Shown in pieces: positions 1-50,290 of a DNA stretch of 50,290 nt. The stretch is taken from the NCBI GenBank assembly GCA_023267375.1, contig JAHFNJ010000007.1, forward strand, positions 1 to 50,290, in the 5' to 3' direction. How positions within the stretch are numbered: the stretch's first letter is position 1; each line of letters starts with the position of its first letter. The notes beneath the pieces were generated by a model. It had not been told where the DNA came from, did no database searches, and was given only the letters and a program-made list of their open reading frames with translations. Source of the stretch: Candidatus Nomurabacteria bacterium. GTDB taxonomy: Bacteria > Patescibacteriota > Minisyncoccia > Phycocordibacterales > UBA9973. A program made the translations under genes and the position numbers.

Positions 1-1790
1 CAGACACCAGTGACGATAGATGGCGTATAGCCAACCGTCCAAGCGTCTTTGTTGTTGTTTGTGGTACCTGTTTTGACGGCGACTTCGCGTCCTGAGATTT
101 CAAGCGGGGAGTGTGCACCGAACGTCGGAATACGAGCTTGATTGTCGGAGAGGATTGAGGATACCTGTAGTGTGGCATCTCGTTCTACTACTTGCTGGCT
201 CTGGTCGGTGTATTGTTCGAGAATGTTTCCATTCGCATCTTCTACTTTAAGAATTGATGCATATGGGTGACGCACGCCTTCTTGAGCGAATACGCCGTAC
301 GCGCTCGTGATGTCGAGCAGAGAGACTTCGCCGCCTCCGATTACGAGCGTGAGTCCGTAGCGTGATGCATCGGTGAGTGTGTGGATGCCCATATCGCGTG
401 CGGTCTTGATCGCATCTGACACGCCGACCAAGTAGAGCATTTCAACAGCCGGAACGTTGATAGATTGTGCGAGCGCGTCGCGGAGGGTCATTGGTCCGCG
501 ATTTTTGTCATCGTAGTTTTGCGGATGGTAACAATTTGTTTGGCTGTGGCCAGGGAGTGCTTTGCCGTACGCATCACAGGTACTTTGAAATTCAAATGGC
601 AGGTCGAATACTACAGTGTCTGGTGTGTAGCCTTTTTCAAATGCAGAAAGGTAGATGAATGGTTTGAACGAGGAACCTGGTTGGCGGTTTGCGGTTGCGA
701 CGTTGAAGTTGCCGTCGATTTGTTTGTCGAAGTAATCGCGTGAGCCAACCATCGCCAAAATTTGTCCGGTCTTCGGATCGATAGAAACCAGCGCAGCATT
801 TTTTCCATTCCAGTCTTTTTCATTTTGCAGCGCGTGTTCGCGAGTGATCTCTTCCGCTTTTTGCTGGAGGTTGTAGTCGAGTGTCGTGATGACTTTGAGT
901 CCGCCCGATTCTACCGCGTCTGCGCCATATTTTTGTTCAAGATATTCTTTTATATAAAAGACGAAGTGCGGAGCTTTGATGCCGACTGGTTCTGCTGGTT
1001 TGAAGGTCACAGCTTCTTTGGCGGCTTTGTCGTATTCTTCCTGCGTGATGAAATTGAGTTCCTTCATGCGGGCGAGCACGGTATTTTTGCGTTCGTCGAG
1101 TTTGTCTTTATTTTTACCGTACGGAGAATAGTAGGTCGGTGCTTTTGGAATAGCGGCGATATACGCTGCTTCGGCGAGCGTGAGATCACCAGCATCTTTG
1201 CCGAAGAATTTCTTCGAAGCTTCCTCGACGCCATAGATTGATCCGCCGTAGGGGACTTCGTTCAAATAAATACCCAAAATGTCTTCTTTGCTGAGCGCTT
1301 TTTCTACTTTGAGCGAAAGTATCCACTCTTTGAGCTTACGGGTGATGGTTTTATCTGAATTTAAAAGGGTATTTTTGACGATCTGCTGGGTGATAGTCGA
1401 GCCGCCTTGCGCCAAGCCGCCTTTCTGGATATTTACCCAGACAGAGCGAAGAATGCCGCGGACACTGATGCCTTTGTGCTGGTAGAAAGCTGAGTCTTCA
1501 ATCGCCACCGTTGCGTTCTTTATATATGCCCCCATGTCGGTAAACGGGATAACAGTGCGCTTTACGCCGTCGTTCACGTCATAGAGAGCGACTTCGCCGG
1601 TGCGGTCGTAGATTTTGGTAGATTTTGCAACCTTGCGTTCGTCGAATGATTGAAAATCGGGAATATTGACGCGCGCGACAGCAATCAGGATGAATCCGAA
1701 GGAGATTATGCCGATACCTGCCACAGCGAGAAAGCTATTTATGAAAAGTCGTCGAGTCCAATGCTTCTTACGAGGATAATTTTGGTCCAT
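1..1790 (-). CDS. Class A penicillin-binding protein (PBP1A family, transglycosylase/transpeptidase); 3' end runs off the window
   Basis: Not in the ORF track because it is open-ended. Manual translation gives an N-terminal TM anchor, GT51 motifs (AIEDSAFYQHKG, GGSTITQQIVKN) and transpeptidase motifs RQPGSSFKP (SxxK), SINVP (SxN) and KTGT. An in-frame alternative ATG lies at 1796. Confidence 0.93.
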   Translation of the reverse strand, partial: MDQNYPRKKHWTRRLFINSFLAVAGIGIISFGFILIAVARVNIPDFQSFDERKVAKSTKIYDRTGEVALYDVNDGVKRTVIPFTDMGAYIKNATVAIEDSAFYQHKGISVRGILRSVWVNIQKGGLAQGGSTITQQIVKNTLLNSDKTITRKLKEWILSLKVEKALSKEDILGIYLNEVPYGGSIYGVEEASKKFFGKDAGDLTLAEAAYIAAIPKAPTYYSPYGKNKDKLDERKNTVLARMKELNFITQEEYDKAAKEAVTFKPAEPVGIKAPHFVFYIKEYLEQKYGADAVESGGLKVITTLDYNLQQKAEEITREHALQNEKDWNGKNAALVSIDPKTGQILAMVGSRDYFDKQIDGNFNVATANRQPGSSFKPFIYLSAFEKGYTPDTVVFDLPFEFQSTCDAYGKALPGHSQTNCYHPQNYDDKNRGPMTLRDALAQSINVPAVEMLYLVGVSDAIKTARDMGIHTLTDASRYGLTLVIGGGEVSLLDITSAYGVFAQEGVRHPYASILKVEDANGNILEQYTDQSQQVVERDATLQVSSILSDNQARIPTFGAHSPLEISGREVAVKTGTTNNNKDAWTVGYTPSIVTGV

Positions 1791-1858
1791 TTGCATATAA
1801 TAACATATGAGACGCTAGCCAAAAGACAAAATTACCAAATCGTGCTAAAGTGCTAGTT

Positions 1859-3280
1859 ATGAAACGAACAGATGCAGATATAGATGAATTGCTGTCTCGG
1901 GGCGTTGGTGCGTTTATCGACCCAGACGGAACATTCAAGAAGAAACTCAAAACATCACCCGAGAAGGTGGTGATTAAATTTGGTGTGGATCTTACCCGCC
2001 CCGACCTTCACTTGGGCCATGCTGTGGTGCTCCGCAAACTCCGCCAGTTCCAGGATTTGGGCTGCAAGGTGATTTTTTTGATCGGCGACTACACGACCAT
2101 GATCGGCGACCCGACCGGCAAGAGTAAAGTTCGTCCAGAAATCAGCCAACAGGAAGTGGAAGAAAATATGAAGACCTTTTTGGCGCAGGTGAACAAAATT
2201 TTGAAAGTTGAATTTGATGCGAATGGCAATGTGATTGATACGCCTATCTTCAGTTGGATCAGAAACTCTGATTGGTTTGTCGGCGTGACTGATATCCAGC
2301 CAAGCAAAGATTCAAAAACAAACATCAACATCAACGAAGGCGGAAAAGACAAGAGTTACCCAATTCCTCCGGGAAGTTTTGTCGGCAAAGCAGTCCTCTA
2401 CGAGAATACTCGTATGCAAAAGACTCGTTTGAAAAACGAACAAATATTTACTCGCTCGCTTACGAATATCATTTCAGTGTTGCGCCATCTGACTCACGCA
2501 CGTCTCATTGAACGTGATATGTTCCAGGACCGCATTACCTCTGGCAACGAGCTCTATATGCACGAATTGCTCTACCCAGTGCTGCAGGGTATCGACTCTG
2601 AAGTGCTCCATCGTGTGTATGGCTCATGCGACCTTGAGGTTGGTGGAACCGATCAGACATTCAACATGCTTGTCGGCCGCGATGTCATGAAGATGAACAA
2701 ACAAGAACCGCAAGCAGTGCTCGCATTCGAACTCTTGGTGGGTACTGATGGTACAGAAAAAATGTCCAAGTCGCTCGACAACTATGTCGGCATCACTGAT
2801 GCGCCAGAAAATATGTATGGAAAAATCATGTCGATTCCTGACAGTGTGATTACGCACTATTTCGAACTCTGTACCTTTACGCCGACTGATGATGTACTTG
2901 AAATTAAAAAGACACTCGAGAAAGGTGCCAAGAATCCACGCGATATCAAAATGCGTTTGGCACGAGAAATTGTAGCGATTTACCATGGCGAAAAATTGGC
3001 TGAGCAGGCTGAAAGTAATTTTGTGCAGACGTTCCAAAAAGGTCTCGCTCCAGATACTATGCCAGAAGCATCAGCAAAAAAAGGTACAGCACTTTCTGAA
3101 ATCTTAATCACTGAAGGATTGGTAGAATCAAAATCAGATTTCCGACGACTCATTTCCGAAGGCGCTATTAAAATCATTTCAGGTGATGTTGAAGAAAAAA
3201 TTCTTGATCCATTGGTAGTAATATCAGAGACAACAATCGTGAAAGTAGGGAAGCATCGATTTGTAAAAATCACGGTCTAG
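1859..3280 (+). CDS. tyrS: Tyrosyl-tRNA synthetase
   Basis: PDLHLGH (HIGH) and KMSKS motifs, GGTDQ.FN, C-terminal S4-like domain (KVGKHRF). ATG at 1859 preferred over the ORF-track start at 1850. Confidence 0.97.
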   Translation: MKRTDADIDELLSRGVGAFIDPDGTFKKKLKTSPEKVVIKFGVDLTRPDLHLGHAVVLRKLRQFQDLGCKVIFLIGDYTTMIGDPTGKSKVRPEISQQEVEENMKTFLAQVNKILKVEFDANGNVIDTPIFSWIRNSDWFVGVTDIQPSKDSKTNININEGGKDKSYPIPPGSFVGKAVLYENTRMQKTRLKNEQIFTRSLTNIISVLRHLTHARLIERDMFQDRITSGNELYMHELLYPVLQGIDSEVLHRVYGSCDLEVGGTDQTFNMLVGRDVMKMNKQEPQAVLAFELLVGTDGTEKMSKSLDNYVGITDAPENMYGKIMSIPDSVITHYFELCTFTPTDDVLEIKKTLEKGAKNPRDIKMRLAREIVAIYHGEKLAEQAESNFVQTFQKGLAPDTMPEASAKKGTALSEILITEGLVESKSDFRRLISEGAIKIISGDVEEKILDPLVVISETTIVKVGKHRFVKITV

Positions 3281-3288
3281 TACAAAAA

Positions 3289-3341
3289 AAGCAAAACAAA
3301 AACCGTTCTCGACAATAGTCGGAACGGTTTTTGTTTTGCTT
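3289..3341. terminator. Long bidirectional intrinsic terminator between convergent genes
   Basis: AAGCAAAACAAAAACCGTTC-tcgac-aata-gtcg-GAACGGTTTTTGTTTTGCTT, a ~24-bp near-perfect stem with A/T tracts on both sides. Confidence 0.85.
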
Positions 3342-3370
3342 GACCTACTCCCGAGAGGGAGGTGCGAAGC

Positions 3371-3553
3371 TTAATTGAAGTCTCTTTCACTACTTAGAGA
3401 ATCTGACTCATCGTCATCATCATAACTGTCAGCATCCCCCAAATCGTCTGGGACGTCGTCTGCCAAGTCATCGGTTGCATCGTCAGTGAAGTCCTTACTG
3501 AAGTCAACTTCAGTGTCGGTTGGAGCGCTCCACTCATCATCGAGATAACTCAT
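3371..3553 (-). CDS. Small, very acidic hypothetical protein (60 aa)
   Basis: 25/60 residues are D/E. ATG lies 6 nt after a TAGGAT -10-like hexamer, and a terminator follows. Confidence 0.7.
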   Translation of the reverse strand: MSYLDDEWSAPTDTEVDFSKDFTDDATDDLADDVPDDLGDADSYDDDDESDSLSSERDFN

Positions 3554-3684
3554 AGATATATCCTAAAAACATACAATTATTTACTAAAAAACGACCTTAA
3601 AAATTACTTAAATTTTACGTGCATCCTTTTTAACAAATCGCGGTCCGCTTGGCAAGAGGCAACGGGGTTATCTGTGGAAAACTC

Positions 3685-4164
3685 TTACTTAAACTTCTCA
3701 CAGGCGAAGCAGGTAAGGCCCACAGCGATAGCATCGATCTCGTCATCGATCTGTTTTTTAGCTGGGAGGGTGATTAAATTCTTCACCATTTTACGTACAT
3801 CTTCTTTATCCGCATGGCCATAGCTCGTAACTGCAATTTTTATTTGGAGTGGCGTATATTCAAATACTGCTATGCCGGCGCGTGATGCTTCGTAGATAAT
3901 GACGCCGCGTGCTTCCGAGACCCCCATGACTGTTTTTTGGTTTGTCGTCATGAAAAGGGTTTCGATTGCGAGTGCCTCAGGTTTGTATTTTTTTATGAGC
4001 GTCGCAATTTCTTCGCCGATAGAAAATATTCTCGCTGGCAATTTTGCTTTTTTATCAGTACGAAAACAATCCGAATACACGATTGTTTCCTTGCCACCCG
4101 CATTTTTTTCAAGTACGGCAATGCCGACACGTTCATATCCAGGATCAATGGCTAGGATTCGCAT
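3685..4164 (-). CDS. ruvC: Crossover junction endodeoxyribonuclease RuvC
   Basis: RILAIDPG, LAIETLF, EYTPLQIKIAVTSYGHADK, DDEIDAIAVG motifs. Confidence 0.96.
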   Translation of the reverse strand: MRILAIDPGYERVGIAVLEKNAGGKETIVYSDCFRTDKKAKLPARIFSIGEEIATLIKKYKPEALAIETLFMTTNQKTVMGVSEARGVIIYEASRAGIAVFEYTPLQIKIAVTSYGHADKEDVRKMVKNLITLPAKKQIDDEIDAIAVGLTCFACEKFK

Positions 4165-4167
4165 AAA

Positions 4168-4196
4168 TGTCTAATAACTAATTTCTAATGACTAAA
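4168..4196. repeat. Heptamer array (CTAATNN) at one end of the four-helix-bundle gene
   Basis: tgt-ctaataa-ctaattt-ctaatga-ctaaa. The inverted counterpart is at 4560-4590. Confidence 0.7.
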
Positions 4197-4567
4197 GGGT
4201 TTTGTTTCGACTTGTTTATGATACTAACAAAAATAAGCTGGAACTCGATTGTTTCTTGAATTAAAGGTTGAATATCGGCAGTTAAATCAGGGATAATAAA
4301 ACTTAGTGTTTTTAACCAGTACTCTGTTTCCTTAGATTCCTTTTTACAAATCCCTAGTTTATGCTCAAAATCCTTTTTTGATTCAGCACAATCAGCTTCT
4401 GCGTAGTTTGCTCCGATACTTGTACCAGATCGGGTACACTGACTAATAATGGGAATTGAAATGGTGTCTTTAGGTATTTTTTTGAGTAATGCGATAAGAT
4501 TTTTTGAAAATTCAAGCGTTCTTTTACTCAAATCATATTTCTTATCATTTTGTATTCCGTTAGACAT
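4178..4567 (-). CDS. Four-helix-bundle protein (23S rRNA intervening-sequence protein family)
   Basis: DLSKRTLEFS...SGTSIGANYAEA...SKKDF..KL.IC.KES.ET.YWL signature. Confidence 0.88.
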   Translation of the reverse strand: MSNGIQNDKKYDLSKRTLEFSKNLIALLKKIPKDTISIPIISQCTRSGTSIGANYAEADCAESKKDFEHKLGICKKESKETEYWLKTLSFIIPDLTADIQPLIQETIEFQLIFVSIINKSKQNPLVIRN

Positions 4568-4590
4568 TAGAAATTAGGATTTAGTCATTG
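4560..4590. repeat. Inverted heptamer array at the other end of the four-helix-bundle gene
   Basis: cattagaaattag (4565-4577) is the exact reverse complement of ctaatttctaatg (4178-4190). tttagtcatt (4580-4589) is the reverse complement of 4187-4196. Confidence 0.7.
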
Positions 4591-4610
4591 AGAAGTTTTT
4601 ACGAATGCTG

Positions 4611-5135
4611 CTACTCTGCATTCGTAAAAACTTCTTGCACTTCGTCATTTTCCTCAAGCTCGTCTACAAGCGCTTCAAGTTTAGTCGCGTCTTCTTCGGT
4701 AATAGGAACCGTCATGTTTGGTGTCCAGATGTGATCATTTTTTGTGAACGACCATGTTGTCGATCCGATAGCACCGAGTGCCGATCCGTGTTCAGAGAGA
4801 ATAAATCGTATTTCCTGCGCTGCTTTATTGCGATTGGTGGTAAGTGCTTCAATAATGAGCGCTACGCCACCTGGTCCGTATGCTTCGTAGGTGAACCGTT
4901 CAAATTGTTCTCCTGGTTCGGTGGCTTTCTTTATCGCACGTTCAATGTTGTCATTTGGCATATCGACATCACGAGCTTTTTGGATTGCCGCCTTCAGTCC
5001 TGGGGCTTCGCGATTGCCGCCAGATTTCTTCGCTTCAAGCGTGATAACGCGGACGAGTTTTCCGAAGATCTTACTCGTCTTTCCTCCTTGTGCCGCCTTC
5101 TTATATTTTTTCTTTTCCCACTGTGAATGACTCAT
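4611..5135 (-). CDS. yebC: YebC/PmpR family protein, shortened form (174 aa)
   Basis: MSHSQW.KKK, MPNDNIERAIKKA, YEAYGPGGVA..IEALTTNRNKA, C-terminal LEENDEVQEVFTNAE. Confidence 0.93.
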   Translation of the reverse strand: MSHSQWEKKKYKKAAQGGKTSKIFGKLVRVITLEAKKSGGNREAPGLKAAIQKARDVDMPNDNIERAIKKATEPGEQFERFTYEAYGPGGVALIIEALTTNRNKAAQEIRFILSEHGSALGAIGSTTWSFTKNDHIWTPNMTVPITEEDATKLEALVDELEENDEVQEVFTNAE

Positions 5136-5173
5136 GAATAGAGCTTATATTTTTTAACTTTCCTGTGCAAGTT

Positions 5174-6223
5174 TTACTTGAAGAAGAAAAACCCGACGGC
5201 CATGATGGCATACGCCACCAGAAGCTGGACGCCTTCGAGCCAGTTTGATTCGCCGTCTTGGACAACGAGATTCGCAATAAAGACAGAGAAAATAATTGCC
5301 GCGAGTTCAAAGGTGTTGAAGACCAGACTCATTTGCTCTTGGAAAAAGAGACTGATCAAGACAAGAAGTGGCGCAGCGAGCATGGCGATCTGTGTTGCGG
5401 AGCCAATAGAAATCTGCAGTGATAAATCCATACGATTTTTCATTGCCATCGTGATAGCTGACGTGTGTTCAGCCGCATTACCAATGATGGCCACAAAGAC
5501 CACACCGATGAAAAGTTCGGTCCAGCCGAATGCTGCGACGATCGGTTCGATAGACGCAACAAGGATTTCAGAAAGAAATGCAACAAGGACAGTTGAGATA
5601 AAAAGAATAATGACACTTTTTTTGATGCTCCAATTTGGCTGCAGGTGCCCGACCTCTTCGGTGTAGAGGTGTTTGTGAGTAAAAAGCGAGAAAGAAATGC
5701 TCGCAATATAAGCCAGTATCATTAGTACTGAAACTATTATTGAGAGGTGTTCTATAACAACAGGGCCGTGGGTTGGTGCTGTTTGGAAAAATATGGCAGG
5801 GATGACAAGCGCGATGACGGCAAGCAAAAGAGTAGAAGAGCTTGCGAGAATTGCTGTCTTATTGAATGTCTGCTTTTTGTGGCGAGTACCACCAGCAATC
5901 ATTGCTGCTCCTAACACTAAAAGGAGGTTGCCGATAATCGAACCAGTTATAGATGCTTTTACTACTTCAATGAGTCCAGCTTTGAGTGCGAGTACGCCGA
6001 TAATTATCTCTGTTGCGTTGCCAAAGGTTGCATTCAAGAGTCCGCCAACCGCTGGACCAGTGTGTGAAGCGAGTTCTTCGGTGGCGTTACCGATATATTT
6101 TGCGAGCGGTATTATGCCGATTGCGGCGAAGAAGAATACCCATGTCGGGGCAACGTGCATCAATGATGCAATGATTGCGATCGGAACAAAAATAAGAAGC
6201 CCGTTAAGTATTTTTTCAAACAT
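5174..6223 (-). CDS. Ca2+/H+ exchanger (CAX/ChaA family)
   Basis: Alpha-repeats GGLLNATFGNATE and AIIGNAAEH, GESNWLEG, about 10 TM segments. Confidence 0.93.
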   Translation of the reverse strand: MFEKILNGLLIFVPIAIIASLMHVAPTWVFFFAAIGIIPLAKYIGNATEELASHTGPAVGGLLNATFGNATEIIIGVLALKAGLIEVVKASITGSIIGNLLLVLGAAMIAGGTRHKKQTFNKTAILASSSTLLLAVIALVIPAIFFQTAPTHGPVVIEHLSIIVSVLMILAYIASISFSLFTHKHLYTEEVGHLQPNWSIKKSVIILFISTVLVAFLSEILVASIEPIVAAFGWTELFIGVVFVAIIGNAAEHTSAITMAMKNRMDLSLQISIGSATQIAMLAAPLLVLISLFFQEQMSLVFNTFELAAIIFSVFIANLVVQDGESNWLEGVQLLVAYAIMAVGFFFFK

Positions 6224-6243
6224 CGAAGTAGTTGAATTATTTT

Positions 6244-7266
6244 TTAATGAATTAATTTATTTTGATGCATTTCTCCATCAGGATGATCGAATGAAAGGTG
6301 GTCGTATGCTTTTTGGGTGGCAACACGGCCTCGCGGTGTGCGCTCAAGGAGTCCGCGTTGGATTAAGTATGGTTCAACCACTTCTTCGATTGTTGATTCT
6401 TCTTCAGAAGTTGCCGCAGCGATGGTATTTAAACCGACTGGTCCACCACCGAATTTTTCAATAATTACTTTCAGGACATTGCGATCGGATTCAGAAAGAC
6501 CGAGTTCATCGATGCCGAGCAATGAGAGTGCCATGAAAACTGTTTTTTTATCCAAATCTTTTTTATGTACTTGTGCGTAGTCGCGACAGCGTTTCAAGAA
6601 ATAGTTTGCGGTACGGGGAGTGAAGCGGGCGCGCTTCGCTATTTCATCAATTCCACCTTTATCAATATTTATTCCCAAAATTTTTGCACTTCGCCCGATG
6701 ATTTTCATGATTTCCTCTTCGTTATAGAACTCGAGTCGGAAGACGCCGCCCGAGAAACGGGAGCGAAGCGGCGCAGAGAGGAGTGCGATACGTGTTGTGG
6801 CTGCGACGAGCGTAAACGGTGGCAGGTCAAGCTGGATGGTGCGGGCTGACGGGCCTTTGCCGATGATAATATCGAGTACTCCGGATTCCATGGCAGGGTA
6901 GAGCACCTCTTCAACCATTTTGTTGAGTCGATGGATTTCGTCGATGAAAATGATGTCGCCCGGGGAAAGATTGGTGAGAATAGACGCCAAATCGCCGACT
7001 TTTTCGATAGCCGGACCGGAGGTAATCTTGATCTGTCGGCCGGTTTCTTTGGCAATAAGGTGAGCCAGGGTGGTTTTCCCCAGTCCAGGAGGACCATAAA
7101 AGAGGATGTGTTCAGCAGGGTGGTTGCGCTCTTCAGCGGCCTGAAGGAGGATTTTAAGGTTCTGTTTAATGCTTTCTTGGCCGATATACTCTTCCCAGGC
7201 GCCTGGACGCAGGGTTTGGTCTAAAAAGAGCTCATCGGGGATATTTTTTTCTTTTTCTTCCATCAT
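6244..7266 (-). CDS. ruvB: Holliday junction branch migration helicase RuvB
   Basis: LRP...YIGQ, Walker A GPPGLGKTT, Walker B FIDEIHR, GLLERTPRGR. Confidence 0.98.
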   Translation of the reverse strand: MMEEKEKNIPDELFLDQTLRPGAWEEYIGQESIKQNLKILLQAAEERNHPAEHILFYGPPGLGKTTLAHLIAKETGRQIKITSGPAIEKVGDLASILTNLSPGDIIFIDEIHRLNKMVEEVLYPAMESGVLDIIIGKGPSARTIQLDLPPFTLVAATTRIALLSAPLRSRFSGGVFRLEFYNEEEIMKIIGRSAKILGINIDKGGIDEIAKRARFTPRTANYFLKRCRDYAQVHKKDLDKKTVFMALSLLGIDELGLSESDRNVLKVIIEKFGGGPVGLNTIAAATSEEESTIEEVVEPYLIQRGLLERTPRGRVATQKAYDHLSFDHPDGEMHQNKLIH

Positions 7267-7318
7267 TTTGTATAGGGTGGATAATACTTTGTAAATAAAA
7301 GGGGAACAGGAGAGGGTG

Positions 7319-7347
7319 TTGACAATTTATTTCGAGTATGCTATACT
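7319..7347 (+). promoter_or_regulatory. Consensus sigma70 promoter, divergent from ruvB, with no ORF downstream
   Basis: TTGACA-17 nt-TATACT with an extended -10 TG. Confidence 0.8.
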
Positions 7348-7353
7348 CTCTCC

Positions 7354-7620
7354 AGTAAACGATTTTCAACAGCTTATACACAGAGTATATCACAGGTTCG
7401 CTGGACCTTGTGTTTCCGCTGTGCGATACTTGAGACCTCGTTAGTTTTACTTGAAAAAGGGTTTAAATCTCTAAGCAGTCAGCCTTCCGGTTCTAGATTT
7501 TTAATTAGGACGTTCTGGATAATTATTTATAATTTTTTCTGGAGCTATCCTCTGAGGATTTCTTACTTAGTGTGCACAGCATGTTAAGGACTGTTTAGAG
7601 ATTTAAGCTCTTATTCTCCA
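7354..7620 (+). ncRNA. Candidate structured ncRNA with 6S-RNA-like fold
   Basis: 24-bp closing stem 7457-7480/7589-7612 whose three non-Watson-Crick positions are all G-U on the + strand; central bubble; apical wobble-containing hairpin ~7506-7550; extra 5' hairpin ~7385-7431; lies between a promoter and a terminator with no ORF. Confidence 0.55.
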
Positions 7621-7662
7621 CAAAAAATAAAAACCACCCGTGAAGGTGGTTTTTATTTTTTG
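7621..7662. terminator. Bidirectional intrinsic terminator
   Basis: Perfect 18-bp stem CAAAAAATAAAAACCACC-cgtgaa-GGTGGTTTTTATTTTTTG. Confidence 0.9.
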
Positions 7663-7669
7663 TGCATAT

Positions 7670-9391
7670 TTATTTTGCGGTTTCGTTTGATCCTAACTCC
7701 TCCTCAAGATCAACCACGCTCTGTAGTTCGGCAATCGACGTCACTCCCTTAAGAATTTTAACAACACCATCTTCGCGCATGTTGAGAATCCCTTGATGCT
7801 GCGCGACGGTATCTACTTCTCGCTCAGATGGATTGTTTGGAATAATTTTTTCAATCGATTCATCATTATAAATGGCTTCAAAGACACCGATACGTCCTTT
7901 GTATCCGGTGACATTACACTGATCACAACCAACTGGTTCATAGAGCATGAAGGGTTTCTCCTTGTCGATACCGTAGAATGACAAATCCTTTTTATTTTCT
8001 GCCGCCTTGTCGAGAATTTTTTTAATTGTTGCCGTTTCTTTTTCATCTGGCGTTTTTTCTTTACGGCAGTGCGGACAGAGTTTACGTACGAGACGTTGAG
8101 CGATTGAAAGCGTGAGTGCTGACACTAAAATTTTTGGATTCACTTCAAGATCGATCAAGCGGGGGATAACACCAGCTGCGTTGTTGGTGTGGAGTGTTGA
8201 GAACACCATGTGTCCGGTGAGCGCTGACTCCACGGCAATTTTAGCTGTTTCTGCATCGCGGATTTCACCGACCATGATGACATCTGGGTCTTGGCGGAGT
8301 GCTGAACGTAATCCCTCGAGGAATGTATATCCTTTTTCTTCTTCTACTTGTGTTTGAGTAACGCCTTCAACATGGTATTCGATTGGGTCTTCAATGGTAA
8401 TTATCTTAATTTCAGGAGAGTAAATACGACGCAAAAAGGAATACAGGGATGTTGTTTTACCGGAACCGGTCGGACCAGTCAAGAGAATCATGCCATGTGG
8501 TTTCATAATTTCCTTTTGAATTATTTCAAAGAGTCGCGGTTCGATGCCTAGGTCTTCAAGTTTTACTTGGGTGGTTTTTGGATTTAAAATACGCATCACG
8601 ATTGATTCGCCGTATGCACCAGGGATCATTGAAGTACGCATCGAGATTTCTTCGCCACCTAAAAAGATAGAAAAGCGTCCATCCTGAGCGTTGCTCGAGG
8701 TAAGTTTCATTCCTGAGAGGAGTTTCAATCGAGAATTTAATAGTTTGTATGTTGTTGAAGGGAAGAAGAGTACGTCTTGCAGTACGCCGTCCAAACGGAA
8801 ACGGAGACGTACCTGTGTTTCTTCTGGTTCAATATGCACGTCTGATGCACCAACAGCAATTGCGCCCGCTAAAATAATTTCGAGCATATGCGAAACGTGA
8901 TGTGTCGCTTTTTCATGGGCGTTATCTTTTATTTCTTGCTCGACATCTTTAACTGACTTTATTTTTTTAGTTACTTCAGCCAGCATTTCATTCGAAATAT
9001 CAAGACCGCCAGCTTTGGTTTCTTCAGCATACGAGAGTTCTTTGTATCGTTCCCAGACTTTCTCCATCGAAGCTTCAGATGCCATGTAAAAAATTGGCGT
9101 GAAGCCGTGATTAATGAGTTCTTCTTTGAGTCGGTCAACTTCAGGCTTGCCAGGGGAGCGAACAGCTACATGGATTGTTTTCCCAAGGAGTTTAAATGGT
9201 GCGACATCAAGTGCCCGTGCATCTTTTTGGGGGATAACACGAAGGGCTTCATTTTCAATCGGCACATTTGCTAAATTTACTGATGCAATACCATATTTTG
9301 ACTGAGCGAGTACTTGCACAAGCTCCTCTTCTTCTTGTCGTCGGAGATCTTCGAGTCTTTTTTCCTCTTTTTCTTCATCAAATTGAACCAT
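7670..9391 (-). CDS. Type IV pilus/type II secretion assembly ATPase (PilB/GspE family)
   Basis: ASDVHIEP, Walker A GPTGSGKTT, TIEDPIEY, RQDPDVIMVGEIRD, Zn motifs CPHC and CDQC, GYKGRIG. Start at MVQFDEEK (9391); the ORF-track upstream extension looks non-coding. Confidence 0.93.
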   Translation of the reverse strand: MVQFDEEKEEKRLEDLRRQEEEELVQVLAQSKYGIASVNLANVPIENEALRVIPQKDARALDVAPFKLLGKTIHVAVRSPGKPEVDRLKEELINHGFTPIFYMASEASMEKVWERYKELSYAEETKAGGLDISNEMLAEVTKKIKSVKDVEQEIKDNAHEKATHHVSHMLEIILAGAIAVGASDVHIEPEETQVRLRFRLDGVLQDVLFFPSTTYKLLNSRLKLLSGMKLTSSNAQDGRFSIFLGGEEISMRTSMIPGAYGESIVMRILNPKTTQVKLEDLGIEPRLFEIIQKEIMKPHGMILLTGPTGSGKTTSLYSFLRRIYSPEIKIITIEDPIEYHVEGVTQTQVEEEKGYTFLEGLRSALRQDPDVIMVGEIRDAETAKIAVESALTGHMVFSTLHTNNAAGVIPRLIDLEVNPKILVSALTLSIAQRLVRKLCPHCRKEKTPDEKETATIKKILDKAAENKKDLSFYGIDKEKPFMLYEPVGCDQCNVTGYKGRIGVFEAIYNDESIEKIIPNNPSEREVDTVAQHQGILNMREDGVVKILKGVTSIAELQSVVDLEEELGSNETAK

Positions 9392-9464
9392 TGTATTTGT
9401 AATAGTAGCCCTTTTAGGCTTTAAAAACAAGGGTAAATTTCCTATGTTGAACCTATAATTCCCC

Positions 9465-9493
9465 TTGACAAATAAGGGTAAACATGATAGACT
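9465..9493 (+). promoter_or_regulatory. Sigma70 promoter of the 682-aa orphan gene
   Basis: TTGACA-17 nt-TAGACT. Confidence 0.65.
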
Positions 9494-9564
9494 ACGAAAA
9501 AATACTAACATACATTAATTCCGTTCAAATTCCGTCTAACCGTTAACTAAATCCAGATAATCAA

Positions 9565-11613
9565 ATGAAAACGATGTATTTATTACTACTGTGTTCCTTA
9601 ACAGTGCTCTTCGTGAGCAAAAAAGGATTTACTCAGGCAACAGCCGGAGACCGCCTCTTGGATCATGTGATCCCCGTAGGTGAAATGAAACACTTTGCTT
9701 TAAACTTTCACATCACCGATGTTGATGGCAAGGAAATTTTGGTGGGTACAAAACACCAGGATAGCCTTGATTACTGGCGTAACTTGAAAAAGTACGTCAA
9801 TCCGCAACTATCAAGTGAGGAGAAGGTTGCTGTAGACTCAGTCAAGCAAAACGGCTTTACTGCCGGGATGTTGAGGTACATGTTTATCCACGATGAAGTG
9901 GAATACCTGCCTGTTGATGGTTTGTACATTACTACTGTTGGTATTCGTTCTGATGGAACTCTCTTTTCTTTTCGCAGATTAGGCAGAAAGAATGAGTGGG
10001 TTGCTTACAAGCGCATGCCTTCTGGTAAGAAAGTGTACATCTTATCGTGTGGCGAGGGAGGTTGTGGTAATTACGTGCCGGATGTGGAGGAACCAAAAGT
10101 AACAGAAAAAGTTGTCACGCGTGACAGTCTCATAACAAAGACAGTTACCAAAGACAGCACTGTTATTGTGCCTGTAGACAGTTTAGTGTATGTACCGCAG
10201 TACTATGATAGTACAAGGTGGCATGACAGTATCTACTGGGTTCAGCAGAATCTTCCGCAGCAGCCGTATTTTATGCAACAACCAATGTACTATCCGCCGA
10301 TCTCTCCTCCAATGGGTGGTGGGTGTTGTGGTGGTTCAACTGTGATTAACAAAAACAATGGGAATACAAAAATAGTTTCTATTGATAATAGTGATCACAG
10401 TATCAACTACTTCACCTACAACAACCCGCCCGGAAAAGATCATCATGATACGATCACTATCCATAAAACAGATACTGTGTACGTAGAAAAAGATGGTCAT
10501 GGTGATCCACCTGATACTGTCGATACCCACACGCACATTCCTGATTCATTAGGACATGATACGTATACCGATGGGAAAGACACTACAACTGGTGGGCGCT
10601 ATGCAGGGAATGGACAACGTCGCGCTGAAGACACTAAGGAAAAAGACAAGGTGAAGCAGGCTGCAAGGCCTGGAGATTTTTTGGAAAACAAAACTCTCTT
10701 TTCTGAAGCTGAAAAGCCAAAGGAAACTATGCAACCAACTCTTTCTCCCACTTCTTCTGTAAAAGGAGGTGGTGTTATCGCAGGCAAAGCTGTTGTTGGT
10801 CAGCCGGTAGAGGCAAAAACGTATGCGCAAGAGCTTCAAGCAAATTTAAGCAAAGCGCAGACAGTTACTGGAAATGTTGTGTCGGGTGGCATGCAGTATA
10901 GTGGTGATGTAAAATCAACCACTACAACTATGGCCACTGGAGGTGTTGTAAACAAACCCTCGACCAGCACTTCTGCTGTACCGACAGGGACTACAAGTAC
11001 TATTGTTCGTACCGAGAATTTGAATGTAAGTACACCTGCGAAATCAGGTGGCGCCGTTCAGTATTCTTCAGGAAATGTTGTGAATCAATCGATTACTTCT
11101 GTAAAACAGGAGCAAGTGAAAGGTTCTATCATGTCAGGTACAAATGTGGCTTCAGGAACTTCGCAAACATCTGGAAAGATTGTTATGCAGGGTGCCGGAA
11201 TCACGTCAGGAGCAGTAATTACTACTATGACATCAGCAGTGAAAACTGAAATGTCGCAGCAAACGCCGATACAACTTTCCCATTCCGGGAATGTGCAGTC
11301 GTTAGGCGGTAGTACTCCTATTGGTATGACTGGAGCATCTCAGCCAGCGATGCAAGCGACTGGTGTTGTCAGTATGACAGGAGCTCTTTCTACCGGAGTA
11401 ATTGGTATGACGAGCAACTCCGCTGGAACAAACATGGTTAACATGTCTGGTTCCACGGCAAATGCAGGAGTAATGCGTACACAAACTGGCATGGTAAACA
11501 TGTCTAGCCCCAGTATGCAATCTCCCAGCATGTCATCTGCAACAGCGCCGAGTATGCAAATGCAAATGTCTCAACCACAGCAATCGCCCGCAATGCGTAT
11601 GGGGCGTCAGTAA
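9565..11613 (+). CDS. Secreted hypothetical protein with a long low-complexity T/S/G/Q/M-rich C-terminal half
   Basis: 682-aa ORF with a signal-peptide-like N-terminus, Cys motifs CGEGGCGN and GGGCCGG, and a Met-rich tail. No family recognised. Confidence 0.8.
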   Translation: MKTMYLLLLCSLTVLFVSKKGFTQATAGDRLLDHVIPVGEMKHFALNFHITDVDGKEILVGTKHQDSLDYWRNLKKYVNPQLSSEEKVAVDSVKQNGFTAGMLRYMFIHDEVEYLPVDGLYITTVGIRSDGTLFSFRRLGRKNEWVAYKRMPSGKKVYILSCGEGGCGNYVPDVEEPKVTEKVVTRDSLITKTVTKDSTVIVPVDSLVYVPQYYDSTRWHDSIYWVQQNLPQQPYFMQQPMYYPPISPPMGGGCCGGSTVINKNNGNTKIVSIDNSDHSINYFTYNNPPGKDHHDTITIHKTDTVYVEKDGHGDPPDTVDTHTHIPDSLGHDTYTDGKDTTTGGRYAGNGQRRAEDTKEKDKVKQAARPGDFLENKTLFSEAEKPKETMQPTLSPTSSVKGGGVIAGKAVVGQPVEAKTYAQELQANLSKAQTVTGNVVSGGMQYSGDVKSTTTTMATGGVVNKPSTSTSAVPTGTTSTIVRTENLNVSTPAKSGGAVQYSSGNVVNQSITSVKQEQVKGSIMSGTNVASGTSQTSGKIVMQGAGITSGAVITTMTSAVKTEMSQQTPIQLSHSGNVQSLGGSTPIGMTGASQPAMQATGVVSMTGALSTGVIGMTSNSAGTNMVNMSGSTANAGVMRTQTGMVNMSSPSMQSPSMSSATAPSMQMQMSQPQQSPAMRMGRQ

Positions 11614-11641
11614 CGTAAGAGCGAATCCTTTTAGTAACAAA

Positions 11642-11678
11642 ACATGTGCCAGGCCAATAATAGTAACTTGGCACATGT
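11642..11678 (+). terminator. Hairpin downstream of the 682-aa gene (possible terminator)
   Basis: ACATGTGCCAGG...CTTGGCACATGT followed by an AT/T-rich tract; the loop is unusually large. Confidence 0.45.
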
Positions 11679-11773
11679 ATTTTTAAAGATTTTGATTTTC
11701 CCCAAGTCACTAGTAGGTGGGGGAATCGATCGAAGTTTTTAAAGATACATCTGAAGGTACAACCTTCCATGTA

Positions 11774-11802
11774 TTGACAATATTATAAAAAAGTCGTAAA
11801 TT
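11774..11802 (+). promoter_or_regulatory. Sigma70 promoter of the large surface-protein gene
   Basis: TTGACA-17 nt-TAAATT. Confidence 0.6.
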
Positions 11803-11836
11803 AGGTCATTCATTATTAGCAGTTTGGTCATTATAT

Positions 11837-14800
11837 ATGTATATGAATATAAAAAATCACATTTTCAAGTTTCTCACGGTCGGTCTCTTTGTTGCAGGGG
11901 CTCTTTTTGCCTACCCTTCATTTGCCCTTGCTGCATCTAACTTTAATGATAATGGTACTGGGTCAGACCTTCCGACTATCCAAGTTGCTAAATACAACGG
12001 ATCGTGTACCTCAAACTGTGGGTATAGTTCTAGTGTGTCAGTAAATCCAGGAGACATCGTTTCTGTGGCTATTTACTACCACAATACTGGACCAGACGCT
12101 GCTATTGATACTAAAGTAAAAATCTCTCCGACCTCTACTTCTTCAGGCACCTCTCACAGTATTTCAGGTTCAGTCCGCGCTTCAAACACAGCAAACTCTG
12201 GTAATGGATCTGCTACTGTTAACATCTCAAGTAGCCAAACACTTACCTACATGCCAGGCCAGACATTTTTCTATCCTGACAAAAGTTCCACAACGTACCC
12301 GATTCCTTTTGGGCAAAGTGGCAATGAAATTATAACTAGTGGTGGTCTTAATATCGGAACTATCGCCGCTCCATCTTCATGTAGTGGGTATCCTTCAATT
12401 ACTTTTTGTCACCAAGGATTTGTTATTGCTCACTATAAAGTAAGTACAACGACTCAGACGTATGCTTGTTCTGACGGCGTTGATAATGATAATGATGGTC
12501 TTATAGACTACCCACAGGATCCAGGGTGTAGCTCTTCTACCGATAATGATGAATACAATACTGTTGCTCCATGTACGATCAATAGTTTTTCCGCAAACCC
12601 AACAACGGTAAATTCAGGTAATTCATCTACACTATCTTGGTCTACCTCAAATTGTAACAACGTTACAATTCTTCCTGCAATCAATAATGTCCCAACGACA
12701 GGAAGTACTTCTACTGGTTCACTTTCACAAACAACCACATTTACATTGTATGCATACGGAACAAACGGTAATCCTACTGCGCAGACGACAGTAGTCGTAC
12801 AACAACAGCAATCTCCTTGCGCCATCAATTACTTTAATGCGAATCCGCAGATGATAAATACTGGTAACAGTTCCACCCTCTCCTGGTCGCTCTCAAACTG
12901 TACCAGTGCAAGCATCTCACCATCTATCGGTAGTGTGAACCCATCATCTGGAAATGTTTCTACAAATTCGCTTACCAATACAACAACCTACACACTTACT
13001 GCTTCCGGCAACGGTGGCAATCCAATTGCGCAGGTGACTGTTCAGGTGCTCGTTCCTCTTACTCCATGTACTATTAACTACTTCAATGGTAATCCAGGAA
13101 GTGTTAATCAGGGTGGTGCCGCAACTCTCTCTTGGTCAACTTCAAACTGTACCAGTGCTTCTATCTCACCATCTATCGGTAGTGTGAACCCATCATCTGG
13201 AAATGTTTCTACGGGAATACTTTCTCAAACACTTACTTTTATTTTGAATGCTTCCGGCAACGGTGGCAATCCAAGTGCGCAGGTGACGATTCAAGTAACA
13301 CCCCAACAGACTCAGTCGGTATGTAAGATCAATAGCTTTTCTGCATCACCAGGAACAGTAAATTACAATGCTGCATCAACACTCGTTTGGGCAACATCGG
13401 GTTGTGCGAAAGTAACACTGACTTCATTTGGCGCAGTAGCAGCAACAAGCAGTACCTCGACTGGAAATCTATCAGCAACAACTATTTACACGCTCACTGC
13501 ATATGATTCGAGTAATGTTCCACAGACTGAACAGGTAACTGTTCATGTTAATCAGCCATCGGGGCAGTGTACTATTAATAATTTCTCAGCATTACCATCA
13601 CAGGTAAGTAAAGGAGGTACTGCAACTCTCTCTTGGGCAACATCAAATTGTGTCAGTGTTTCTATTAATCCAATTGGTATTGTTTCTGCTACTGGGAGTA
13701 CGCAATCGAATGCGATTAATTTTGACACCACATTTACTCTTACTGCCTATGGCCAAACTGGTGGACCTGTTACTGAACAAGAATTAGTAACAGTAAACAA
13801 CAATAACAACAATAATAATACTTTGTTCTGTACCATCAATTCGTTCAAGGCTTCACCTTCAACAATTGATAAGTACGATTCTTCAAAACTTTCCTGGTCG
13901 CTCTCAAACTGTACCAGTGCAAGCATCTCACCATCTATCGGTAGTGTGAACCCATCATCTGGAAATGTTTCTACGGGATCATTGTCTCACGATACCACCT
14001 ATACACTCTCTGCTTCTGGTCAAAATGGTGCACCGTCACTTTCTCAGACCGTTCACGTACAATCAGGTAGTAATAACAATGATGATACATCAGCTCCAGA
14101 AGCAACAACAAAAAATGCTACAAATATAGACAGTGACTCTGCAACGCTTCGCGGGGAAATTGATACAGGTAATCAAGATACAGAATACTACTTCGAATAT
14201 GGTACGAATCGCAATAATCTAAACCACACGACAACTCGTCGCACTATTTCAGATTCAGATTCTGTTTCCGTGAATATCAACGGACTCTCTACTGATACGA
14301 CGTACTATTTCCGTGTTTATGCAACGAATGATGATGGTGATGATACAGGTTCTATTCTTTCATTTAGAACAGATGGATCACGAATCATTGATTACTATCC
14401 ACCTGCTCCTGTTCCAGTTGCAACTAACACATTCTATGTAACAACAACTGTAGCAACAAACATTGCAAGCACGAGTGCCCGATTAAACGGCGTAGCGAAT
14501 GCTGATATTGGAGGTACGATTTGGTTTGAGTATGGAACTGATCAGTCTGTGCCATTTACTACTCCACAGCAATCAATTGGTGCTGGATCATACCAGGTGC
14601 TGTCAGCTTTTGTTGGCACACTTTCTCCAAGTACAACCTACTACTACCGTATAGCAGGATCAAATTCATCTGTTGGCACCGTTCGTGGCGCTATCTCAAG
14701 TTTCCGAACACCAGCAGCTTCATCATCAACTGTCTTCGTGAATACAACCACAACCAACATTGGTGGTACTGGTTCTGGAAATATCATGCTTAAAATTGAA

Positions 14801-15325
14801 ACACCATTCGAAAATGTAAGCATGGGTAATACGGTGCCGTTTACGGTGACGTACAAAAATATTTCCGGAAAGGTGCTCAAAGATGCAGTGCTGACCGTGA
14901 CGTTGCCGGGCTTACTCCAATTCTCACAAGCAAGTACTGGTCTCTTTGATCCAACAACACGTGAATTGACGGTACGACTTGGTTCGCTTGATAAGAACGA
15001 AGAAGGAACAATGAATGTCGTTGCAATCGCTCTTGATCCAACAGGAACAAATGGTTCAGCGGTGACAACAGCAACACTCGTCTTCACACTTCCAAACGGC
15101 GCGCAAGATGAAGCGATTGCGTATGCATTCAACACAGTCACCATGAATAATATCCTCGCTGGTGCAGCACTCTTTGGTAGTGGGTTCCTTCCAAACAGTG
15201 CGCTTGGCTGGCTCATACTTATCCTCATCATTATTGCGATTATTGCGCTTGCTCGCCGACTGTATAGTCGTCCACGAGTGGCACATGTTCCACAGCCTCC
15301 GCATTACTCAACCCCAACGTATTAA
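11837..15325 (+). CDS. Large membrane-anchored surface protein with six Ig-like repeats, two Fn3-like modules and a DUF11-like domain
   Basis: Signal peptide; CSDGVDNDNDGLIDYPQDPGC Ca-binding-type motif; six ~82-aa repeats C[T/A/K]IN.F...TL.W...C; YYFRVYATN and YYYRIAG Fn3-like motifs; VPFTVTYKN; C-terminal TM helix. Confidence 0.85.
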   Translation: MYMNIKNHIFKFLTVGLFVAGALFAYPSFALAASNFNDNGTGSDLPTIQVAKYNGSCTSNCGYSSSVSVNPGDIVSVAIYYHNTGPDAAIDTKVKISPTSTSSGTSHSISGSVRASNTANSGNGSATVNISSSQTLTYMPGQTFFYPDKSSTTYPIPFGQSGNEIITSGGLNIGTIAAPSSCSGYPSITFCHQGFVIAHYKVSTTTQTYACSDGVDNDNDGLIDYPQDPGCSSSTDNDEYNTVAPCTINSFSANPTTVNSGNSSTLSWSTSNCNNVTILPAINNVPTTGSTSTGSLSQTTTFTLYAYGTNGNPTAQTTVVVQQQQSPCAINYFNANPQMINTGNSSTLSWSLSNCTSASISPSIGSVNPSSGNVSTNSLTNTTTYTLTASGNGGNPIAQVTVQVLVPLTPCTINYFNGNPGSVNQGGAATLSWSTSNCTSASISPSIGSVNPSSGNVSTGILSQTLTFILNASGNGGNPSAQVTIQVTPQQTQSVCKINSFSASPGTVNYNAASTLVWATSGCAKVTLTSFGAVAATSSTSTGNLSATTIYTLTAYDSSNVPQTEQVTVHVNQPSGQCTINNFSALPSQVSKGGTATLSWATSNCVSVSINPIGIVSATGSTQSNAINFDTTFTLTAYGQTGGPVTEQELVTVNNNNNNNNTLFCTINSFKASPSTIDKYDSSKLSWSLSNCTSASISPSIGSVNPSSGNVSTGSLSHDTTYTLSASGQNGAPSLSQTVHVQSGSNNNDDTSAPEATTKNATNIDSDSATLRGEIDTGNQDTEYYFEYGTNRNNLNHTTTRRTISDSDSVSVNINGLSTDTTYYFRVYATNDDGDDTGSILSFRTDGSRIIDYYPPAPVPVATNTFYVTTTVATNIASTSARLNGVANADIGGTIWFEYGTDQSVPFTTPQQSIGAGSYQVLSAFVGTLSPSTTYYYRIAGSNSSVGTVRGAISSFRTPAASSSTVFVNTTTTNIGGTGSGNIMLKIETPFENVSMGNTVPFTVTYKNISGKVLKDAVLTVTLPGLLQFSQASTGLFDPTTRELTVRLGSLDKNEEGTMNVVAIALDPTGTNGSAVTTATLVFTLPNGAQDEAIAYAFNTVTMNNILAGAALFGSGFLPNSALGWLILILIIIAIIALARRLYSRPRVAHVPQPPHYSTPTY
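12881..12963 (+). repeat. 83-nt exact direct repeat (copy 1, in protein repeat 2)
   Basis: Identical to 13892-13974; most of it also recurs at ~13142-13212. Confidence 0.9.
13892..13974 (+). repeat. 83-nt exact direct repeat (copy in protein repeat 6)
   Basis: Identical to 12881-12963. Confidence 0.9.
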
Positions 15326-15344
15326 GAACTCTCTACAGAGATAC

Positions 15345-15370
15345 AAAAAATCCGCTTCTGGCGGATTTTT
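15345..15370 (+). terminator. Intrinsic terminator
   Basis: AAAAAATCCGC-ttctg-GCGGATTTTTT. Confidence 0.8.
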
Positions 15371-15392
15371 TGTTGTGTGCTAGAGTAGAAAA

Positions 15393-15827
15393 ATGCAGAA
15401 AACATTTACCCAAAAAGACATACAACTGATTGCACAAGACGTGCTGACAAAAGCTTCCAGTGCAAAAGTAAAAGGCGCAACTGTGGTGGCGCTCTCAGGT
15501 GATTTAGGGGCAGGGAAGACGACGCTGACACAGGCGATTGCGCGTGAGCTTGGCGTAAAAGAAAATATTATTTCGCCGACATTCATCTTGATGAAAAAGT
15601 ATTCACTAAAAAATGCACACTATAAACAACTGGTTCATATTGATGCGTACCGCTTTGATCATCATGATGAGCTTTTAAAATTAGGCTGGGCTGAACTTTG
15701 TGCCAACCCTGAAAATTTAATCCTTATTGAGTGGCCGGAAAAAGTAATAGGAATAATTCCCCAACAGGCTTTATGGGTAGAATTGACCCACAAAGATGAG
15801 CATACTCGCAGTATTCTCCTAAAATAG
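15393..15827 (+). CDS. tsaE: tRNA threonylcarbamoyladenosine biosynthesis ATPase TsaE
   Basis: LSGDLGAGKTT, SPTF, HIDAYR, LIEWPE motifs. Confidence 0.95.
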   Translation: MQKTFTQKDIQLIAQDVLTKASSAKVKGATVVALSGDLGAGKTTLTQAIARELGVKENIISPTFILMKKYSLKNAHYKQLVHIDAYRFDHHDELLKLGWAELCANPENLILIEWPEKVIGIIPQQALWVELTHKDEHTRSILLK

Positions 15828-15868
15828 AAAACCCATTTTTTATTGATTGAAATGCTATAATTGGCCTA

Positions 15869-18265
15869 ATGGCCAAGGAAAAACTCTCAAAAAACAAGCG
15901 TTTAGTGCTCTTAGACTCCCATGCAATTATCCACCGGGCCTATCACGCCTTGCCGGAATTTGCCTCATCAAAAGGAGAGCCGACAGGAGCCCTCTATGGC
16001 CTTTCGACTATGCTCATGAAGATCATTGCTGATTTAAAGCCAGACTACATTGTGGCCTGTTATGATCTGCCTCAGAAGACCTTCCGCCATGAGGTATACG
16101 ATAAGTACAAGGCGGGGCGAGTAAAAACTGACGATGCACTGGTCGCTCAGCTTATAAGCTCCCGTAAGATTTTTGAAGCATTCAATATTCCGGTGTATGA
16201 CAAGCCTGGGTTTGAAGCCGATGATATTTTGGGAACGATCGTTGAAGAACTGAAGAAAGATAAAGCGACCGACATCGTGATTGCTTCTGGTGACATGGAT
16301 ACGCTCCAGCTCGTGGATGATAAAAAAGTGCAGGTGTTTACGCTCAAGAAGGGGATTAACGATACTATATTGTATGACGAAGATTCTGTTGTTGCGCGCT
16401 TCGGGTTTAAACCTGAATTTTTGCCTGACTACAAAGGGCTTCGCGGTGATCCGTCAGACAACATTATCGGTATCAAAGGTATTGGTGAAAAAACTGCAAC
16501 GACGTTGATTGTCGAATTTGGAACGATTGAAAAAATGTATAAGGCGCTTAAGAAAGATAAGGCACAGTTCAAAAAATTGGGCATTACCGATCGTGTCGTC
16601 ACACTCTTAGAAGAAGGGGAGGAAGAAGCTCTTTTTTCAAAGACACTAGCAACGATTCGCCATGACGCGCCGATTGATTTTGCGTTACCAAAGCAAGAAT
16701 TTCGGGAAGCTATTGAAATTCCTAAAATCGAAGCGCTCTTCAATGAACTTGAATTTCGCAGTCTCCGTGAACGTGCACGAGTGCTGTTTCAGTCGAATTC
16801 TGTTGGTGAGAAATCTCATGAAGTTGTAGAAGAGAAAAAAGAAGAAATTCCCGAGGCTGAAGTCCGGAAGCTTGGAATCGCGCTCTCGCTGTTAAATTCT
16901 GAACTAGCAAATCCTAATGAAGACGATATTTTAAACTATGGCGGCGCAAAAAATTTTGATGACGCTAAGAAAAAAATCTTAGCAGCTATAAAAGAAAAGA
17001 ATTTGACCTATGTGTATGAAGATATTGAGCTTGCTATCTTGCCAGCGGTGATTGCCATGGAGCAGTATGGGGTAAAAGTAGATATTGCCTATCTCAAAAA
17101 GCTTTCTAGTGAATATCATAAAGAACTCACCATCCTCGAAAAGAGCATTTGGCGCCAGGCAGGACGGGAATTTAATATCAACTCACCAAAACAGCTCGGG
17201 GAAATTCTCTTCGATGAAATGAAGCTTGTTCCTGATGGAACTGCGCGCATGAAAAAGACGGCGGGTGGGGCACGCTCAACCCGCGAGAGTGAACTGGAAA
17301 AGCTGCGCGGAGTAAATCCGATTATCGATGAGATTTTCAAATATCGCGAGCTCCAGAAACTTCTCTCTACCTATATCGATACGCTCCCGTTGCTTGCGGA
17401 TAGTAGCTCACGCATTCACAGTAAGTTTAACCAAGTTGGAGCAGCGACGGGACGATTTTCCTCAAACGAGCCAAATCTGCAAAATATTCCAATAAAGACA
17501 GAGCTCGGGAAGAATATCCGTAATGCCTTTGTTGCCGAAAAAGGCTACAAACTTATCTCTTTTGACTATTCGCAGATTGAGCTCCGTATTGCGGCCTTGA
17601 TGTCAGGTGATGAGTACCTCATTAAAGTATTCGAAGAAGGGAAGGATGTTCATGCAGCGGTAGCATCGCGAGTGTTCGGCGTATCAGAAGATCAGGTGAC
17701 GCCTGAAATGCGTCGTCGTGCGAAAGTCATTAATTTTGGTATTCTCTATGGGATGGGAGTGACCGCACTCCAGCAGAACCTCGGGACAAACCGTAAAGAG
17801 GCACAGGAATTTTATGATAACTACTTTCTACAGTTTCCGACTATCTCTGGCTATTTGGATGGAGTTATTGCGGATGCGAAAAAGCTTGGCTACACCGAAA
17901 CTCTTTTTGGCCGGCGTCGCTATTTCCCGGGACTTCGTTCTTCTATGCCCTTTGTTCGTGCGATGGCTGAGCGGATGGCGATCAATGCACCGCTCCAAGG
18001 TACTGCTGCAGATTGCATCAAGATTGCTATCCGCGATGCAGACATTGCGCTTCGCAATGAGCGATTGATTGACCATGCGCACCTTATCCTCCAGGTGCAC
18101 GATGAACTTGTCTATGAAGTCGAAGCATCGATGGTGGAAAAAGTGTCGGTGCTTGTTGAAAATGTCATGAAAAATGTGCTGCCGCGCGCTTTTCTCAAAA
18201 ATAAGAAACCTGTACCGCTTGAGGTGCATGTATCGGTGGGGAATAACTGGGGTGAGCTCAAATAA
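15869..18265 (+). CDS. polA: DNA polymerase I (5'-3' exonuclease plus polymerase; 3'-5' exonuclease region largely absent)
   Basis: LLDSHAIIHRAYHA, GFEADD, GDPSDNI.GIKGIGEKTA; polymerase motifs DYSQIELR, RRRAKVINFGILYGM, LQVHDEL. Confidence 0.97.
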   Translation: MAKEKLSKNKRLVLLDSHAIIHRAYHALPEFASSKGEPTGALYGLSTMLMKIIADLKPDYIVACYDLPQKTFRHEVYDKYKAGRVKTDDALVAQLISSRKIFEAFNIPVYDKPGFEADDILGTIVEELKKDKATDIVIASGDMDTLQLVDDKKVQVFTLKKGINDTILYDEDSVVARFGFKPEFLPDYKGLRGDPSDNIIGIKGIGEKTATTLIVEFGTIEKMYKALKKDKAQFKKLGITDRVVTLLEEGEEEALFSKTLATIRHDAPIDFALPKQEFREAIEIPKIEALFNELEFRSLRERARVLFQSNSVGEKSHEVVEEKKEEIPEAEVRKLGIALSLLNSELANPNEDDILNYGGAKNFDDAKKKILAAIKEKNLTYVYEDIELAILPAVIAMEQYGVKVDIAYLKKLSSEYHKELTILEKSIWRQAGREFNINSPKQLGEILFDEMKLVPDGTARMKKTAGGARSTRESELEKLRGVNPIIDEIFKYRELQKLLSTYIDTLPLLADSSSRIHSKFNQVGAATGRFSSNEPNLQNIPIKTELGKNIRNAFVAEKGYKLISFDYSQIELRIAALMSGDEYLIKVFEEGKDVHAAVASRVFGVSEDQVTPEMRRRAKVINFGILYGMGVTALQQNLGTNRKEAQEFYDNYFLQFPTISGYLDGVIADAKKLGYTETLFGRRRYFPGLRSSMPFVRAMAERMAINAPLQGTAADCIKIAIRDADIALRNERLIDHAHLILQVHDELVYEVEASMVEKVSVLVENVMKNVLPRAFLKNKKPVPLEVHVSVGNNWGELK

Positions 18266-18276
18266 CACTCACTCAC

Positions 18277-18386
18277 CTCAGCGAAAAGACACGCATATCT
18301 ACCTGTTGGTAGATTGCTATGCTCGGCTCGCCAGCCTGCGCAATGTCTTTTCGCCGAGATAGGCTCGCTCTTGTGGTGCCGAGCCT
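18277..18386. other. Multi-hairpin intergenic element after polA
   Basis: 15-bp stem 18277-18291/18344-18358 (1 mismatch) enclosing an ATCTACC-tgtt-GGTAGAT hairpin, followed by an AGGCTCG...CGAGCCT hairpin. Confidence 0.55.
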
Positions 18387-18471
18387 GCTAAATTATTAGG
18401 CAATAGTTCACTTCTTATCGCTACAAATAACCCTAGCTTTTTCCTAAATGGAAGCATAGAATAAAGAAGCA

Positions 18472-18960
18472 ATGGAAACGAAACCTAAAGAAAAATATAC
18501 CGGCGGACTGACAGTACACCATGTGCTATTTTACTCCTACAGTGTCTATTTTATCGCGATATTGGGCGGATTTCTTTTAAATTTTTTCTATCCGCTCCCT
18601 CTGTTTGACCACCCCCTCGTTCCCGCATTTGGCTTCACGTTATTAGTGCTTGGCACGATCCTGATTTATTGGGCACAAGCAACCTCGCGCAAAACAAAAG
18701 AACACCGACAGTCACCAGAGAAACTTTCAAAAGATATTTTTAAAAAAGGACCGTATACATTTACCAGCAGCCCAACACACCTAGGACTTACACTTATGTC
18801 GCTTGGATTTGCATGTACGATGAATTCAGCAATGCTCACCATAACAGCACTTCTCGCATTTCTTTTGACACGATATGTGTTTGTGAAGAAGGAAGAAAAA
18901 ATGCTCGCCGAAAAATACGGGGAACACTACCAAGAGTATCGTAAGAAAATAAAAATATAG
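18472..18960 (+). CDS. Isoprenylcysteine carboxyl methyltransferase/PEMT-like membrane protein
   Basis: About 4 TM segments, KGPY...PTHLG and EEKML.EKYGE.Y.EY motifs. Confidence 0.75.
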   Translation: METKPKEKYTGGLTVHHVLFYSYSVYFIAILGGFLLNFFYPLPLFDHPLVPAFGFTLLVLGTILIYWAQATSRKTKEHRQSPEKLSKDIFKKGPYTFTSSPTHLGLTLMSLGFACTMNSAMLTITALLAFLLTRYVFVKKEEKMLAEKYGEHYQEYRKKIKI

Positions 18961-18961
18961 T

Positions 18962-19687
18962 ATGGTTATTTTTTTCTACGGAAACGACACAATTGCAAAA
19001 CGACGCGCTAAAGATGTGTTTGTTGCCGACGCGCTAAAAAAAAATAAAGGAGCAGTACACCTCCAGATTTCTGATGCAGAATTTTCACGCGAGATGATTG
19101 AACCACTGGTTTCTGAAAATAGTTTATTTGGCGAAAAAAGTATTATTGAACTCTACAATATTTTTGATACAGAAGAAAATGAACAGTTTGTCCTCGGTAT
19201 GCTTCCTGCACTTGTAGCTTCGAATAACTTGTTTGTTTTTGTAGAGAATACTTTTACAAAAGATATTCTTTCTAAAATTGATAAGAGTGACGCGAAGACT
19301 GAACGATTTGATACTAAAGCAGTTTTTAAAAAAGAGTGGAATGCATTTGCACTCACTGACGCATTTGCACTCCGCGATAAAAAAAATACCTGGATACTTT
19401 TTACGCAGGCAATTGAGCGAGGGTCATCGGCCGAAGAAATTATTGGTACGCTCTTCTGGCAGGTCAAAACATTGTTGTTGATCAAGGGATCGAAAAATCC
19501 AACAGCTGAAAATTTAGGGATCAATCCATTTGTATTTAAAAAAGCATTATCGGCCAGTGCACGATTTTCTGAAAAAGAAATAGCTACTTTCAATTCACGA
19601 CTTGTTAGCATTTACCACGATAGCCATCGAGGACTTGTGGATGGAGAGGTGGCGCTCGAACAATTCTTGCTCGAATCACTTGCGTAA
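18962..19687 (+). CDS. holA: DNA polymerase III delta subunit-like protein (shortened)
   Basis: IFFYGND, SLFGEK, NAFALTDAF, INPFVFKKA, ALEQFLL; 241 aa. Confidence 0.75.
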   Translation: MVIFFYGNDTIAKRRAKDVFVADALKKNKGAVHLQISDAEFSREMIEPLVSENSLFGEKSIIELYNIFDTEENEQFVLGMLPALVASNNLFVFVENTFTKDILSKIDKSDAKTERFDTKAVFKKEWNAFALTDAFALRDKKNTWILFTQAIERGSSAEEIIGTLFWQVKTLLLIKGSKNPTAENLGINPFVFKKALSASARFSEKEIATFNSRLVSIYHDSHRGLVDGEVALEQFLLESLA

Positions 19688-19952
19688 AAAGCGCCTATAT
19701 AAAAAGTAAACCCCGTACGTGGGGCGTACAGGGTTTAATATATGATTGTTGCGACTAATGAAAAATTTGTCGCAGTACTAAGGAACTAGGGAAGGTGCAA
19801 ATTGGTTGAGGAAAACACATTTACTAATGTGAGAAAACTTGAGCCAATATTCTGGCAAAAAATTTAAATGTGAATTCCGTACCTGATTCCCAATAAGTAT
19901 ACTCTTTCTATAATAGAAAAAATAGGTGATCTAGCTGTGAATAACTTACTTT

Positions 19953-20498
19953 TTAGTTTTTTTCTAAAGAAGCCTTGTTTTGTAAAGCTTTTCTGGTAAA
20001 AAGCGCTGTAATGATTGCAGCAAATCCCGTAAATGCCATCAGGGGAATTGTAATGTAGCCGAATTCGAAGATGTATCGCCGTGCACAGGAAACTGTTGTT
20101 CCACATGGAATAATCTCTGAACCGCCCAACTCAATATAGTAGTGATATACAGAAAGGATAATACCGATGATCGAAAAAATGAGCGCATAGCGTAAGATCT
20201 TTTCTTTTTTCTTATACAGAGCAACTCCGAAAAACAATAGTTGTGGGTACATAAAAACGCGTTGCCACCAACACAGTGTGCATGGAGCGTAGCCAACGAT
20301 ATTTGAATAGAAAAGCGAAAGGAGAATTGATGCAAGTGAAACGAGCAGTCCAATATAAAGAGCGTACGCTGATACAATGTGAAGCCACTTACTTTCTTTT
20401 TTAAAAAAGAAAAAATAAAGCGTGATGAGGATCCCTACTTGAAGCAATACTATTCCTAAAGCCAGGAGATGGTTTATTGTGGGGAGGATTGCTTGCAT
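19953..20498 (-). CDS. Disulfide bond formation protein B (DsbB/BdbC family)
   Basis: SLFYS..VGYAPCTLCWWQRVFMYP, second Cys pair (PCG...SC), GYITIP.MA. Confidence 0.88.
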   Translation of the reverse strand: MQAILPTINHLLALGIVLLQVGILITLYFFFFKKESKWLHIVSAYALYIGLLVSLASILLSLFYSNIVGYAPCTLCWWQRVFMYPQLLFFGVALYKKKEKILRYALIFSIIGIILSVYHYYIELGGSEIIPCGTTVSCARRYIFEFGYITIPLMAFTGFAAIITALFTRKALQNKASLEKN

Positions 20499-20510
20499 GA
20501 AAAGTTTAGT

Positions 20511-20903
20511 TTATGAAGGTAGTTCGCACCCCGTTTTCTCGGCTAATGTTTTCAGTGAGACACCGCTCGATGTTTCAACGGGAAGGCGAGTGCCGTCTGC
20601 AAGTTCCCATGTCGGGTATGATTTGATTTCTTTATCTTTGCAGATTTGTAGTTGGTCACTTCCATCAGGAGTTGAACATTCTATATATGGTAAAAATTCT
20701 ACTGATGCGCCAAACATTCTTTTTTGTGCTTGGCAGTGTGGACACCAGAACGCACCATAAAACTTTGCACCTGATTTTTCTAGGCATTGTGCGAATGCAT
20801 CATACTTGTGAGAACTTGCGATTCCTTTTTGGATAGCGCGCATACCGATGACGACCGCAAGAACAATGATGATGAAGATGATTATATTTTTTTTATTTGT
20901 CAT
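20511..20903 (-). CDS. Membrane-anchored thioredoxin-like protein (resembles the Trx domain of VKOR-Trx fusions)
   Basis: N-terminal TM, FYGAFWCPHC..QK.MFG, YIEC, C....IKSYPTW. Confidence 0.8.
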   Translation of the reverse strand: MTNKKNIIIFIIIVLAVVIGMRAIQKGIASSHKYDAFAQCLEKSGAKFYGAFWCPHCQAQKRMFGASVEFLPYIECSTPDGSDQLQICKDKEIKSYPTWELADGTRLPVETSSGVSLKTLAEKTGCELPS

Positions 20904-20907
20904 AAAA

Positions 20908-21216
20908 TTATTTTTTATTTTTTAATGATAACTGATGCAGAATACGGCACGGTTCGACGATGCGTGGATCGATTATATTGTAGTAACCGTTTAATCCTTT
21001 GCGATGAACGGTGACTAGTTTTGCATGGCGAAGCAATGCCAAATGTTGTGACACATTTGCCTTGGCGACTCCCAGCGTTTTAATAAGTTGTTCTACAGAC
21101 ATTTCTTGTTCGCGGAGCAGGTTCAAAATTTCCAATCGCTTTGGATTTGCGAGGATTTTATAGGTTTCAGCATTCTTTTGGTATGCAGTTCGTGGGAGGG
21201 GTTGTTTGATCTCCAT
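20908..21216 (-). CDS. ArsR/SmtB family transcriptional regulator
   Basis: KILANPKRLEILNLL...SVEQL...ANVSQHLALLR winged HTH; ATG at 21216. Confidence 0.9.
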   Translation of the reverse strand: MEIKQPLPRTAYQKNAETYKILANPKRLEILNLLREQEMSVEQLIKTLGVAKANVSQHLALLRHAKLVTVHRKGLNGYYNIIDPRIVEPCRILHQLSLKNKK

Positions 21217-21254
21217 AGTTTCTAAAGTATGCAACAATTAGACCCAAAAAGCAA

Positions 21255-23105
21255 TTACGCTTCTTTTTTCACAAAGCGGAATATAAGTGCGATAACCAGC
21301 ACCAGAACTGTTCCAATGAGTATATTATTTTTTATGGTAGTACCACTCGTTGCCACATTTGCGAGTAGTATATTTTGTTGTGTTGTTTCAGTTGGTGTAT
21401 TAATTGTCGGTGGCTCTATTGGTGAAGGTGCTATCGTTTGTGTCGTGATTATTTTTATTTTTTCAGCAGTCACGATCGGTGTAGATTCTTTAAGTTCTTG
21501 TCTTGGTACTGGCGTAAAAATTTCACCCCATGTCTTACCGGTGATTGCTGGAATCGCATAGCTTGTTGCCCAGATTCTATTTTGGACTGACTCTGTTTCT
21601 TTGAGTACTCCGCCATCTTTTGATTGATTCATTCCTAAATAGGCAACTCCATCTTTGCCGTTTTTCTCCCAGGCTGCTTTTTGTGCCTTTTCAGCCTGAA
21701 GTACCCAGCTTGTTGTATACACTGAATTCCATCCGCCGTCAGGTTGCTGTGCGCTTTGTAAAAATGTTTCAGCTGCTGACAGTGCGTCTTTGGCAGTTGG
21801 TACTTTTGAGAGTACCTGGATCGCAGCAGCGGTGAGGTCGATACTTCCTTCCCACGATCCGTCATCACGCTGTTTTGAAATAATAAACTGCAGATCCTTT
21901 ACAACAATATCATCGTGCAGTGTGTATCCGGCGCTCAACAGCGGAATGAGTGCGAAAATATCATCGTTCACGAGCGATGCATCGCCAAATTGTGTGCCGT
22001 CGAATGATTGTGTGATCGGTGTAATATAGTCTGTGCCATGAAAGGCGTACGGATTTTGTGAAAGGGCGAGGAGTGCCATGGTGTGGCGTTCGTTTTCGGT
22101 GAGCATTCCGTCAATAGAATTATGTGATTCCATGTAGCCAAGAATTTTGAGGCGCACGTCATCTGGCATCTTTTGAGTGGCAAGTGCAATGCTTGCCCAG
22201 TCGGTATATAAACTATTGTCACCAAATGAGCCGTCGGAATCCTGCGTGCTCAGAAGGTAGGTGACTGCGCTTTCAAGATCAAATATGTGTTGTACTGGTG
22301 CTGAGCCGCCGCTTGATTTACCCTCTTTTTCTACAACTTCCGGAATGGTTACGAGGACTTCGTAAGCGGGGAAATAGTAATCTTCGGCGATGCCAATAGT
22401 GAATGTTCCTGGTGTTGGCAGAAGGAGTGAAGCAGTTCCTGTACTATCAACTGCCTGAGACATCACGACTGTGGGGTTGTATAGATCATCGGGGTTGGGG
22501 ACGGTCGCGCCAATTGTTACTCCTTCTAGTGGACCCCAGCTATTATCGAGGTAGTTGTATGTCTCGGCCGTCGCGAGCAATGGTTCGCCTTGTACGAGAG
22601 CGGTGGAACTCAAAACTACCTGGTGCGGCGATCCGAAATAGATGCCAATAGTTTCTCCACCGGCCAGCGTTGTTGCGTCCATCCCGACTGAAGGAGTTGT
22701 GCCATCAATGACATACTGCCAATTATCGCAGAGTTCGCCACTTGTCTGCCCCTTGATGCATTTCAGATAGAGTGAATCGAAAGAGCTGTAGTATTCAATA
22801 TCAGAGAGCGAGAATGCATCGCTCGTTTGATCAAGTGCATACAAAAAACCAAGCACAGTATTGTTTGGAATTGTGTGTGTTGCTCCAGTGCTGTCGACAA
22901 CATCAATAGAGCCCGCTGTCGGAAATGAAACTGCTCCATCGAAGAGAATGGTGTCGCCGCTCCGAATAAGCAGGTTTTCTGTGGGTGACGGTAAAACAGG
23001 GTCGGGGAGTGGCGCGTCCTCTGCGTGTACATAAGCGGAAGGAGCGAGCCATATAAGAATAATCACACAGCAAACGAATATAACTTTTTTCACTGTAGGT
23101 TCCAT
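21255..23105 (-). CDS. Surface protein with a DUF4430-like domain, prenyltransferase/squalene-oxidase-like repeats and a C-terminal TM
   Basis: WQYVIDGTTPSVG (DUF4430-like); QDSDGSFG, QRDDGSWEG, QQPDGGW repeats; N-terminal signal and C-terminal anchor. Confidence 0.75.
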   Translation of the reverse strand: MEPTVKKVIFVCCVIILIWLAPSAYVHAEDAPLPDPVLPSPTENLLIRSGDTILFDGAVSFPTAGSIDVVDSTGATHTIPNNTVLGFLYALDQTSDAFSLSDIEYYSSFDSLYLKCIKGQTSGELCDNWQYVIDGTTPSVGMDATTLAGGETIGIYFGSPHQVVLSSTALVQGEPLLATAETYNYLDNSWGPLEGVTIGATVPNPDDLYNPTVVMSQAVDSTGTASLLLPTPGTFTIGIAEDYYFPAYEVLVTIPEVVEKEGKSSGGSAPVQHIFDLESAVTYLLSTQDSDGSFGDNSLYTDWASIALATQKMPDDVRLKILGYMESHNSIDGMLTENERHTMALLALSQNPYAFHGTDYITPITQSFDGTQFGDASLVNDDIFALIPLLSAGYTLHDDIVVKDLQFIISKQRDDGSWEGSIDLTAAAIQVLSKVPTAKDALSAAETFLQSAQQPDGGWNSVYTTSWVLQAEKAQKAAWEKNGKDGVAYLGMNQSKDGGVLKETESVQNRIWATSYAIPAITGKTWGEIFTPVPRQELKESTPIVTAEKIKIITTQTIAPSPIEPPTINTPTETTQQNILLANVATSGTTIKNNILIGTVLVLVIALIFRFVKKEA

Positions 23106-23485
23106 ACGATTTCATCCCCCTGGTGTGGGACATATGAAGAGACGCCGACGGACGCTTCTTTACCATTAATAAAATACATAAGGTGCAAGCCATCATGTTC
23201 ATGGAGTGATCCGATATCAGTTACAAAAAATCCGATTCCTGGGTATGTTTTTCCTGAGAAAGAAATGCGACCTGATTGTTGTGCATGGATTAATATTTCA
23301 TAGAATGTGTCTCCGCTTGAGAAAGGAAGTGATACTGATACTCCTCCTATTACTACCGGAAGATATTCGGTTGCTGAGTAGGTTCTGTCCGGCTGCTTTT
23401 GCGTGGATTCTTTGCCGTAGTGAATACTAAAAATAATACCGACGATACAGACACAAATAAGTAATACGATGTTTCTTTTATTCAT
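23090..23485 (-). CDS. Membrane-anchored DUF4430 (transcobalamin C-terminal-like) protein
   Basis: GIGFFVTDIG....MYFINGKEASVGVSSY..HQGDEIVW. The ATG at 23485 overlaps the pduO stop. Confidence 0.8.
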   Translation of the reverse strand: MNKRNIVLLICVCIVGIIFSIHYGKESTQKQPDRTYSATEYLPVVIGGVSVSLPFSSGDTFYEILIHAQQSGRISFSGKTYPGIGFFVTDIGSLHEHDGLHLMYFINGKEASVGVSSYVPHQGDEIVWNLQ

Positions 23486-24047
23486 ACTGTGGTGCATGTT
23501 CACTAAAACCTTCTTGATAGTTTGCAAAGCGTGCCATCGCGTAGAGGACACTCGATAGTCTGTTCATGAATCGGAGTGTTGTTTCTCCTATCTGGTGGGG
23601 CTCTTTTTCAAGGCAGACAATAATCATGCGCTCGGCGCGCCTGGCAATACTGCGACAAATATCAAGGTAAGCACCTGTTTCGCCTCCGCCGTAGACAGTG
23701 AATGAATGTATGGGCGGAAGCAGTGTCTCAATTTCCGCGGTGACCAATTCTGCAAATAGCACTGCCTCATCGGTAATTTTTTTATCGGCTCCACCAAGTT
23801 CTGCTTGGATGGTGAAAAGGATATTCTGTAATTGATTGATAATTGTTTCGTAGGATGTTTTCACCCCCTTGATTCCCACGGTGTCTCCCGATTTTGTAGC
23901 CAATACTTTTGCATAACCTAACGATGCATTCAATTCATCGAGCGTGCCGAGCGCTTCAAAAACGGGTGCACTTTTTAAATGACGCACTCCTTGCGTGGAG
24001 TTAAAGAGCTTCGTTGTTCCGTTGTCTCCTTTTCTGGTGTAGAGCAT
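23478..24047 (-). CDS. pduO: ATP:cob(I)alamin adenosyltransferase, PduO type
   Basis: LYTRKGDNGTT, GTLDELNA.LG, RSIARRAER, NRLSS.LY..AR. Confidence 0.92.
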   Translation of the reverse strand: MLYTRKGDNGTTKLFNSTQGVRHLKSAPVFEALGTLDELNASLGYAKVLATKSGDTVGIKGVKTSYETIINQLQNILFTIQAELGGADKKITDEAVLFAELVTAEIETLLPPIHSFTVYGGGETGAYLDICRSIARRAERMIIVCLEKEPHQIGETTLRFMNRLSSVLYAMARFANYQEGFSEHAPQYE

Positions 24048-24052
24048 AGTAT

Positions 24053-26320
24053 TTAAATTTCACACAGCCCTCCCGCACAGGCGAGCTCGCGTTTCACCTC
24101 AGTACTATCCTCTTTTTCATAGGTGACAATTTTTGAAAAATCGAGATCACCCAAGCGCTTGGTCATTTCCTCATACTTTTCCTTGGTGATTGCTTCATAG
24201 GGCGCAAGTTGGTAGACATGGTTTGATCGTGGTAGGAATGAAAGGCCGCCGACGAGGTCCCAGTTTTCATAGACCCAGTGTGCGACTTTGAGCCACTCAT
24301 CATCGCCTACAGAAATGGTGACAGATGGATTGTGTTCGGTGTAGTGCTGTTTGACGATCTTCCAGTGCTCAAGTTGTTCGATGGCGTTGATATCATCTTT
24401 ACAGATCGCTCCTTCCGGCGCTTTCACCGGGAATTCAAGGACGAAGGTCGAAGCGTTTTCAACGGTCTGTCCGATTTCCGGATAGTAAGGAACACCTTGG
24501 TCTTTGAGCATTTTGAACAACGTGTCAGTCGCTGAAATGCGGACGCGGCGGATATAGTACGGTGCATGGCGCGGGTGCATGCCTGAAGCGCAGTCGACGG
24601 TTTGCGAGACCGTGCCCGATGGTTTGACGCAGGTGATGCAGGTCGATTGATTGACGCCAAACTTCTTTGCGTACTTTTTGTTTGTTTCAATTGCCACCGC
24701 TTTCATTTTTTCAAGCATTTTGGGATCGCGGGCGAGTGCTGAGTCCCATTGTCCGGTAATTGAAACACCGAGCAGTCGTTCCTTTTCGCAATTTTTCTTC
24801 CACTCTTTTGAAAGGTAGGGGAAGTAGGTGAGTGTTGATTGGTACGTTCCCAAAATGGTTGCGATGCGTACTTTCTCGAGTAATGTTTTTTCGGTATCAT
24901 CGGCGCGGGCAACAACTTCCGATAAATTACAGAACTGTTTCGATTGCAGAATAATTTCTCCGCATGGATTTGTTCCCCATGCAGGGAGTGGGGCATCTTT
25001 CCATTGATTCAGTCGGCGTTTTGGTAGTGTGCCCAAGAGTCCACCACGGTTAAAAATGCCTCGTTCACCGCTTTCACTTTTAACGAGCGCAATCCATTCA
25101 TCGAGAAATTCCGTGGTTGTTGGTTTTGAAAGGTAGACGGCCGAGTTGTTGGCGAGCATGCGCTGGCCTTCGGAAATATAGAACTGGCCTTTCTTTGAAT
25201 CACGGATTGCTTCATCGTCGAGGTCTGACAATGAAATCATCGCGCTGCGGCGCACGCCGCCGGCTACGACGCATTCGCCGATTTTGCAGATAATATCGTG
25301 CGCATCAAGGTTTGAGAGGTGTCTGCCTTGGCGACGGAGGATACGCTCACGCGAGAATGAGAGCAGTGATTCAAGCGGAGCTGGTCCGGAACTTTTGCCA
25401 CCCATCGTCTGGAGGCGTGATCCTGCCGGGCGGATTTGGGAATAGTCAAAGGTAACGTCATCTCCATCAAACCACGTTTTAAGACCGAAGGCGAATGCAT
25501 CGGCCCACCCTTCTTTGCTATCGGGGACCACATAGGTTGGCAGTTTTTTGCCTGTTTGCTTTTGGATCTGGGGAAGTGCTTGAATATTGTCGCTTTCGAC
25601 TGACCAGCCGACACCAGTGCCACACATCGAGATGTACATGATTTCGGCAAAATCTTGGAATGTTCGCGGTGCGATAAACGAGCAATTATATGCACAAACA
25701 TTGGTCCGTCGGGCAGCTTTTCCGGCAAATTGGAGGAGCCGCATCGATGGCATCGATTCTTGATTGAGCACTGCTTCTCGGAGTTCTCTGTATTCGTTTT
25801 CGGTGAGCTTTGATCCGATATTCTCGCGCATGAACGCGATGTAACGGTCGATGGTCTCAACCCATGTCTCGCGCCGATCTTCTTCGGGTATCCATTTGGC
25901 GTAGCTTCGATAGTACACAAATTCAGCGAGCGGGTTTCTGAAATACTTTTTACTTTCGATAGCGAGCTCGCGTACTTTCTCGGGTACCGTGCCTACTTTT
26001 TCACGAATGAGCGAGCGCTCTTTTCGATAGAGAATGTATGACTTTGCTGCCTGTAAGAATCCTGATGCAATCAGTTCGTTCTCGACGATATCTTGTATCG
26101 TTTCTACATGCGGGATAAATACTTTAATCTTCTTTTCTTTTTTAAATGCGAGCAGTGCATCTAAGACATGCGTCATGACGGCGCGTGCATCAATCTCGGT
26201 GCCTTCCTGTACTGATTGCATGGCACTCGTGATCGCTCTCGTAATACGTTTCTCATCAAACGGCACAATGGTACCATCGCGCTTTTGAATAGTTGAAAGC
26301 GCGCTATACTTTTTTTTCAT
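24053..26320 (-). CDS. nrdJ: Adenosylcobalamin-dependent (class II) ribonucleotide reductase with an N-terminal ATP cone
   Basis: ATP cone (IQKRDGTIVPFD), YYRSYAKW, GGVRRSAMI, TNPCGEI active site, TCVKPSGTVS, C-terminal CAGGLCEI. Confidence 0.94.
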   Translation of the reverse strand: MKKKYSALSTIQKRDGTIVPFDEKRITRAITSAMQSVQEGTEIDARAVMTHVLDALLAFKKEKKIKVFIPHVETIQDIVENELIASGFLQAAKSYILYRKERSLIREKVGTVPEKVRELAIESKKYFRNPLAEFVYYRSYAKWIPEEDRRETWVETIDRYIAFMRENIGSKLTENEYRELREAVLNQESMPSMRLLQFAGKAARRTNVCAYNCSFIAPRTFQDFAEIMYISMCGTGVGWSVESDNIQALPQIQKQTGKKLPTYVVPDSKEGWADAFAFGLKTWFDGDDVTFDYSQIRPAGSRLQTMGGKSSGPAPLESLLSFSRERILRRQGRHLSNLDAHDIICKIGECVVAGGVRRSAMISLSDLDDEAIRDSKKGQFYISEGQRMLANNSAVYLSKPTTTEFLDEWIALVKSESGERGIFNRGGLLGTLPKRRLNQWKDAPLPAWGTNPCGEIILQSKQFCNLSEVVARADDTEKTLLEKVRIATILGTYQSTLTYFPYLSKEWKKNCEKERLLGVSITGQWDSALARDPKMLEKMKAVAIETNKKYAKKFGVNQSTCITCVKPSGTVSQTVDCASGMHPRHAPYYIRRVRISATDTLFKMLKDQGVPYYPEIGQTVENASTFVLEFPVKAPEGAICKDDINAIEQLEHWKIVKQHYTEHNPSVTISVGDDEWLKVAHWVYENWDLVGGLSFLPRSNHVYQLAPYEAITKEKYEEMTKRLGDLDFSKIVTYEKEDSTEVKRELACAGGLCEI

Positions 26321-26868
26321 AGCGTTTTGTATTTTTTATTAGTAATAATTGAAACAGCTGACCGTGATGCATTTTTATTTTTTGCTGCAAGCGTATAGAT
26401 CATTGGTGAGAGGAGTATTGCGAAGCTGACATTGCCAAGGAGGTGGAGCGCGGTGAATGGGATCTGCCCGATGAGCGCTGCCATGAATGGTTGGTGAAAA
26501 AAGAGCGGTCCGATTGAAAGTCCGGTGACTGCATCGTACGCAAGCGTTCCCATAACGGCGAATGCCGCGTAATTTCTCACACTACTTTTTTTATTCTTGA
26601 GATACGCGTATGCCCAGATGCCGAGCGCTCCGTAGGCGAAGGCGGTAATGATCGTCCACACTCCGATTTTACCAGTGAGAGCATCGAAGATGACCATGCT
26701 TGAGAATGCAAACAAGAAACTGGCGGTTTTGCCGTAGGCTTTAGCAAACGGCATCTCCATGGCGAGGATCGGTTCGATGTTTGGCGCGCGGAAGGGGAGG
26801 AGTCTGACGATAAGACAGACGAAAAATCCGATACTATATATAGAGAGATTGTGTTTAGGGAGTTTCAT
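26317..26868 (-). CDS. Predicted ECF-type S-component membrane protein, probably for cobalamin uptake
   Basis: About 6 TM segments, R..P...PNIEPILA motif; stop overlaps the nrdJ start (ATGA). Substrate inferred from context. Confidence 0.6.
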   Translation of the reverse strand: MKLPKHNLSIYSIGFFVCLIVRLLPFRAPNIEPILAMEMPFAKAYGKTASFLFAFSSMVIFDALTGKIGVWTIITAFAYGALGIWAYAYLKNKKSSVRNYAAFAVMGTLAYDAVTGLSIGPLFFHQPFMAALIGQIPFTALHLLGNVSFAILLSPMIYTLAAKNKNASRSAVSIITNKKYKTL

Positions 26869-27074
26869 AAATGTATGAGTGCACTGTTTCATATATATCA
26901 CTAAACGAGGTATACTAGTTTAGTAGTTGCGAAACTATGCAACTGATTGGGAGTTTATTATACGCGAGCTTCGTCATCTCGCGAAAGTGGATAACTGATA
27001 GTGATACAGAAGCAATCATTCGTAAAGCACTACGTGCAAAAAAGGCGAAAATTGCTGTATACTATTTAGTATAT

Positions 27075-27638
27075 ATGGAAACAATTAATAATTTTGTAGA
27101 AATTCCTGAACCAAAACTCTCGCGTTTTTTGTTCTCGAACACGAAGATGGCATGGTTCTGGCTTATTGTTCGCGTGTACGTCGGTTGGCAGTGGATCGAA
27201 GCAGGGTGGGGAAAAATCCACAATCCCGCATGGGTGGGAAGTGATGCCGGTCAGGCCTTGTCTGGTTTTATCCAAGGGGCGCTCGCCAAAATGAGTGGTG
27301 CGCACCCAGATGTGCAAGGATGGTACGGCACTTTTTTGCAAAACGGAGTGCTTCCGCATGCAAGTCTGTGGTCACATGTGGTTGCGTACGGTGAGTTGTT
27401 GGTTGGTGTGGCACTCGTGCTCGGCCTCTTTGCTGGAATTGCTGCATTCTTTGGAACTTTCATGAATTTCAATTTTCTTTTAGCGGGGGCAGTATCCGTG
27501 AATCCAATTCTTGGATTTTTAGGACTCTTCTTGATTTTGGCATGGCGTGTTGCCGGCTGGTGGGGGCTTGATCGCTGGGTATTGCCGGCGGTCGGTACTC
27601 CGTGGAAACCCGGGGAACTGTTTACTAAAACGCAGTAA
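27075..27638 (+). CDS. DoxX/DoxD (TQO small subunit) family membrane protein
   Basis: WLIVRVYVGWQWIEAGWGKI, VAYGELLVG..L.LGLF, FMNFNFLLAG, LDRW. Start METINN at 27075. Confidence 0.85.
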   Translation: METINNFVEIPEPKLSRFLFSNTKMAWFWLIVRVYVGWQWIEAGWGKIHNPAWVGSDAGQALSGFIQGALAKMSGAHPDVQGWYGTFLQNGVLPHASLWSHVVAYGELLVGVALVLGLFAGIAAFFGTFMNFNFLLAGAVSVNPILGFLGLFLILAWRVAGWWGLDRWVLPAVGTPWKPGELFTKTQ

Positions 27639-27654
27639 TTCTAGTCTCTGTACC

Positions 27655-27686
27655 AAAAAACACTCCGCCTATCCGGGGTGTTTTTG
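27655..27686 (+). terminator. Intrinsic terminator after doxX
   Basis: AAAAACACTCCG-cctat-CCGGGGTGTTTTT. Confidence 0.65.
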
Positions 27687-27695
27687 TTTGGATAC

Positions 27696-27724
27696 TTGAC
27701 TCATACCCCCCTAGGGTATATACT
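27696..27724 (+). promoter_or_regulatory. csoR promoter with a CsoR-type operator in the spacer
   Basis: TTGACT-17 nt-TATACT. The inverted repeat ATACCC-cccta-GGGTAT (27703-27719) is the G/C-tract type bound by CsoR-family repressors. Confidence 0.85.
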
Positions 27725-27731
27725 CTCTGGT

Positions 27732-28004
27732 ATGAAACAAGACATTAAAGTAAAAGCGCTTCGTCGCCTAAAGATTATCGAGGGGCAAGTGCGAGGATTG
27801 CAGGAGATGGTCGCCACTGAAAAGTACTGCATCGATATCATTACCCAGGCTTCGGCGATTAAAGAAGCGCTCTCGGGAGTAGAGGATTTGGTTTTGGAAA
27901 ATCACCTGTCGACGCACGTCATTCACCAGATTATGCACGGCAAGCAAGATCAGGCGACGAAGGAAATTTTGAAAATATATAAATTAGCCCAGAAGAAAAA
28001 ATAA
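27732..28004 (+). CDS. csoR: CsoR/RcnR family metal-sensing repressor
   Basis: LRRLKIIEGQVRGL..M....YCIDII.Q...ENHL; first gene of a copper operon. Confidence 0.88.
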   Translation: MKQDIKVKALRRLKIIEGQVRGLQEMVATEKYCIDIITQASAIKEALSGVEDLVLENHLSTHVIHQIMHGKQDQATKEILKIYKLAQKKK

Positions 28005-28007
28005 CGT

Positions 28008-30302
28008 ATGAGTACGAACGTCTACAAAATTAAAGGCATGCACTGTGCAAGTTGTGCCAGTATCATTGAACGGACCGTCAAAAAAATTGATGGGGTAGTC
28101 GACGTGTCGGTAAATAACGGGACGGAAAATGCCAAAATTTCTTTTGATCCAAACAAAGCCAGTCCGGAAATTTTTAATACAAAGTTGGAACCGTTGGGCT
28201 ATTCACTTATCGTTCCGCAAACTGCTAGTGAAATGGCGATGAGTGAGAGCGAACATGCGGCGCATCTGGGACTCCATCAATCAAAAAAAGAAAAACTAGC
28301 TGAAATTGCGTCGATGAAACGAATCGTTCTCTCGGTGATACCGCTTGCCATCATTAGTGTTTTTATAATGGGATGGGATATTTTTGCACAATTCCAATTA
28401 GTTGGAGAGATGCCATTAGTCTGGGAAGAATTTTTTCATCATTTACTCCCCATTATGGCGACGTACACACTTTTTGTAGCAGGAAAGCCATACCTGCTTG
28501 GGCTCTATCGCTTTATACGATATGGTAAGGCAAATATGGATACGTTGATCGGGCTCGGTACTTCTGTGGCGTTTCTCTACAGCTTCATTGCTAGTGCGTT
28601 TGAAGAGACGCTCCTTAAATCATTTCCAAATGTATCGACTACGTATTTTGATGTGACGATTATCGTCATTACATTTATCGCACTCGGAAAATATCTTGAA
28701 ACGCGCTCAAAATTAAAAACAGGTGATGCAATCGAAAAATTACTGAATCTCCAGGCGAAAACCGCGCTGGTTATTCGCGATGGCAAGGAAGTTGAATTAC
28801 CGATTGGGCAAGTCGTTCATGGTGATTTGGTTATTGTAAAACCGGCTGGGAAAATTCCCGTTGATGGTGTTGTTGTTGAAGGCAGTTCATATGTCGATGA
28901 ATCGATGATTACCGGAGAGCCAATGCCGGTGTCTAAAAAATCAGGGGACACTGTTGTCTCAGGGACCATAAACACCACGGGCTCATTTACCTTCAAAGCG
29001 ACAAAGGTTGGCGCTGAAACGATGCTTGCCACTATCGTTCGCATGGTTGAAGAGGCCCAAGGGAGCAAGGCGCCGATCCAGGCGCTCGCTGACAAAATCT
29101 CAAGTATTTTTGTACCGATTGTGCTCGGTATCGCCGTCCTGTCATTTGGTGCGTGGCTATTTTTTGGCACAGCATCGCTTGGCTTCTCGCAGGCACTTTC
29201 GTACGGACTCGTTTCGTTTGTCGGAGTGCTCGTGATTGCCTGTCCGTGTGCGCTTGGGCTTGCGACGCCAACCGCGATTATTGTGGGCGTAGGCAAAGGT
29301 GCTCGTGAAGGCATTTTAGTCAAAGATGCGAGTACACTTCAAAAGCTTCATAAAGTAAATGTTGTTGTCGTTGATAAAACAGGAACGATCACTAAAGGAA
29401 AACCAGAAATTGTCTCAACTAAAACTATCTCCGGCGAAGAGACAAAAAATCTTTCAATCTTAGCTTCGCTTGAAAACAAATCAGAACATCCAATCGCGCA
29501 TGCTATTGTTTCAAACCTCAAAGAAAAGCAGGGGAGCATGTTGCCTGTAGAAAAATTCGAAGCGCTGAAAGGGAGGGGGGTGAAAGGAACAATTGAGGGC
29601 ATCGACTATTTTGCGGGAAATACAAAACTAATTACGGATATGGGCATTACGTTTGATCTGCAATCAATTGAGAAAGAAACAATGGAAGGTAAAACCCCGG
29701 TTATATTGGCAACAAAGGAAAAAATTCTTTCTGTTGTCATGGTTGCTGATGCGGTAAAACCAGAAGCGATCGAAGCTGTACATAATTTACATAAACTTGG
29801 AGTAAGGGTGGTCATGCTCACCGGAGACAATGCAAATACGGCACGGCACATTGCGGATGTTATCGGTATCGATGAGGTCGTCGCAGAAGTAATGCCAGAG
29901 GATAAATTGAATAAAATAAAAGCATTGCAGTCAGAAGGAAAAATTGTCGCAATGGCGGGTGATGGAGTGAATGATGCCCCAGCGCTTGCGCAGGCGGATG
30001 TTGGCATCGCGATGGCAACGGGTACTGATGTGGCGATCGAGTCAGCCGGGATTACATTATTGCACGGAGATATTTCCAAATTGGTAAAAGCTGTTCGTCT
30101 GTCACGACTGACAATGCGCGGAATAAAACAGAATTTGTTCTGGGCATTCATTTACAACATCATCGGTATTCCGCTTGCAGCGGGATTATTCTTCCCGATT
30201 TTTGGGTGGTTATTGAATCCGGTTTTTGCAGGATTGGCGATGGCGATGAGTAGTGTCTCTGTGGTCGGGAATTCGTTACGAATTAAAAGTAAAAAATTAT
30301 AA
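28008..30302 (+). CDS. copA: Copper-translocating P1B-type ATPase
   Basis: MHCASC metal-binding domain, [26 protein letters not shown]...PL.AG, MAMSS. Confidence 0.96.
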
Positions 30303-30307
30303 ATTAT

Positions 30308-31312
30308 ATGCAAACATACACATTTCATGTTTCGGGTACACATTGTGCTTCATGTAAAATATTGATCGAAGATATTTTGAGTGAGCAGGGACTTGTGCGC
30401 GAAGTGCACGTCGATCTCAAAAAAGAAACGGTTACGGTCGCGACGACGAGCGATAAAGCACCGGAAGAACTCGCAAGTATTTTAACTGGCGCAATTGCAA
30501 AGAATGGCTATACGCTCTCCGTTGAGAAACTAAGCACTCCTCAAGATAATGGTGATATTTGGAAGGCGATACCAATCGGTCTCGCGTTTTTGGTGCTCTT
30601 TTTTATCCTACAGAAGTCTGGCCTTCTGAATCTTGGCATCGGTGGTGTGACAACTCCCGTGACGAGTTTTATCGTTGGGCTCATCGCTTCAGTTTCGAGT
30701 TGTTTGGCGATTGTTGGTGGCCTCGTCCTGTCTCTATCCGCTGAGGTTTCAAAAGATAACGTGAGTGATAAAAGAAACATTATCCTCTTTCATGTCGGTC
30801 GAGTTGGCGGGTTTGCATTGCTTGGTGGGGTGCTCGGATTGATAGGGGATGCTGTTGGGATCAACTTTGTGTTCACGGCAATCTTAGGATTGATTGCATC
30901 CCTTATTATGCTTCTACTAGGACTTGATCTTGTCGGTATTGCAAAAAAGAGCAAAGTCACCTTGCCCTCTGGAATCTTTAAATTTTTTAGACGTGTAGAA
31001 CATAAAACATTTACTCCGCTTATCATTGGTGTCGGCACATTTTTTTTGCCATGCGGGTTTACCCAGTCCATGCAGTTTGTGGCGCTCTCAAGTAGTTCAT
31101 TTATGACAGGGTTTCTCATTATGTTAGGATTTGCTTTAGGCACACTTCCGGTACTCGCGTTCCTTTCCTTTGGTTCGGCTTCGATTGCGCAATCAAAACA
31201 CGCACCGCTTTTCTTTAAATCGGCCGGAGTTGTCGTTATTGGGTTTGCAGTCTTTGCCTTACTTGCTGGCCTTGCAGGTCTCGGTATTATTAATCCTTTA
31301 TTTACAATATAA
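30308..31312 (+). CDS. HMA-domain plus TauE/SafE (DsbD_2)-like membrane protein
   Basis: N-terminal THCASC; SSCLAIVGG, FHVGR, FFLPCGFTQ..Q, FALGTLP. Confidence 0.82.
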   Translation: MQTYTFHVSGTHCASCKILIEDILSEQGLVREVHVDLKKETVTVATTSDKAPEELASILTGAIAKNGYTLSVEKLSTPQDNGDIWKAIPIGLAFLVLFFILQKSGLLNLGIGGVTTPVTSFIVGLIASVSSCLAIVGGLVLSLSAEVSKDNVSDKRNIILFHVGRVGGFALLGGVLGLIGDAVGINFVFTAILGLIASLIMLLLGLDLVGIAKKSKVTLPSGIFKFFRRVEHKTFTPLIIGVGTFFLPCGFTQSMQFVALSSSSFMTGFLIMLGFALGTLPVLAFLSFGSASIAQSKHAPLFFKSAGVVVIGFAVFALLAGLAGLGIINPLFTI

Positions 31313-31315
31313 GTT

Positions 31316-31708
31316 ATGAATAAAACAGTATCAGTTATTATTGCACTTATACTCATCGCCGGAATTGTGTATGTTGTTACCCGCCAGCCGGTAAAGAATA
31401 GCAGTAGTACTCAAGTCTTACAGAATGTTGAGGTGAAGGAGGGGATTCAGTATGTGACGATCGATGCGAAAGGAGGATACTCGCCGAGAATATCAACTGC
31501 AAAAGCCGGGATACCGACAAAGCTTATTGTTAAAACTGACGGTACGTATGATTGCTCGTCATCATTAGTTATAAACGAGATCAATTATAAAAAAATATTG
31601 CCTCAGACTGGCGAGACCGAAATAGATCTGGGGACCAAAAATGCCGGTGAAACACTGCAGGGTTTGTGCGGTATGGGGATGTACAATTTTCAGGTGAGGT
31701 TTGAGTAG
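31316..31708 (+). CDS. Membrane-anchored cupredoxin-domain protein
   Basis: GGYSP....AKAG.P..L, DCSSSL, C-terminal CGMGMY. Confidence 0.82.
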   Translation: MNKTVSVIIALILIAGIVYVVTRQPVKNSSSTQVLQNVEVKEGIQYVTIDAKGGYSPRISTAKAGIPTKLIVKTDGTYDCSSSLVINEINYKKILPQTGETEIDLGTKNAGETLQGLCGMGMYNFQVRFE

Positions 31709-31794
31709 GGGGTAGGAACCTTGATTCCCGTCGTAAGATACATTTGTGGTCAGGAATAACTTTTATTCCATCGAACAAAAAATTTCTCGATTTT

Positions 31795-31960
31795 GGCAGG
31801 AATCTTTCGTTACACGAACAGTATACCTTTTCCATGATTTTGAACAGAAGTTCAAAATCATAAGGAAAAGCTTTTCGATTCCTGACACAAAGTGCGCAGG
31901 CACTTTGTTCCGGGCGCACATATTAAAAAGACCGACATATAGTCGGTTCATTTAAATATG
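31795..31960 (-). repeat. tRNA-Lys-linked mirror element
   Basis: Inverted copy of the tRNA 3' half (31874-31884 plus 31910-31924) split by a 25-nt hairpin (31885-31909); distal sense copy GATTCCTGCC at 31795-31804. Confidence 0.75.
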
Positions 31961-32033
31961 TGCGCCCGGCAGGAATCGAACCTGCGACCATCTCCTTAAA
32001 AGGGAGCTGCTCTACCGACTGAGCTACGGGCGC
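31961..32033 (-). tRNA. tRNA-Lys (anticodon TTT)
   Basis: Cloverleaf: GCGCCCG/CGGGCGC acceptor, anticodon loop CTTTTAA, GGTTCGATTCC T-arm; CCA not encoded. Confidence 0.95.
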
Positions 32034-32083
32034 GTACTTTACAAGTACTCTAGAAAGTATCATATTTAGGCTTATAAATCAAT

Positions 32084-32563
32084 ATGAAAAAGAAACCAGA
32101 AACAATCCTCATTTTGGACAACATCCGAAGCTCCCATAACGTCGGCTCTATCTTCCGTACGGCCGACGCCCTCGGTATTTCAAAAATATACCTCGTCGGC
32201 TATACGCCGAAGCCACTTGATCGTTTCAATAGGCCAAGTAAAGAGATTGCTAAGACCGCTCTTGGCGCTGAAAAGACAATCCCCTGGGAAAGTAAAGAAA
32301 GCCTGCCCGCCCTTATACGAAGTTTGAGGCGGGATACATTCAAAGTCATCGCGCTTGAGCAATCACCAAAATCAGTAGACTATAAAAAAATCCGCCTTCC
32401 GCAAAAAGTGGCGATTATCCTCGGAAACGAAGTTGATGGTATTGATACAAAAACGCTCGCACTCTGCGATATTATTACAGAAATACCGATGCATGGTGGA
32501 AAAGAATCCCTCAACGTCGCGGTGGCGTGGGGAGTGGCTGGTTTCCGTCTTTTGGATCGCTAG
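32084..32563 (+). CDS. TrmH/SpoU family RNA 2'-O-methyltransferase
   Basis: LDNIRSSHNVGSIFRTADA, ILGNEVDGI, EIPMHGGKESLNVAVA. Confidence 0.92.
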   Translation: MKKKPETILILDNIRSSHNVGSIFRTADALGISKIYLVGYTPKPLDRFNRPSKEIAKTALGAEKTIPWESKESLPALIRSLRRDTFKVIALEQSPKSVDYKKIRLPQKVAIILGNEVDGIDTKTLALCDIITEIPMHGGKESLNVAVAWGVAGFRLLDR

Positions 32564-32566
32564 TGG

Positions 32567-32728
32567 TTACGGCTGCGTTCTCGGTCCGTAAATTTGTCCG
32601 TTATCGATTGGTGCCGCTGGTTCGATAAATGGCCCAGCTTTTGCGCTGTCGTGTTGTGCACCGCCCAACATAAACCAGATGACCCAGATAGCTAAGAGTA
32701 TTAAAAGAAATCCTTTGAGTTCGCTCAT
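32567..32728 (-). CDS. Small single-TM hypothetical protein (53 aa)
   Basis: MSELKGFLLILLAIWVIWFMLGG...; start overlaps the mutM stop (ATGA). Confidence 0.7.
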   Translation of the reverse strand: MSELKGFLLILLAIWVIWFMLGGAQHDSAKAGPFIEPAAPIDNGQIYGPRTQP

Positions 32729-33681
32729 ATCTTTGAAATTAATTTTTGGTGTTCGGAGCAAAAGTGTGCACTGCGTCCGCCCACCATCTTTCGTAGTATA
32801 ACACCCTTGCATCCTGGCTTGCCACAAGGGTCTCCCGTTTTTCGATAAGCGTTGTGGTGATGGTGGAATTCGCCGCGTTTCCCATGAATGTCGCGGTAGT
32901 CGCTCGTGGAATCTCCTCCGAAATCAATACCTTTTCTAAGGGTTTCTCTAATAGCTTCGTACATCACGCCAAATTGTGAGAGAGAAATATTTGCTACTTT
33001 CTCTTCTGGATGAATACCTGAGATCCAAAGAATCTCATCCGAATAAATGTTGCCGATGCCTGCGATGATTGATTGATCCATGAGTACTTGTTTGATTTTA
33101 CCGTTTGGTTTTTTTGAGAGGGCCATTATCATTGCCTGTTTGGTAAATGCTTCATCGAGCGGTTCGGGTCCTAAATGTTCGAGATGAACAGACTTACCGA
33201 TATCTTTTGTTTCAAGTAATGTCATCTTCCCAAACTTGCGTGAATCGCAAAATACTAAATGACGAATTGAATCATTGAAGGGAAGGGCAGGGTTACTTAA
33301 GGTGAAGGCCACATGTACAAAACGATTGAACGGATCACGGAGAGCTTCATTTTTTTCTTCATCATGTGGTTTCCAGCTATTTTTCTTTTGATCATAGTCA
33401 TATTTACCAAACATGAGATGTCCTGTCATTTTCATGTGAATCAAAATTGTTTTACCTCCTTCAAGTTCAATTAAGATATTTTTGCCACGGCGACGTACAT
33501 CTAGAATTCTTTTATCCGTTACTTCTTTTTTAAAATACTCAAAATAATCCGTGTTTTTTACAGAATCTTTCTGGCGCTTATCTTTGGTTGATAAATCAGT
33601 CCAGACGTCTTTGATGTAGAGGTAGGGAAGGACTGACCTCAATCCTTCAGTGGTGGTTTGGACTTCGGGGAGCTCGGGCAT
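32725..33681 (-). CDS. mutM: Formamidopyrimidine-DNA glycosylase (Fpg)
   Basis: N-terminal MPELPEV, HMKMTG, DSRKFG, GIGNIYSDE, C-terminal zinc finger (C..PGC...GRSAHFC..HQ). Confidence 0.95.
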   Translation of the reverse strand: MPELPEVQTTTEGLRSVLPYLYIKDVWTDLSTKDKRQKDSVKNTDYFEYFKKEVTDKRILDVRRRGKNILIELEGGKTILIHMKMTGHLMFGKYDYDQKKNSWKPHDEEKNEALRDPFNRFVHVAFTLSNPALPFNDSIRHLVFCDSRKFGKMTLLETKDIGKSVHLEHLGPEPLDEAFTKQAMIMALSKKPNGKIKQVLMDQSIIAGIGNIYSDEILWISGIHPEEKVANISLSQFGVMYEAIRETLRKGIDFGGDSTSDYRDIHGKRGEFHHHHNAYRKTGDPCGKPGCKGVILRKMVGGRSAHFCSEHQKLISKI

Positions 33682-33728
33682 GTAAACAGAGTAAAGATTT
33701 AAGATGAAAGTTGCAAGCCGAGAAAGAT

Positions 33729-33757
33729 TTGACATTTTGTCATAAAAATTGTAGTGT
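33729..33757 (+). promoter_or_regulatory. Sigma70 promoter with an overlapping palindrome
   Basis: TTGACA-17 nt-TAGTGT; TGACA-ttt-TGTCA inverted repeat (33730-33742) overlaps the -35. Confidence 0.55.
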
Positions 33758-33797
33758 AAGGAAAAATATACGTCTAACCTTAAACAAATTCTGCTCT

Positions 33798-34532
33798 ATG
33801 AAAAATTCAATATTCTTACTACTAGTAGTTATTTCTACTAAACTCTTCGGCTTCACCTTTGACCCGTCATCACTTAAAGTAAATCAAAAGTCTACGACTA
33901 AGGAGGGAACTGAGTTACCTATCACTGTGAAGCGGTCTCATTTGAGAGGTGTTCCCGTTTTCCCTAACGATTCAACCTGGCAAATAGTTTCTCGTTTTAC
34001 TGAATGCGCGTTGCATTTACATGAGGAAGGACCAATCCCACCACTGCTTCGTGGGTACGAACATCAGGATTTTATAAAGATGGTACTCAAATACCGTGAC
34101 AGCGTCTTTATTTTTTCTGAAAAAAGGAAAAGAGCAACTGGTGCACTTTTCCCATTTCTTGAAACGGGGGACAGTGTTGCGACGACGACGGTGGCCTTTG
34201 TCTCACCTGTAGGTTTAAACCCAGTCACTAATCCATCAGTATTTGAAAAAAATACACGTCAAATGTGGTTGCGTATAGGATTCTTTATACTATTCGGCAT
34301 TTTTTCCGCAATTCTTTCAGTGAAGTATTCTTCAAAACTGGTTTCCTTGATACCGCTCGTTTTTCTTGCTGTTGTAGCACCGATTGGCATATTCAGTGGC
34401 AGTTTACATGTTTTTGGTTTTGAACAAGGAGTTGCGTATGCGGGGGCATTCCTTATGTGGTATATGGTGGGGTATCTCCCCGGCGTATTCATTATTCCGG
34501 TGTTTTACTCCAAGCGTGTAGAAATAGCATAA
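33798..34532 (+). CDS. Hypothetical protein: signal peptide, soluble domain, three C-terminal TM segments
   Basis: 244-aa ORF from MKNSIF; no family recognised. Confidence 0.7.
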   Translation: MKNSIFLLLVVISTKLFGFTFDPSSLKVNQKSTTKEGTELPITVKRSHLRGVPVFPNDSTWQIVSRFTECALHLHEEGPIPPLLRGYEHQDFIKMVLKYRDSVFIFSEKRKRATGALFPFLETGDSVATTTVAFVSPVGLNPVTNPSVFEKNTRQMWLRIGFFILFGIFSAILSVKYSSKLVSLIPLVFLAVVAPIGIFSGSLHVFGFEQGVAYAGAFLMWYMVGYLPGVFIIPVFYSKRVEIA

Positions 34533-34548
34533 GTAGTAAATGAAAATG

Positions 34549-34582
34549 AAAAAGGCATCCGTTGATTGACGGGTGCCTTTTT
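34549..34582. terminator. Bidirectional terminator
   Basis: AAAAAGGCATCCGT-tgattg-ACGGGTGCCTTTTT. Confidence 0.8.
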
Positions 34583-34587
34583 GTTAT

Positions 34588-35169
34588 CTATTTTTGTCCC
34601 AAAATTTTGAGTGCTTCTTTGACACGAGCGGAAGTACTCATGACATCGCTTGGAATTTCTTTGAGTGCATCGCGTGCTTCGTTTTGCGAGTAGCCCAATG
34701 ATTTTAATGCTTCGAGTGCATCAAGCTCGCCTTTATGTTCGCCGTTTTCAGATTTGTGTCCGAGTGCCGAGAGTTTGTCACGCAGTTCAATAACAATTTT
34801 TTCTGCAGTCTTTTTTCCGATGCCAGAAATTTTGGTGAGGTAGGAAGTATCGCCTGAGCCGATAGCGCGCTTCAGTGTTTCAATCGGAGCGACACTGATG
34901 ATCGTAAGTCCCGAGCGGGGACCGATGCCCGAGATATCAATGAGCATTTCAAAAAAGTGCAGTTCCTCAATATCTGCAAAACCGAAAAGTTCCATTGAGT
35001 TCTCGCGTACAGCAAGGTGGGTCCAGAGGGTTACTTTCTCCTCGTTCTTTCGATGAATGTCTGCTAAGAGGTTTGTCGAGACAAATACTTGGTAGCCGAC
35101 GCCACCGACGTCGACGACGATATATTTGTCAGTCGCCAGGGCGATGGTGCCTGAAATTCGTGAGATCAT
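34588..35169 (-). CDS. ruvA: Holliday junction branch migration protein RuvA
   Basis: VVDVGGVGY, HLAVREN...LFGF, ISGIGPR, ISGIGKKTAEKI..EL, ALKSLGY. Confidence 0.97.
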   Translation of the reverse strand: MISRISGTIALATDKYIVVDVGGVGYQVFVSTNLLADIHRKNEEKVTLWTHLAVRENSMELFGFADIEELHFFEMLIDISGIGPRSGLTIISVAPIETLKRAIGSGDTSYLTKISGIGKKTAEKIVIELRDKLSALGHKSENGEHKGELDALEALKSLGYSQNEARDALKEIPSDVMSTSARVKEALKILGQK

Positions 35170-35206
35170 TTTTCTAGTATACCGTACTCCTCCTTTTTAG
35201 GAGAGT

Positions 35207-35235
35207 TTGACACGTGTGGTAATTTACTGTATAAA
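35207..35235 (+). promoter_or_regulatory. Sigma70 promoter of the 86-aa orphan gene
   Basis: TTGACA-17 nt-TATAAA. Confidence 0.55.
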
Positions 35236-35253
35236 TAAGCAAAAAGAATTCAC

Positions 35254-35514
35254 ATGGGAGATTATCTGAAATTACCAAAAGGCCCTCGCTGCATACAGTA
35301 TGATGTTGAAACAGGTCGCTACTATTTGGAATGTAGCTGCAAGGAAAAGATATTTAGTAAATCAACGCAAGAATTTCAGGGAGATGACAGTGTAGAACTC
35401 GGGGCTGTATCTTCTGAGGTGGTGCGAATGATTGAAGACTATAATGATCATCAGATTGGATGCCGTGTTGCACGGAAAGGGTTGAAGCTTATTGGTAGAA
35501 AAAAAGGCTATTAG
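35254..35514 (+). CDS. Hypothetical protein (86 aa), possibly Zn-binding
   Basis: Own promoter and terminator hairpin (AAAAGGCTA...TAGCCTTTT); C-x-C and H-x-x-x-C motifs. Confidence 0.55.
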   Translation: MGDYLKLPKGPRCIQYDVETGRYYLECSCKEKIFSKSTQEFQGDDSVELGAVSSEVVRMIEDYNDHQIGCRVARKGLKLIGRKKGY

Positions 35515-35658
35515 ATGAATATCTGGTAGCCTTTTAACTTGCCAAATATAGTCATTTCTGGTATATTCTGTCTGTTCAATTCTACGGCTGTGTCTCGGTC
35601 TTTGGGTTGATCCTGGTCTTAATTTTTAACTTTTATTTTTTAATTTTAAATTTAAAAC

Positions 35659-35910
35659 ATGCCAATTACACGTTCAGCTAAAAAAGCTCTCCGCGGATCT
35701 GCTCGCAAGAAAGTCTTGAATGATCGCCGCAAAAAGACAATGAAAGAAGCGATCAAGAAGGTTGAAAAGCTCGCAAAAGAAAAGAGTAAAGACACAAAGA
35801 CTGCACTCTCTACCGCTTTCCAAGCTATCGACAAAGCTGCAAAGATCGGAGCAATTAAGAAAAATAATGCTTCTCGCAAGAAATCTCGTCTCGCTCGAAT
35901 CACGAAATAA
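35659..35910 (+). CDS. rpsT: 30S ribosomal protein S20
   Basis: MPITRSAKKALR...IDKAAK.G.IKKNNASRKKSRL. Confidence 0.97.
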   Translation: MPITRSAKKALRGSARKKVLNDRRKKTMKEAIKKVEKLAKEKSKDTKTALSTAFQAIDKAAKIGAIKKNNASRKKSRLARITK

Positions 35911-35919
35911 TGTCCAATC

Positions 35920-35945
35920 AAAAATCGCCCTTTAGGGCGATTTTT
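35920..35945 (+). terminator. Intrinsic terminator after rpsT
   Basis: AAAAATCGCCC-ttta-GGGCGATTTTT. Confidence 0.85.
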
Positions 35946-36053
35946 GTTATACTCAATTTATGAATCCGGTAGTAGAAAATGACATCGCCGGAGGCATTGA
36001 GAGACAAGAAAATTTTTAAGAAATACAGTTTGAGTATTATTACTTAATAAATA

Positions 36054-36596
36054 ATGGCAGAATCAATAATGTCATTTTTCACTAACCGGATGAATCAACA
36101 AATGCAAAAATCATCAATATTGTTTATTGCTTTCACGCTTATTGTTATCGCGTTATTAGGCTTTTTTATTATTCAGCACAATGAAACAATCGAGACTCCT
36201 CCTGTAACAACAAATAACAACACTCCACCGGCAGTTACCACGACAAGTAATTGCGGCCTTTCTGTTGTAAGTCCTCTGCCAAACACAACGGTAACATTTC
36301 CGCTTATGGTACAAGCTGTTGTCGATAATACGCAGATGGCAACACTCGGTTGTTCTTGGACTGTATTTGAAGCCCAGGCTGGTGTTGTTAAGGTGTACGA
36401 TATAAACAATATCCAAGTCGGTTTTGGCATTCTTGCTACAACAGGGAACTGGATGACGACATCACCGGTTAATTATTCTGCAACAGTTACTCTCACTGGT
36501 ACTCCAGCAACAAACGCGCTGACGCTTGTGTTTGAAGAGGAAGATCCATCAGGCAACGGTAATATTGATATCGTATCTATACCAGTAACACTCTAA
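36054..36596 (+). CDS. Membrane-anchored Gmad2-like (Ig-like) domain protein
   Basis: TM helix, then V.SP.PN..V..P, W..FEAQAG.V, WMT..PV, EDPSG. The true start may be a downstream ATG. Confidence 0.65.
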   Translation: MAESIMSFFTNRMNQQMQKSSILFIAFTLIVIALLGFFIIQHNETIETPPVTTNNNTPPAVTTTSNCGLSVVSPLPNTTVTFPLMVQAVVDNTQMATLGCSWTVFEAQAGVVKVYDINNIQVGFGILATTGNWMTTSPVNYSATVTLTGTPATNALTLVFEEEDPSGNGNIDIVSIPVTL

Positions 36597-36601
36597 ATTA
36601 T

Positions 36602-36859
36602 ATGTCGCACTTACTTGAATTCTATGGAGACGAATGTCCGCATTGCGTAAAAATGCGCGCGTTGACTGAGCAGCTCGAAAAAGAAAAAAATGTGACCATT
36701 GATCGCTTTGAAGTATGGCATGATGAAGAAAATGTAAAGAAAATGGAAGAACTCGATAAGGAGCCGTGCGGCGGAGTACCTTTTTTCATTAATACGAAAA
36801 CAGGTAAGACGATCTGCGGGGAAGCGACTTATAAAGAACTTGTGAAGTGGGCAGAATAA
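36602..36859 (+). CDS. Small thioredoxin/glutaredoxin-like protein
   Basis: FYG.ECPHC, CGGVPFF..KTG..ICG. Confidence 0.85.
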   Translation: MSHLLEFYGDECPHCVKMRALTEQLEKEKNVTIDRFEVWHDEENVKKMEELDKEPCGGVPFFINTKTGKTICGEATYKELVKWAE

Positions 36860-36862
36860 TAC

Positions 36863-37432
36863 ATGGATATATTTGCACATACGCTTTGGACAGCAGCTCT
36901 TGCCAAAGGAGCGAATACAAATAAAAAGGTAATTGAGAAGAACACAAAGCCACTTCGTGTTGGCTGGGCAGCGTTTTTTGGTGTGGCGCCGGATCTGTTT
37001 GCATTTAGTCCGGTATTTTTTGTGGCATTTTTCATGCTGATTTCCGGAAAGATTTCTTTTGGAGAATTTGGAAACCACCATGGACTTAGCGCTCTTGAAG
37101 CAATGCCTTCATGGCTTGATCCGTCCGGGCTCTATCACATAAGCCATAGCGTAGTTATTTTTCTCGCTGTATTCCTTGTCGTCTGGGCAATTCGCCGGAG
37201 ACCTTACTACGAAATGATGGGGTGGCTGCTCCATATTCTTATCGATATTCCTTCGCATGCGGCTAGTTTTTATCCGACACCGTTTTTATGGCCACTCTCT
37301 GACTATCGATTTCTCCACGGTGTTTCTTGGGCGAACCCGACGTATATGATCATCAACTATAGTCTGCTGGTCATTGTGTGGGTCTACTTTTTAGTAAAGA
37401 GAAAAAAGGTACAAGAAAAAACCTCGCTTTAA
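36863..37432 (+). CDS. Membrane-bound metal-dependent hydrolase-like protein (YdjM-like)
   Basis: H-TLW, APDL, HS.V, HILIDIPSH, FLWPLS motifs. Confidence 0.65.
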   Translation: MDIFAHTLWTAALAKGANTNKKVIEKNTKPLRVGWAAFFGVAPDLFAFSPVFFVAFFMLISGKISFGEFGNHHGLSALEAMPSWLDPSGLYHISHSVVIFLAVFLVVWAIRRRPYYEMMGWLLHILIDIPSHAASFYPTPFLWPLSDYRFLHGVSWANPTYMIINYSLLVIVWVYFLVKRKKVQEKTSL

Positions 37433-37446
37433 AGCGAGGTTTTTTC
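37415..37446. terminator. Bidirectional terminator
   Basis: GAAAAAACCTCGCT-tta-A-AGCGAGGTTTTTTC (perfect-arm hairpin). Confidence 0.85.
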
Positions 37447-37454
37447 GTTATGTT

Positions 37455-38252
37455 TTATTGATACTTGCGAATCTCGTCGCGCAGCTTCTGTGCTTCTTCT
37501 TTTGGATTGTCTGAGAATATTATTCCACGAGCGGAGTTGATGATGAGTCCGCGTCCAGCGCTATTTTTACCAGCCTCCATAACTTCCTCGACGCTGCCGC
37601 CTTGTGCGCCAATGCCAGGGACGAGAAATGTCATATCACCGACGAGTGAGCGTACTTTCTTCATTTCTTCTGGATACGTAGCGCCGACAACGAGCATGCA
37701 GTTGTTTTTTTTATTCCATTTGGTAGCGACTGATTCGGCGACTATCTGCCACATCGTTTTTCCATCTGATTGGATATCCTGAAATTCAGGCGAGCCTGGA
37801 TTTGAAGTACGGCAGAGAATAATCGATGCCTTATCAGCTCTGTCGAGAAACGGTTGCAGTGCTTCTTGTCCCAGGTAGGGGTGAAGAGTAATAGAGTCAA
37901 AACCCATCCAATCAAACACTGACTGCACGTAGCCATTATTGGTATTGCCAATATCGGCACGCTTTGCGTCATCGATCGTGACGATGTCTTGGTGCTTTTC
38001 AATGAGATAATCCATTGTCATTTTAAGCTCACGCATACCCTGGTCACCACGGGCTTCATAGAAAGCACTGTTTAGTTTATATGATGCTGTAAATTCATGT
38101 GTTTCCTCAATAATCCACTTATTGAATTCAAACTGTGGGTGTTCCATCTCTAAGAACCGTTCTGGGATTTTAGCTATATCCGCATCGAGTCCAACACAGA
38201 CAAGAGAGTTGATTTCCTTTGCGCGCTTATCAAATTTTTCGATAATGTTCAT
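37455..38252 (-). CDS. pyrF: Orotidine-5'-phosphate decarboxylase
   Basis: VCVGLD, DAKRADIGNT, CRTSNPG, LVVGATYP, LVPGIGAQGG, INSARGII. Confidence 0.95.
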   Translation of the reverse strand: MNIIEKFDKRAKEINSLVCVGLDADIAKIPERFLEMEHPQFEFNKWIIEETHEFTASYKLNSAFYEARGDQGMRELKMTMDYLIEKHQDIVTIDDAKRADIGNTNNGYVQSVFDWMGFDSITLHPYLGQEALQPFLDRADKASIILCRTSNPGSPEFQDIQSDGKTMWQIVAESVATKWNKKNNCMLVVGATYPEEMKKVRSLVGDMTFLVPGIGAQGGSVEEVMEAGKNSAGRGLIINSARGIIFSDNPKEEAQKLRDEIRKYQ

Positions 38253-38253
38253 T

Positions 38254-38886
38254 TTATTTCTGGGTTGATTGTGCCTCCAAGAATTTTTTTCCATGGCCGA
38301 CTTTTGTATTTATTGGGATACCATTTTTGCAAAGAGGGCACACTGAAGCTTCGTACACGTCAACAACATAGTTACTCAGAGCATCAAAGGGTGCTCCCAT
38401 TGTTTCGGTTGTTACTTGGTCAGGATTTTTATTTACCATGACACATACTCCTATAATATTTCCACCGCTCGCTTTTACTGTGTTAATCACTTTTGCAACA
38501 GACCCTCCGGTGACTGCGATGTCTTCAATTACCAGAACATTTTTCCCTTTTACAAAAGAGTCATAACCTCGAGTGAATACCTGGTCTTTTTCAGCATTCT
38601 TTTCTGTGTACACACCGAATATTTCTTTACCTTTCAGTTTTGATAAATGGTAGGCAGTCCATTGGGATAAGATAATACCACCCAAAGCAGGTGCTACAAC
38701 TACATCAATATCTTTGTCTTTATATTTTTCTGCGAATAATAATCCGACATCTGATGTTTCTTGTGTGTGTGGGTAGAGTGCATCTTTGTTCACATAGGTA
38801 TCAAAGTGTAATCCTGACGTTCCGACAAAATGACTATCAGGAATTATTGCCCCTACTTTTTTTAGGATTGTAATGATATCACTCAT
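38254..38886 (-). CDS. pyrE: Orotate phosphoribosyltransferase
   Basis: HF...SG.H...YV.K, APALGGI, PRPP loop VLVIEDIAVTGGS. Confidence 0.92.
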   Translation of the reverse strand: MSDIITILKKVGAIIPDSHFVGTSGLHFDTYVNKDALYPHTQETSDVGLLFAEKYKDKDIDVVVAPALGGIILSQWTAYHLSKLKGKEIFGVYTEKNAEKDQVFTRGYDSFVKGKNVLVIEDIAVTGGSVAKVINTVKASGGNIIGVCVMVNKNPDQVTTETMGAPFDALSNYVVDVYEASVCPLCKNGIPINTKVGHGKKFLEAQSTQK

Positions 38887-38887
38887 A

Positions 38888-39982
38888 TTATTGAATACTT
38901 ACTTTTAATTTTAAAATCTTTTCTTTGATTTCCTGTGCTAAGTATGGATTCCACATGGCACCGGTTGCGCTCATGACAGAATCTGCGCCTGTTTCTACGT
39001 ACTCAGTGTAATCTTCTGGGACAGTCACGCCACCGACACCTTCGATTGAGAATGTATAATTGTTTTCTTTTTTAATTTGCGCCAAGCGTTTTACCATCTC
39101 AACCCCAGCCCATTTAATAGTTGCACCACAGACACCAGAACGGAGGCGAAGGGGGCTACCTGGAAGGGCTTGTTCGCCTTTATCATTGCGTACCTCAGCT
39201 TGGAGTGTGTTGATCGCAGAAATACCGTTTGCGTATTTTTGTACTGCAGCTGCAATTTTCTGGAGTGAATCGTTATTATCAAAATAGCCGACTTTCACAA
39301 TGAGTGGCGTATCGCCAATTGTCTCACGGATAGCTTTCAGCACTTGTTCGGTGACGGGAACGTTGTAGCAAACCAAACCCTCGTTGCCGATGTTTGGGCA
39401 GGAGAGATTTACTTCAAGAATTGGAGCTCCGGTTTCTTTTGAGAGTTTGGCAGCGAGTGCGAAGTCATCGATCAGTTCTTGCTGCGTCTGATTTGGTTTT
39501 ACTGTGCCCATGAAAGAGAGGACAAGCACCTGCCCTTTGCCTGTGTACGAAAGAGCTTTTTTCACATCTTCTTGCCACACAGCTGCTTCCTTTGAAGGCA
39601 CACCAAACGAGTTCGTAATAGAAAGTGGTTCGTGATAATTCGTGTCGGCAATGAGAGCACTTTTCATTTTCTCTGGAGTAAGATCGCCATCAACTTTTAC
39701 TGAGAGAACATTTGGCCATGGGTGGCAGGGGAATGTGCCAGAGCGGACTGTTTTGTACACAACGACATCAAATCCTTTTTCGAACGCGCCTTTGACGAAA
39801 TTGCTATTCAAAATGGGGCCGGCCGGAATACCAAGTGGTGCATATACTTTGTGTCCGTAAAAGTCATATGTTGGTTCGCCTTCCGTGATGACTTTCTTCC
39901 CGTCAGCAAATCCGCCGAATGGACCTTGCGCATAATTGTCATCGTATGACTTTTCTGGATCGTAAAATGGTATGTGGAGCAT
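38888..39982 (-). CDS. pyrD: Dihydroorotate dehydrogenase-like flavoprotein
   Basis: GIPAGP, YKTVR, EVNLSCPN active-site loop, VKVG, AINT, SGVCG..IK, GVGGV; sits inside the pyr cluster. Confidence 0.82.
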   Translation of the reverse strand: MLHIPFYDPEKSYDDNYAQGPFGGFADGKKVITEGEPTYDFYGHKVYAPLGIPAGPILNSNFVKGAFEKGFDVVVYKTVRSGTFPCHPWPNVLSVKVDGDLTPEKMKSALIADTNYHEPLSITNSFGVPSKEAAVWQEDVKKALSYTGKGQVLVLSFMGTVKPNQTQQELIDDFALAAKLSKETGAPILEVNLSCPNIGNEGLVCYNVPVTEQVLKAIRETIGDTPLIVKVGYFDNNDSLQKIAAAVQKYANGISAINTLQAEVRNDKGEQALPGSPLRLRSGVCGATIKWAGVEMVKRLAQIKKENNYTFSIEGVGGVTVPEDYTEYVETGADSVMSATGAMWNPYLAQEIKEKILKLKVSIQ

Positions 39983-39995
39983 TTTTTAATTAAAG

Positions 39996-41033
39996 TTAAT
40001 TAGTAACTATTTTCCCATTCTCAACAATTTTTTTACCACGAATGACAACAGTTTCTGGTTTGCCGTAGAGCGTCATGCCTTCAAAAGGGGACCAGCCACA
40101 TTTTGTTTCGTACGGCGGAGTGACAACGTACTCTTTGTCTGGATCGAGCTCTATATATGTATCTCCCTGATCTGGAATATTAAAAATTTGTTTTGGCATG
40201 GAGTAGAGGAGCTTTGTCACTTGTTCTTTTTGGATGCGACCGTCCTTAACTCCTTTGAAAAGAAGTCCGACAGCAGTTTCGAGTCCTGGTACACCGAAGG
40301 CTGGCTGCTCCTTTTCCTTTTCTTCGCGAGTGTGTGGTGCATGGTCGGTCTCAACGATATCAATTGTGCCATCGTTGATCCCTACCCAAAGTGCGTCCAT
40401 ATCTTCTTGGGTGCCAAGTGGCGGTTTCATCATGGCGTAGCCTTTCAATTTTTCTCGCGCGTCACCAGTCATGTAGAGGTGGTGTGGACAGACACCAGCG
40501 GTGACTGGTTGACCGCTGGCTTTCGCCTTGCGGACGAGTTCCACTTCGATTGCTTGTGAGATATGACAGACATGCAAACGTCGTTGATACTTGAGTGCGA
40601 ATGCGAGCGCCATTTCAAGTTGCGCCCCTTCAGCGTGCACGAGAATCGGTTTTAAAGAATTCCACGCAGAGAATACTTTGTCGAGAAGGTCTTTATCCTC
40701 GATCAACATTTCTCCGGTAGTGTGGTTGCAGTAGAGTTTGAGCCCGAAGACCGAAGGGGAATCCCAGATTTTTGCGAACTCTTCGGTGTTGTGACCGTTT
40801 GTGCCGAAATGAAATCCGATATCGCAGAGCGCTTTCTTTGAAAGATCAACTTTTTCTTCAAGGCGCTCCTTTGTGATAGTTGGTGTTGGATTGTTTGGCA
40901 TGTCGACCATGAACGTAAAACCGCCGGCAATTGCAGCACGGGAACCTGTATAAAAATCCTCTTTATGAGTCGCGCCCGGCTCGCGTAGATGTACGTGTAC
41001 ATCAATGAACCCCGGGAATCGTTCGATAGACAT
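39996..41033 (-). CDS. pyrC: Dihydroorotase
   Basis: PGFIDVHVHLREPG, DMPNNP, HVCHIS, PHHL, KPPL, ETDHAPH, GVPGLET. Confidence 0.93.
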   Translation of the reverse strand: MSIERFPGFIDVHVHLREPGATHKEDFYTGSRAAIAGGFTFMVDMPNNPTPTITKERLEEKVDLSKKALCDIGFHFGTNGHNTEEFAKIWDSPSVFGLKLYCNHTTGEMLIEDKDLLDKVFSAWNSLKPILVHAEGAQLEMALAFALKYQRRLHVCHISQAIEVELVRKAKASGQPVTAGVCPHHLYMTGDAREKLKGYAMMKPPLGTQEDMDALWVGINDGTIDIVETDHAPHTREEKEKEQPAFGVPGLETAVGLLFKGVKDGRIQKEQVTKLLYSMPKQIFNIPDQGDTYIELDPDKEYVVTPPYETKCGWSPFEGMTLYGKPETVVIRGKKIVENGKIVTN

Positions 41034-41127
41034 ATATAGTACAGAGCTTATCATTTTTAGGGGTGGTGGCAAAGGGCACGCCCTTGCTAAATCTCAATTT
41101 TAGTGTAGATTAGTAAGGTGTTTAGAA

Positions 41128-41199
41128 GGCTCCGTCGTTCAATGGATAGGACGTAACTTTGCGGAAGTTATGATGCAGGTTCGATTCCTGCCGGAGTCA
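41128..41199 (+). tRNA. tRNA-Arg (anticodon GCG)
   Basis: GGCTCCG/CGGAGTC acceptor, TAACT-TTGCGGA-AGTTA anticodon arm, GCAGG-TTCGATT-CCTGC T-arm; CCA not encoded. Confidence 0.92.
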
Positions 41200-41409
41200 C
41201 TAGTACAAAAATGAGCCGTCTCGAAAGAGGCGGCCATTTTTGTTTAGTGACTCCGAGCGAGCAAACTGCTTTGCTCGCGTGCAGGAATCGAACAGCGGAG
41301 TCATGTTTTGCAAGCTTGCAAAACAGACGAGCTGGTGCCCAGACAAAACTTTTTGACGAAAAAGTTTTAGTCGAGGGCGATAAGCGTACTCGCGGTCCTG
41401 CCGGAGTCA
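41200..41409 (+). repeat. tRNA-Arg-linked mirror element
   Basis: Inverted copy of the tRNA 3' half (41245-41255 plus 41281-41293) split by a 25-nt hairpin; 51-nt core 41294-41344; sense copy TCCTGCCGGAGTCA at 41396-41409. Confidence 0.85.
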
Positions 41410-41418
41410 TCAGGGCTT

Positions 41419-41446
41419 CAAAAAAGCGCCCTCGGGCGCTTTTTTG
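41419..41446. terminator. Bidirectional terminator
   Basis: CAAAAAAGCGCC-ctcg-GGCGCTTTTTTG. Confidence 0.85.
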
Positions 41447-41460
41447 GATTCTATTTAAAT

Positions 41461-41925
41461 TTAAAATCCTAAGAAATCCATGATTCGATGTGACGCAGGT
41501 TCATCCATTTCTCGTTCTTTCATTTTTTTAAGAAGTGAGGTCTGGACCCGTTTCCAGTCAGCATTTCCTAGGGGGAGTGTGACGAGAGGCATAAACATGC
41601 GATCTGTTTCGAGGATAAGCTTGGGTTTGCGGTCTTTTGCAACAATTGCAAAACTTTTTATATGTTTGTAGTCATACGTGTAATGACTCACTTTCACACC
41701 ACGTTCAGTTATTTCAAAAGTCACTATTTGTGGCTTGCGGACACTATAGACAACAAGAAGTGAGACAGCAACCACAATGAAAACAGCAAAAAGAAAATTG
41801 CCGTAGATGATCGAAGCAACAACGGTACAAATTCCGATAATCCCAAGTGCCCAAAACCAGTCGGGCGACTTTGGTCGATCCTCATATTCAAGTGCTTCCC
41901 AGCTGATATGATCTCCAAATTGCAT
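41461..41925 (-). CDS. Membrane protein, DUF5673-like
   Basis: ISWEALEYEDRPKSPDWFW, two TM segments, then a PH-like soluble domain. Confidence 0.65.
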   Translation of the reverse strand: MQFGDHISWEALEYEDRPKSPDWFWALGIIGICTVVASIIYGNFLFAVFIVVAVSLLVVYSVRKPQIVTFEITERGVKVSHYTYDYKHIKSFAIVAKDRKPKLILETDRMFMPLVTLPLGNADWKRVQTSLLKKMKEREMDEPASHRIMDFLGF

Positions 41926-42107
41926 ATGTATATGATATCAAACTCTGTTTGCAAATACTAACGATAGCGTCTTTGTAAAATAAAATATATTCACTCGTAC
42001 CTTATCCACACGACAGGTAGGCCTTCGTCGTCTAGGGGAGTATACTTTTACTATCACTCTATGAAACATAGGGTCCGCTCGTTTTACAAATTAATTGGAA
42101 ATATAGT

Positions 42108-42377
42108 ATGAAAACAAATAACACCAAGGTGGCTTTCCTCACTATAATAATCCTCGCAATAGTTTCTGTCGCAGGGTTGATTCTAAAGAATAATAAAGAT
42201 CAGCTGGCTACAGCTGTTTCTCCTGGTTATAAACCTACCTCTCTTTGTGATATCGGGGAATGCGAGACAGAAGGAAATTATAAAACCGCCAAAAATAAAG
42301 ATACTAAGCTAGAAGAAAGACGCCAGAAAATGGAAGCAGAGGTCGCCGCTTATTTGCTTAAGAAAAATAACAAGTAA
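42108..42377 (+). CDS. Small exported protein resembling an M43 protease pro-domain
   Basis: N-terminal TM/signal, then CETE and helical KDTKLEERRQKMEAEVAAYL; ends 4 nt before the protease gene. Confidence 0.6.
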   Translation: MKTNNTKVAFLTIIILAIVSVAGLILKNNKDQLATAVSPGYKPTSLCDIGECETEGNYKTAKNKDTKLEERRQKMEAEVAAYLLKKNNK

Positions 42378-42381
42378 ACTT

Positions 42382-44442
42382 ATGAGTAAGAAAAAAATCA
42401 TTACTGGATTCGTTGGTGTACTCATTGCAGTAGTCGTTTTATCTAGCTTTTCACTTTCGCCAAATGGAAAAGGGGTTGCATCTGCTGCAGATGTTGTTAC
42501 AATCCCGGTTGTTTTTCATGTCTTATACAACTTACCAGAGCAAAATATTTCTGATGCACAGATTAATTCGCAGATTGACGCACTCAACGAAAACTTCAAT
42601 GCAGAAAATCCTGACGTAAGTACAGTCCCTGTTCCTTTTATGTCTCTGGTTGGACGTTCAGGGATTCGGTTTGTGTTAGCAAAGCGTGATCCACAGGGTA
42701 ATCCTACGAATGGGATTATTCGTAAATACACGACGATTACTTCTTTCTCGAGTGATGGAGCAGCCTGTTTTAGTAGTCTTGGGGGAGATGATGCATGGCC
42801 CCATGATCAGTATCTCAATATTTGGGTGGTTAATAAATCCGGAGCGGCAGGGTATTCTGCATATCCTTGGAGTGGGAGTGCCGCAACCGATGGTGTAATT
42901 GTCGGCTACAACTATGTTGGCAAGGTTGGTACTTTTACAAACAATTGGAATTATCAAAAAGGGCGAACCGTAGTTCATGAAGTCGGCCATTGGCTGGGGC
43001 TCGTACACATCTGGGGTGATGCTACGTGCGGCAGTGACCTAGTGGCTGATACACCAACACATGAGAAAGCCAATGGATCTTGTCCTGCGTTTCCTCATGT
43101 ATCTATGTGTGCAGGAAGTGCTCCAAACGGCGATATGTTTATGAATTATATGGACTATACAAATGACGATTGTAGGACGATGTTTTCTCAAGGGCAGGTT
43201 GATCGTATGTTGGGCTTTTTGAACACAACTCGAGCAGGCTTGCTTACATCCTTGGGTGGCGTTGCCCCGTCTGGTTCAGATATCACTCCGCCTATCATTT
43301 CATCGGTTGCTGCATCAAATATCACCACGTCTGGTGCCACTATTACGTTCTCTACAGATGAACCATCTGATACCCAAATGCTCTATGGTATGGCTTCGGG
43401 AAACTATACTACTACTGTTCCAACCAATTCTACGCCCGTGACTTCGCATAGTATTGTACTCAGCGGTCTTACTGCTGGTACCAAGTACTACTATGTCGTC
43501 AAATCAAAAGATATGGCTGGAAATGTTGCAGTATCCTCGGAGTATTCATTTACGACGGTTTCCTTAAATGACACAACTGCTCCAGCGACGACATTTTCTG
43601 CTGCTACTGGTACATGGACAAATACTTCTGTCTTGCGCACTCTTACCTGCATCGACTCAGGTTCTGGCTGCAAAATTACCTACTGGACATTTGTTGTAAA
43701 TGGTTCAGCTTGTCCAGCAGCTACACTTTCTGGAACAGGGTACACTACTGGTACTACTGCAACATGGAGTACTCAAGGACAGTGGCGACTCTGTGCTTAC
43801 TCAATAGATAATGTTAATAATGTAGAAAATCCTAAATTCACCGAACCATTCAATATTGATACAAAACCGCCAACAACCGCAGTAAATGCTCCCGCTAATA
43901 ACTCAACTGTATCAGGGAAGACCGTCGCACTCACTGTGGCCGCGGCGGATGCTCTTTCAGGAGTTAAAACGATTCAGATTACCGTTGATGGTGTAAACGT
44001 TGGGGCGCCAGGAACTTCCAGCCCCTACACTGTTTACTGGGACAGCACGACTGCTTCAAATGCAACACATATTGTGTCGCTTAAAGCGACAGATGTAGCA
44101 GGGAACACAAATTCGATTGGGGCGTCAGCCTCTGTCACGGTCTCAAATGCATCTTCGGCCATCCCGCCAGTAGTGACTATTACGAGTCCAACAGGGAGTA
44201 CGATTCCGACCAAAGGGAACACTACTCTCTCATTTACTGCGACAGCTACCACGACCAACTCAAGTATTTCCTATATACAACTTTCTATAAATAACTCTCT
44301 TCAAAAAACCTGCCCCAATGTTACTACGTGTACGTATACGTGGAGAACAAAAGATATTCTTCCGGGGTCATATACGCTCAAAGCAGTAGCTGTTGATGCT
44401 AAAAATGTGGCTGGGCAAGCAACGAAAGTGCTGACAAAATAA
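42382..44442 (+). CDS. Secreted M43 (pappalysin/ulilysin-family) zinc metalloprotease with Fn3 and Ig-like domains
   Basis: TIPVVFHV, HEVGHWLGLVHIWGD, Met-turn NYMDY, Fn3 (YYYVVKSKD.AGN), Ig-like repeats (D.AGN, W.T...G.YTL.AVA.D). Confidence 0.92.
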   Translation: MSKKKIITGFVGVLIAVVVLSSFSLSPNGKGVASAADVVTIPVVFHVLYNLPEQNISDAQINSQIDALNENFNAENPDVSTVPVPFMSLVGRSGIRFVLAKRDPQGNPTNGIIRKYTTITSFSSDGAACFSSLGGDDAWPHDQYLNIWVVNKSGAAGYSAYPWSGSAATDGVIVGYNYVGKVGTFTNNWNYQKGRTVVHEVGHWLGLVHIWGDATCGSDLVADTPTHEKANGSCPAFPHVSMCAGSAPNGDMFMNYMDYTNDDCRTMFSQGQVDRMLGFLNTTRAGLLTSLGGVAPSGSDITPPIISSVAASNITTSGATITFSTDEPSDTQMLYGMASGNYTTTVPTNSTPVTSHSIVLSGLTAGTKYYYVVKSKDMAGNVAVSSEYSFTTVSLNDTTAPATTFSAATGTWTNTSVLRTLTCIDSGSGCKITYWTFVVNGSACPAATLSGTGYTTGTTATWSTQGQWRLCAYSIDNVNNVENPKFTEPFNIDTKPPTTAVNAPANNSTVSGKTVALTVAAADALSGVKTIQITVDGVNVGAPGTSSPYTVYWDSTTASNATHIVSLKATDVAGNTNSIGASASVTVSNASSAIPPVVTITSPTGSTIPTKGNTTLSFTATATTTNSSISYIQLSINNSLQKTCPNVTTCTYTWRTKDILPGSYTLKAVAVDAKNVAGQATKVLTK

Positions 44443-44447
44443 AAATT

Positions 44448-44945
44448 TTACTTAGAAAATTTTCGGTAGATTGCGATCAGTTTTTTCTCTAATTGTTGCG
44501 GTGTTTTTTCTTCGTTTCTAAAAGACAGGTGAGGGAAGTCGCCAATACTCTCCCAGTTTTTCTGTATATATGTATCAAGCAGGGTGTGAGTGAAAAAGTG
44601 TCCTTTGCGGTTTTTTATTTGTGATAGATGTTTTGTTTTTGAAGTAGTTACTCGAATGAAAACAATATGTTTTTTAAATTTTTTTAAGAGAAAATTTCTC
44701 GATGTGCTATCTGGTAGGGAGTCAGTAATTGCACTCTCTTTTTTCAGAGACTTTAGATACTTTGCTATTCGGGTGAGTTTTTTGAGTCGGTCTTGTTTAG
44801 TGAATGTTCCTGCGGCAATTTTTTTCTTCTCTGTTGCAAGGAGGAGCGAATCGCCGTTAATATAAAAAACATCAGCCACTTTTGCGAATTTTTGTGCAAT
44901 GTAATCTTTCCCGACACCAGGGTATCCAAAAAACCAGTAGATCAT
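44448..44945 (-). CDS. P-loop kinase, gluconokinase/shikimate-kinase-like
   Basis: GYPGVGK Walker A, INGD, RKGHFF...LLD; start MIYWFFG at 44945. Confidence 0.65.
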   Translation of the reverse strand: MIYWFFGYPGVGKDYIAQKFAKVADVFYINGDSLLLATEKKKIAAGTFTKQDRLKKLTRIAKYLKSLKKESAITDSLPDSTSRNFLLKKFKKHIVFIRVTTSKTKHLSQIKNRKGHFFTHTLLDTYIQKNWESIGDFPHLSFRNEEKTPQQLEKKLIAIYRKFSK

Positions 44946-45065
44946 ACTGACAGGGTAGCATGAAAATGGAGGAATTAAAGAGATTCGCCCGCGACTAAAA
45001 AATCGCCGAAACAGGATGAGATTCTCCCCGTACCGGGGCAGTACAGGTTTCCGAAAAAATAATAC

Positions 45066-45253
45066 AGCGAGATTCGCCCGCGACTCTCGCCTCGTCGTCA
45101 CTCAGCTCGGTCTGGGCACCAGCTCATCTGTTTCGCAAGCTTGCGAAACATGATTCCGCTGTTCGAATCTCACACGCGAAGTGCGCAGGCACTTCGCTCG
45201 CCTCCGCAAACAAAAATGGCCCCGACCAAAGTCGGAGCTCATTTTTGTATTTG
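45066..45253 (-). repeat. tRNA-Ser-linked mirror element
   Basis: Inverted copy of the tRNA 3' half (45161-45173 plus 45199-45210) split by a 25-nt hairpin; 51-nt core 45110-45160; short distal sense copy 45069-45076. Confidence 0.85.
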
Positions 45254-45340
45254 CGGAGGCGGTGAGATTCGAACTCACGGTCCACTTTCATGGACGACAG
45301 TTTTCAAGACTGTTGCCTTAAACCACTCAGCCACACCTCC
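45254..45340 (-). tRNA. tRNA-Ser (anticodon TGA)
   Basis: GGAGGTG/CGCCTCC acceptor, G discriminator, ACAGT-CTTGAAA-ACTGT anticodon arm, long variable arm; CCA not encoded. Confidence 0.95.
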
Positions 45341-45425
45341 GGGGATAACATTACGTTATTTCAAGCTTTTTTTCAAGTTTTGAGGCTGATACCACTCCTA
45401 TTATGTTGCCATGAAAACACCCATC

Positions 45426-45698
45426 TTAGTGATGGGTGTTTTCTGTGTGTGCCTCATGGTGCTGGTCTTTCTTTAGTGCATTTCTCACGAGATCCCTCAC
45501 TTCCTTGGGTTTCTTCTTAACCACCCAGAAAATGTAGTAAATTTCGAGTATAGAGAGGGTGTTTACGATAAGGAGTACGATAAACCACCATTTTTCCTTT
45601 CGTTCAGCGGCCAGCCAAAGGGCGTACCCCTTCCAAGGAAGGATCCATACAATGACGAGTATAATGAGGACGATATTTCCATACCAGACGCTTACCAT
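45426..45698 (-). CDS. DUF5652-like small membrane protein
   Basis: W.LPWKGYALW.AA...KWWFI.LL..NTL.ILEI.YIF. Confidence 0.75.
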   Translation of the reverse strand: MVSVWYGNIVLIILVIVWILPWKGYALWLAAERKEKWWFIVLLIVNTLSILEIYYIFWVVKKKPKEVRDLVRNALKKDQHHEAHTENTHH

Positions 45699-45763
45699 GC
45701 GCTAACTATAACAAAACGATACTCTAGATACAATTATTATGGACCCTATGTTACACTTTGCGT

Positions 45764-46186
45764 ATGAGGTATCTAGGTATCGATTATGGCTCAAAACACA
45801 TTGGTCTGGCTCTCTCCGACGAGAGCGGCAAGATCGCTTTCCCCCACAGTATTCTTGATCGATCTAAGCGTTCAGGGATCGATATTGCGACCCTGGCAGC
45901 CAAAGAAGGGGTGACTGAGATCGTTATCGGCGAGTCGCTTGATTTGTTTGGCAAACCAAATACCGTCATGAACGAAATTGCGCGATTTGCTATGGAACTC
46001 GGCGAAGAGACTGATTTGCCGGTCCATTTTGAAAAAGAATTTCTGACCTCGCATCACGCAACAGTGCAAAAAGGGAAGAGTGGGCTCCATGCTCGGCAAA
46101 ATAAAATGGCAGACCGCGGCCCCATCGATGCTTCTGCTGCCGCGCTCATTCTTCAGCGCTTTTTAGATAAACAAAATAGTAAATAA
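45764..46186 (+). CDS. ruvX: RuvX/YqgF pre-16S rRNA nuclease
   Basis: RYLGIDYG.K.IGLALSD, IVIG.S, E.LTS..A, IDASAA.LILQ.FL. Confidence 0.92.
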   Translation: MRYLGIDYGSKHIGLALSDESGKIAFPHSILDRSKRSGIDIATLAAKEGVTEIVIGESLDLFGKPNTVMNEIARFAMELGEETDLPVHFEKEFLTSHHATVQKGKSGLHARQNKMADRGPIDASAAALILQRFLDKQNSK

Positions 46187-46191
46187 AACGA

Positions 46192-46305
46192 ATGAACTCC
46201 GAAACGAAAGTGTGCCAAAACTGTCCCGATTTTCTTGAATTCATTAGAAAATCGAGGATCCGCGATTCTGATCTTGATAGTCAGAATCGGGATAAAAATA
46301 TATGA
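46192..46305 (+). pseudogene. 37-codon micro-ORF: remnant N-terminus of the Cys-rich family, interrupted by an in-frame palindromic insert
   Basis: MNSETKVCQNC resembles the starts of the two downstream paralogues; its TGA overlaps the ATG at 46302. Confidence 0.55.
46224..46292. mobile_element. 69-bp miniature palindromic element with 8-bp terminal inverted repeats
   Basis: TCCCGATT...AATCGGGA enclosing two CGATT...AATCG hairpins; its removal restores AAC TGT AAA AAT (N-C-K-N). Confidence 0.55.
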
Positions 46306-48050
46306 ATACTAGTAGTAGTGAAAAGAGAATATGTCAGAACTGCAAACAAAACTTCACCATCGAACCGGATGATTTTTCTTTTTACGAGAAAATTAAGGTT
46401 CCTCCGCCGACGTTTTGTCCGGAGTGTCGTATGGTTAGACGTCTTGTTTGGAGAAACGAACGCTCGTTGCATCGAAGAGAGTGTGGCCTCTGTAAGAAAA
46501 GTATAATCAGTATGTATAAAAATGACGGAGCTCCTGTTTATTGCAGTGAGTGTTTTAATGGTGATCAATGGGACCCATATACCTATGCGATTGACTACTC
46601 TTTTTCCAAGAATTTTTTTGAACAGATTTGTGAACTTTTTAATAAAGTACCTCGATATTATAAGTATGGTTTTGGTAATCTAATAAATTCAGAATATACA
46701 AATTACACTAAAGACAACAAAAATGCATACCTCTCTTATTCGGTAACAGGATGTGAAGATGTTGCGTATTCTGCGATCATAGACAACTCAAAAAATTCAA
46801 TTGATTGTCTTGCTGTAATGAATGTGGAGAGTTCCTCGTATTGTGTTGATGTTGAGAAAAGTTACAATGTTCACCACGTTATTCAGTCTATTAACTGTGT
46901 TGACTCATTTTTTCTTTACGATTGTGCAAATTGTACTAATTGCTGCCTAAGTTCAAATCTCCGCAATAAACAGTATTATTTCAAAAATCAAAGAATGTCT
47001 AAAGAAGATTACTTTAAGGCGATTGAAAGCCTCCATCTCAATACTTATTCTGGTGTTGAAAAAGCAAAAGATAAATTTCAGGAGATTCTTAAAAACGCGA
47101 TACATAAATATGGGTCAATATACATGGCTGTGAATGTAACTGGCGATTATATTCACGACGCGCGGAATGTAAAATACGGCTTCGACACAAATAGCGCGGA
47201 GAATATTTCTTATGGCAATCGAGTGATCGACGTCAAAGATTCCATGGATATAACAGGAGTGGGTTTTAAAGCGGAAATGATCTATGACTCCGTAGCGGTA
47301 TCTGGGACCACATTTAATGATCGTTTTTGTTATATAACAACTCAGGGGTGCCGGGATTGTGAGTATTCATTGCTTCTAAAAAATTGCTCGGATTGTTTTG
47401 GTTGTGTAAGCCTTACGAATGCAAAGTATTGTATTTTCAATAAGCAATTTACCAAGGAAGAGTATTTTTTGATGGTAGAAAAAATTAAGAAACAGATGAT
47501 GGAAATGCCATATGTTGATGCAAAGGGAAGAGTGTATATGTACGGCGAATTTTTCCCCTACGAGTTATCTCCTTTTGGATATAATGAAACAAATGCCCAC
47601 GACTTTTTTCCTCTGTCAGAAGAAACGGCTAACGAACGCGGCTATAATTGGTTCAAGAGAGAAAAAAGGGACTACAAGATAACGAAAGATTCTAATGATT
47701 TACCAGATAGTATTCTTTATGCAGACGATTCTATTCTTTCTGAAACTATCGCTTGCCCGAATAATGGGGACGCAACAACTCAATGCACCACAGCATTTAA
47801 GTTAACTCCTGAAGAGTTGCAGTTTTATCGACAAAAGAATCTTCCATTGCCACGGTTTTGCCCTAACTGTCGTCACTACGAGCGTTTGAAGTATAGAAAT
47901 CCGATGCGGCTCTATCAGCGTTCTTGTATGTGTGCACAAGAAGGACACGATCATTCAGGGAAGTGCTCAAATGAATTTGAAACAAGTTATGCGCCGGATC
48001 GTCCCGAGAAAGTATATTGCGAAAGTTGTTATCAGAAAGAAGTGCTTTAA
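46302..48050 (+). CDS. Cys-rich zinc-ribbon-repeat protein (paralogue 1)
   Basis: CQNC, CPEC, CGLC, CSEC; C..C..C repeats (CSDCFGC); C-terminal YAPDRPEKVYCESCYQKEV. Confidence 0.85.
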   Translation: MNTSSSEKRICQNCKQNFTIEPDDFSFYEKIKVPPPTFCPECRMVRRLVWRNERSLHRRECGLCKKSIISMYKNDGAPVYCSECFNGDQWDPYTYAIDYSFSKNFFEQICELFNKVPRYYKYGFGNLINSEYTNYTKDNKNAYLSYSVTGCEDVAYSAIIDNSKNSIDCLAVMNVESSSYCVDVEKSYNVHHVIQSINCVDSFFLYDCANCTNCCLSSNLRNKQYYFKNQRMSKEDYFKAIESLHLNTYSGVEKAKDKFQEILKNAIHKYGSIYMAVNVTGDYIHDARNVKYGFDTNSAENISYGNRVIDVKDSMDITGVGFKAEMIYDSVAVSGTTFNDRFCYITTQGCRDCEYSLLLKNCSDCFGCVSLTNAKYCIFNKQFTKEEYFLMVEKIKKQMMEMPYVDAKGRVYMYGEFFPYELSPFGYNETNAHDFFPLSEETANERGYNWFKREKRDYKITKDSNDLPDSILYADDSILSETIACPNNGDATTQCTTAFKLTPEELQFYRQKNLPLPRFCPNCRHYERLKYRNPMRLYQRSCMCAQEGHDHSGKCSNEFETSYAPDRPEKVYCESCYQKEVL

Positions 48051-48074
48051 GAAATAATAAGTAACTAATTTCTA

Positions 48075-49751
48075 ATGAATACAGAAACAAGGCAATGTAA
48101 AAAATGTAATCAAAATTTTACGCTCGATGCGGATGACTTTTCTTTTTACGAAAAAATGAAAGTGCCAGCTCCACATGTCTGCCCTGATTGTCGATTTAAG
48201 ATGCGGGCACTTTTTCGCAATGAGATGTCACTTTATACTGGACGCAAGTGCGGGTCGTGCCAGAAAAATATTGTGACAATGTACAATCCAAAATCTCCGT
48301 ACACTGTGTATTGTCTCGATTGTTACAAAGGCGATTCATGGGACCCACGAAGTTATGCGAAAGAATATGATTTTAATCGCCCCTTTTTTGAGCAACTGAA
48401 AGAGTTGCTCCTGCAAGTTCCGAAAGCGTCCTTGTTCGATGCCGCGGGGTATGGCCCAAATGTGAATAGCGATTTCACGAATGCGAGCGCACTTTTAAAA
48501 AATTGTTACTTCCTTTTCAATAGCGGCCCAGATGAAGAGTCACTCTATTCTCGCGGCATTGATTTATGTAATGAAGTCAGCGATGCATATTTTTGTGTTA
48601 AAGATGAACAGTGCTATGAGATCATCAATACACATGAATGCAACAAGGTGATGTGGGGGCAAAATCTCAAAGGGTGCGTTGATTGTTCTTTGTGTGAAGA
48701 CCTTTCAGGTTGTACGAATTGTTTTGGTTGCGTTGGTCTCCGCAACAAGTCATATCATCTTTATAATGAACAGGTCTCAAAGGAAACCTATGAGATATTT
48801 ATGGAATCTTATCGAGGTTCATATGTGCGACAACAAGAAGAACAGGAAAAATTTAAAAAATTCAGATTGCAATTTCCTAAGCGAGAAAATCATAATTTAA
48901 AAACAATTGATTCGATTGGAGACTATCTTCACGAAACAAAGAATGTAAAACAGTCTTTTGAAATAAGACTGGGTGGTGAACATTCTAAATACTGCTTCTC
49001 AGCAAAAGGCGTTAAAGATTCATATGGGACGACAGGGTATAGCGTAAAGTCGGAAATGCTGCTCGAGTGTGTTTCGACCGGGAATTCTTCTCGTGTTATT
49101 GGCAGTTATGCTATTGATCAATCAACGGATATTTTCTATTCTTTTTCGTGCCGACCAAGCAACGCACATTTGATTGGATGTGATTCAATGAAGAATGCTG
49201 AGTACTGTATTCTCAACAAACAGTATTCAAAAGAAGAGTACGAGAAAATATATGAACATATAGCGAAAGAACTGGTGGAATTGGGAATTCACGGGCTGAT
49301 GATGCCTCCAGAGCTTGCTCCGTTCGGTTATAACGAAACATTGGGGAACGACAATATCATGCTTACCAAAGAAGAAGCATTGGCTGAAGGGTTGCCATGG
49401 CAAGACGACATTCAGATGACAAAAGGGAAGGAGACAATGAAGCCTGAGCAAATTCCAGATCACATCAAAGATGTACAAGATGGAATTGTAAAAGAGATTT
49501 TGAAATGCATCGACTGTGAACGTAACTATAAAATTACCGAACAGGAACTTGGATTTTATCGGAAGATGATGTTGCCGATTCCACGTAAGTGCTTCTATTG
49601 CCGCCACAAAGATAGAATTGTTCGTCGTGGACCATATAAGTTCTGGAATCGAAATTGCGCGCACTGTAATAAAGAGATTGTGACCAATTATGCGCCCGAA
49701 CGACCCGAAATCGTTTATTGCGAGAGTTGTTATCAGCAGGAAGTGATCTAA
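48075..49751 (+). CDS. Cys-rich zinc-ribbon-repeat protein (paralogue 2)
   Basis: Same architecture: CKKC, CPDC, CGSC, CLDC, CTNCFGC, YAPERPEIVYCESCYQQEV. Confidence 0.85.
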   Translation: MNTETRQCKKCNQNFTLDADDFSFYEKMKVPAPHVCPDCRFKMRALFRNEMSLYTGRKCGSCQKNIVTMYNPKSPYTVYCLDCYKGDSWDPRSYAKEYDFNRPFFEQLKELLLQVPKASLFDAAGYGPNVNSDFTNASALLKNCYFLFNSGPDEESLYSRGIDLCNEVSDAYFCVKDEQCYEIINTHECNKVMWGQNLKGCVDCSLCEDLSGCTNCFGCVGLRNKSYHLYNEQVSKETYEIFMESYRGSYVRQQEEQEKFKKFRLQFPKRENHNLKTIDSIGDYLHETKNVKQSFEIRLGGEHSKYCFSAKGVKDSYGTTGYSVKSEMLLECVSTGNSSRVIGSYAIDQSTDIFYSFSCRPSNAHLIGCDSMKNAEYCILNKQYSKEEYEKIYEHIAKELVELGIHGLMMPPELAPFGYNETLGNDNIMLTKEEALAEGLPWQDDIQMTKGKETMKPEQIPDHIKDVQDGIVKEILKCIDCERNYKITEQELGFYRKMMLPIPRKCFYCRHKDRIVRRGPYKFWNRNCAHCNKEIVTNYAPERPEIVYCESCYQQEVI

Positions 49752-50035
49752 TGCCAAAAGAAGTTTTTCAAATAAAAGGCAAAATGTGGCGGTGGCCGGG
49801 TGATGGCGGTTGGCATTTTATAACTCTCGACAGAGATCTCACGGCAAAAATTAGAGAGCGATATGGAAAGGGGATGATACGGATTATCGCGCGCGTTGGT
49901 ATATCTTCTTGGAATACCTCTTTGTTTCCGCACACCAGGGATAAAACATATTTAATCTGTATAAAAAAGATTATTCGGCAGAACGAAGACCTCTTTGAAA
50001 ATGACCTTGTACAGTTGAAATTTGAAATTATCTGA
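49751..50035 (+). CDS. DUF1905-like protein
   Basis: W.WPG.GGWHF, G.IRI.A.VG...W.TSLFP, Y.I.IKK.IR; TAATG overlap with the upstream gene. Confidence 0.75.
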   Translation: MPKEVFQIKGKMWRWPGDGGWHFITLDRDLTAKIRERYGKGMIRIIARVGISSWNTSLFPHTRDKTYLICIKKIIRQNEDLFENDLVQLKFEII

Positions 50036-50082
50036 TTTCTTTTTCAATATTATATTTTTCCTAAAAATGCTATAAATAAAGC

Positions 50083-50290
50083 ATGGATTTTGTCTCATAC
50101 GACGAATTTAAAAAAATGGACATACGGATCGGCACGATCAAAGCCGTGGAACCGGTCGAAGGTACTGATAAGCTTTTGAAGTGCCAAATTGATTTCGGTG
50201 ATAAAAATGAATCAGGGGAAGTAACCACCCGCCAGATTGTATCCGGTATTCGTGAATACTATCCGGAATTTGAGAGGCTTATCGGCAAGC
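50083..50290 (+). CDS. Stand-alone tRNA-binding OB-fold protein (MetRS C-terminal/Trbp111/CsaA-like), 3'-truncated by the window
   Basis: SYDEFKKMDIRIGTI..VE.VEGTDKLL...IDFG...RQIVSGI...Y. Confidence 0.85.
   Translation, partial: MDFVSYDEFKKMDIRIGTIKAVEPVEGTDKLLKCQIDFGDKNESGEVTTRQIVSGIREYYPEFERLIGK

Follow-up and report, generated by a model that had tools for sequence, protein, structure and literature searches.

A new family of structured non-coding RNA encoded between pilB and ruvB in Paceibacteria

The window, i.e., the whole stretch of 50,290 nt of Candidatus Nomurabacteria DNA that was analyzed here, contains the gene of a structured RNA in the intergenic region between ruvB and pilB (positions 7319-7664, plus strand). 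This RNA represents a new family, which is robustly supported and is contained in no family of Rfam 15. Judged by its sequence, the gene is a stand-alone non-coding transcription unit, and sequence comparison shows that the RNA is kept throughout two lineages of Paceibacteria, with one copy between pilB and ruvB.

The transcription unit is delimited by a promoter and a terminator (Table 1). A promoter scan of positions 7100-7800 led to the identification of a single promoter-like site, TTGACA-17-TATACT at 7319-7347, which is the promoter that the original prediction had proposed and which carries a TG extension in addition. The -35 and -10 hexamers are separated by 17 nt in the window and by 16-17 nt across all 80 homologous loci. 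In its sequence, the site is a near-perfect extended -10 promoter of the sigma-70 type, from which transcription of the RNA would start at about position 7354. The unit had been described as some 270 nt devoid of open reading frames. In fact, it is overlapped by two mechanically called ORFs (7316-7444, 42 aa; 7408-7587, 59 aa), but neither of them yielded a match in a Pfam search, and over the ORF stretch the length differs by a non-multiple of 3 in 64 of the 80 homologues, so that there is no conserved reading frame. The hairpin terminator that had been predicted at the end of the unit is present as well, with 20 computed pairs rather than the 18 originally counted. It is A/T-rich with a GC core and fully symmetrical, and it is located between the RNA and the pilB stop codon; owing to its symmetry, it probably terminates the convergent pilB as well. 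Such an extra hairpin is missing from most relatives, where P1, the helix that closes the RNA, is used together with a U-run. In 70 of the 80 copies, the 3' strand of P1 directly adjoins a run of at least five T, and thus P1 itself would constitute the intrinsic terminator there. The window copy is one of six copies that lack the T-run after P1, and it has the separate hairpin instead.

Table 1. Features of the RNA gene and its neighborhood in the window.
Feature	Position	Strand	Description
ruvB	6244-7266	minus	divergent from the RNA gene
-35 hexamer TTGACA	7319-7324	+	exact at the equivalent place in 76/80 homologous loci
Extended -10 TGcTATACT	7339-7347	+	TG 7339-7340, hexamer 7342-7347; TG in 78/80 loci
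Variable 5' leader	7354-7454	+	about 100 nt here, 32-173 nt in relatives
TGaTATACT	7384-7392	minus	probable extended -10 of ruvB, inside the RNA leader
P1, 5' strand	7455-7480	+	26 positions; inner 16 bp nearly invariant in sequence
P2 hairpin	7481-7492	+	3-4 bp; abuts P1; compensatory changes in 3/4 pairs
P3-P3b-P4-P4b arm	7495-7563	+	conserved core 7507-7519 with 7538-7551
P5 hairpin	7566-7588	+	without linker to P1 3' strand; 10/10 pairs compensatory
P1, 3' strand	7589-7614	+	pairs with 7455-7480
Separate hairpin terminator	7619-7664	+	perfect 20 bp, loop 6, T-rich tail
PilB/GspE-type ATPase gene (pilB)	7670-9511	minus	convergent with the RNA gene; stop at 7670

Relatives of the locus were gathered by means of RuvB from contigs representing one genome per species. 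All of the RuvB relatives belong to the CPR and are labelled Paceibacteria, Nomurabacteria or Parcubacteria, with some bulk-submitted MAGs labelled Saccharibacteria. By blastn, the region upstream of ruvB was matched in 78 of 80 loci. A covariance model that was built from the alignment (R1) matched the window and each of the 79 loci with upstream DNA once in sense orientation, with 98-169 bits; the single locus without an R1 match (L045) begins inside ruvB. In antisense orientation, R1 scored 27-61 bits compared to the 98-169 bits in sense orientation, which fixes the strand of the RNA. There is one RNA copy in the 50-kb window and one per locus, and a search for the P1 motif elsewhere in the window returned only the two arms of the RNA and chance-level matches with 3 mismatches. 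Scanning metagenome contigs for a pattern and filtering the matches with R1 contributed 12 typical members and three divergent ones. The RuvB of one divergent member (L094) was used as bait to reach a sister lineage, whose RuvB is about 67% identical to that of the window. Four further contigs of this lineage (L318-L321) were obtained, all of which carry the RNA in the order pilB-RNA-ruvB(-ruvC). Altogether, the RNA has been found between pilB and ruvB in about 100 genomes.

The gene neighborhood itself shows several further characteristics. The order pilB, RNA, ruvB, ruvC, a gene for a small protein of about 59 aa, and tyrS on the opposite strand is common to lineages whose RuvB proteins are about 67% identical (L318-L321; window 2279-7266), whereby a Ca2+/cation exchanger gene and a yebC-like gene are inserted after ruvB in the window. 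In two loci of one lineage (L036 and L040), the RNA has been relocated together with its own promoter: it precedes the 16S rRNA gene by about 430 nt, in the same orientation. Here, the RNA promoter GCTTGACAA...TGCTACACT closely resembles the separate 16S promoter GCTTGACAA...CATATACT (L036:5768-6560, L040:4099-4280). One locus harbors a SAM-I riboswitch (RF00162, 51.1 bits) downstream of ruvB (L078:4833-4940, minus strand).

In order to describe the fold, the sequence was analyzed thermodynamically and by comparison among relatives. The plus strand of 7355-7662 has a minimum free energy (MFE) of -103.1 kcal/mol (z -7.3), which was reached by none of 100 shuffles, compared to -75.6 kcal/mol (z -4.2) for the reverse strand. 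The conserved unit extends from P1 to P1 (about 7455-7614 in the window, roughly 145-168 nt in relatives, about 155 nt overall), and the alignment presents it as a closed four-way junction consisting of P1, P2, the P3-P4 arm, and P5. The junction linkers comprise 0, 2 (CU/AU), 2 (UA in 71 of 80 sequences), and 0 nt, and with linkers this short the junction is predicted to be closed and four-way. For this arrangement, stacking of P5 directly on P1 and of P2 on P3 is predicted. The 24-bp stem of the original prediction (7457-7480 with 7589-7612) proved to be exact, including its three non-Watson-Crick pairs, which are all G-U on the plus strand (G7460-U7609, U7462-G7607, and G7475-U7594); with A7455-U7614 included, the helix covers 26 alignment columns. 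What had been taken for an asymmetric bubble and a single apical hairpin inside this stem, however, resolves into three covarying helices that meet P1 in the four-way junction.

The helices differ in what is conserved in them. In P1, 98.5% of the alignment cells are paired. Compensatory changes were seen at 15 of its 26 pairs and mostly lie toward the outer end, where 10 pairs covary without restriction; the 16 pairs of the inner part hardly vary on either strand. One pair of P2 occurs as C-G in 47, as G-C in 13, and as A-U in 4 sequences of the alignment. The core of P4, with its tandem U-G/G-U and its internal loop of 1x2, is nearly invariant (AGGAC-GUYYUGG / CUGGRRC-UA-UCCU). The register of P3 in the window was taken from the MFE fold (7495-7503 with 7553-7561), and the apical tip of the P3-P4 arm is variable, with an insert of 4-22 nt in relatives. 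Likewise, the loops of P2 and P5 differ in sequence and length among relatives.

Covariation was assessed over 61 pairs. For these pairs, 91.4% of the cells are paired, a share that drops to 39-50% once the partners are shifted by 1-3 columns, and changes on both sides occur in 41 of the 61 pairs. None of 500 shuffles reached any of five covariation measures. A mutual-information scan recovered the proposed helix pairs, and among candidate tertiary pairs and pseudoknots beyond the helices it gave none that was convincing. The original prediction had left the choice between a divergent 6S RNA and a new sRNA and had referred to covariance in relatives; with a structure that is conserved there and shows compensatory changes, with an independent transcription unit, and with no counterpart in Rfam 15, it is the new sRNA that is supported.

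One pair of P1 deserves separate consideration. G7475-U7594 is G-U in all 80 sequences, and at the same position all six sequences of the sister clade have A-C (L094:1810-1966, L084:545-707, and L318-L321 at about 2242-2431 on the minus strand). The transcribed strand of the sister clade is fixed by its own TTGACA-17-TGnTATAAT promoter and by its U-run. G-U and protonated A-C are isosteric wobble pairs. Retention of the wobble through a change on both sides, instead of a switch to a Watson-Crick pair, would point to a specific recognition site. The sister-clade RNA also shows an additional U-G two pairs outward of the A-C, and its P5 hairpin retains only 3 bp, around a CACC(A) loop.

These data also bear on the question of whether the locus acts at the level of DNA, either as a MITE or as a large bidirectional terminator of pilB and ruvB. 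Such an element would be in line with the terminal inverted repeats of 26-28 bp at the RNA gene and with the position at the 3' end of pilB. However, we ascribe practically no probability to it, since the sequence is present once per locus and nowhere else in the 50-kb window, R1 matched none of 80 viral contigs picked by a loose motif pattern, and the position is fixed in about 100 genomes. Moreover, the unit has its own consensus promoter, its internal helices covary, and an invariant mismatch that is either G-U or A-C makes sense only as RNA on one strand. A plain terminator or 3' element of pilB was rejected on the basis of the conserved promoter and the four covarying helices.

The leader, i.e., the region between the -10 hexamer and P1, shows no common fold among relatives, and the covariance model needs none of it. 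Thus, the 5' hairpin at about 7385-7431, which had been predicted and is indeed present in the MFE fold, lies within a non-conserved region, and the extra 5' domain that had been proposed is not supported: the leader varies between 32 and 173 nt, and the sole motif that recurs in it, an extended -10 element, is read from the other strand and aimed at ruvB. From the alignment, the leader appears to be a variable spacer outside of the conserved fold. On the ruvB strand, it matches TGNTANNNT in 69 of 80 loci, mostly as TGnTATAAT or TGnTATACT and mostly 24-46 nt downstream of the -10 hexamer of the RNA. The element is missing in L036 and L040, where the RNA does not adjoin ruvB. In the window, it probably constitutes the ruvB promoter (Table 1). 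With the ruvB promoter inside the RNA leader, the two units would begin head-on, and their 5' ends would overlap by about 10-35 nt. For promoters in such an arrangement, promoter interference on ruvB-ruvC is likely.

It could be suggested that this interference is the actual purpose of the locus and that the RNA is secondary, whereby a very strong promoter firing head-on over the ruvB promoter would set ruvB-ruvC expression by promoter occlusion or antisense overlap. The TGNTANNNT matches just downstream of the RNA -10 hexamer in most loci agree with this explanation, as does the order pilB-RNA-ruvB, which is kept even at 67% RuvB identity. Yet a 155-nt structure would not be needed for this purpose, although it is under strong purifying and compensatory selection, and in L036 and L040 the RNA has persisted at a distance from ruvB and has kept its promoter. 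We therefore consider this explanation to be very improbable.

With respect to expression, the metatranscriptomes of the study from which the window originates (X14-X16) contained nothing that matched the window; in the DNA runs, its organism reaches a depth of only about 3-6x. Of the words sampled from a close relative (L046), up to 54% occur in RNA runs. Contigs from two soil (X17, X20) and two wastewater metatranscriptomes (X19, X22), which were assembled and unstranded and may include DNA carry-over, cover L046:2783-2961, which corresponds to the RNA. In the two small soil runs X17 and X20, the depth is zero on the pilB side and over most of ruvB, beyond position 3076. These data support that the L046-like RNA is a discrete transcript and suggest that it is a relatively abundant one. 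The ends of the metatranscriptome contigs sit at strain-variable positions and do not map the ends of the RNA. Some wastewater contigs of X22 (L046:2466-2911, 46-89x) join both conserved P1 strands and skip 99-323 nt in between; most likely, these are relatives with other interiors or assembly joins across the inverted repeat.

The contig ends matter for another explanation, according to which the RNA is a precursor for cleavage. In this case, the 26-bp P1 would be an RNase III substrate, the leader and the tail would be removed, and the product would be either the trimmed junction RNA or the freed P1 duplex. P1 runs without interruption for more than about two helical turns, the leader, being variable, is probably dispensable, and several metatranscriptome contigs end inside P1 at L046:2934. 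This position, however, lies in the outer, variable portion of P1, in which strain differences cause breaks in assembly graphs, and is therefore unreliable as an RNA end. Furthermore, processing alone gives no explanation for the conserved P4 core. Overall, such a precursor seems improbable to us.

As for the function of the RNA, the reading that we prefer is that of a new, class-wide, abundant protein-binding RNA, and we would give it an even chance of being correct. According to this reading, the RNA would be part of an RNP or would serve as decoy for a protein, and would not regulate by base-pairing as an sRNA. Sequence constraint is found inside helices and there is no conserved single-stranded seed, which argues for a protein-recognized scaffold or decoy rather than for an antisense regulator. 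Putative recognition sites would be the inner 16 bp of P1 with the obligatory wobble and the P4 segment with the tandem G-U and the 1x2 loop, whereas the peripheral hairpins, which keep only their pairing, look like scaffold. P1 might in addition seal both ends of the RNA and terminate its transcription. The strength of the promoter together with the class-wide single-copy distribution points to a housekeeping role. As candidate partners, we would name, with decreasing probability, RNA polymerase, RNase III or other double-stranded RNA-binding proteins, and the neighboring Ruv proteins. It could also be that the invariance of both P1 strands reflects the templating of a product RNA or recognition by RNase III instead.

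A far more speculative idea, which we regard as a long shot, is that the RNA is a subunit or a specific decoy of a novel RNP that is essential across Paceibacteria. In its concrete form, the RNA would be a Holliday-junction mimic that titrates or regulates the Ruv resolvasome. This idea derives from the near-perfect four-way junction of the RNA and from the fact that ruvB-ruvC are kept adjacent, with interlocked promoters, across deeply diverged lineages. Holliday-junction mimicry would parallel 6S RNA, which imitates an open promoter.

The CPR (Patescibacteria), of which hardly any member has been cultured, account for a large part of the diversity of bacteria, and their genomes are very small. 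In this context, an RNA that is kept in every relative examined, is driven by a promoter of rRNA grade and is constrained down to a single wobble pair is likely to do something central. The present family adds a well-defined orphan RNA that is represented by about 100 sequences and described by a model of four helices, with two candidate sites for protein binding, and it suggests that the reduced CPR genomes hold housekeeping RNAs beyond rRNA, tRNA, tmRNA, RNase P RNA, and SRP RNA. If the RNA should indeed be a decoy of polymerase or of a recombination protein, it would be a new case of an RNA that mimics a DNA structure.

In order to relate the RNA to known families, the window was compared with Rfam 15. 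At the gathering score, no family matched the RNA, and at E<10 neither the 521-nt region nor the 179-nt core gave a match to any family, 6S-type families included; the Rfam comparison for 6S and other families that the original prediction had pointed to thus turned out negative. In 20 homologous loci, no 6S-type family was found either. The Rfam output was limited to terminator-like noise, tRNAs, a 16S start, and one SAM riboswitch elsewhere. ARAGORN reported no tRNA or tmRNA. A literature search for 6S or structured RNAs in CPR, Patescibacteria or Parcubacteria brought up nothing relevant. RNase P RNA, 5S rRNA, K-turn, tRNA-like or YrlA RNAs, self-cleaving ribozymes, and SRP RNA are all represented in Rfam and were rejected as none of them matched; a GNAR loop or an AGCA motif is characteristic of SRP RNA, and the RNA has neither. 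A riboswitch or cis-regulatory leader was rejected as well, since the downstream gene pilB points toward the RNA gene in the window, as it does in most loci, and the 16S rRNA gene of L036 is separately promoted.

Among the known systems, 6S RNA (SsrS; RF00013, and the related 6S-Flavo, RF01685) comes closest to the RNA in its general layout. The closing stems of known 6S RNAs are bulged. Both RNAs are stand-alone, strongly promoted and about 150-200 nt long, and both have their ends paired in a long closing helix and a second long arm opposite to it; moreover, the RNA resembles 6S RNA in that it is non-coding, present in one copy per genome and apparently abundant. An independent transcript is indicated by the promoter in 76-78 of 80 loci and by the RNA-only coverage in the relative, whereby the abundance is only suggested. 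6S RNA is composed of a closing stem, a central single-stranded bubble, and a terminal stem-loop, and its pRNAs measure 14-20 nt (PMC3847290). In the present RNA, the closing stem and the terminal arm are found, but the center is a putative closed four-way junction with two covarying hairpins and linkers of 0-2 nt instead of a large open bubble. In addition, there is no covariance-model similarity, the closing helix is uninterrupted over 24-26 bp, and its inner part is invariant on both strands with an obligatory wobble pair.

Against this background, it might be that the RNA is a functional counterpart of 6S RNA. P1 would then correspond to the downstream duplex and P3-P4 to the upstream duplex. 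The strands of the junction would take the part of the open bubble in the sigma-70 polymerase, P2 and P5 having melted or been displaced, and the invariant inner 16 nt on the 5' side of P1 would serve as template for a product RNA of about 16 nt, by which the enzyme is released. Size, the strong sigma-70-type promoter, the apparent abundance, and the single copy fit to 6S RNA. The conserved inner P1 has about the length of a pRNA (14-20 nt; PMC3847290), and the unpaired UA on the 3' strand after the upstream arm, present in 71 of 80 sequences, may take the place of a -12/-11-like element. However, no 6S-type Rfam model was matched at E<10 on the 179 nt, and there is no open bubble, as P2 and P5 covary as helices and the linkers measure 0/2/2/0 nt. 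An uninterrupted P1 of 24-26 bp is also unlike the closing stems generally known from 6S RNAs. Thus, we consider a functional counterpart of 6S RNA to be an unlikely, minority alternative, and the divergent 6S RNA of the original prediction, which would be a rod with an open bubble, does not agree with the closed junction.

Y RNAs, including the bacterial YrlA, which bind Ro/Rsr proteins, have a long stem that is formed by the ends and contains a conserved protein-binding sequence, a multi-helix module on top, and a U-run at the end. The RNA shares with them the sequence-conserved stem formed by the ends, the multi-helix top, and the U-run end. In contrast, it matches none of the Y_RNA or YrlA-type models of Rfam, it has no conserved loops that resemble a T-loop or D-loop, and its hairpin order is unlike the permuted tRNA mimic of YrlA. 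A tRNA-like, tmRNA or YrlA-type RNA was rejected, as neither ARAGORN nor Rfam returned one and the loops of P2 and P5 are variable. With the orphan structured RNAs raiA, ROOL, OLE, and HEARO, the RNA has in common the strong covariation, the restriction to a single lineage, and the discovery via intergenic conservation. It differs from them in that no sequence or structure match was obtained in Rfam 15, in that it is far smaller than ROOL, OLE, and GOLLD, and in that its position at one housekeeping locus, pilB-ruvB, is fixed throughout a whole class of the CPR.

Follow-up and report, generated by a model that had tools for sequence, protein, structure and literature searches.

A predicted corrinoid capture, activation and use operon around a class II ribonucleotide reductase in Patescibacteria, related to the nrdJ-cbrS-cbrT-pduO cluster of Lactobacillales

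A contig of 50,290 nucleotides from a Candidatus Nomurabacteria bacterium (the window, i.e. the whole stretch of DNA that was analysed) carries an operon that probably serves the capture, import, activation and use of corrinoids in a Patescibacteria cell of the Paceibacteria/Nomurabacteria type. Judged by gene content and protein similarity, this operon is homologous to the nrdJ-cbrS-cbrT-pduO cluster of Lactobacillales, of which it appears to be a larger and differently regulated version.

Reading of the open reading frames of the contig placed all five genes, tightly packed, on the minus strand between 21255 and 26868, as an earlier note on this DNA had described them. The genes for the S-component and for NrdJ overlap by 4 nt, a gap of 5 nt separates nrdJ from pduO, pduO overlaps the gene for a small DUF4430 protein, and the latter shares 16 nt with the gene for a large DUF4430 protein. 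The gene functions assigned in the note agree with the Pfam/TIGRFAM, PDB and fold matches given below. The five genes are genuine, but the unit extends beyond what the note described: the co-directional block continues on the minus strand with an arsR gene (20908-21216), a gene for a thioredoxin-like membrane protein (20511-20903, Pfam) and dsbB (19953-20498, Pfam). The thioredoxin-like and DsbB genes directly follow the gene for the large protein in five relatives with the layout nrdJ-S-DUF4430-Big, and their products possibly act as an oxidative-folding pair for the secreted binders.

The nrdJ gene (24053-26320, minus strand) encodes a protein of 755 amino acids with an N-terminal ATP-cone, a class II insertion domain (PF21995, 37 bits), an NPCGEI active site and a C-terminal CAGGLC cysteine pair. 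Its best match in the PDB is the RTPR of L. leichmannii (1L1L, E 7e-53), and it aligns with NrdJ of L. helveticus from residue 131 to the C-terminus (27% identity, E 4e-61). Because the score against TIGR02505 (RTPR) of 299 bits lies below the equivalog cut-off of 340, we regard it as a divergent member of the RTPR family. Strong homology thus predicts an adenosylcobalamin-dependent class II ribonucleotide reductase (RNR) of the monomeric RTPR type. The pduO product (23478-24047, minus strand) matches PF01923 with 132 bits and TIGR00636 with 130.4 bits (cut-off 108.45) and is 32% identical to PduO of the Lactobacillus cluster; by equally strong homology it is predicted to be a PduO-type corrinoid adenosyltransferase, acting on ATP and cob(I)alamin.

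The first gene of the operon (26317-26868, minus strand) was identified by fold, profile and synteny. The start codon ATG 26868, yielding 183 amino acids, suits the homologues of about 181 amino acids, while the ORF itself reaches GTG 26901. The AlphaFold2 (AF2) model (pLDDT 84.5) comprises six helices, and the best 22 matches of a Foldseek search against the PDB are all ECF S-components (4huq_S, RibU, FolT, ThiT; TM 0.6-0.73). As far as the model goes, the membrane protein is an ECF S-component by fold, as the note had proposed. Against PF07155 (ECF-ribofla_trS) the protein reaches 22.2 bits, short of the gathering score of 26.7; its orthologue P0045 passes both for this family (33.9 bits) and for PF20221/DUF6580 (34.5 bits). 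A profile of the S family retrieved CbrT (6fnp_A) as the sole sequence match in the PDB (E 0.019 over 144 positions), and hhalign against 13 Lactobacillus CbrT sequences gave a probability of 91.6% (E 8e-7, 142 columns). The motifs R..PN[IV][EQ]P, G[IV]WT, AY and H..GN are common to both families. These alignments, remote but specific, mark the S-component as a distant CbrT homologue, presumed to be the corrinoid carrier in the membrane. A BtuM-type carrier, to which the note had likened the protein, was rejected: no BtuM chain was found in PDB sequence searches at E≤10 or among the best 50 fold matches, and the conserved motifs are those of CbrT. Nor can the uptake route be called uncharacterised, as had been supposed, because the S-component is a remote CbrT homologue and the gene set has a published parallel in the nrdJ-cbrS-cbrT-pduO cluster of Lactobacillus (Santos et al. 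2018, eLife, PMC5997447; PDB 6FNP).

More than 1200 homologues of the S-component were found, and the family is present in 233 species genomes. Co-occurrence with nrdJ, on which the note had made its reading depend, is pronounced: the S gene adjoins an RTPR-like nrdJ in 75 of 80 species-level Patescibacteria loci, and in one further locus it is paired with PduO and another RNR. Three S genes without nrdJ (L012, L017, L077) are real exceptions that are not due to masking, and their neighbours are unrelated.

The small DUF4430 protein (23090 to about 23497, minus strand) matches PF14478 with 45.1 bits (gathering score 23.8). Its start is uncertain, with ATG 23497 or 23485 as candidates in an ORF that opens at GTG 23551. 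It shows a transcobalamin-like beta-grasp (SLBB), anchored by an N-terminal helix. In Lactobacillus (L. helveticus and an L. delbrueckii-like contig) the cbrS position is occupied by a DUF4430 protein of 136-149 amino acids, to which the small protein has a weak direct similarity (E 5e-4); we take it as the CbrS counterpart.

The large protein (21255-23105, minus strand; 616 amino acids) matches DUF4430 with 24.0 bits (gathering score 23.8) and SQHop_cyclase_C toroid repeats with 37 bits. From the N-terminus it consists of a signal peptide, a DUF4430/SLBB domain with two invariant Cys residues, a beta-sandwich, an alpha/alpha toroid, a Pro/Thr-rich stalk and a C-terminal transmembrane anchor. 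Three domains are resolved in the AF2 model (pLDDT 89), with the helical toroid at model residues 238-490 and an uncertain domain packing (pTM 0.56). A fold search with the whole model was led by thioester domains of alpha2-macroglobulin and complement, with transcobalamin (2bb6_A) at rank 47 (E 6.5e-6); among 31 orthologues, 17 match PF07678 (TED_complement) and 8 match PF01122 (Cobalamin_bind, a eukaryotic family). An alpha2-macroglobulin-like thioester protein was nevertheless rejected, as no CGEQ thioester motif was seen in the sequence and a generic toroid plus beta-sandwich explains the match. Some database records name the orthologues terpene cyclases. This reading was rejected as well: the squalene cyclase matches are confined to the toroid repeats, and the protein is secreted, anchored, fused to an SLBB domain and linked to B12 by riboswitches. 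It is probably a surface-anchored, transcobalamin-like corrinoid binder.

No cobalamin riboswitch was detected at Rfam gathering scores in the whole window or at E≤10 across 20500-28200, which bears out its absence as stated in the note. The overlap of pduO with the DUF4430 ORF leaves no space for a riboswitch before the DUF4430 gene in the window. Patescibacteria relatives (L020-L088) share the S, nrdJ, pduO, DUF4430 and large-binder genes with the window but differ in this respect: 22 of 31 carry a riboswitch of the AdoCbl or AdoCbl-II type immediately before the DUF4430 gene pair. This provides an independent link of the pair to B12.

The arsR product is an ArsR/SmtB-family winged-helix regulator (NF033788, 80.9 bits, cut-off 55). 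It is 68-92% identical across species, and its gene is kept at the 3′ end of the operon. The protein lacks a CxC motif and carries an invariant D-x6-C-x3-H segment, DPRIVEPCRILH, in the alpha5 region (33-34 of 34 orthologues). Two candidate operators on the minus strand were found by sequence reading and pattern search. Operator 1 (26925-26944) is a perfect 6-8-6 inverted repeat, AGTTGC-ATAGTTTC-GCAACT; it starts 12 nt past a TATAAT box (26957-26962), and the S-component ATG follows after about 55 nt. Operator 2 (21217-21236), TGTTGCATACTTTAGAAACT, immediately precedes the arsR start codon, ATG 21216. Counted at ≤3 mismatches among loci of related, hence not independent, genomes, a copy of the palindrome occurs in the 150 nt that precede the operon in 28 of 30 loci with arsR and in none of 25 evaluable loci without it. 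A related copy lies within -80 to +40 of arsR in 25 of the 30. Because it is confined to arsR-carrying loci, the 6-8-6 palindrome is likely a repressor operator, and the ArsR protein likely represses the operon and its own gene. The arsR gene is present in 7 of 9 riboswitch-less loci as against 4 of 22 riboswitch loci. A strict alternative of arsR and riboswitch was rejected, as four loci (L052, L066, L081, L087) carry both. In one relative (L059), NrdR occupies the position of arsR.

A regulator of the ArsR/SmtB metalloregulator family might instead belong with the neighbouring metal and redox genes, i.e. the Trx-DsbB genes downstream and a copper cluster upstream, so that its position in the operon would be incidental. 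Copper-homeostasis genes do flank the operon in the window and in the loci L001 and L004. However, 33 of the 80 relatives' loci have arsR behind pduO or behind the gene for the large binder, amid quite different neighbours, the palindrome precedes the S-nrdJ promoter in arsR-carrying loci only, and the Trx-DsbB genes adjoin the binder genes also in loci without arsR. We therefore consider an incidental position improbable and keep to ArsR as the likely repressor of the operon. Still harder to sustain is the idea that the system has little to do with corrinoids, either because the membrane protein imports something else needed by NrdJ or PduO (cobalt, a nucleoside) or because the DUF4430/toroid proteins are adhesins or alpha2-macroglobulin-type protease traps unlinked to B12. 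The structural and TED_complement matches of the large protein fit such a reading, as does the riboflavin family that the S-component matches in Pfam. It is countered by the AdoCbl riboswitches directly before the DUF4430 pair in most relatives and by the missing CGEQ motif. Furthermore, at the sequence level the S family resembles CbrT and no other solved S-component, and the same set of DUF4430 protein, S-component, PduO and NrdJ exists in Lactobacillus, where transport of cobalamin and cobinamide by ECF-CbrT has been demonstrated (PMC5997447). A non-corrinoid role is thus very improbable, and corrinoids are the expected substrate.

How import would be energized is a matter of closer balance. 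Genes for group II S-components normally lie apart from ecfAA′T, and the CbrT-like protein could dock on an EcfAA′T module encoded elsewhere, as in Lactobacillus; the operon would then be the CPR orthologue of a known system. This canonical route has a substantial chance of being correct, though one that falls somewhat short of even. It is favoured by the need of CbrT for an ECF module, since solitary CbrT gave no B12 uptake in E. coli (PMC5997447), so that import without a module would need a property that CbrT lacks. SLBB genes, moreover, adjoin CbiO/CbiQ in other bacteria (Burroughs, Balaji, Iyer, Aravind 2007, Biol Direct 2:4, PMC1796856). On the other side, a Pfam scan of 48 ORFs of the contig revealed no EcfA, EcfT or BtuCDF, in accordance with the note, which had reported neither an ECF ATPase or T component nor BtuFCD in the window. 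Likewise, neither the window nor 1.3 Mb of relatives' flanking DNA, roughly 1.5 genome equivalents, yielded an EcfT, a genuine EcfA or another S-component family, which is weak evidence, as this DNA was passed through crude filters and is biased to the surroundings of the operon. The best ECF_ATPase scores (about E 1e-50) remained far below the cut-offs of 315-330 bits. We lean slightly towards an S-component that works without the canonical EcfAA′T module. A much bolder version of this reading holds that Paceibacteria-type Patescibacteria have no EcfAA′T at all. A diverged CbrT-like protein, loaded by the tethered binders, would then constitute a minimal, ATP-independent B12 import for what is possibly the sole RNR. 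In the arsR sublineage the riboswitch would be partly replaced by an ArsR repressor that acts at two 6-8-6 operators, has an invariant D/E/C/H site and may sense cobalt, a corrinoid or redox state. Taken as a whole, this version is speculative and rather unlikely.

Irrespective of the energy source, the following sequence of events is proposed. Two membrane-tethered extracellular proteins, namely the small beta-grasp protein and the large SLBB, beta-sandwich and toroid protein on its Pro/Thr stalk, would bind corrinoids outside the cell, presumably in the manner in which the two domains of transcobalamin sandwich B12. Import would proceed via the CbrT-like S-component, as suggested by remote homology, fold and synteny. 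According to the strong homologies, PduO should convert cob(I)alamin to AdoCbl, which the RTPR-type class II RNR would use to supply dNTPs under allosteric control via the N-terminal ATP-cone. From comparative genomics it seems that the lineage of the window lacks the riboswitch by which most relatives guard the capture genes, and that ArsR probably binds the palindrome overlapping the transcription start as well as the copy before arsR.

Patescibacteria make up much of bacterial diversity; they do not grow in isolation and are without most biosynthetic pathways. The literature searched contained no account of ECF transporters or of this operon in the group. The operon suggests that B12 from neighbours is needed for DNA synthesis in at least 233 species-level genomes, a dependency that could aid cultivation through corrinoid supply or B12-producing partners. 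It also offers compact, tractable parts: predicted transcobalamin-like binders, a CbrT relative that is possibly ECF-independent, and, for a class II RNR operon, a candidate repressor with its operator.

Among known systems, BtuM of Thiobacillus denitrificans is reportedly a solitary B12 S-component-like transporter (attributed to Rempel et al. 2018). It resembles the protein described here as a small membrane protein of S-component fold for which B12 import independent of an ECF module has been proposed, and the CPR S-component may work in a BtuM-like way if no ECF module exists. Nevertheless, the CPR family has no detectable sequence similarity to BtuM and carries the conserved motifs of CbrT. 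For the binders, an SLBB-toroid architecture with a paired paralogue was predicted to scavenge B12 in hosts without B12 synthesis (Burroughs et al. 2007, PMC1796856). The window shares with these proteins the toroid C-terminal to the SLBB domain, immunoglobulin-like inserts, a signal peptide and anchor, and a second, paralogous SLBB protein in the operon. It differs in that those operons usually also encode CbiO/CbiQ (ECF A/T), which the window operon lacks, and in that the SLBB pair has been joined into an nrdJ operon. Transcobalamin, intrinsic factor and haptocorrin (human/bovine, e.g. PDB 2BB6) likewise combine an alpha/alpha toroid with a beta-grasp domain, the pair sandwiching cobalamin. 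In the window protein, which is anchored in the membrane, the order is reversed, with the beta-grasp first, and an extra beta-sandwich lies between the domains; a further, separate beta-grasp protein accompanies it.

The closest counterpart is the nrdJ-cbrS-cbrT-pduO cluster of Lactobacillales, which is said to have been described by Rodionov et al. in 2009. Both comprise the same four gene types, i.e. an RTPR-type NrdJ, a small DUF4430 protein/CbrS, a CbrT-family S-component and PduO, and in both a B12 auxotroph would supply a class II RNR. The window differs in its remote S-component (about 25% identity), in the gene order S-nrdJ-pduO-DUF4430 and in the ATP-cone of NrdJ, which is missing from Lactobacillus NrdJ. 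Lactobacillus has a shared ECF module, whereas neither the window nor the relatives' flanks yielded one. The window furthermore adds the SLBB-toroid surface protein and the ArsR regulator with its candidate palindromic operators. The operon is not a new kind of system: its core is that of the Lactobacillus cluster, and binders of this type had been predicted in 2007 (PMC1796856); the new finding is the 6-8-6 palindrome upstream of the operon and before arsR.

Eight closely packed genes were identified on the minus strand (19953–26868) by reading the ORFs of the window. The earlier note had interpreted five of them as an operon for capture, activation and use of vitamin B12. All five were found where it had placed them, and their assignments and the functions derived from them were borne out by Pfam and NCBIfam: a membrane protein (S, 26317–26868), NrdJ (24053–26320, overlapping the S gene by 4 nt), PduO (23478–24047), a small DUF4430 protein (23090 to about 23497) and a 616-aa protein with a DUF4430 domain and toroid repeats (large binder, 21255–23105). 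Translation from the ATG at 26868 yields a membrane protein of 183 aa, close in length to its homologues (about 181 aa). The earlier note had omitted three more minus-strand genes, encoding an ArsR-family protein (20908–21216), a thioredoxin-like protein (20511–20903) and DsbB (19953–20498), so that the initial observation is confirmed and extended. As also noted earlier, the window contains no cobalamin riboswitch (Rfam scan) and no EcfA, EcfT or BtuCDF among the 48 ORFs scanned.

The membrane protein had the weakest assignment, with 22 bits against ECF-ribofla_trS (Pfam threshold 26.7). Its family comprises more than 1200 proteins, nearly all of about 181 aa and labelled as Paceibacterota, Nomurabacteria or Patescibacteria. 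An alignment-based AlphaFold model (pLDDT 84.5) shows six helices. The S-component fold, which the earlier note had put forward as a test, was recovered in a PDB fold search, as the best 22 matches were all ECF S-components (TM 0.6–0.73). The family profile matched only one PDB chain, 6fnp_A, the CbrT subunit from the vitamin B12 ECF transporter of Lactobacillus delbrueckii (PMC5997447). When this profile was aligned with that of 13 CbrT proteins from Lactobacillus, the probability was 91.6% (E 8e-7, 142 columns), and the invariant motifs R..PN[IV][EQ]P, G[IV]WT, AY and H..GN are common to both families. A BtuM-type identity was rejected, since no BtuM chain was matched by the membrane protein in PDB sequence searches (E up to 10) or among the top 50 fold matches. 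According to these matches the protein is a distant relative of CbrT and not BtuM-type. Together with the Lactobacillus gene cluster described below, this shows that the uptake route was wrongly regarded as uncharacterised or BtuM-like.

The S family is present in 233 genomes when one genome per GTDB species is scanned. For neighbourhood analysis 80 loci were kept, all but three with Patescibacteria-type labels (e.g. Paceibacterota, Nomurabacteria, Saccharibacteria). The co-occurrence with nrdJ expected in the earlier note was borne out: an RTPR-like nrdJ directly adjoins the S gene in 75 of the 80 loci. Three loci (L012, L017, L077) have no RNR neighbour of S, and at one the contig ends too early for judgement. 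In a locus labelled Woesearchaeota (L059, 6237–11050) S and PduO lie beside a different, 1024-aa ATP-cone RNR, followed by NrdR at the position held elsewhere by arsR. Three layouts recur, namely S-nrdJ-pduO-(arsR), the window's own S-nrdJ-pduO-DUF4430-large binder-(arsR), and nrdJ-S-DUF4430-large binder-Trx-DsbB (layout C).

CbrT alone gave no uptake in E. coli (PMC5997447), and therefore the presence or absence of an ECF module matters. A screen for such a module covered about 1.3 Mb in 83 non-redundant Patescibacteria loci; this sample corresponds to about 1.5 genome equivalents, was drawn from the surroundings of the operon and was searched with crude filters. CbiQ/EcfT was not among the families listed for 52 membrane ORFs of 200–340 aa (all families except nine with a single member), the 12 ABC ATPase ORFs scanned (of 14 found) showed only generic similarity to EcfA models, and 62 further small polytopic ORFs matched S-components only as the operon's own S gene. 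This screen tilts the odds slightly towards the lack of a canonical ECF system; a new finding here is that the operon seems to have no linked ECF module.

Among the small proteins of the unit, the ArsR-family protein is the most strongly conserved, with 68–92% identity across relatives, compared to 48–65% for the S-component and 40–63% for PduO. It carries an invariant DPRIVEPCRILH segment and no alpha3 CxC site. The inverted repeat AGTTGC-N8-GCAACT emerged when the k-mers of upstream regions were compared. A perfect copy (26925–26944) begins 12 nt downstream of a TATAAT box, and a degenerate copy (21217–21236) directly precedes the arsR ATG. If up to 3 mismatches are allowed, the 150 nt preceding the operon contain a copy in 28 of 30 loci with arsR versus none of 25 evaluable loci without it (Fisher P about 1e-13, which overstates independence because the genomes are related), and 25 of the 30 have a related copy at arsR itself. 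Such a distribution would be expected if the ArsR-family protein repressed both the operon and its own gene, and the repeats are thus candidate operators. This candidate regulator-operator pair is new here, as is a partial trade-off between arsR and a riboswitch.

An AdoCbl or AdoCbl-II riboswitch was predicted directly upstream of the DUF4430 gene in 22 of 31 relatives with the DUF4430 pair, and Rfam detected none elsewhere in those 22 loci. The window belongs to the minority of such loci without one. The riboswitch position is independent evidence for a probable role of the DUF4430 pair in B12 acquisition, and shows the S-nrdJ-pduO part to lie outside the predicted riboswitch control. One Nomurabacteria relative (L021, 2453–2569) has a LOOT RNA (RF03000, 72.5 bits) that is unrelated to the operon.

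About 120 nt upstream of the S gene lies a DnaA-box-like motif, AGTTATCCAC(T) (26987–26994, minus strand). Of 73 relatives (L010–L089), 45 have the 8-mer GTGGATAA/TTATCCAC in the 260 nt preceding the operon, and the whole window has 5 copies (1.4 expected). DnaA input is known for E. coli nrdAB expression, and the motif suggests a similar input into nrd expression. Two mutually similar AT-rich palindromes, TATACTA-AA-TAGTATA (27058–27073) and TACTA-AAC-TAGTA (26913–26925), differ from the ArsR-type repeat and are located in the intergenic region between the operon and the divergent DoxX gene. The latter belongs to a copper-homeostasis block (26937–31708, plus strand; Pfam), which further encodes a CsoR-like repressor, a CopA-type P-type ATPase with HMA domain, an HMA-DsbD_2 membrane protein and a cupredoxin. 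Similar genes flank the operon in the relatives' loci L001 (multicopper oxidase) and L004 (cupredoxin, HMA-DsbD_2, HMA-ATPase), and the relatives' flanks contain 11 HMA-DsbD_2 genes. The region 46302–49751 holds two large ORFs of 582 and 558 aa; the second of them, a member of a Cys-rich zinc-ribbon family, has treble-clef zinc-finger ends (PF13451/PF23477, weak).

In the small DUF4430 protein the DUF4430 domain is preceded by an N-terminal membrane helix. From its translation and an AF2 model (pLDDT 89) the large binder consists of a signal peptide, a DUF4430 beta-grasp domain, a beta-sandwich, an alpha/alpha toroid, a Pro/Thr-rich stalk and a C-terminal anchor. In a fold search with the whole model alpha2-macroglobulin and complement proteins, which likewise combine toroid and beta-sandwich, rank first, and transcobalamin (2bb6_A, E 6.5e-6) is among the matches. 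Among 31 orthologues, 17 matched the TED toroid family and 8 the eukaryotic family Cobalamin_bind (Pfam). The DUF4430/SLBB domain of the large binder has two invariant cysteines, which may be oxidised by the thioredoxin-like membrane protein and DsbB. Both follow arsR in the window (19953–20903); in five layout-C relatives (L057, L062, L075, L078, L085) the thioredoxin-like gene directly follows the large binder gene, accompanied by DsbB in four.

Fusions of bacterial SLBB domains, N- or C-terminally, to such toroids, with Ig-like inserts and with another SLBB paralogue encoded in the operon, have been described in hosts without B12 synthesis, and B12 scavenging was inferred from these features; unlike the window, those operons also carried CbiO/CbiQ (Burroughs et al. 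2007, PMC1796856). In Lactobacillus, cbrT is part of an nrdJ-cbrS-cbrT-pduO cluster (Santos et al., PMC5997447). In L. helveticus and an L. delbrueckii-like contig the gene at the cbrS position encodes a DUF4430 protein of 136–149 aa. NrdJ of the window shares 27% identity (E 4e-61) with the L. helveticus enzyme over an alignment that begins at residue 131 and reaches the C-terminal cysteine pair, its closest solved structure is L. leichmannii RTPR (1L1L), and PduO is 32% identical to its counterpart in the cluster. All four gene types of this cluster recur in the window operon, where NrdJ additionally carries an ATP-cone and the large binder and the regulator are further additions. Across Patescibacteria, the system represents a variant of the B12/RNR cluster of Lactobacillus to which the transcobalamin-like binders, as predicted in 2007, are joined.

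Follow-up and report, generated by a model that had tools for sequence, protein, structure and literature searches.

The window, by which we mean the whole analyzed stretch of 50,290 nucleotides, contains a row of genes on the minus strand that begins with an S-component-like membrane protein (26317..26901; an ORF of 194 aa with a family match from 26868). It continues with an adenosylcobalamin-dependent (class II) ribonucleotide reductase, NrdJ, with an ATP-cone (24053..26320; NCBIfam TIGR02505 RTPR, E 5.9e-89), for which the Pfam families ATP-cone and RNR-II_ins_dom were also matched, and with a PduO-type cob(I)alamin adenosyltransferase (23478..24047; Pfam Cob_adeno_trans, E 2.7e-38; TIGR00636, E 5.4e-38). 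Directly after these follow a small gene encoding 131 aa (23090..23485) and a large gene encoding 616 aa (21255..23105), both on the same strand as the preceding genes. The small protein contains a DUF4430 domain only (Pfam E 1.4e-11, 45.1 bits), while the ORF of the large protein combines matches to DUF4430 and SQHop_cyclase_C. The two neighboring genes were thus as described in an earlier sequence-only reading of the locus, which had proposed that a DUF4430-like protein and a partner with a DUF4430-like domain and helical repeats form a transcobalamin-like binder of B12. These two proteins account for all DUF4430 matches in the whole 847,608-bp genome.

The open reading frame of the small gene spans 23090-23551 on the minus strand, reaching back to a GTG at 23551 and into the PduO gene. 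The ATG at 23485 yields the 131-aa protein, as in the public gene calls (P0241). A single hydrophobic, putatively membrane-spanning helix was found at its N-terminus by hydropathy (aa 1-26, nt 23408-23485, minus strand). After a short linker it is followed by an SLBB/DUF4430 domain that resembles the transcobalamin beta domain (aa 35-131, nt 23093-23383, minus strand). The AF2 model of the small protein has a pLDDT of 89.4. When the modeled domain was compared by VIA with 48,161 PDB representatives, the top four matches were the animal binders, namely bovine transcobalamin 313-412 (Z 13.8), the beta domain of human transcobalamin (TC; 13.6), intrinsic factor (13.4) and haptocorrin (12.9). In fifth place came 3u7z, a bacterial DUF4430 protein (12.4), and the match ranked after it, an unrelated beta-grasp fold, reached 6.9. 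On the beta domains of the animal binders, 94-96 residues were aligned. Foldseek matched the domain at E 5.5e-6 and gave 19 matches at E ≤ 1e-3, all of those listed being the same binder or DUF4430 proteins, among them 5np4, an entry whose title names the isolated beta domain of TC with bound cyanocobalamin. By sequence, no PDB entry was matched by the small protein alone, and its family profile reached bovine transcobalamin only at E 0.69. As modeled, the domain of the small protein is specifically the beta domain of transcobalamin, intrinsic factor and haptocorrin.

The large protein starts with a signal-peptide-like N-terminus (aa 1-29, nt 23018..23105, minus strand), identified by hydropathy and with a cleavage site that was placed by eye (...AYVHA|ED). 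A diverged SLBB/DUF4430 domain follows (aa 42-160, nt 22626..22982, minus strand; Pfam E 5.4e-5), the Pfam match of which covers residues 90-158 and lies, with 24.0 bits, barely above the cut-off of 23.8 bits. Among the family members, 17/38 match DUF4430, the best of them at 4.2e-13, and the domain contains the invariant Cys116 and Cys126 as well as a CDNWQY motif. Between the DUF4430 families of the large and the small protein, hhalign detected a weak similarity (probability 19%, E 1.2e-3). The next domain is an all-beta spacer, modeled as a beta-sandwich with strands only and a pLDDT of about 86-96 (aa 161-255, nt 22341..22625, minus strand), which gave SpaA matches in 5/38 and CarboxypepD_reg matches in 3/38 relatives. 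This third domain, located between the DUF4430 domain and the helical repeats, was missing from the earlier description.

The helical part of the large protein is modeled as a 12-helix alpha/alpha toroid with a pLDDT mostly above 90 (aa 273-532, nt 21510..22289, minus strand). The Pfam match to SQHop_cyclase_C (residues 391-459, E 2e-9) is present in 38/38 relatives. Five Q..DG motifs are located at residues 288, 366, 412, 453 and 494, while at least four such motifs were obtained in none of 2000 shuffles of the protein. The C-terminal part (aa 541-616, nt 21255..21485, minus strand) consists of a Pro/Thr-rich stalk (541-588), modeled with low confidence, and a C-terminal helix (589-615) that is putatively membrane-spanning by hydropathy. 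In the AF2 model, pLDDT is 32-42 over the stalk and a helix at 593-615. Cysteines occur only at residues 12, 13, 116 and 126, so that the toroid has none. Since the pTM of the model is 0.51, the packing of the domains against each other is not reliable. These topology signals suggest that the large protein is exported, held in the membrane and displayed at the surface, and that the small protein is tethered to the membrane, in agreement with the membrane anchoring of both proteins that had been proposed from the sequence.

In the VIA comparison with the same 48,161 representatives, the toroid matched class II terpene cyclases at Z 20.7-22.8, with squalene-hopene cyclase at 22.8, the alpha domain of intrinsic factor at Z 20.1 (rank 5; 227 aligned, rmsd 2.9), that of transcobalamin at Z 18.6 (rank 11) and that of haptocorrin at Z 18.2 (rank 14). 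The superposition on the alpha domains of the binders extends across 227-237 residues, and dozens of unrelated alpha/alpha toroids were also found at Z 16-19. Because terpene cyclases score higher, the toroid fold is consistent with a B12 binder and is not diagnostic of one. Pfam Cobalamin_bind (PF01122) was matched weakly by 20/38 relatives at E ≤ 0.1, the best of these at 8.2e-6 and above the cut-off; the large protein of the window gave no match to this family at E ≤ 0.1. Against the PDB, the best sequence matches of the large-protein family profile were class II terpene cyclases (E 1.1e-12), and the protein and its profile reached cyclases, prenyltransferases and complement TED only, and not transcobalamin. 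The structural likeness to transcobalamin on which the earlier proposal was built is nevertheless present in both modeled modules, with Z 12.9-13.8 for the beta domain of the small protein and 18.2-20.1 for the toroid.

The membrane protein at the head of the row matches Pfam ECF-ribofla_trS below the cut-off (E 1.5e-4), and 20/21 of its family members match this Pfam family. Its homologs (n=1231) are mostly of 181 aa, and some are named 'ECF transporter S component'. Its family profile has a single PDB match, 6fnp_A from the entry for the B12 transporter ECF-CbrT, with a weak E of 0.023. No EcfT/CbiQ (PF02361) was found in the genome itself or in 5 relatives having the S-component, which would leave this protein to function by itself. 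Neither of the two marker families of B12 synthesis searched (CobS and CobD/CbiB) was detected in the 94.4%-complete genome, and neither a B12-binding domain nor FecCD/BtuC was found. The class II ribonucleotide reductase is the only B12-dependent enzyme found in the genome.

To place the gene pair in its context, 79 related loci from Patescibacteria were surveyed, of which 72 have upstream DNA and 58 have at least 4.5 kb of it. The small gene lies upstream of the large gene on the same strand in 72/79 loci, or in 71/72 if only those with 600 nt or more of upstream DNA are counted. Using Rfam, an AdoCbl, AdoCbl-II or Cobalamin riboswitch was found above the gathering score directly 5' of the small gene in 7/10 and 7/8 of the loci scanned. 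A riboswitch model built from six of these Rfam-found elements was used for the wider survey and gave a cobalamin riboswitch in front of the two genes in 60/72 loci with upstream DNA (60/79 of all loci); it also matched 8/9 order-level relatives. All matches of this model share the strand of the genes and precede the large ORF by 74-1388 nt (median 554), and there were none elsewhere in 1.25 Mb. The window itself contains no riboswitch, neither when all 50,290 bases were scanned at the Rfam gathering score nor in permissive scans of 26500-27400 and 22900-24300 nor with our own model. The PduO gene ends within the small gene, which leaves no space for such an element in front of the latter. The riboswitch evidence covers B12-dependent regulation and not the binding of B12 by the gene product.

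Within the 58 loci for which 4.5 kb or more of upstream DNA is available, the S-component gene was found in 40, NrdJ in 40 and PduO in 28. The S-component is not an obligatory companion, as only 3 of the 10 genomes holding the large protein in a 151-genome sample of the order also have the S-component; NrdJ is present in 108 genomes of this sample. The riboswitch-bearing loci include some without NrdJ nearby. In the 18 roomy loci without NrdJ, no further B12 genes were found among the 27 of 185 neighboring ORFs that were scanned (9/18 loci). These scanned neighbors are housekeeping genes, including FtsA, FtsZ, a pyridine-nucleotide disulphide oxidoreductase, RNase J and MFS.

The folds of the beta domain and the toroid, the riboswitches in relatives, the pairing of the two genes, the synteny with NrdJ, the S-component and PduO, the lack of matches to the B12-synthesis markers and BtuC in the genome and the topology signals support the view that the gene pair probably encodes a cell-surface capture device for B12 (corrinoids), made of the two modules of transcobalamin. 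Among the new evidence, the gene context weighs most. In such a device, the exported large protein, held by its C-terminal helix on a flexible stalk, would present the toroid together with its own beta domain, and the small protein would supply a second beta domain tethered via its N-terminal helix. The corrinoid may be clamped, in cis or in trans, between the face of the toroid and one of the beta domains, and could then be handed to the S-component in the membrane, which would act without an ECF energizing module. Inside the cell, PduO would convert the corrinoid to the adenosylated form for use by the class II ribonucleotide reductase.

The idea of B12 capture by such proteins is not new. 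B12 scavenging has been predicted independently for SLBB and toroid surface proteins of other bacteria (Burroughs, Balaji, Iyer and Aravind, 2007; PMC1796856), and the pair in the window adds an example from the Patescibacteria to this predicted kind. As in the proteins described there, the SLBB-toroid fusion is secreted or surface-anchored, with the toroid C-terminal to the SLBB domain as in the Bacillus example. As in the operons described there, a second paralogous gene for an extracellular SLBB protein is present (in the window and in 72/79 related loci), and the hosts of those operons likewise lack B12 synthesis (here, CobS and CobD/CbiB were not found). The operons of that study contain genes for a CbiO-like ATPase and a CbiQ-like membrane protein, whereas no CbiQ/EcfT was found here or in 5 relatives, and the gene pair is accompanied by a lone S-component, NrdJ and PduO. 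Moreover, the earlier examples come from low-GC Gram-positives rather than Patescibacteria, and riboswitch control, seen here in relatives, is not mentioned in the part of PMC1796856 covered. In the literature within our coverage, which leaves out most subscription journals, we found no bench-tested bacterial member with SLBB and toroid.

Compared with animal transcobalamin, intrinsic factor and haptocorrin (2bb6, 5no0/5np4, 2pmv, 4kki/4kkj), the modeled proteins have the same two folds at a sequence identity of 13-19%. The order of domains is beta, beta-sandwich and alpha here, while it is alpha then beta in the animal carriers, which also lack the extra beta-sandwich and the extra free beta-domain protein and are soluble single chains instead of membrane-anchored proteins. 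The closest solved bacterial structure to the small domain is RUMGNA_00854 of Ruminococcus gnavus (3u7z; Z 12.4, rmsd 1.6, 86 aligned, 13% identity), which is entered in the PDB under the name 'putative metal binding protein'.

Partners of the S-component type can also be compared. In Lactobacillus delbrueckii, the ECF-CbrT cluster has the order nrdJ-cbrS-cbrT-pduO (PMC5997447; PDB 6fnp), so that an S-component adjoins NrdJ and PduO in both cases; transport by CbrT needs the ECF module according to the same source, whereas no EcfT was found here. A precedent for a lone S-component is BtuM of Thiobacillus denitrificans, an S-component-like B12 transporter of an organism without ECF module (PMC6072759). 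The S-component of the window gave no sequence match to BtuM in the PDB search, and the part of PMC6072759 covered reports no extracellular helper proteins for BtuM.

A tentative extension of the capture model is that the free tethered beta domain is a shuttle rather than a lid: the large protein would trap B12 on its stalk, away from the membrane, and the small protein would take it over and deliver it to the ECF-less S-component. We consider this rather doubtful on present analysis; in PDB 5np4, cyanocobalamin is held by the beta domain of transcobalamin on its own. If true, the small protein would be a first for transporters of the S-component class, an extracytoplasmic protein that delivers their substrate. 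These transporters are defined by needing no such protein. In the pair one would then have a living model of the bacterial forerunner of the B12 carrier relay of animals, the animal carriers being thought to derive from bacterial proteins of such make-up.

Among the other explanations, it is unlikely that the same type of clamp serves another tetrapyrrole or an incomplete corrinoid, such as heme or cobinamide. Heme uptake is argued by the authors of a preprint on Lsa1839 and Lsa1840 of Lactobacillus sakei, split alpha- and beta-like transcobalamin proteins of an ECF operon for which a hand-over of tetrapyrroles was proposed (bioRxiv 10.1101/864751). As far as the preprint was covered, this claim is based on docking and uptake phenotypes. 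The L. sakei operon holds a full ECF module, while none was found here; the alpha-like protein here bears a beta domain of its own, unlike in the Lsa1839/Lsa1840 split, and the context is cobalamin-specific. Cobinamide is also carried by ECF-CbrT (PMC5997447), and haptocorrin, one of the structural matches, has been solved with cobinamide (4kkj), but no CobS or CobD/CbiB was found with which cobinamide could be completed. Against any other tetrapyrrole speak NrdJ and PduO in the gene row, which are both cobalamin-specific, and the regulator in relatives, which is a cobalamin riboswitch.

It is quite improbable that the pair is regulated by B12 without binding it, for instance as a surface adhesin or a glycan-binding or -processing module, induced by B12 scarcity, with which an episymbiont-type cell attaches to a B12-producing partner or feeds on it. 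Many glycoside hydrolases and epimerases are indeed among the toroid matches at Z 16-19, polysaccharide is bound by the sister clade of the SLBB domains (PMC1796856), and many members of the large-protein family have additional Ig-like surface domains. However, the small domain matches the B12-binding clade about 5.5 Z units above any other beta-grasp, and the sequence searches gave no match to a glycoside hydrolase family.

The large protein is very unlikely to be an enzyme of the terpene cyclase or prenyltransferase type. Such a function is given by public names such as 'terpene cyclase/mutase family protein' and would account for the Q..DG repeats and for squalene-hopene cyclase and its relatives being the best sequence and fold matches. 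Yet NCBIfam TIGR01787 scored 44.9 bits against a cut-off of 322.7, the protein has a single toroid of about 260 residues and is predicted to be exported and anchored in the membrane on the outer side, and the genes around it belong to B12 and not to isoprenoid metabolism. Furthermore, it contains no D.DD, and VNDD is found at 379-382, the position at which class II cyclases have their DxDD acid motif.

Scarcely credible is a small bacterial alpha-2-macroglobulin/complement-like thioester protein acting as a protease trap or covalent adhesin, a candidate that was dropped: alpha-2-macroglobulin, C3/C4/C5 and CD109 lead the whole-model Foldseek search (E 3.8e-9 and weaker) and Pfam TED_complement is weakly matched by 32/38 family members, but these alignments, with a TM of about 0.3 and rmsd of 20-35 Å, are a multi-domain coincidence of beta-sandwich and toroid, there is neither a CxEQ motif nor any cysteine in residues 127-616, and proteins of that type are more than twice as large as the large protein of the pair.

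Under the preferred reading of the pair as a putative B12-capture device, the two-gene cassette, present under a cobalamin riboswitch in many Patescibacteria and often linked to the single B12 enzyme of their tiny genomes, offers a clean and compact test case. It bears on how ultra-small, probably partner-dependent bacteria acquire a cofactor that they cannot make, and on whether S-component transporters can employ helper proteins from outside. The public labels on the large genes, such as the cyclase/mutase names cited above, are misleading.

The window comprises one entire contig (50,290 bp) of a genome of 847,608 bp in 14 contigs that is 94.4% complete. The two genes of interest sit in a run of five genes, all on the minus strand. 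The first encodes an S-component-like membrane protein (26317-26901), followed by a class II adenosylcobalamin-dependent ribonucleotide reductase with an ATP-cone (NrdJ, 24053-26320; TIGR02505, E 5.9e-89), a PduO-type adenosyltransferase (23478-24047; E 2.7e-38), the small protein (23090-23485; DUF4430, E 1.4e-11) and the large protein (21255-23105; 616 aa; DUF4430 plus squalene-cyclase-type repeats). Read from the ATG at 23485, the small protein has 131 aa and matches public gene calls. No further DUF4430 match was found genome-wide.

According to Pfam and hydropathy, the small protein consists of a single N-terminal hydrophobic helix followed by a DUF4430 domain. The large protein starts with a signal-peptide-like N-terminus, has a DUF4430 match at residues 90-158 that is barely over the cut-off (E 5.4e-5), carries five Q..DG motifs in its repeats (0 of 2000 shuffles had at least four) and ends in a Pro/Thr-rich low-confidence stalk and a membrane helix. 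The sequence-only reading, which had assigned DUF4430 alone to the small protein and DUF4430 plus helical Q..DG repeats to the large one, is borne out by these matches and motifs, and the membrane anchoring it proposed is likewise predicted, through the N-terminal helix of the small and the C-terminal helix of the large protein. An AlphaFold2 model of the large protein (38-sequence alignment; mean pLDDT 84.6, pTM 0.51) has three domains: a beta-grasp-like domain (aa 42-160), a beta-sandwich absent from the earlier account (aa 161-255) and a 12-helix toroid (aa 273-532). Judged by sequence, the beta domains of the two proteins appear to be very diverged paralogs.

A model of the small protein (44 sequences, pLDDT 89.4) was compared with 48,161 PDB representatives. 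The best match was bovine transcobalamin 313-412 (Z 13.8, rmsd 2.4, 95 aligned), followed by the isolated human transcobalamin beta domain (Z 13.6), intrinsic factor (13.4) and haptocorrin (12.9); the bacterial DUF4430 structure 3u7z reached Z 12.4, and the first match outside this group was a generic beta-grasp at Z 6.9. Foldseek returned 19 matches at E <= 1e-3, of which all those listed belong to the same group, including 5np4 (isolated beta domain in complex with cyanocobalamin). The model thus gives a clear answer for the small protein, a transcobalamin-type beta domain.

To place the pair in context, 79 loci encoding relatives of the large protein were taken from species-representative genomes, and another nine from sampled genomes of the window's order. 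All 79 derive from metagenome-assembled genomes, nearly all with candidate-phylum titles and the remainder with generic or other labels; among homologs of the large protein, source names include Candidatus Nomurabacteria, Falkowbacteria, Parcubacteria and Patescibacteria group. Four records (L068, L073, L080, L082) are titled 'uncultured Gammaproteobacteria' and many others 'Candidatus Saccharibacteria'; since their cassettes are 44-46% identical to that of the window, like those of Paceibacterota records, these labels look unreliable. In 72 of 79 loci the gene immediately before the large one, in the same orientation, is the small gene; counting the loci that have 600 nt or more of upstream sequence, the figure is 71 of 72, and among the order-level relatives it is 6 of 9. 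Some relatives have a large protein without a DUF4430 match and keep the small gene, while two without the small gene retain DUF4430 in cis, which suggests that at least one beta domain is supplied in every cassette. One 1120-aa relative (L022 1106-4468; G138 contig C43) has three tandem DUF4430 plus beta-sandwich modules ahead of one toroid and retains the small gene upstream.

Upstream sequence of 4.5 kb or more was available for 58 loci; of these, the S-component and the class II reductase were each found in 40, and PduO in 28. The usual gene order is that of the window, a variant being reductase, S-component, small, large. Across 151 sampled genomes of the order, NrdJ is present in 108 and PduO in 85, and the 10 genomes that encode the large protein all have both; the S-component occurs in 7 genomes and together with the large protein in 3, so the coupling of these two is loose.

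In 7 of the 10 loci scanned, an Rfam cobalamin-clan riboswitch scored above gathering immediately 5' of the small gene; the same was true of 7 of 8 further loci picked for absence of a nearby reductase. Six of these matches were used to build a covariance model, which gave 68 matches over 1.25 Mb (60 of 79 loci and 8 of 9 order-level loci), every one in the orientation of the genes and 74-1388 nt (median 554) ahead of the large ORF, and none elsewhere. As 7 of the 19 unmatched loci have no upstream DNA, the rate is 60/72. Neither Rfam nor the covariance model found a riboswitch in the window, which belongs to a minority where the pair is joined straight to the reductase operon. A B12-sensing switch ahead of the cassette, whether NrdJ is near or not, is independent evidence that its products deal with B12.

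No B12-binding domain protein, FecCD/BtuC permease, CobS or CobD/CbiB was found in the 94.4%-complete genome. This leaves the class II reductase as the sole detected B12 user, and the cell must obtain the vitamin from its surroundings. The class II enzyme is a second reductase in this genome; since a class I reductase with large and small subunits is also present (contig C5:110529-113428, L103), B12 is probably dispensable under some conditions rather than indispensable under all. In two genomes of the order, the class II match is in two parts within single frames of 1249 aa (G040 C3:3940-7614) and 1274 aa (G057 C13:3614-7321), which from sequence looks like an intein-type insertion.

The S-component family is well conserved (~181 aa, 1231 matches), and the Pfam S-component model matches 20 of 21 sampled members. 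The only PDB chain matched by its profile belongs to the entry for the B12 transporter ECF-CbrT (E 0.023), whose gene in L. delbrueckii is part of an nrdJ-cbrS-cbrT-pduO cluster (PMC5997447). EcfT was not found in the window's own genome or in five others with this S-component, which would therefore have to act alone, as has been shown for BtuM (PMC6072759). In BtuM, a cysteine serves as cobalt ligand (PMC6072759). In the S-component family, Cys29 (numbering of the 194-aa ORF) is invariant, and a stretch R..P.FRPPN.EP close to the first helix is conserved. Candidate ESM Atlas clusters join a prenyltransferase-type toroid in one protein with S-component-type families in Actinomycetota (PF07155 as judged from the cluster name; DUF6580 in 30% of cluster members) and with a Peripla_BP_2 (BtuF-type) binding protein in Methanobacteriota; such fusions, if real, would connect the toroid with uptake systems.

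Bacterial surface proteins in which this SLBB (DUF4430-type) domain is fused to a toroid, before or after it, were described by Burroughs et al. (2007, PMC1796856). Their operons often contain another SLBB gene and their hosts lack B12 synthesis; the authors predicted that these proteins scavenge B12 and that animal transcobalamin arose by transfer from bacteria. The cassette is of this predicted kind. In the literature searched, most subscription journals being outside its coverage, no experimental test of such a bacterial protein was found. The present analysis adds Patescibacteria as holders, riboswitch control of the two-gene cassette in most relatives (60/72 loci), its association with a solitary S-component alongside NrdJ and PduO, and a setting where no ECF module was found.

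We consider it likely that a corrinoid would be clamped between the toroid and one beta domain on the outside of the cell; the vitamin would then be passed to the S-component and, once inside, reach PduO and NrdJ. A different tetrapyrrole as ligand, in line with the heme proposal for L. sakei, is unlikely, and surface proteins that are B12-regulated without binding B12 seem slightly less probable again. With regard to the clamp, the toroid aligned with intrinsic factor (Z 20.1, 227 aligned, chain 17-268, rank 5), transcobalamin (Z 18.6, rank 11) and haptocorrin (Z 18.2, rank 14). The likeness to transcobalamin that the sequence-only reading had set as a check was thus found in both domains (beta domain Z 13.8, toroid Z 18.6). 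Its proposed barrel has the right fold and size, but squalene-hopene cyclase and relatives score higher (Z 20.7-22.8) and many unrelated toroids reach Z 16-19, so that the fold alone names no ligand. The toroid sequence profile matches cyclases (E 1.1e-12), and cobalamin binders were not reached by sequence or profile search of the PDB; Pfam Cobalamin_bind gave weak matches in 20 of 38 family members, one over the cut-off. A cyclase-type enzyme is nevertheless very improbable, as the scores miss the family cut-offs and the DxDD motif is missing. Least probable is a thioester protein, given the missing CxEQ motif and poor global superposition.

Residues 379-382 of the large protein (21960-21971, minus strand) read VNDD, with Asp381 and Asp382 invariant and Asn380 nearly so. 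They lie at a place that we take to be comparable to the DxDD acid motif of class II terpene cyclases, and may be a ligand-contact remnant.

Directly 3' of the large gene, also on the minus strand, are genes for an ArsR-type regulator (20908-21237), an exported thioredoxin-like protein (20511-20903) and DsbB (19953-20498), with homologs near the cassette in 14, 10 and 9, respectively, of the 58 loci that have 4.5 kb or more of upstream sequence. Since Cys116 and Cys126 are invariant in the large protein's beta domain, the latter two may be a disulfide-forming pair dedicated to this protein.

Follow-up and report, generated by a model that had tools for sequence, protein, structure and literature searches.

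IS200/IS605 elements (such as IS608) and their non-autonomous derivatives (PATEs, REP/RAYT) have no TIR, carry subterminal hairpins at both ends and depend on a strand-specific single-stranded fold. In the IS200/IS605 family, the cleavage or target site is recognized through pairing with element bases that adjoin a hairpin, insertion takes place 3′ of a short conserved motif, and seamless restoration of the donor is conceivable. The attC sites of integrons and the attP(+) site of CTX phage (IntI/XerCD) are imperfect inverted repeats, one strand of which folds into a duplex imitating the target; extrahelical bulges mark the strand, and exchange of a single strand would explain why one strand is structured. 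The integrase-mediated elements of tRNA and tmRNA genes that use the T-loop sublocation bring along the 3′ part of the gene, which is thereby regenerated, and leave its displaced tail as a direct repeat. In IS110 (bridge RNA) and IS1111 (seekRNA), target specificity is modular and encoded in nucleic acid, with guides flanking a stem-loop; the loop halves of the IS621-type bridge RNA pair with opposite DNA strands over 8-9 and 4-7 nt, with a 2-nt core (PMC11208160). An inserted group II intron stays complementary to its flank (EBS/IBS), and tmRNA and viral tRNA-like structures invite comparison with the duplex of mirror and tail plus the insert hairpin H1 described below, which has the topology of a one-armed acceptor/T minihelix. 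Apart from the pairing of loop halves with opposite strands and the 2-nt core of the bridge RNA, these traits recall the small elements described here. IS200/IS605 and the folded-att systems are the nearest working analogies, although membership in neither is established.

The window (the whole stretch of 50,290 nucleotides that was analysed) contains three tRNA genes, for Lys(ttt), Arg(gcg) and Ser(tga), recognized by ARAGORN and by the Rfam tRNA model; CCA is encoded by none of the three. In the orientation of the tRNA, one common order of parts follows the 3′ end of all three genes (Table 1): first, a trailer with a terminator-like hairpin, which matches an intrinsic terminator in Lys and Arg; second, mirror A, which is complementary, in reverse, to the 3′ strand of the acceptor and to bases of the trailer; third, H1, a covarying hairpin of about 22 nt with the loop CTGC, which splits the mirror at the T-stem/acceptor junction; fourth, mirror B, which is likewise complementary to the 3′ strand of the T-stem and to the T-loop; fifth, a structured body, then a right-end hairpin finishing in (C/A)GA-N59; and sixth, a displaced direct copy (copy 2) of the tRNA 3′ end (copy 1), which starts inside the T-loop. 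The body is of one type (type A) at Arg and Ser and of another (type B) at Lys.

Table 1. Positions, in the window, of the three tRNA genes and of the parts of the elements that follow them.
Feature	Position	Strand	Basis
tRNA-Lys(ttt)	31961-32033	minus	ARAGORN; Rfam tRNA 74 bits
Lys copy 1 (T60-A73 of tRNA-Lys)	T60 at 31974, A73 at 31961	minus	sequence
Lys trailer and apex hairpin	31924-31960	minus	terminator scan; fold
Lys mirror A, ATATGTGCGCCCGG	31910-31923	minus	reverse complement
Lys H1 insert hairpin, 9-bp stem ACAAAGTGC/GCACTTTGT, loop CTGC	31887-31908	minus	
Lys mirror B, CAGGAATCGAA	31874-31884	minus	reverse complement of T54-N64
Lys type B body, long hairpin	31824-31873	minus	fold; relatives
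Lys type B right end	31802-31823	minus	alignment of relatives
Lys copy 2, TCCTGCC (T60-C66 of the displaced original tRNA-Lys 3′ end)	31795-31801	minus	
Lys putative older scar: GTTCGAT, 14-nt filler GGAATAAAAGTTAT, TCCTGACCAC	31746-31776	minus	
tRNA-Arg(gcg)	41128-41199	plus	
Arg type A element	41186-41409	plus	CM 140.5 bits
Arg copy 1	41186-41199	plus	
Arg terminator hairpin	41215-41234	plus	
Arg mirror A	41245-41255	plus	
Arg H1	41257-41278	plus	
Arg mirror B	41281-41292	plus	
Arg S1/P2	41293-41334	plus	
Arg H3	41338-41377	plus	
Arg CGA-T59	41378-41381	plus	
Arg 14-nt filler hairpin	41382-41395	plus	
Arg copy 2	41396-41409	plus	
Arg native terminator, after copy 2	41417-41448	plus	
tRNA-Ser(tga)	45253-45340	minus	
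Ser type A element	45074-45267	minus	CM 126.6 bits
Ser copy 1	45254-45267	minus	
Ser mirror A	45199-45210	minus	
Ser H1	45176-45197	minus	
Ser mirror B	45162-45173	minus	
Ser S1/P2	about 45120-45161	minus	
Ser H3	45077-45116	minus	
Ser right end AGTCGCGGGCGA	45074-45085	minus	
Stack of scars beyond the Ser element	44980-45073	minus	
Ser scar 1: decayed copy 2, ATCTCGC	from 45073	minus	
Ser scar 2: type-B-like right end TACTG-CCCCG-GTA-CGGGG-AGA with ATCTCATCC	45014-45043	minus	
Ser scar 3: second type A right end AGTCGCGGGCGA with ATCTC	44980-44996	minus	

All the parts that the initial annotation had listed for the Lys locus (two mirror pieces, an insert, a hairpin and a distal copy) are present at the coordinates it gave. 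On the plus strand, the mirror consists of TTCGATTCCTG (31874-31884) and CCGGGCGCACATAT(T) (31910-31924), separated by the 25-nt insert ACACAAAGTGC-GCAG-GCACTTTGTT (31885-31909). Read in reverse, the first piece is exactly complementary to T54-N64 and the second to N65-A73 with 5 bases of the trailer, so that mirror A covers C65, the 3′ strand of the acceptor, the discriminator and these trailer bases. Family-wide, the split is at 65|66, and the joining of the C65 complement to mirror A in Lys is a one-base shift. Within the 30-nt spacer lies a terminator-like stem (31931-31947) followed by CTTTTT, and the flanks of the apex hairpin prolong the pairing of the tRNA tail with mirror A. The inserts of Lys and Ser differ at 4 bases, as had been stated, and the stem is kept by 2 compensatory pairs (A-T to G-C, twice) around identical CTGC loops. 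The Lys element does lack the core of Arg and Ser, in whose place stands the hairpin ATGATTTTGAAC-agaa-GTTCAAAATCAT (31834-31861), the upper stem of a long hairpin with the lower stem CTTTTCC/GGAAAAG. The right end is made up of TACTG, the hairpin TTCG-TGTAA-CGAA, and A-G57-A58-T59, which mimics the 5′ half of the T-loop.

The distal sense copy, said to lie about 160 nt away, is found 156-165 nt 3′ of tRNA-Lys: the preceding GAT and copy 2 together form GATTCCTGCC (31795-31804), and copy 2 is decayed further downstream. [quoted passage not shown] The approximately 170 bases 3′ of tRNA-Lys are a small structured insertion that holds an extra tRNA tail together with the antisense mirror of this tail, and copy 1 of tRNA-Lys would have been supplied by the element. 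The sequence at 31746-31776 is shaped like a right-end junction with filler and a decayed tRNA tail; read by the filler rule set out below, it suggests the trace of an earlier insertion.

The mirror layout is far above chance. The longest reverse-complement match at Lys is 15 nt; chance matches reached at most 11 nt in 2000 dinucleotide shuffles of the trailer, in agreement with the expectation of the initial annotation that shuffled trailers would fall short. Folding z-scores are -15.7 for Lys and -14.1 for Arg. In a sample of 53 tRNAs at CPR loci, biased in that the loci were fetched for holding at least one element, a 12-nt complement of the T-loop/T-stem (with at most 1 mismatch) occurs within 260 nt downstream of 34 tRNAs and upstream of none.

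An exact 21-mer of the Arg/Ser core matched 15 contigs among 185,579 species genomes. According to record titles, 12 of these are named CPR/Patescibacteria MAGs (Taylorbacteria, Yonathbacteria, Lloydbacteria, Minisyncoccia and “Saccharibacteria” among them) and 3 are labelled only “bacterium”. The 21-mer lies about 110-130 nt 3′ of a tRNA or tmRNA in 12 of the 15; in most of the other 3, either the upstream sequence resembles the T-arm and 3′ end of a tRNA or the contig breaks off. When metagenomes were scanned with the left core, about 40 more genuine copies were obtained as well as chance coding matches, and in total more than 50 type A copies are present in CPR contigs besides Arg and Ser of the window. 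A covariance model (CM) search, which the initial annotation had proposed, was run with a type A model built on 40 copies. It gave 78 hits in 53 contigs, the strong ones all 3′ of tRNA or tmRNA genes; in the window, Arg and Ser were detected and Lys was not.

The targets of type A comprise tRNAs for 13 amino acids (Arg, Ser, Pro, Gly, Lys, Tyr, His, Gln, Thr, Leu, Phe, Trp and Ile; 14 if the Lys of the window is counted) and one tmRNA, and every mirror matches its own tRNA or tmRNA gene. For retargeting, copy 1, both mirrors and the right-end mimic would have to change in concert, which is a consideration against mobility. Elements are present in most tRNA and tmRNA genes sampled in the ultra-small CPR/Patescibacteria, and, as judged from these contigs, the phenomenon is CPR-wide and includes tmRNA, which the initial annotation could not have foreseen. 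At locus L182 all 4 tRNAs carry elements, as do all 3 in the window; such near-saturation also fits a host function. In Rfam, at gathering and at permissive thresholds (E up to 10), tRNA alone passed and there was no other credible match; the 60 hits of a core 16-mer in IMG/VR viral contigs were all chance coding matches; BLAST against GenBank phages and PLSDB plasmids gave no match; no description of the family was found in the literature, searches with the core sequence as text included; and an exact-protein lookup of the gene adjoining tRNA-Lys, for sister strains, returned no record. The family of tiny T-loop elements of tRNA and tmRNA genes in CPR/Patescibacteria is, apparently, undescribed.

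On the tRNA-sense strand, type A elements have the order copy 1, apex hairpin or short GAACGAAGTG-type spacer, mirror A, H1, mirror B, S1 enclosing P2, GTG, H3 and (C/A)-N57-A58-N59. H1 has a 9-bp stem with the loop CTGC or CAAT, and compensatory changes occur at 9/9 pairs among 40 copies. S1 is CAGC:GCTG, or CGCC:GGCG or CGGC:GCCG in divergent copies. H3 is a long hairpin (CCC-AG-AC...loop GACG...GT-CGN-GGG) in which the CCC:GGG pairing is switched to ACT:AGT, ACC:GGT, GCC:GGC or TCC:GGA. In the type A alignment (A2), 92.7% of cells are paired and 29/41 pairs show compensatory changes; the pairing values were matched by 0/500 shuffles, and slid registers were also far off. G·T pairs outnumber A·C pairs by 45 to 9 on the tRNA-sense strand, from which it follows that this strand folds as a single strand, of DNA or RNA; tandem G·A pairs are common.

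Type B elements are laid out as GAA, a long hairpin (AAGCTTTTC..GAAAAGG or the covarying GCCCnnTTG..CAAnnGGGG), TACTG, a stem and (C/A)GA-N59. The lower stem of Lys is replaced in relatives by GCCCnnTTG/CAAnnGGGG. The right-end stem is of 4-5 bp with the loop TGTAA; among 7 sequences, TACTG and TGTAA are invariant and the 4-bp stem covaries. Type B occurs elsewhere in at least 7 CPR contigs (L007, L008, L011 twice, L100, L115, L136 and L154), and in an RNAalifold consensus 17/24 pairs have compensatory changes. The Lys body itself is a conserved family rather than idiosyncratic filler, a step beyond the initial annotation. Types A and B agree in having a split mirror, an H1 with the loop CTGC and one right-junction rule, while their bodies are unrelated. 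The proposal that conservation lies in the unit of mirror, insert and distal copy, with an exchangeable body, has held up well, with at least 2 unrelated covarying bodies under one layout, and the second element at L005 is probably a third body type. Within type A, the related tRNA-Gln loci L114 and L116 are alike in the design of spacer and mirror and different in their sub-bodies, and H3 of Arg in the window is identical in L014, L105, L114 and L155, yet unlike that of Ser in the window. Thus, subfamilies are common to different organisms and differ inside one genome.

Across copies, the direct repeat of the tRNA 3′ end starts between C56 and C61, ends at the discriminator plus 0-15 nt and is 13-31 nt long. 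Behind the distal copy of Arg comes a second terminator that looks native. Distal copies have in many cases decayed (Ser and Lys of the window, L012, L015) and are therefore outside selection. Elements are stacked at one tRNA in several loci, which speaks for independent insertions recurring at a single site: type A and then another type at L005, type A and then type B at L007, two type B elements at Arg of L011, and two copies at His of L182; at Ser in the window, a complete type A element is followed by a type-B-like right end and then by another type A right end. In related strains with the same native flank at a tRNA-Arg locus, one copy is present in L088 and two tandem copies in L115 and L142. 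This polymorphism could also be the outcome of unequal crossing-over between direct repeats, and to that extent speaks against mobility. No empty and occupied pair at a truly orthologous locus and no circle junction were seen, and no excision joint was found in the contigs of the DNA runs X1-X3 that hold the window, where the core is high-copy.

The structures could instead be vertically inherited cis parts of tRNA units, multiplied by local duplication, in which a terminator and a structured antisense RNA or DNA hairpin would regulate 3′ processing, sequester 3′ halves or insulate the gene. Such a host function would agree with the presence of an element at nearly all sampled CCA-less tRNAs, the strong purifying constraint on the structure, the apex terminator in most copies, the occurrence of element sequence in several metatranscriptomes and the keeping of the spacer between related tRNA-Gln loci. 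It does not lead one to expect the decay of distal copies or the stacking of different body families at one tRNA; moreover, some CPR tRNAs have no element (e.g. Arg(cct) of L128, with encoded CCA), one subfamily is found at different tRNAs in different organisms, and the terminator precedes the mirror, so that sense transcription would need read-through. A host function is, on balance, unlikely.

The elements are about 150-250 nt long and have no ORF in any copy, no distal copy is more than 374 nt from its tRNA, and the flanks are housekeeping genes. No cargo-bearing or autonomous copy was found when the first direct copy was sought up to 6 kb from each tRNA. Inside and beside about 54 copies, neither a transposase nor a recombinase nor a reverse transcriptase was detected, an IS110 fragment at L127 excepted, and the inspected flanks gave no Y1 HUH TnpA. 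These observations bear on the idea that the structures are leftover attL ends of integrase islands or prophages, or artefacts of assembly or chance. The 3′ ends of tRNA and tmRNA genes are, indeed, the classic targets of integrases, and repeats that start at the T-loop are typical of them. However, both the right end and the displaced tail fall inside 150-250 nt, with native terminators and housekeeping genes beyond them, an integrase is absent, more than 50 independent contigs from many studies are involved, the shuffle tests exclude chance, and viral contigs, phages and plasmids gave no hits; this explanation is scarcely credible.

Two bases at the right end of the element track the T-loop of the target: N59 in 39/41 copies and N57 in 35/36. 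The tracking holds despite a family-specific filler before T60, which is absent, or 2 nt (“AY”), or a mini-hairpin of 11-14 nt, e.g. AAGCGTACTCGCGG in Arg of the window. The filler goes with the subfamily by inheritance and hence is part of the element, which consequently carries a C56-N59 mimic at its right end. Insertion probably occurs at a junction N59|T60. In the newest element at L011, the trailer equals the native trailer for 15 nt, and repeats run into the native trailer beyond chance expectation. There are hints here that the tail copy was made from the target during insertion, and trailer repeats of the L011 type would fit a target-derived duplication better than a pre-formed copy in the element.

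Repeats of 13-31 nt that reach into the native trailer are also what an RNA-mediated mobility might leave. In such a process, a transcript from mirror to copy 2, with its ends folded as a tRNA-like acceptor/T stem, would be reverse-transcribed and inserted; target-primed or homology-primed synthesis would give target-derived repeats of variable length, in a tmRNA-like or retroplasmid-like manner. The fold of mirror and copy has the topology of a tRNA minihelix, G·T wobbles occur as well as tandem G·A pairs, and RNA-library contigs of 164-186 nt from sludge and digester metatranscriptomes span mirror A to copy 2. These contigs are of low depth and unspecified strand, without defined ends, and with DNA carry-over possible; no reverse transcriptase is nearby, and many copy 2 segments are too decayed for the fold. 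A terminator (GC-rich stem and T run, matching the consensus) stands directly 5′ of the mirror in Lys (31931-31947) and in Arg (41215-41234), which leaves no room for a sense promoter and mildly favours DNA over RNA. An RNA intermediate or an RNA function is possible, and the complete RNA-mediated pathway quite improbable.

A further alternative is that the elements are miniature derivatives of IS110/IS1111, the body being a bridge or seek RNA and the mirror its target-binding loop. The guide-hairpin-guide layout is superficially like a binding loop, and at L127 a type A fragment abuts a fragment of an IS110-family transposase (Transposase_20, E = 2e-12). The strand logic and the guide length differ, though: both halves of the mirror (about 11-13 nt each) complement the same strand and are contiguous, about 24 nt in all. 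In addition, the flanking repeat is of 13-31 nt and not a 2-nt core, the mirror is common to types A and B and the body is not, and the DEDD/Transposase_20 recombinase is missing, such a gene lying beside 1 of about 54 copies, and truncated there. A tblastn search with the L127 Transposase_20 fragment matched L127 only. Descent from IS110/IS1111 is very improbable.

With IS200/IS605, the elements share subterminal hairpins, the lack of TIR and a single-strand substrate. Members of that family insert 3′ of a tetra- or pentanucleotide, without a duplication; here the junction follows ..CGA-N59, the guide is 24 nt and 3′ of H1, and the flanking repeat may be element-borne or target-derived. The differences are that the guide here is about 24 nt, split by a hairpin and 3′ of it, whereas theirs is 4 nt and 5′ of the hairpin; that the target is a T-loop internal to a gene, so that the element must bring a replacement gene end; and that no Y1 HUH transposase was found here, and the right end mimics the target. 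As for attC and attP(+), a folded duplex forms in silico, with bulges at 65|66 (H1) and 59|60 (filler), but the target is a tRNA T-loop rather than attI or dif, neither R/L boxes nor dif motifs are present (the T-loop GTTCGAW, compared by eye, is unlike the R/L box GTTRRRY), and the elements are of 200 nt without cargo and without a linked recombinase. Like the integrase elements of tRNA and tmRNA genes, those described here have a direct repeat from the T-loop and a regenerated gene; in contrast, they are 100-fold smaller, carry an antisense mirror, spread as one family over many tRNAs and have neither an adjacent tyrosine or serine integrase nor kb-scale cargo. From group II introns and tRNA-like structures they are set apart by having no intron domains, no Rfam hit, a T-loop that is paired and not free, and no sign of aminoacylation or splicing.

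Some other candidates were rejected. Hammerhead-like, twister, HDV and group I/II intron readings were dropped by eye, since the order of motifs is wrong, no model hits and the distal “exon” decays. A TnpB/omega-RNA-style element (scaffold plus flank guide) would target itself, because the occupied site keeps 14-24 nt of target next to GTTCGA. In a MITE reading, the inverted repeat would have to be terminal; here it is internal (tail against mirror), the ends are unlike, and the repeat is of 13-31 nt rather than of fixed length.

Taking these points together, it is reasonably probable that the elements are, or were, mobile, non-autonomous, site-specific insertions into the T-loops of tRNA and tmRNA genes; for any one specific mechanism, confidence is lower. 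Each element comes with its own tRNA 3′ end, usually with a terminator, so that the gene stays intact while the original end is displaced downstream and decays. According to this proposal, joining of the right end to the left end (or a circular single-stranded form) would yield the full sense segment from T54 to the trailer, which could pair with the mirror, leaving bulges at 59|60 (the filler) and 65|66 (H1). The resulting fold would be a three-way junction resembling an acceptor/T-stem minihelix, an image of the target borne by the element, with a single arm at the place from which, in a tRNA, the D and anticodon arms extend. An enzyme acting in trans would use this image to choose the T-loop of a matching gene and to cut or join it, and movement would proceed in trans through a single-stranded intermediate. 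Candidates for the enzyme would be a single-strand transposase of the IS200/IS605 type, which would take the mirror as an extended cis guide, or a tyrosine recombinase that, as with integron attC or CTX phage, would work on a folded single-stranded att site having the mirror as its second strand. The bodies (type A, type B and others) would be interchangeable scaffolds. Perhaps, and this is put forward tentatively and with some doubt, the elements represent a new class, protein-less and guided by nucleic acid, in which a folded image of the target programs an enzyme, of the host or acting in trans, for insertion at N59|T60 of any tRNA or tmRNA gene that matches, and the guide can be rewritten for any tRNA, possibly by copying of the target in the course of insertion.

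If the proposal is true, most sampled tRNA genes of a major bacterial radiation carry an unannotated passenger that rewrites their 3′ end, and the tRNA flanks, terminators and “intergenic” space of CPR genomes would need re-annotation. One scaffold would serve 13 amino acids (14 with Lys of the window) and tmRNA through changed complementary segments, a hallmark of programmable targeting, and the enzyme could provide a compact guided inserter with a specificity of about 24 nt. The stacked, decaying copies could then be read as the history of one invasion after another at a fixed site.

Mirror elements are small probable insertions found 3′ of tRNA genes, with bodies of at least two types (A and B), and their occurrence differs with whether the CCA end of the tRNA is encoded: a mirror with no more than one mismatch lay behind three of 13 tRNAs with an encoded CCA, as against 31 of 40 without, in a sample biased to element-bearing loci. 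On contig L128, a CCA-encoding tRNA-Arg(cct) lacks the element, while a type A element is present elsewhere on the contig; in L011/L192 the near-identical counterpart of this tRNA, which has no encoded CCA, is followed by a pair of type B elements.

Coordinates of tRNA, element and neighbouring features
Feature	Location	Strand	Remarks
tRNA-Arg(cct), CCA encoded, without mirror element	L128 1479-1553	+	
Second terminator-like hairpin, strong, AAAAAAGCGCCCTCGGGCGCTTTTTT	window 41417-41448	+	directly after displaced tRNA-Arg tail
Copper/heavy-metal cluster	window 28008-31708	+	P-type ATPase with HMA domain, DsbD_2-HMA membrane protein, cupredoxin-like protein
Small DUF5673 protein (weak match, under Pfam cut-off)	window 41461-41925	-	flanks Arg locus
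Small DUF5652 protein	window 45426-45698	-	flanks Ser locus
Type A fragment and part of IS110-family transposase	L127 5066-5444	+	Pfam Transposase_20, E = 2e-12
Hairpin module, ~31 nt	L088 about 5440-5475	-	directly 5′ of type A core
Hairpin module, ~31 nt	L167 and L186		directly 5′ of type A core

Mirror B, the reverse complement of the T-stem 3′ strand and T-loop, is interrupted in some copies by a hairpin module of ~31 nt (CCTTCGGCTCTGAGAGCTyCAGGCTCGATGAG). The L115 copy is otherwise near-identical to that of L088 but is without the module, and thus small hairpin modules are gained or lost within the mirror. In a subset of elements (L010, L015, L116, L128, L138) mirror B reads ..GAGAAC in place of ..TCGAAC, which sets A-G opposite G57-A58 of the T-loop; the resulting tandem G·A mismatch adjoins the inferred junction (N59/T60) exactly. 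The spacer between tRNA and mirror A also varies, the terminator hairpin being swapped for a short sequence, GAACGAAGTGArTGAG or GGAACGCAGTG, in L003, L077, L157, L166, L114 and L116, in some of which mirror A is degenerate. Mini-hairpins of the GCGAAGC type were found repeatedly in spacers and in fillers, i.e., the bases separating the N59 mimic of the right end from T60.

In the window, the strong hairpin behind the displaced tRNA-Arg tail is presumably the original terminator of that gene. The stop codon of the copper/heavy-metal cluster (31708) lies about 36–37 nt from the start of the Lys-locus scar (31746), and the bidirectional hairpin of the Lys element is the point on which transcription of the cluster converges. 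The small DUF proteins beside the Arg and Ser loci are probably there by coincidence. Directly behind the type A fragment of L127, which has no tRNA upstream, lies a truncated IS110-family transposase of which the C-terminal part is present and the N-terminal domain absent; among ~54 copies this adjacency was seen in L127 only.

In the source groundwater metagenomes (runs X1–X3), contigs covering window positions 40800–41800 are interrupted both at the tRNA and at the core, and the summed depth of the core is 5–15 times that of the flanks. The element is therefore a high-copy repeat across the groundwater community.

Follow-up and report, generated by a model that had tools for sequence, protein, structure and literature searches.

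The window analysed here is a 50,290-nt stretch of a Candidatus Nomurabacteria contig (JAHFNJ010000007.1) in which ARAGORN and Rfam place exactly three tRNA genes, namely tRNA-Lys(TTT) (31961-32033, minus strand), tRNA-Arg(GCG) (41128-41199, plus strand) and tRNA-Ser(TGA) (45254-45340, minus strand). Each is followed by an element of 130-210 nt with no conserved ORF, and the neighbouring ORFs encode an amidohydrolase, a DUF5673 protein, an M43 peptidase and a SpoU methylase. No promoter-like site was found between tRNA and element at any of the three. The preliminary description had reported the same succession of parts behind all three tRNAs, and reading the downstream sequence of each bears this out: a terminator-like hairpin, a reverse complement of the tRNA's own 3' region (the mirror) interrupted by a 25-nt hairpin, a multi-hairpin core and a partial or full direct copy. 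In the Lys, Arg and Ser elements alike, the mirror is split between tRNA positions 65 and 66.

The Arg element, on the plus strand, is the most complete. The source of its mirror and repeat is the last 20 nt of tRNA-Arg, from T-loop to discriminator (41180-41199). The first terminator-like hairpin, T1 (41213-41235), is preceded by an A-tract, followed by a T-tract and forms the tip of the long inverted repeat. Next come the trailer, discriminator and acceptor 3' strand in reverse complement (TTTAG-TGACTCCG, 41243-41255), then the conserved 25-nt hairpin hp2 (41256-41280), which lies between the complements of tRNA positions 66 and 65, and then the reverse complement of the T-stem 3' strand and T-loop (GCAGGAATCGAAC, 41281-41293). 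The hp2 loop reads CUGC on the tRNA-sense strand, that is, GCAG on the opposite strand. A conserved "type A" core (41294-41395), made up of hairpin hp1 (41305-41324), GAGCTGGTGCCCAGAC (41329-41344) and hairpin hp3 (41345-41368) among other sequence, leads to the direct (sense) copy, 14 nt that repeat the 3' strands of T-stem and acceptor together with the discriminator (TCCTGCCGGAGTCA, 41396-41409). A second terminator-like hairpin, T2 (41417-41448), lies 3' of the element and also at the end of a convergent ORF (41461-41925), and with T1 and T2 the Arg element is flanked on both sides by sense-strand terminators.

The other two elements lie on the minus strand. The Ser element (45059-45240) comprises a T1 hairpin (45218-45240), the mirror of trailer and acceptor (45199-45210), hp2 (45174-45198), the mirror of the T-arm (45161-45173) and a type A core (45077-45160) with hp1 (45130-45149) and GAGCTGGTGCCCAGAC (45110-45125), followed by a decayed 8-nt direct copy (CGAATCTC, 45069-45076) and a U-rich tail. 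The Lys element (31788-31947) is built from a T1 hairpin (31931-31947), the mirror of trailer and acceptor (31910-31924), hp2 (31885-31909), the mirror of the T-arm (31874-31884), a "type B" core with hp1 (31834-31861) between CTTTTCC and GGAAAAG, and a decayed 10-nt direct copy (GATTCCTGCC, 31795-31804). The Arg and Ser elements are about 75-77% identical, Lys has another core type and the ends differ at each locus. Sense copies of 14, 8 and 10 nt had been described and all three are present, although those of Ser and Lys amount only to the T-loop/T-stem part of a decayed repeat, and only the Arg copy is long enough to close an acceptor helix.

The three elements are real, conserved and non-coding. 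The mirror is the reverse complement of 19-20 out of 19-20 nt of the T-loop-to-discriminator segment of each window tRNA. The hairpin with a GCAG loop, said to split the copy at the T-stem/acceptor junction, holds up as well, the pattern ACRCRA-N5-GCAG-N5-TYGYT occurring at 0 mismatches in the window solely at the three element sites. The claim of a shared conserved scaffold is upheld by a covariance model built from other genomes only, which gives exactly three strong matches in the window, all of them the elements (111.6, 107.6 and 47.0 bits), the next-best score being 6.8 bits. A relaxed search for split mirrors in related loci was positive at 66 of 168 tRNAs vs. 3 of 168 after shuffling; 56 of the 66 positives had a gap of exactly 25 nt. 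Chance similarity is thus excluded as the source of the split mirror. An assembly artefact, which had been named as a possible refutation, is ruled out because more than 100 independent assemblies, isolate genomes among them, contain homologous elements, and because the Lys locus is present with identical sequence in a second ENA contig.

Beyond the window, these elements form a widespread, uncatalogued family of the tRNA-linked repeat (TLR) type, with modules of about 130-210 nt directly 3' of tRNA and tmRNA genes. A genome pattern scan (at least 120 loci) and a covariance model together brought the number of copies to more than 160, spread over about 115 genome loci. Of 123 pattern matches, 110 have a hairpin stem that pairs along its whole length, and covariance model R1 found 140 copies plus 28. 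Among the 140 R1 copies (first 100 loci), 91 lie just 3' of a tRNA, 15 are in tandem and nine follow tmRNA or T-loop-like ends; locus L001, for example, is a tmRNA gene with an element. The hosts are mostly Patescibacteria (CPR), with Elusimicrobia and cultivable Burkholderiales in addition; copies in the latter lie at tRNA-Leu(CAG) and tRNA-Ser loci (L049, L074, L028 and L103). Each element had been said to be customised to its own tRNA, and this is confirmed by a complement that tracks sequence differences over at least 18 tRNA types, tmRNA and orthologous tRNA-Arg genes. The statement that every tRNA carries an element is true of the window (three of three), but in related loci the share among bystander tRNAs is about 17-23%. 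Since only about 20% of bystanders carry an element, and paralogous tRNA-Leu genes without one occur, it is not needed for tRNA maturation. Many copies sit between two terminators, while at some loci only a spacer of about 20 nt without a terminator separates tRNA and mirror. A metagenome search for the orthologous locus, using the neighbouring amidohydrolase, returned two loci, neither with a tRNA.

The family was also compared with described elements. Screening the window against Rfam 15 families at the gathering threshold gave nothing beyond the three tRNAs; at E<=10, no family except tRNA matched, the sub-threshold matches being terminator look-alikes. A literature search found no earlier description of such elements in CPR. 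The preliminary view that no named family has this layout agrees with Rfam 15 but was too strong, because the new family shares the layout of the E. coli TLRs and has a repeat of 15-22 nt. Earlier papers on TLRs, of which E. coli has 22, are said to include those of Egan and Landy in 1978 and Rudd in 1999. TLRs, first described in E. coli in 1978, lie just 3' of tRNA or rRNA genes (RtT, rrA/B/F) and repeat at their 3' end the last 18-19 bp of the upstream gene (PMC8144298). Those named rrA, rrB and rrF are located behind 5S rRNA (Stenum et al. 2021, PMC8144298), some TLRs sit between two terminators, transcription of rrA/B/F by read-through of T1 has been shown experimentally, and the tRNA-operon TLRs are still without a known function (PMC8144298).

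Both kinds of element lie directly downstream of a stable-RNA gene and on its strand, as do all three window elements, which also share the operon of their tRNA; both may be arranged in tandem and both end in a copy of the upstream gene, of about 18-19 nt in E. coli and 15-22 nt here. Within the window this feature is seen best at Arg, where the copy runs through the discriminator, and in decayed form at Ser and Lys. In RtT (tyrT-tyrV locus, RF00391 rttR), a 10-nt complement, GGGGAAGGAT, pairs with the repeat as an outer stem, and a GCGAAGC mini-hairpin motif is present both in E. coli TLRs and in the new family. However, the mirror here covers 19-27 nt, complements T-loop, T-stem, acceptor and trailer in full and makes a palindrome with the tRNA around the first hairpin, and its 65/66 split is occupied by a conserved 25-nt hairpin that is absent from RtT, rrB and the TLR features given in PMC8144298. 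The direct repeat is optional in the new family, being full in 45 of 85 loci (about half), and the hosts are CPR, Elusimicrobia and Burkholderiales rather than enterobacteria. The RF00391 model scored 133-137 bits on four E. coli copies and gave no match on the window region at E<=10 or on the CPR and Burkholderia loci at E<=0.1; reciprocally, R1 gave no match on E. coli tyrT or rrnB. As the covariance models are negative both ways, we file the new family as the same kind of element as the TLRs but not as the same family.

The relations between tRNA, mirror and direct copy suggest how the ends arise. Across the family the direct repeat runs from the T-loop to the gene end, in most cases with 15-22 nt of exact identity. 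Over 14 nt, the two direct copies agree completely in 45 of 63 loci, vs. 22 of 63 in which the mirror is exact; the direct copy keeps closer to the tRNA sequence than the mirror. In 26 loci, the window Ser and Lys among them, the mirror is exact in the absence of a full direct repeat, which makes the mirror-to-tRNA relation independent of the closing stem. Beyond the acceptor, the mirror goes on to complement the trailer of the first copy rather than that of the second, and this extension matches the local trailer at 7 or more of 8 nt in 28 of 59 cases. Where the 5' strand of a tRNA and the complement of its 3' strand differ, the mirror equals the latter in 17 cases and the former in three; the window Arg mirror, for instance, reads GACTCCG, not GGCTCCG. 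Mirror mismatches comprise 17 G.U vs. 27 A.C pairs and hence show no wobble bias. At some loci, for example L006, L076 and L118, the mirror fits an acceptor sequence other than that of the neighbouring tRNA (CTCG vs. CGAG), and in orphan copies the mirror still equals the direct copy. Copying at the DNA level is suggested by the 3'-strand complement, the extension into the local trailer, the lack of wobble bias and the more frequent identity of the direct copies compared with the mirror.

These same relations bear on two simpler origins. A decayed tandem duplicate of the tRNA (pseudogene) would give acceptor 5' strand, arm, T-stem and 3' end in the same order as seen here, but the mirror is a complement of the 3' strand (17 vs. 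3) rather than a copy of the 5' acceptor strand, and T-loop and trailer are mirrored too. We rejected the pseudogene, and together with chance and artefact it retains next to no probability. A primer-binding site of retroviral type, the complement of the last 18 nt of a tRNA, was also considered and dropped, since CCA appears in the direct copy only where the gene itself encodes it and the direct copy therefore does not stem from mature tRNA.

A cis switch acting on the tRNA precursor, one of the options in the preliminary description, would make different use of the mirror. Once transcription has passed the first hairpin, the mirror could pair with the tRNA's own T-arm, the 3' strand of its acceptor and its trailer, giving a helix of some 45 bp from which the 25-nt hairpin branches off. 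This would either mark the precursor for double-strand-specific cleavage or, at loci with a direct copy, let the 5' part of the tRNA pair with that copy, a strand swap that would yield a tRNA with a giant T-loop insertion. The switch is thermodynamically possible: minimum-free-energy folds pair the 3' half of the tRNA with the mirror at all three window loci, and at Arg the direct copy is paired to the 5' acceptor strand and T-stem of the tRNA without disturbing the D and anticodon arms. The continuation into the first trailer, the 26 exact mirrors lacking a full repeat and the greater fidelity of the direct copy would all suit such a switch, and the short spacers without a terminator put the mirror into every transcript at some loci. 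Nonetheless, the mismatches between mirror and tRNA lack the G.U preference that RNA-level selection on the helix would leave, a folded tRNA is kinetically stable, a terminator precedes the mirror, tandem and orphan copies are unable to act on a tRNA, and most bystander tRNAs do without an element. We consider the switch unlikely.

Evidence for a conserved fold comes from the element as a whole. In the RNAalifold prediction, 16 of 22 pairs carry compensatory changes. In a model-fitted alignment of 138 distinct copies, 94.2% of cells are paired vs. 70.3% in shuffles, double changes occur at all 22 of 22 pairs and the covariation score is 0.509 vs. 0.168 in shuffles and at most 0.116 in slid controls. 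Read on the tRNA-sense strand, the pairs include 127 G.U vs. 43 A.C, and in hp2 six G.U vs. none A.C. This excess of G.U shows the tRNA-sense strand to be the one that folds, but it is no proof of RNA because G.T pairs are tolerated in single-stranded DNA too. The same bias led us to reject, as the main product, an antisense-strand RNA ending at the shared bidirectional terminator, for which the mirror would be the sense copy. In a predicted fold of the element alone, mirror and direct copy are paired. That the element encodes a small peptide is unlikely: a 17-codon frame common to Arg and Ser begins at a conserved CAUG, but this is CAUA in L014, L051 and L080, and the changes in the hairpins are compensatory at the RNA level rather than synonymous. 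No Rfam ribozyme family scored and no hammerhead core was seen.

The reading we favor, to which we would give an even chance of being correct, is that of a read-through RNA module closed in the manner of a tRNA, with tRNA-specific ends that are copied at the DNA level. The module RNA is probably made by polymerase reading past the tRNA's first terminator, by analogy with rrA/B/F of E. coli; where the first hairpin is absent, it would be part of every transcript. As the first hairpin resembles an efficient terminator, the module RNA could be rare. Within this RNA, the mirror may pair with the direct copy to give a tRNA-like acceptor/T-stem helix and a three-way junction that closes the module, with mirror and 25-nt hairpin standing in for the 5' two-thirds of a tRNA. 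A module closed in this way could have its 5' and 3' ends cut by the cell's own tRNA end-processing enzymes, although recognition by RNase P and RNase Z is uncertain because the closing helix runs on for about 7 bp where the T-loop would be. The tRNA-specific ends, for their part, would be copied from the neighbouring gene in DNA, by duplication and palindrome-correcting template switching, rather than kept by selection on the RNA, and the core may be exchanged among tRNA loci.

Closure of a larger RNA by an acceptor/T-stem helix from distant segments is known from tRNA-like handles such as the tRNA-like domain of tmRNA and mascRNA-type 3' ends. The module resembles these in having a 3' end identical to that of a tRNA and distant 5' and 3' segments that are predicted to form the closing helix. 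It differs in that the handle is copied from the adjacent tRNA, has no intact T-loop and carries a 25-nt hairpin in place of D and anticodon arms. A T-box leader was rejected, as there is no Rfam T-box match, what the element complements is the T-arm and acceptor strand, and it stands behind a tRNA gene.

A non-autonomous mobile DNA element, of a miniature integrative or MITE-like kind, is a possible explanation in which we place limited belief. The direct copy would be an att site or target duplication, the mirror/direct-copy hairpin would imitate the double-stranded target in single-stranded DNA, and the 25-nt hairpin and core would be recognized as folded DNA, like integron attC or CTX-phage attP, by a recombinase supplied in trans. 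The 3' ends of tRNA and tmRNA genes are classic integration sites; Williams reportedly described in 2002 the att sites of integrase-borne islands and prophages in such genes, with the T-loop as a sublocation. Here too a direct repeat running from the T-loop to the gene end bounds the element, as in integrase-type insertions (14 nt at Arg, and the 14-nt identity at most loci described above), tRNA and tmRNA genes are both used, and the distribution is patchy across phyla with decayed remnants. Tandem arrays (L074 and L039), a decayed copy (L049), orphans, the mirrors that fit another acceptor and the absence of wobble bias are likewise consistent with mobility. One core subtype can be found behind different tRNAs, and the nearest cores lie behind different tRNA types, as in the series window Arg, L014 (Ser, 0.84) and L051 (Glu, 0.80); orthologous tRNA-Arg genes carry a type A core in the window and type B in L004.

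The preliminary description had proposed looking for a co-occurring integrase or HUH/Y1 transposase. Against mobility, no integrase and no HUH or other transposase was found in or next to the window elements, nor any tyrosine or serine recombinase gene. The preliminary idea of a tRNA-linked, non-autonomous element kept matched by DNA copying fits the core exchange, the tandem, decayed and orphan copies and the unbiased mismatches. The "island" is only about 150-200 nt and, unlike integrase-borne insertions, includes the site in inverted form as well as a core that is conserved and covaries. A single scaffold serves about 18 tRNA types, and we know of no recombinase or integrase family that recognizes so many different tRNA genes. 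Tandem units and a duplicated pair in L046 aside, near-identical copies at different tRNAs are absent. Identity of the element to copies in other genomes is 82-86%, against only 65-68% for the flanking genes, as expected for a selected RNA, and core exchange could also be explained by gene conversion via the shared hairpin and T-loop flanks. Among 2.9 million viral contigs there were five pattern matches, only one of them a true copy by the model, which makes a phage origin unlikely. The elements share with REP/REPIN, ERIC, Correia, RPE and MITEs a small size, a non-coding and hairpin-rich nature and a capacity for tandem arrangement and decay, and those repeats are often transcribed with neighbouring genes. 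They, however, have fixed ends and many near-identical dispersed copies, whereas the ends here are tRNA-derived, the copies diverged (as between Arg and Ser) and nearly all linked to tRNA or tmRNA; a MITE or dispersed palindromic repeat with fixed terminal inverted repeats was rejected on these grounds.

The T-loop-to-3'-end segment of tRNA genes is used by many integrases, and the inverted repeat could extrude as a cruciform, circumstantial points that would fit a decoy masking tRNA attB sites from phage or ICE integrases. The real attB is nevertheless intact and accessible, and a conserved covarying core with strand bias would be superfluous for such a role. This suggestion of the preliminary description is, in our judgement, very improbable.

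A more speculative alternative, which we think quite unlikely, treats mirror and 25-nt hairpin as a locus-programmable guide that would form a tRNA-shaped three-way junction with the 3' strand (positions 54-73 and trailer) of the cognate tRNA or of its gene. Such a guide could either steer the element to the 3' ends of tRNA and tmRNA genes or swap the 3' end of a tRNA for the direct copy in read-through transcripts. If true, the first use would amount to base-pair-guided spread of a non-coding element and the second would give rise to a second tRNA isoform with a giant T-loop.

Overall, the TLR phenomenon is not an enterobacterial curiosity, as a scaffold that copies the preceding tRNA or tmRNA 3' end is spread through the CPR and reaches the Burkholderiales. 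In the annotation of CPR genomes, many "partial tRNA" matches and long palindromes downstream of tRNA genes find their explanation in these elements, which merit a covariance model of their own. Hypotheses on how the modules are formed, folded and cut follow from the exact place at which the mirror is split, the T-stem/acceptor junction, from the covariation on the sense strand and from a selected core as opposed to DNA-copied ends, and the copies in Burkholderia (Burkholderia lata), Trinickia, Pandoraea and Herbaspirillum make these hypotheses testable at the bench.

Three tRNA genes lie in the window, the same set by ARAGORN and Rfam at concordant positions: tRNA-Lys(TTT) at 31961-32033 (minus strand), tRNA-Arg(GCG) at 41128-41199 (plus strand) and tRNA-Ser(TGA) at 45254-45340 (minus strand). 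Read in tRNA orientation, each is followed by a hairpin between an A-tract and a T-tract, the reverse complement of its trailer, discriminator and acceptor 3' strand, a 25-nt hairpin, the reverse complement of its T-stem 3' strand and T-loop, further hairpins (the core) and a partial tRNA 3' end in sense (the direct copy; Arg 14 nt, Ser 8, Lys 10). The two reverse-complemented parts, together the mirror, match their own tRNA over 19-20 of 19-20 nt at all three loci. Searched with zero mismatches, the 25-nt hairpin pattern occurs in the window only in these three elements, and a covariance model built from other genomes only gave three window matches, the same elements (111.6, 107.6, and 47.0 bits; runner-up 6.8). 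The arrangement reported in the preliminary description is thus real and was accurately drawn. The Arg and Ser elements have 127 nt in common at 75% identity (core type A), and the Lys core is unlike theirs (type B). The Arg and Ser cores (41301-41355 and 45099-45153) also have a common 17-codon frame, MFCKLAKQTSWCPDKTF and MFRKLAKQMSWCPDRAE, starting from a conserved CAUG, which is probably non-coding since CAUG is replaced by CAUA in other copies. Elsewhere in the window, a 1162-aa ORF (11837-15325, plus strand) with internal repeats of ~249 nt (12608-13989) and weak Pfam matches (DUF11, fn3, purple-acid-phosphatase-N-like) is likely a surface protein. Two neighboring paralogous ORFs of ~560-580 aa (46302-48050 and 48075-49751, plus strand) are 70% identical in nucleotides at their starts and 77% at their ends, the first having no Pfam match.

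Searched in one genome per species, the pattern TTCGA-N6-7-hairpin recovered at least 120 loci; among the matches listed, 110 of 123 have full complementarity across the five variable base pairs of the stem. With the covariance model of the element, R1, the first 100 of these loci yielded 140 copies, and the remaining sources, among them the rrnB locus of E. coli and five viral loci, another 28; by pattern scan and R1, only one true copy was found in the viral collection. Of the 140, 91 sit directly 3' of an ARAGORN tRNA, 15 are preceded by another copy in tandem, nine follow T-loop-bearing ends not called by ARAGORN, seven are found where a contig ends, and the other 18 are orphans. Copies occur behind at least 18 types of tRNA. 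One end overlooked by ARAGORN, at locus L001, is a tmRNA gene by Rfam (3278-3644); the element 3' of it (3105-3243) has a mirror and a 20-nt direct repeat that match the tmRNA 3' end. Loci L019, L031, L091, L072, and L029 are candidate tmRNA-like cases by their '...CATCTCCA' acceptor, the Rfam assignment covering L001 alone. The main hosts are Patescibacteria (Paceibacteria-type MAGs), joined by Elusimicrobia MAGs and isolate genomes of Burkholderia, Trinickia, Pandoraea, Limnobacter, and Herbaspirillum. A split-mirror search independent of the hairpin was positive for 66 of 168 tRNAs vs. three of 168 shuffled controls, and the gap within the mirror was exactly 25 nt in 56 of the 66. The claim that every tRNA is so equipped holds in the window (3/3) but not in related loci, where about 17-23% of tRNAs merely sharing a locus with an index copy have an element. 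In Burkholderia lata, three identical tRNA-Leu(CAG) genes are followed by one intact unit, one decayed unit, and none, respectively.

The fold of the element is conserved. RNAalifold on 21 type A copies gave 22 pairs, with compensatory changes in 16. Across 138 distinct copies, whose alignment was fitted to the model and is therefore biased toward structure, 94.2% of paired cells were complementary vs. 70.3% in shuffles, double changes occurred in 22/22 pairs, and the covariation score was 0.509 (0.168 shuffled, at most 0.116 in slid controls). Non-Watson-Crick cells on the tRNA-sense strand comprised 127 G.U vs. 43 A.C, a threefold excess (six vs. zero in the 25-nt hairpin alone), which identifies this as the folded strand. 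Between genomes with just 65-68% identity in the flanking genes, the elements still show 82-86%. We infer that selection acts on the core in its folded, sense-strand form. Along this strand follow in turn the acceptor 3' complement, hairpin (loop CUGC), T-stem 3' complement, core and direct copy, which is the topology of a tRNA with one hairpin for the D and anticodon arms and a large insertion in the T-loop. The isolated element is predicted to pair its mirror with the direct copy. The element would be co-transcribed with the tRNA by passage through the first hairpin, or always transcribed at loci with a ~20-nt spacer and no terminator; in its folded RNA, a tRNA-like helix would close the module, leaving ends that tRNA-processing enzymes could generate. 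No promoter-like site was found between tRNA and element in the window, and terminator-like hairpins flank the Arg element on the sense strand.

The mirror appears to have a different history. It is the complement of the tRNA 3' strand rather than a copy of the 5' strand (17 vs. three informative cases), and past the gene end it goes on to mirror the trailer of the first copy (7/8 nt or more in 28 of 59 loci) but, in the same comparison, not that of the second. The exact direct repeat is mostly 15-22 nt long. The direct copy, where there is one, follows the tRNA closely: the two agree at all 14 nt in 45 of 63 loci, against only 22 of 63 with an exact mirror; an exact mirror without a full direct repeat occurs at 26 loci, window Ser and Lys among them. 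At several loci the mirror acceptor reads CTCG instead of CGAG, though both direct copies agree. In contrast to the core helices, mirror mismatches show no wobble preference (17 G.U vs. 27 A.C and 10 vs. 13, mirror against either copy). This bears on a possible cis switch, with the mirror sequestering the 3' half of the tRNA. Predicted folds do pair the two, and in that of Arg the direct copy takes up the 5' half of the tRNA. However, both the lack of wobble bias and the fact that the element is dispensable speak against selection on a tRNA-mirror helix, and we regard such a switch as improbable. The tRNA-specific ends were probably made and renewed by DNA-level copying, which would combine duplication with quasi-palindrome correction through template switching, and then drifted. 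At locus L092 an unsplit mirror (GCTCCCAGAGGGATTCGAAA, gap 0) lies 47 nt downstream of tRNA-Arg(TCG) (6310-6382, minus strand); E. coli RtT is likewise unsplit, and L092 may bridge the two layouts.

Relatives differ by gain and loss of elements. The syntenic relative L004 has elements behind its Arg and Ser genes but none behind tRNA-Lys, where a terminator hairpin is followed only by GCCCTC (880-1000, minus strand), possibly a 6-nt mirror remnant. Cores are not tied to tRNA identity and have also been exchanged among loci: the nearest relatives of the window Arg core among the matches listed, in other genomes, are a Ser (0.84) and a Glu element (0.80), and the orthologous tRNA-Arg(GCG) of L004 bears the other core type. 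The route was either movement or gene conversion via the common hairpin and T-loop flanks. We give a minor though real chance to the elements being miniature integrative or mobile DNA, with a folded single strand that would mimic the tRNA target; the idea of an integrase decoy found no support. Whole units are perfectly duplicated in tandem at L074 (3420-3718) and L039 (1703-2013), and the Trinickia tandem unit measures 149 nt, every unit closing with ...CCTGGGCACCA and its own terminator. Orphan elements at L030 (95-239) and L062 (244-396) have GCAGTRTTCTTGAATTAGTCC... in common, abutting the mirror; the matching tRNA-Tyr of L030 lies ~2.1 kb upstream, and L062 has an ORF at 605-997 that is transposase-like by eye. 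It seems that insertion at the terminator hairpin parted tRNA from element.

A precedent exists in the tRNA-linked repeats (TLRs) of E. coli K-12, present as 22 copies at ten loci (Stenum et al., 2021; PMC8144298); those in tRNA operons have no known function, and an early stringent-response claim was retracted (PMC8144298). At tyrT-tyrV, RtT repeats of 178 nt (RF00391, rttR) each end in the last 19 nt of tRNA-Tyr, with an outer stem formed by a 10-nt complement (GGGGAAGGAT). TLRs and the present elements have in common position, strand, tandem habit, two-terminator layout, and the repeat, although the latter is reduced to 8 and 10 nt at window Ser and Lys, the rrnB copy showing the same order of gene, terminator T1, element, repeat, and terminator T2. 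The mini-hairpin GCGAAGC, found in elements of L001-L100 25 times in sense vs. three in antisense (~9-fold above background), also forms a hairpin tip in E. coli rrB (GTTGCGAAGCAAC, L127 266-278) and occurs in RtT units (L121); it may be a trait common to TLR-type elements. E. coli rrB (L127 238-265) further includes TCCGCCGGGAGCGGATTTGAAC, whose reverse complement resembles a tRNA T-loop, T-stem, and acceptor 3' end more than 5S rRNA, a sequence likeness hinting that an earlier tRNA neighbor may have left an old mirror in E. coli TLRs as well. However, covariance models gave no match in either direction, RF00391 on the window, CPR, and Burkholderia copies or R1 on tyrT and rrnB, and a mirror of full length, interrupted by a conserved hairpin, is a trait of the present family, seen in neither RtT nor rrB and not described in PMC8144298. 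The elements are therefore neither a categorically new system, a term too strong given that TLRs are already described, nor members of RF00391. They belong to the known TLR kind with features of their own, and form a widespread, uncatalogued family, present also in cultivable bacteria, with a more explicit structure than the E. coli examples show.
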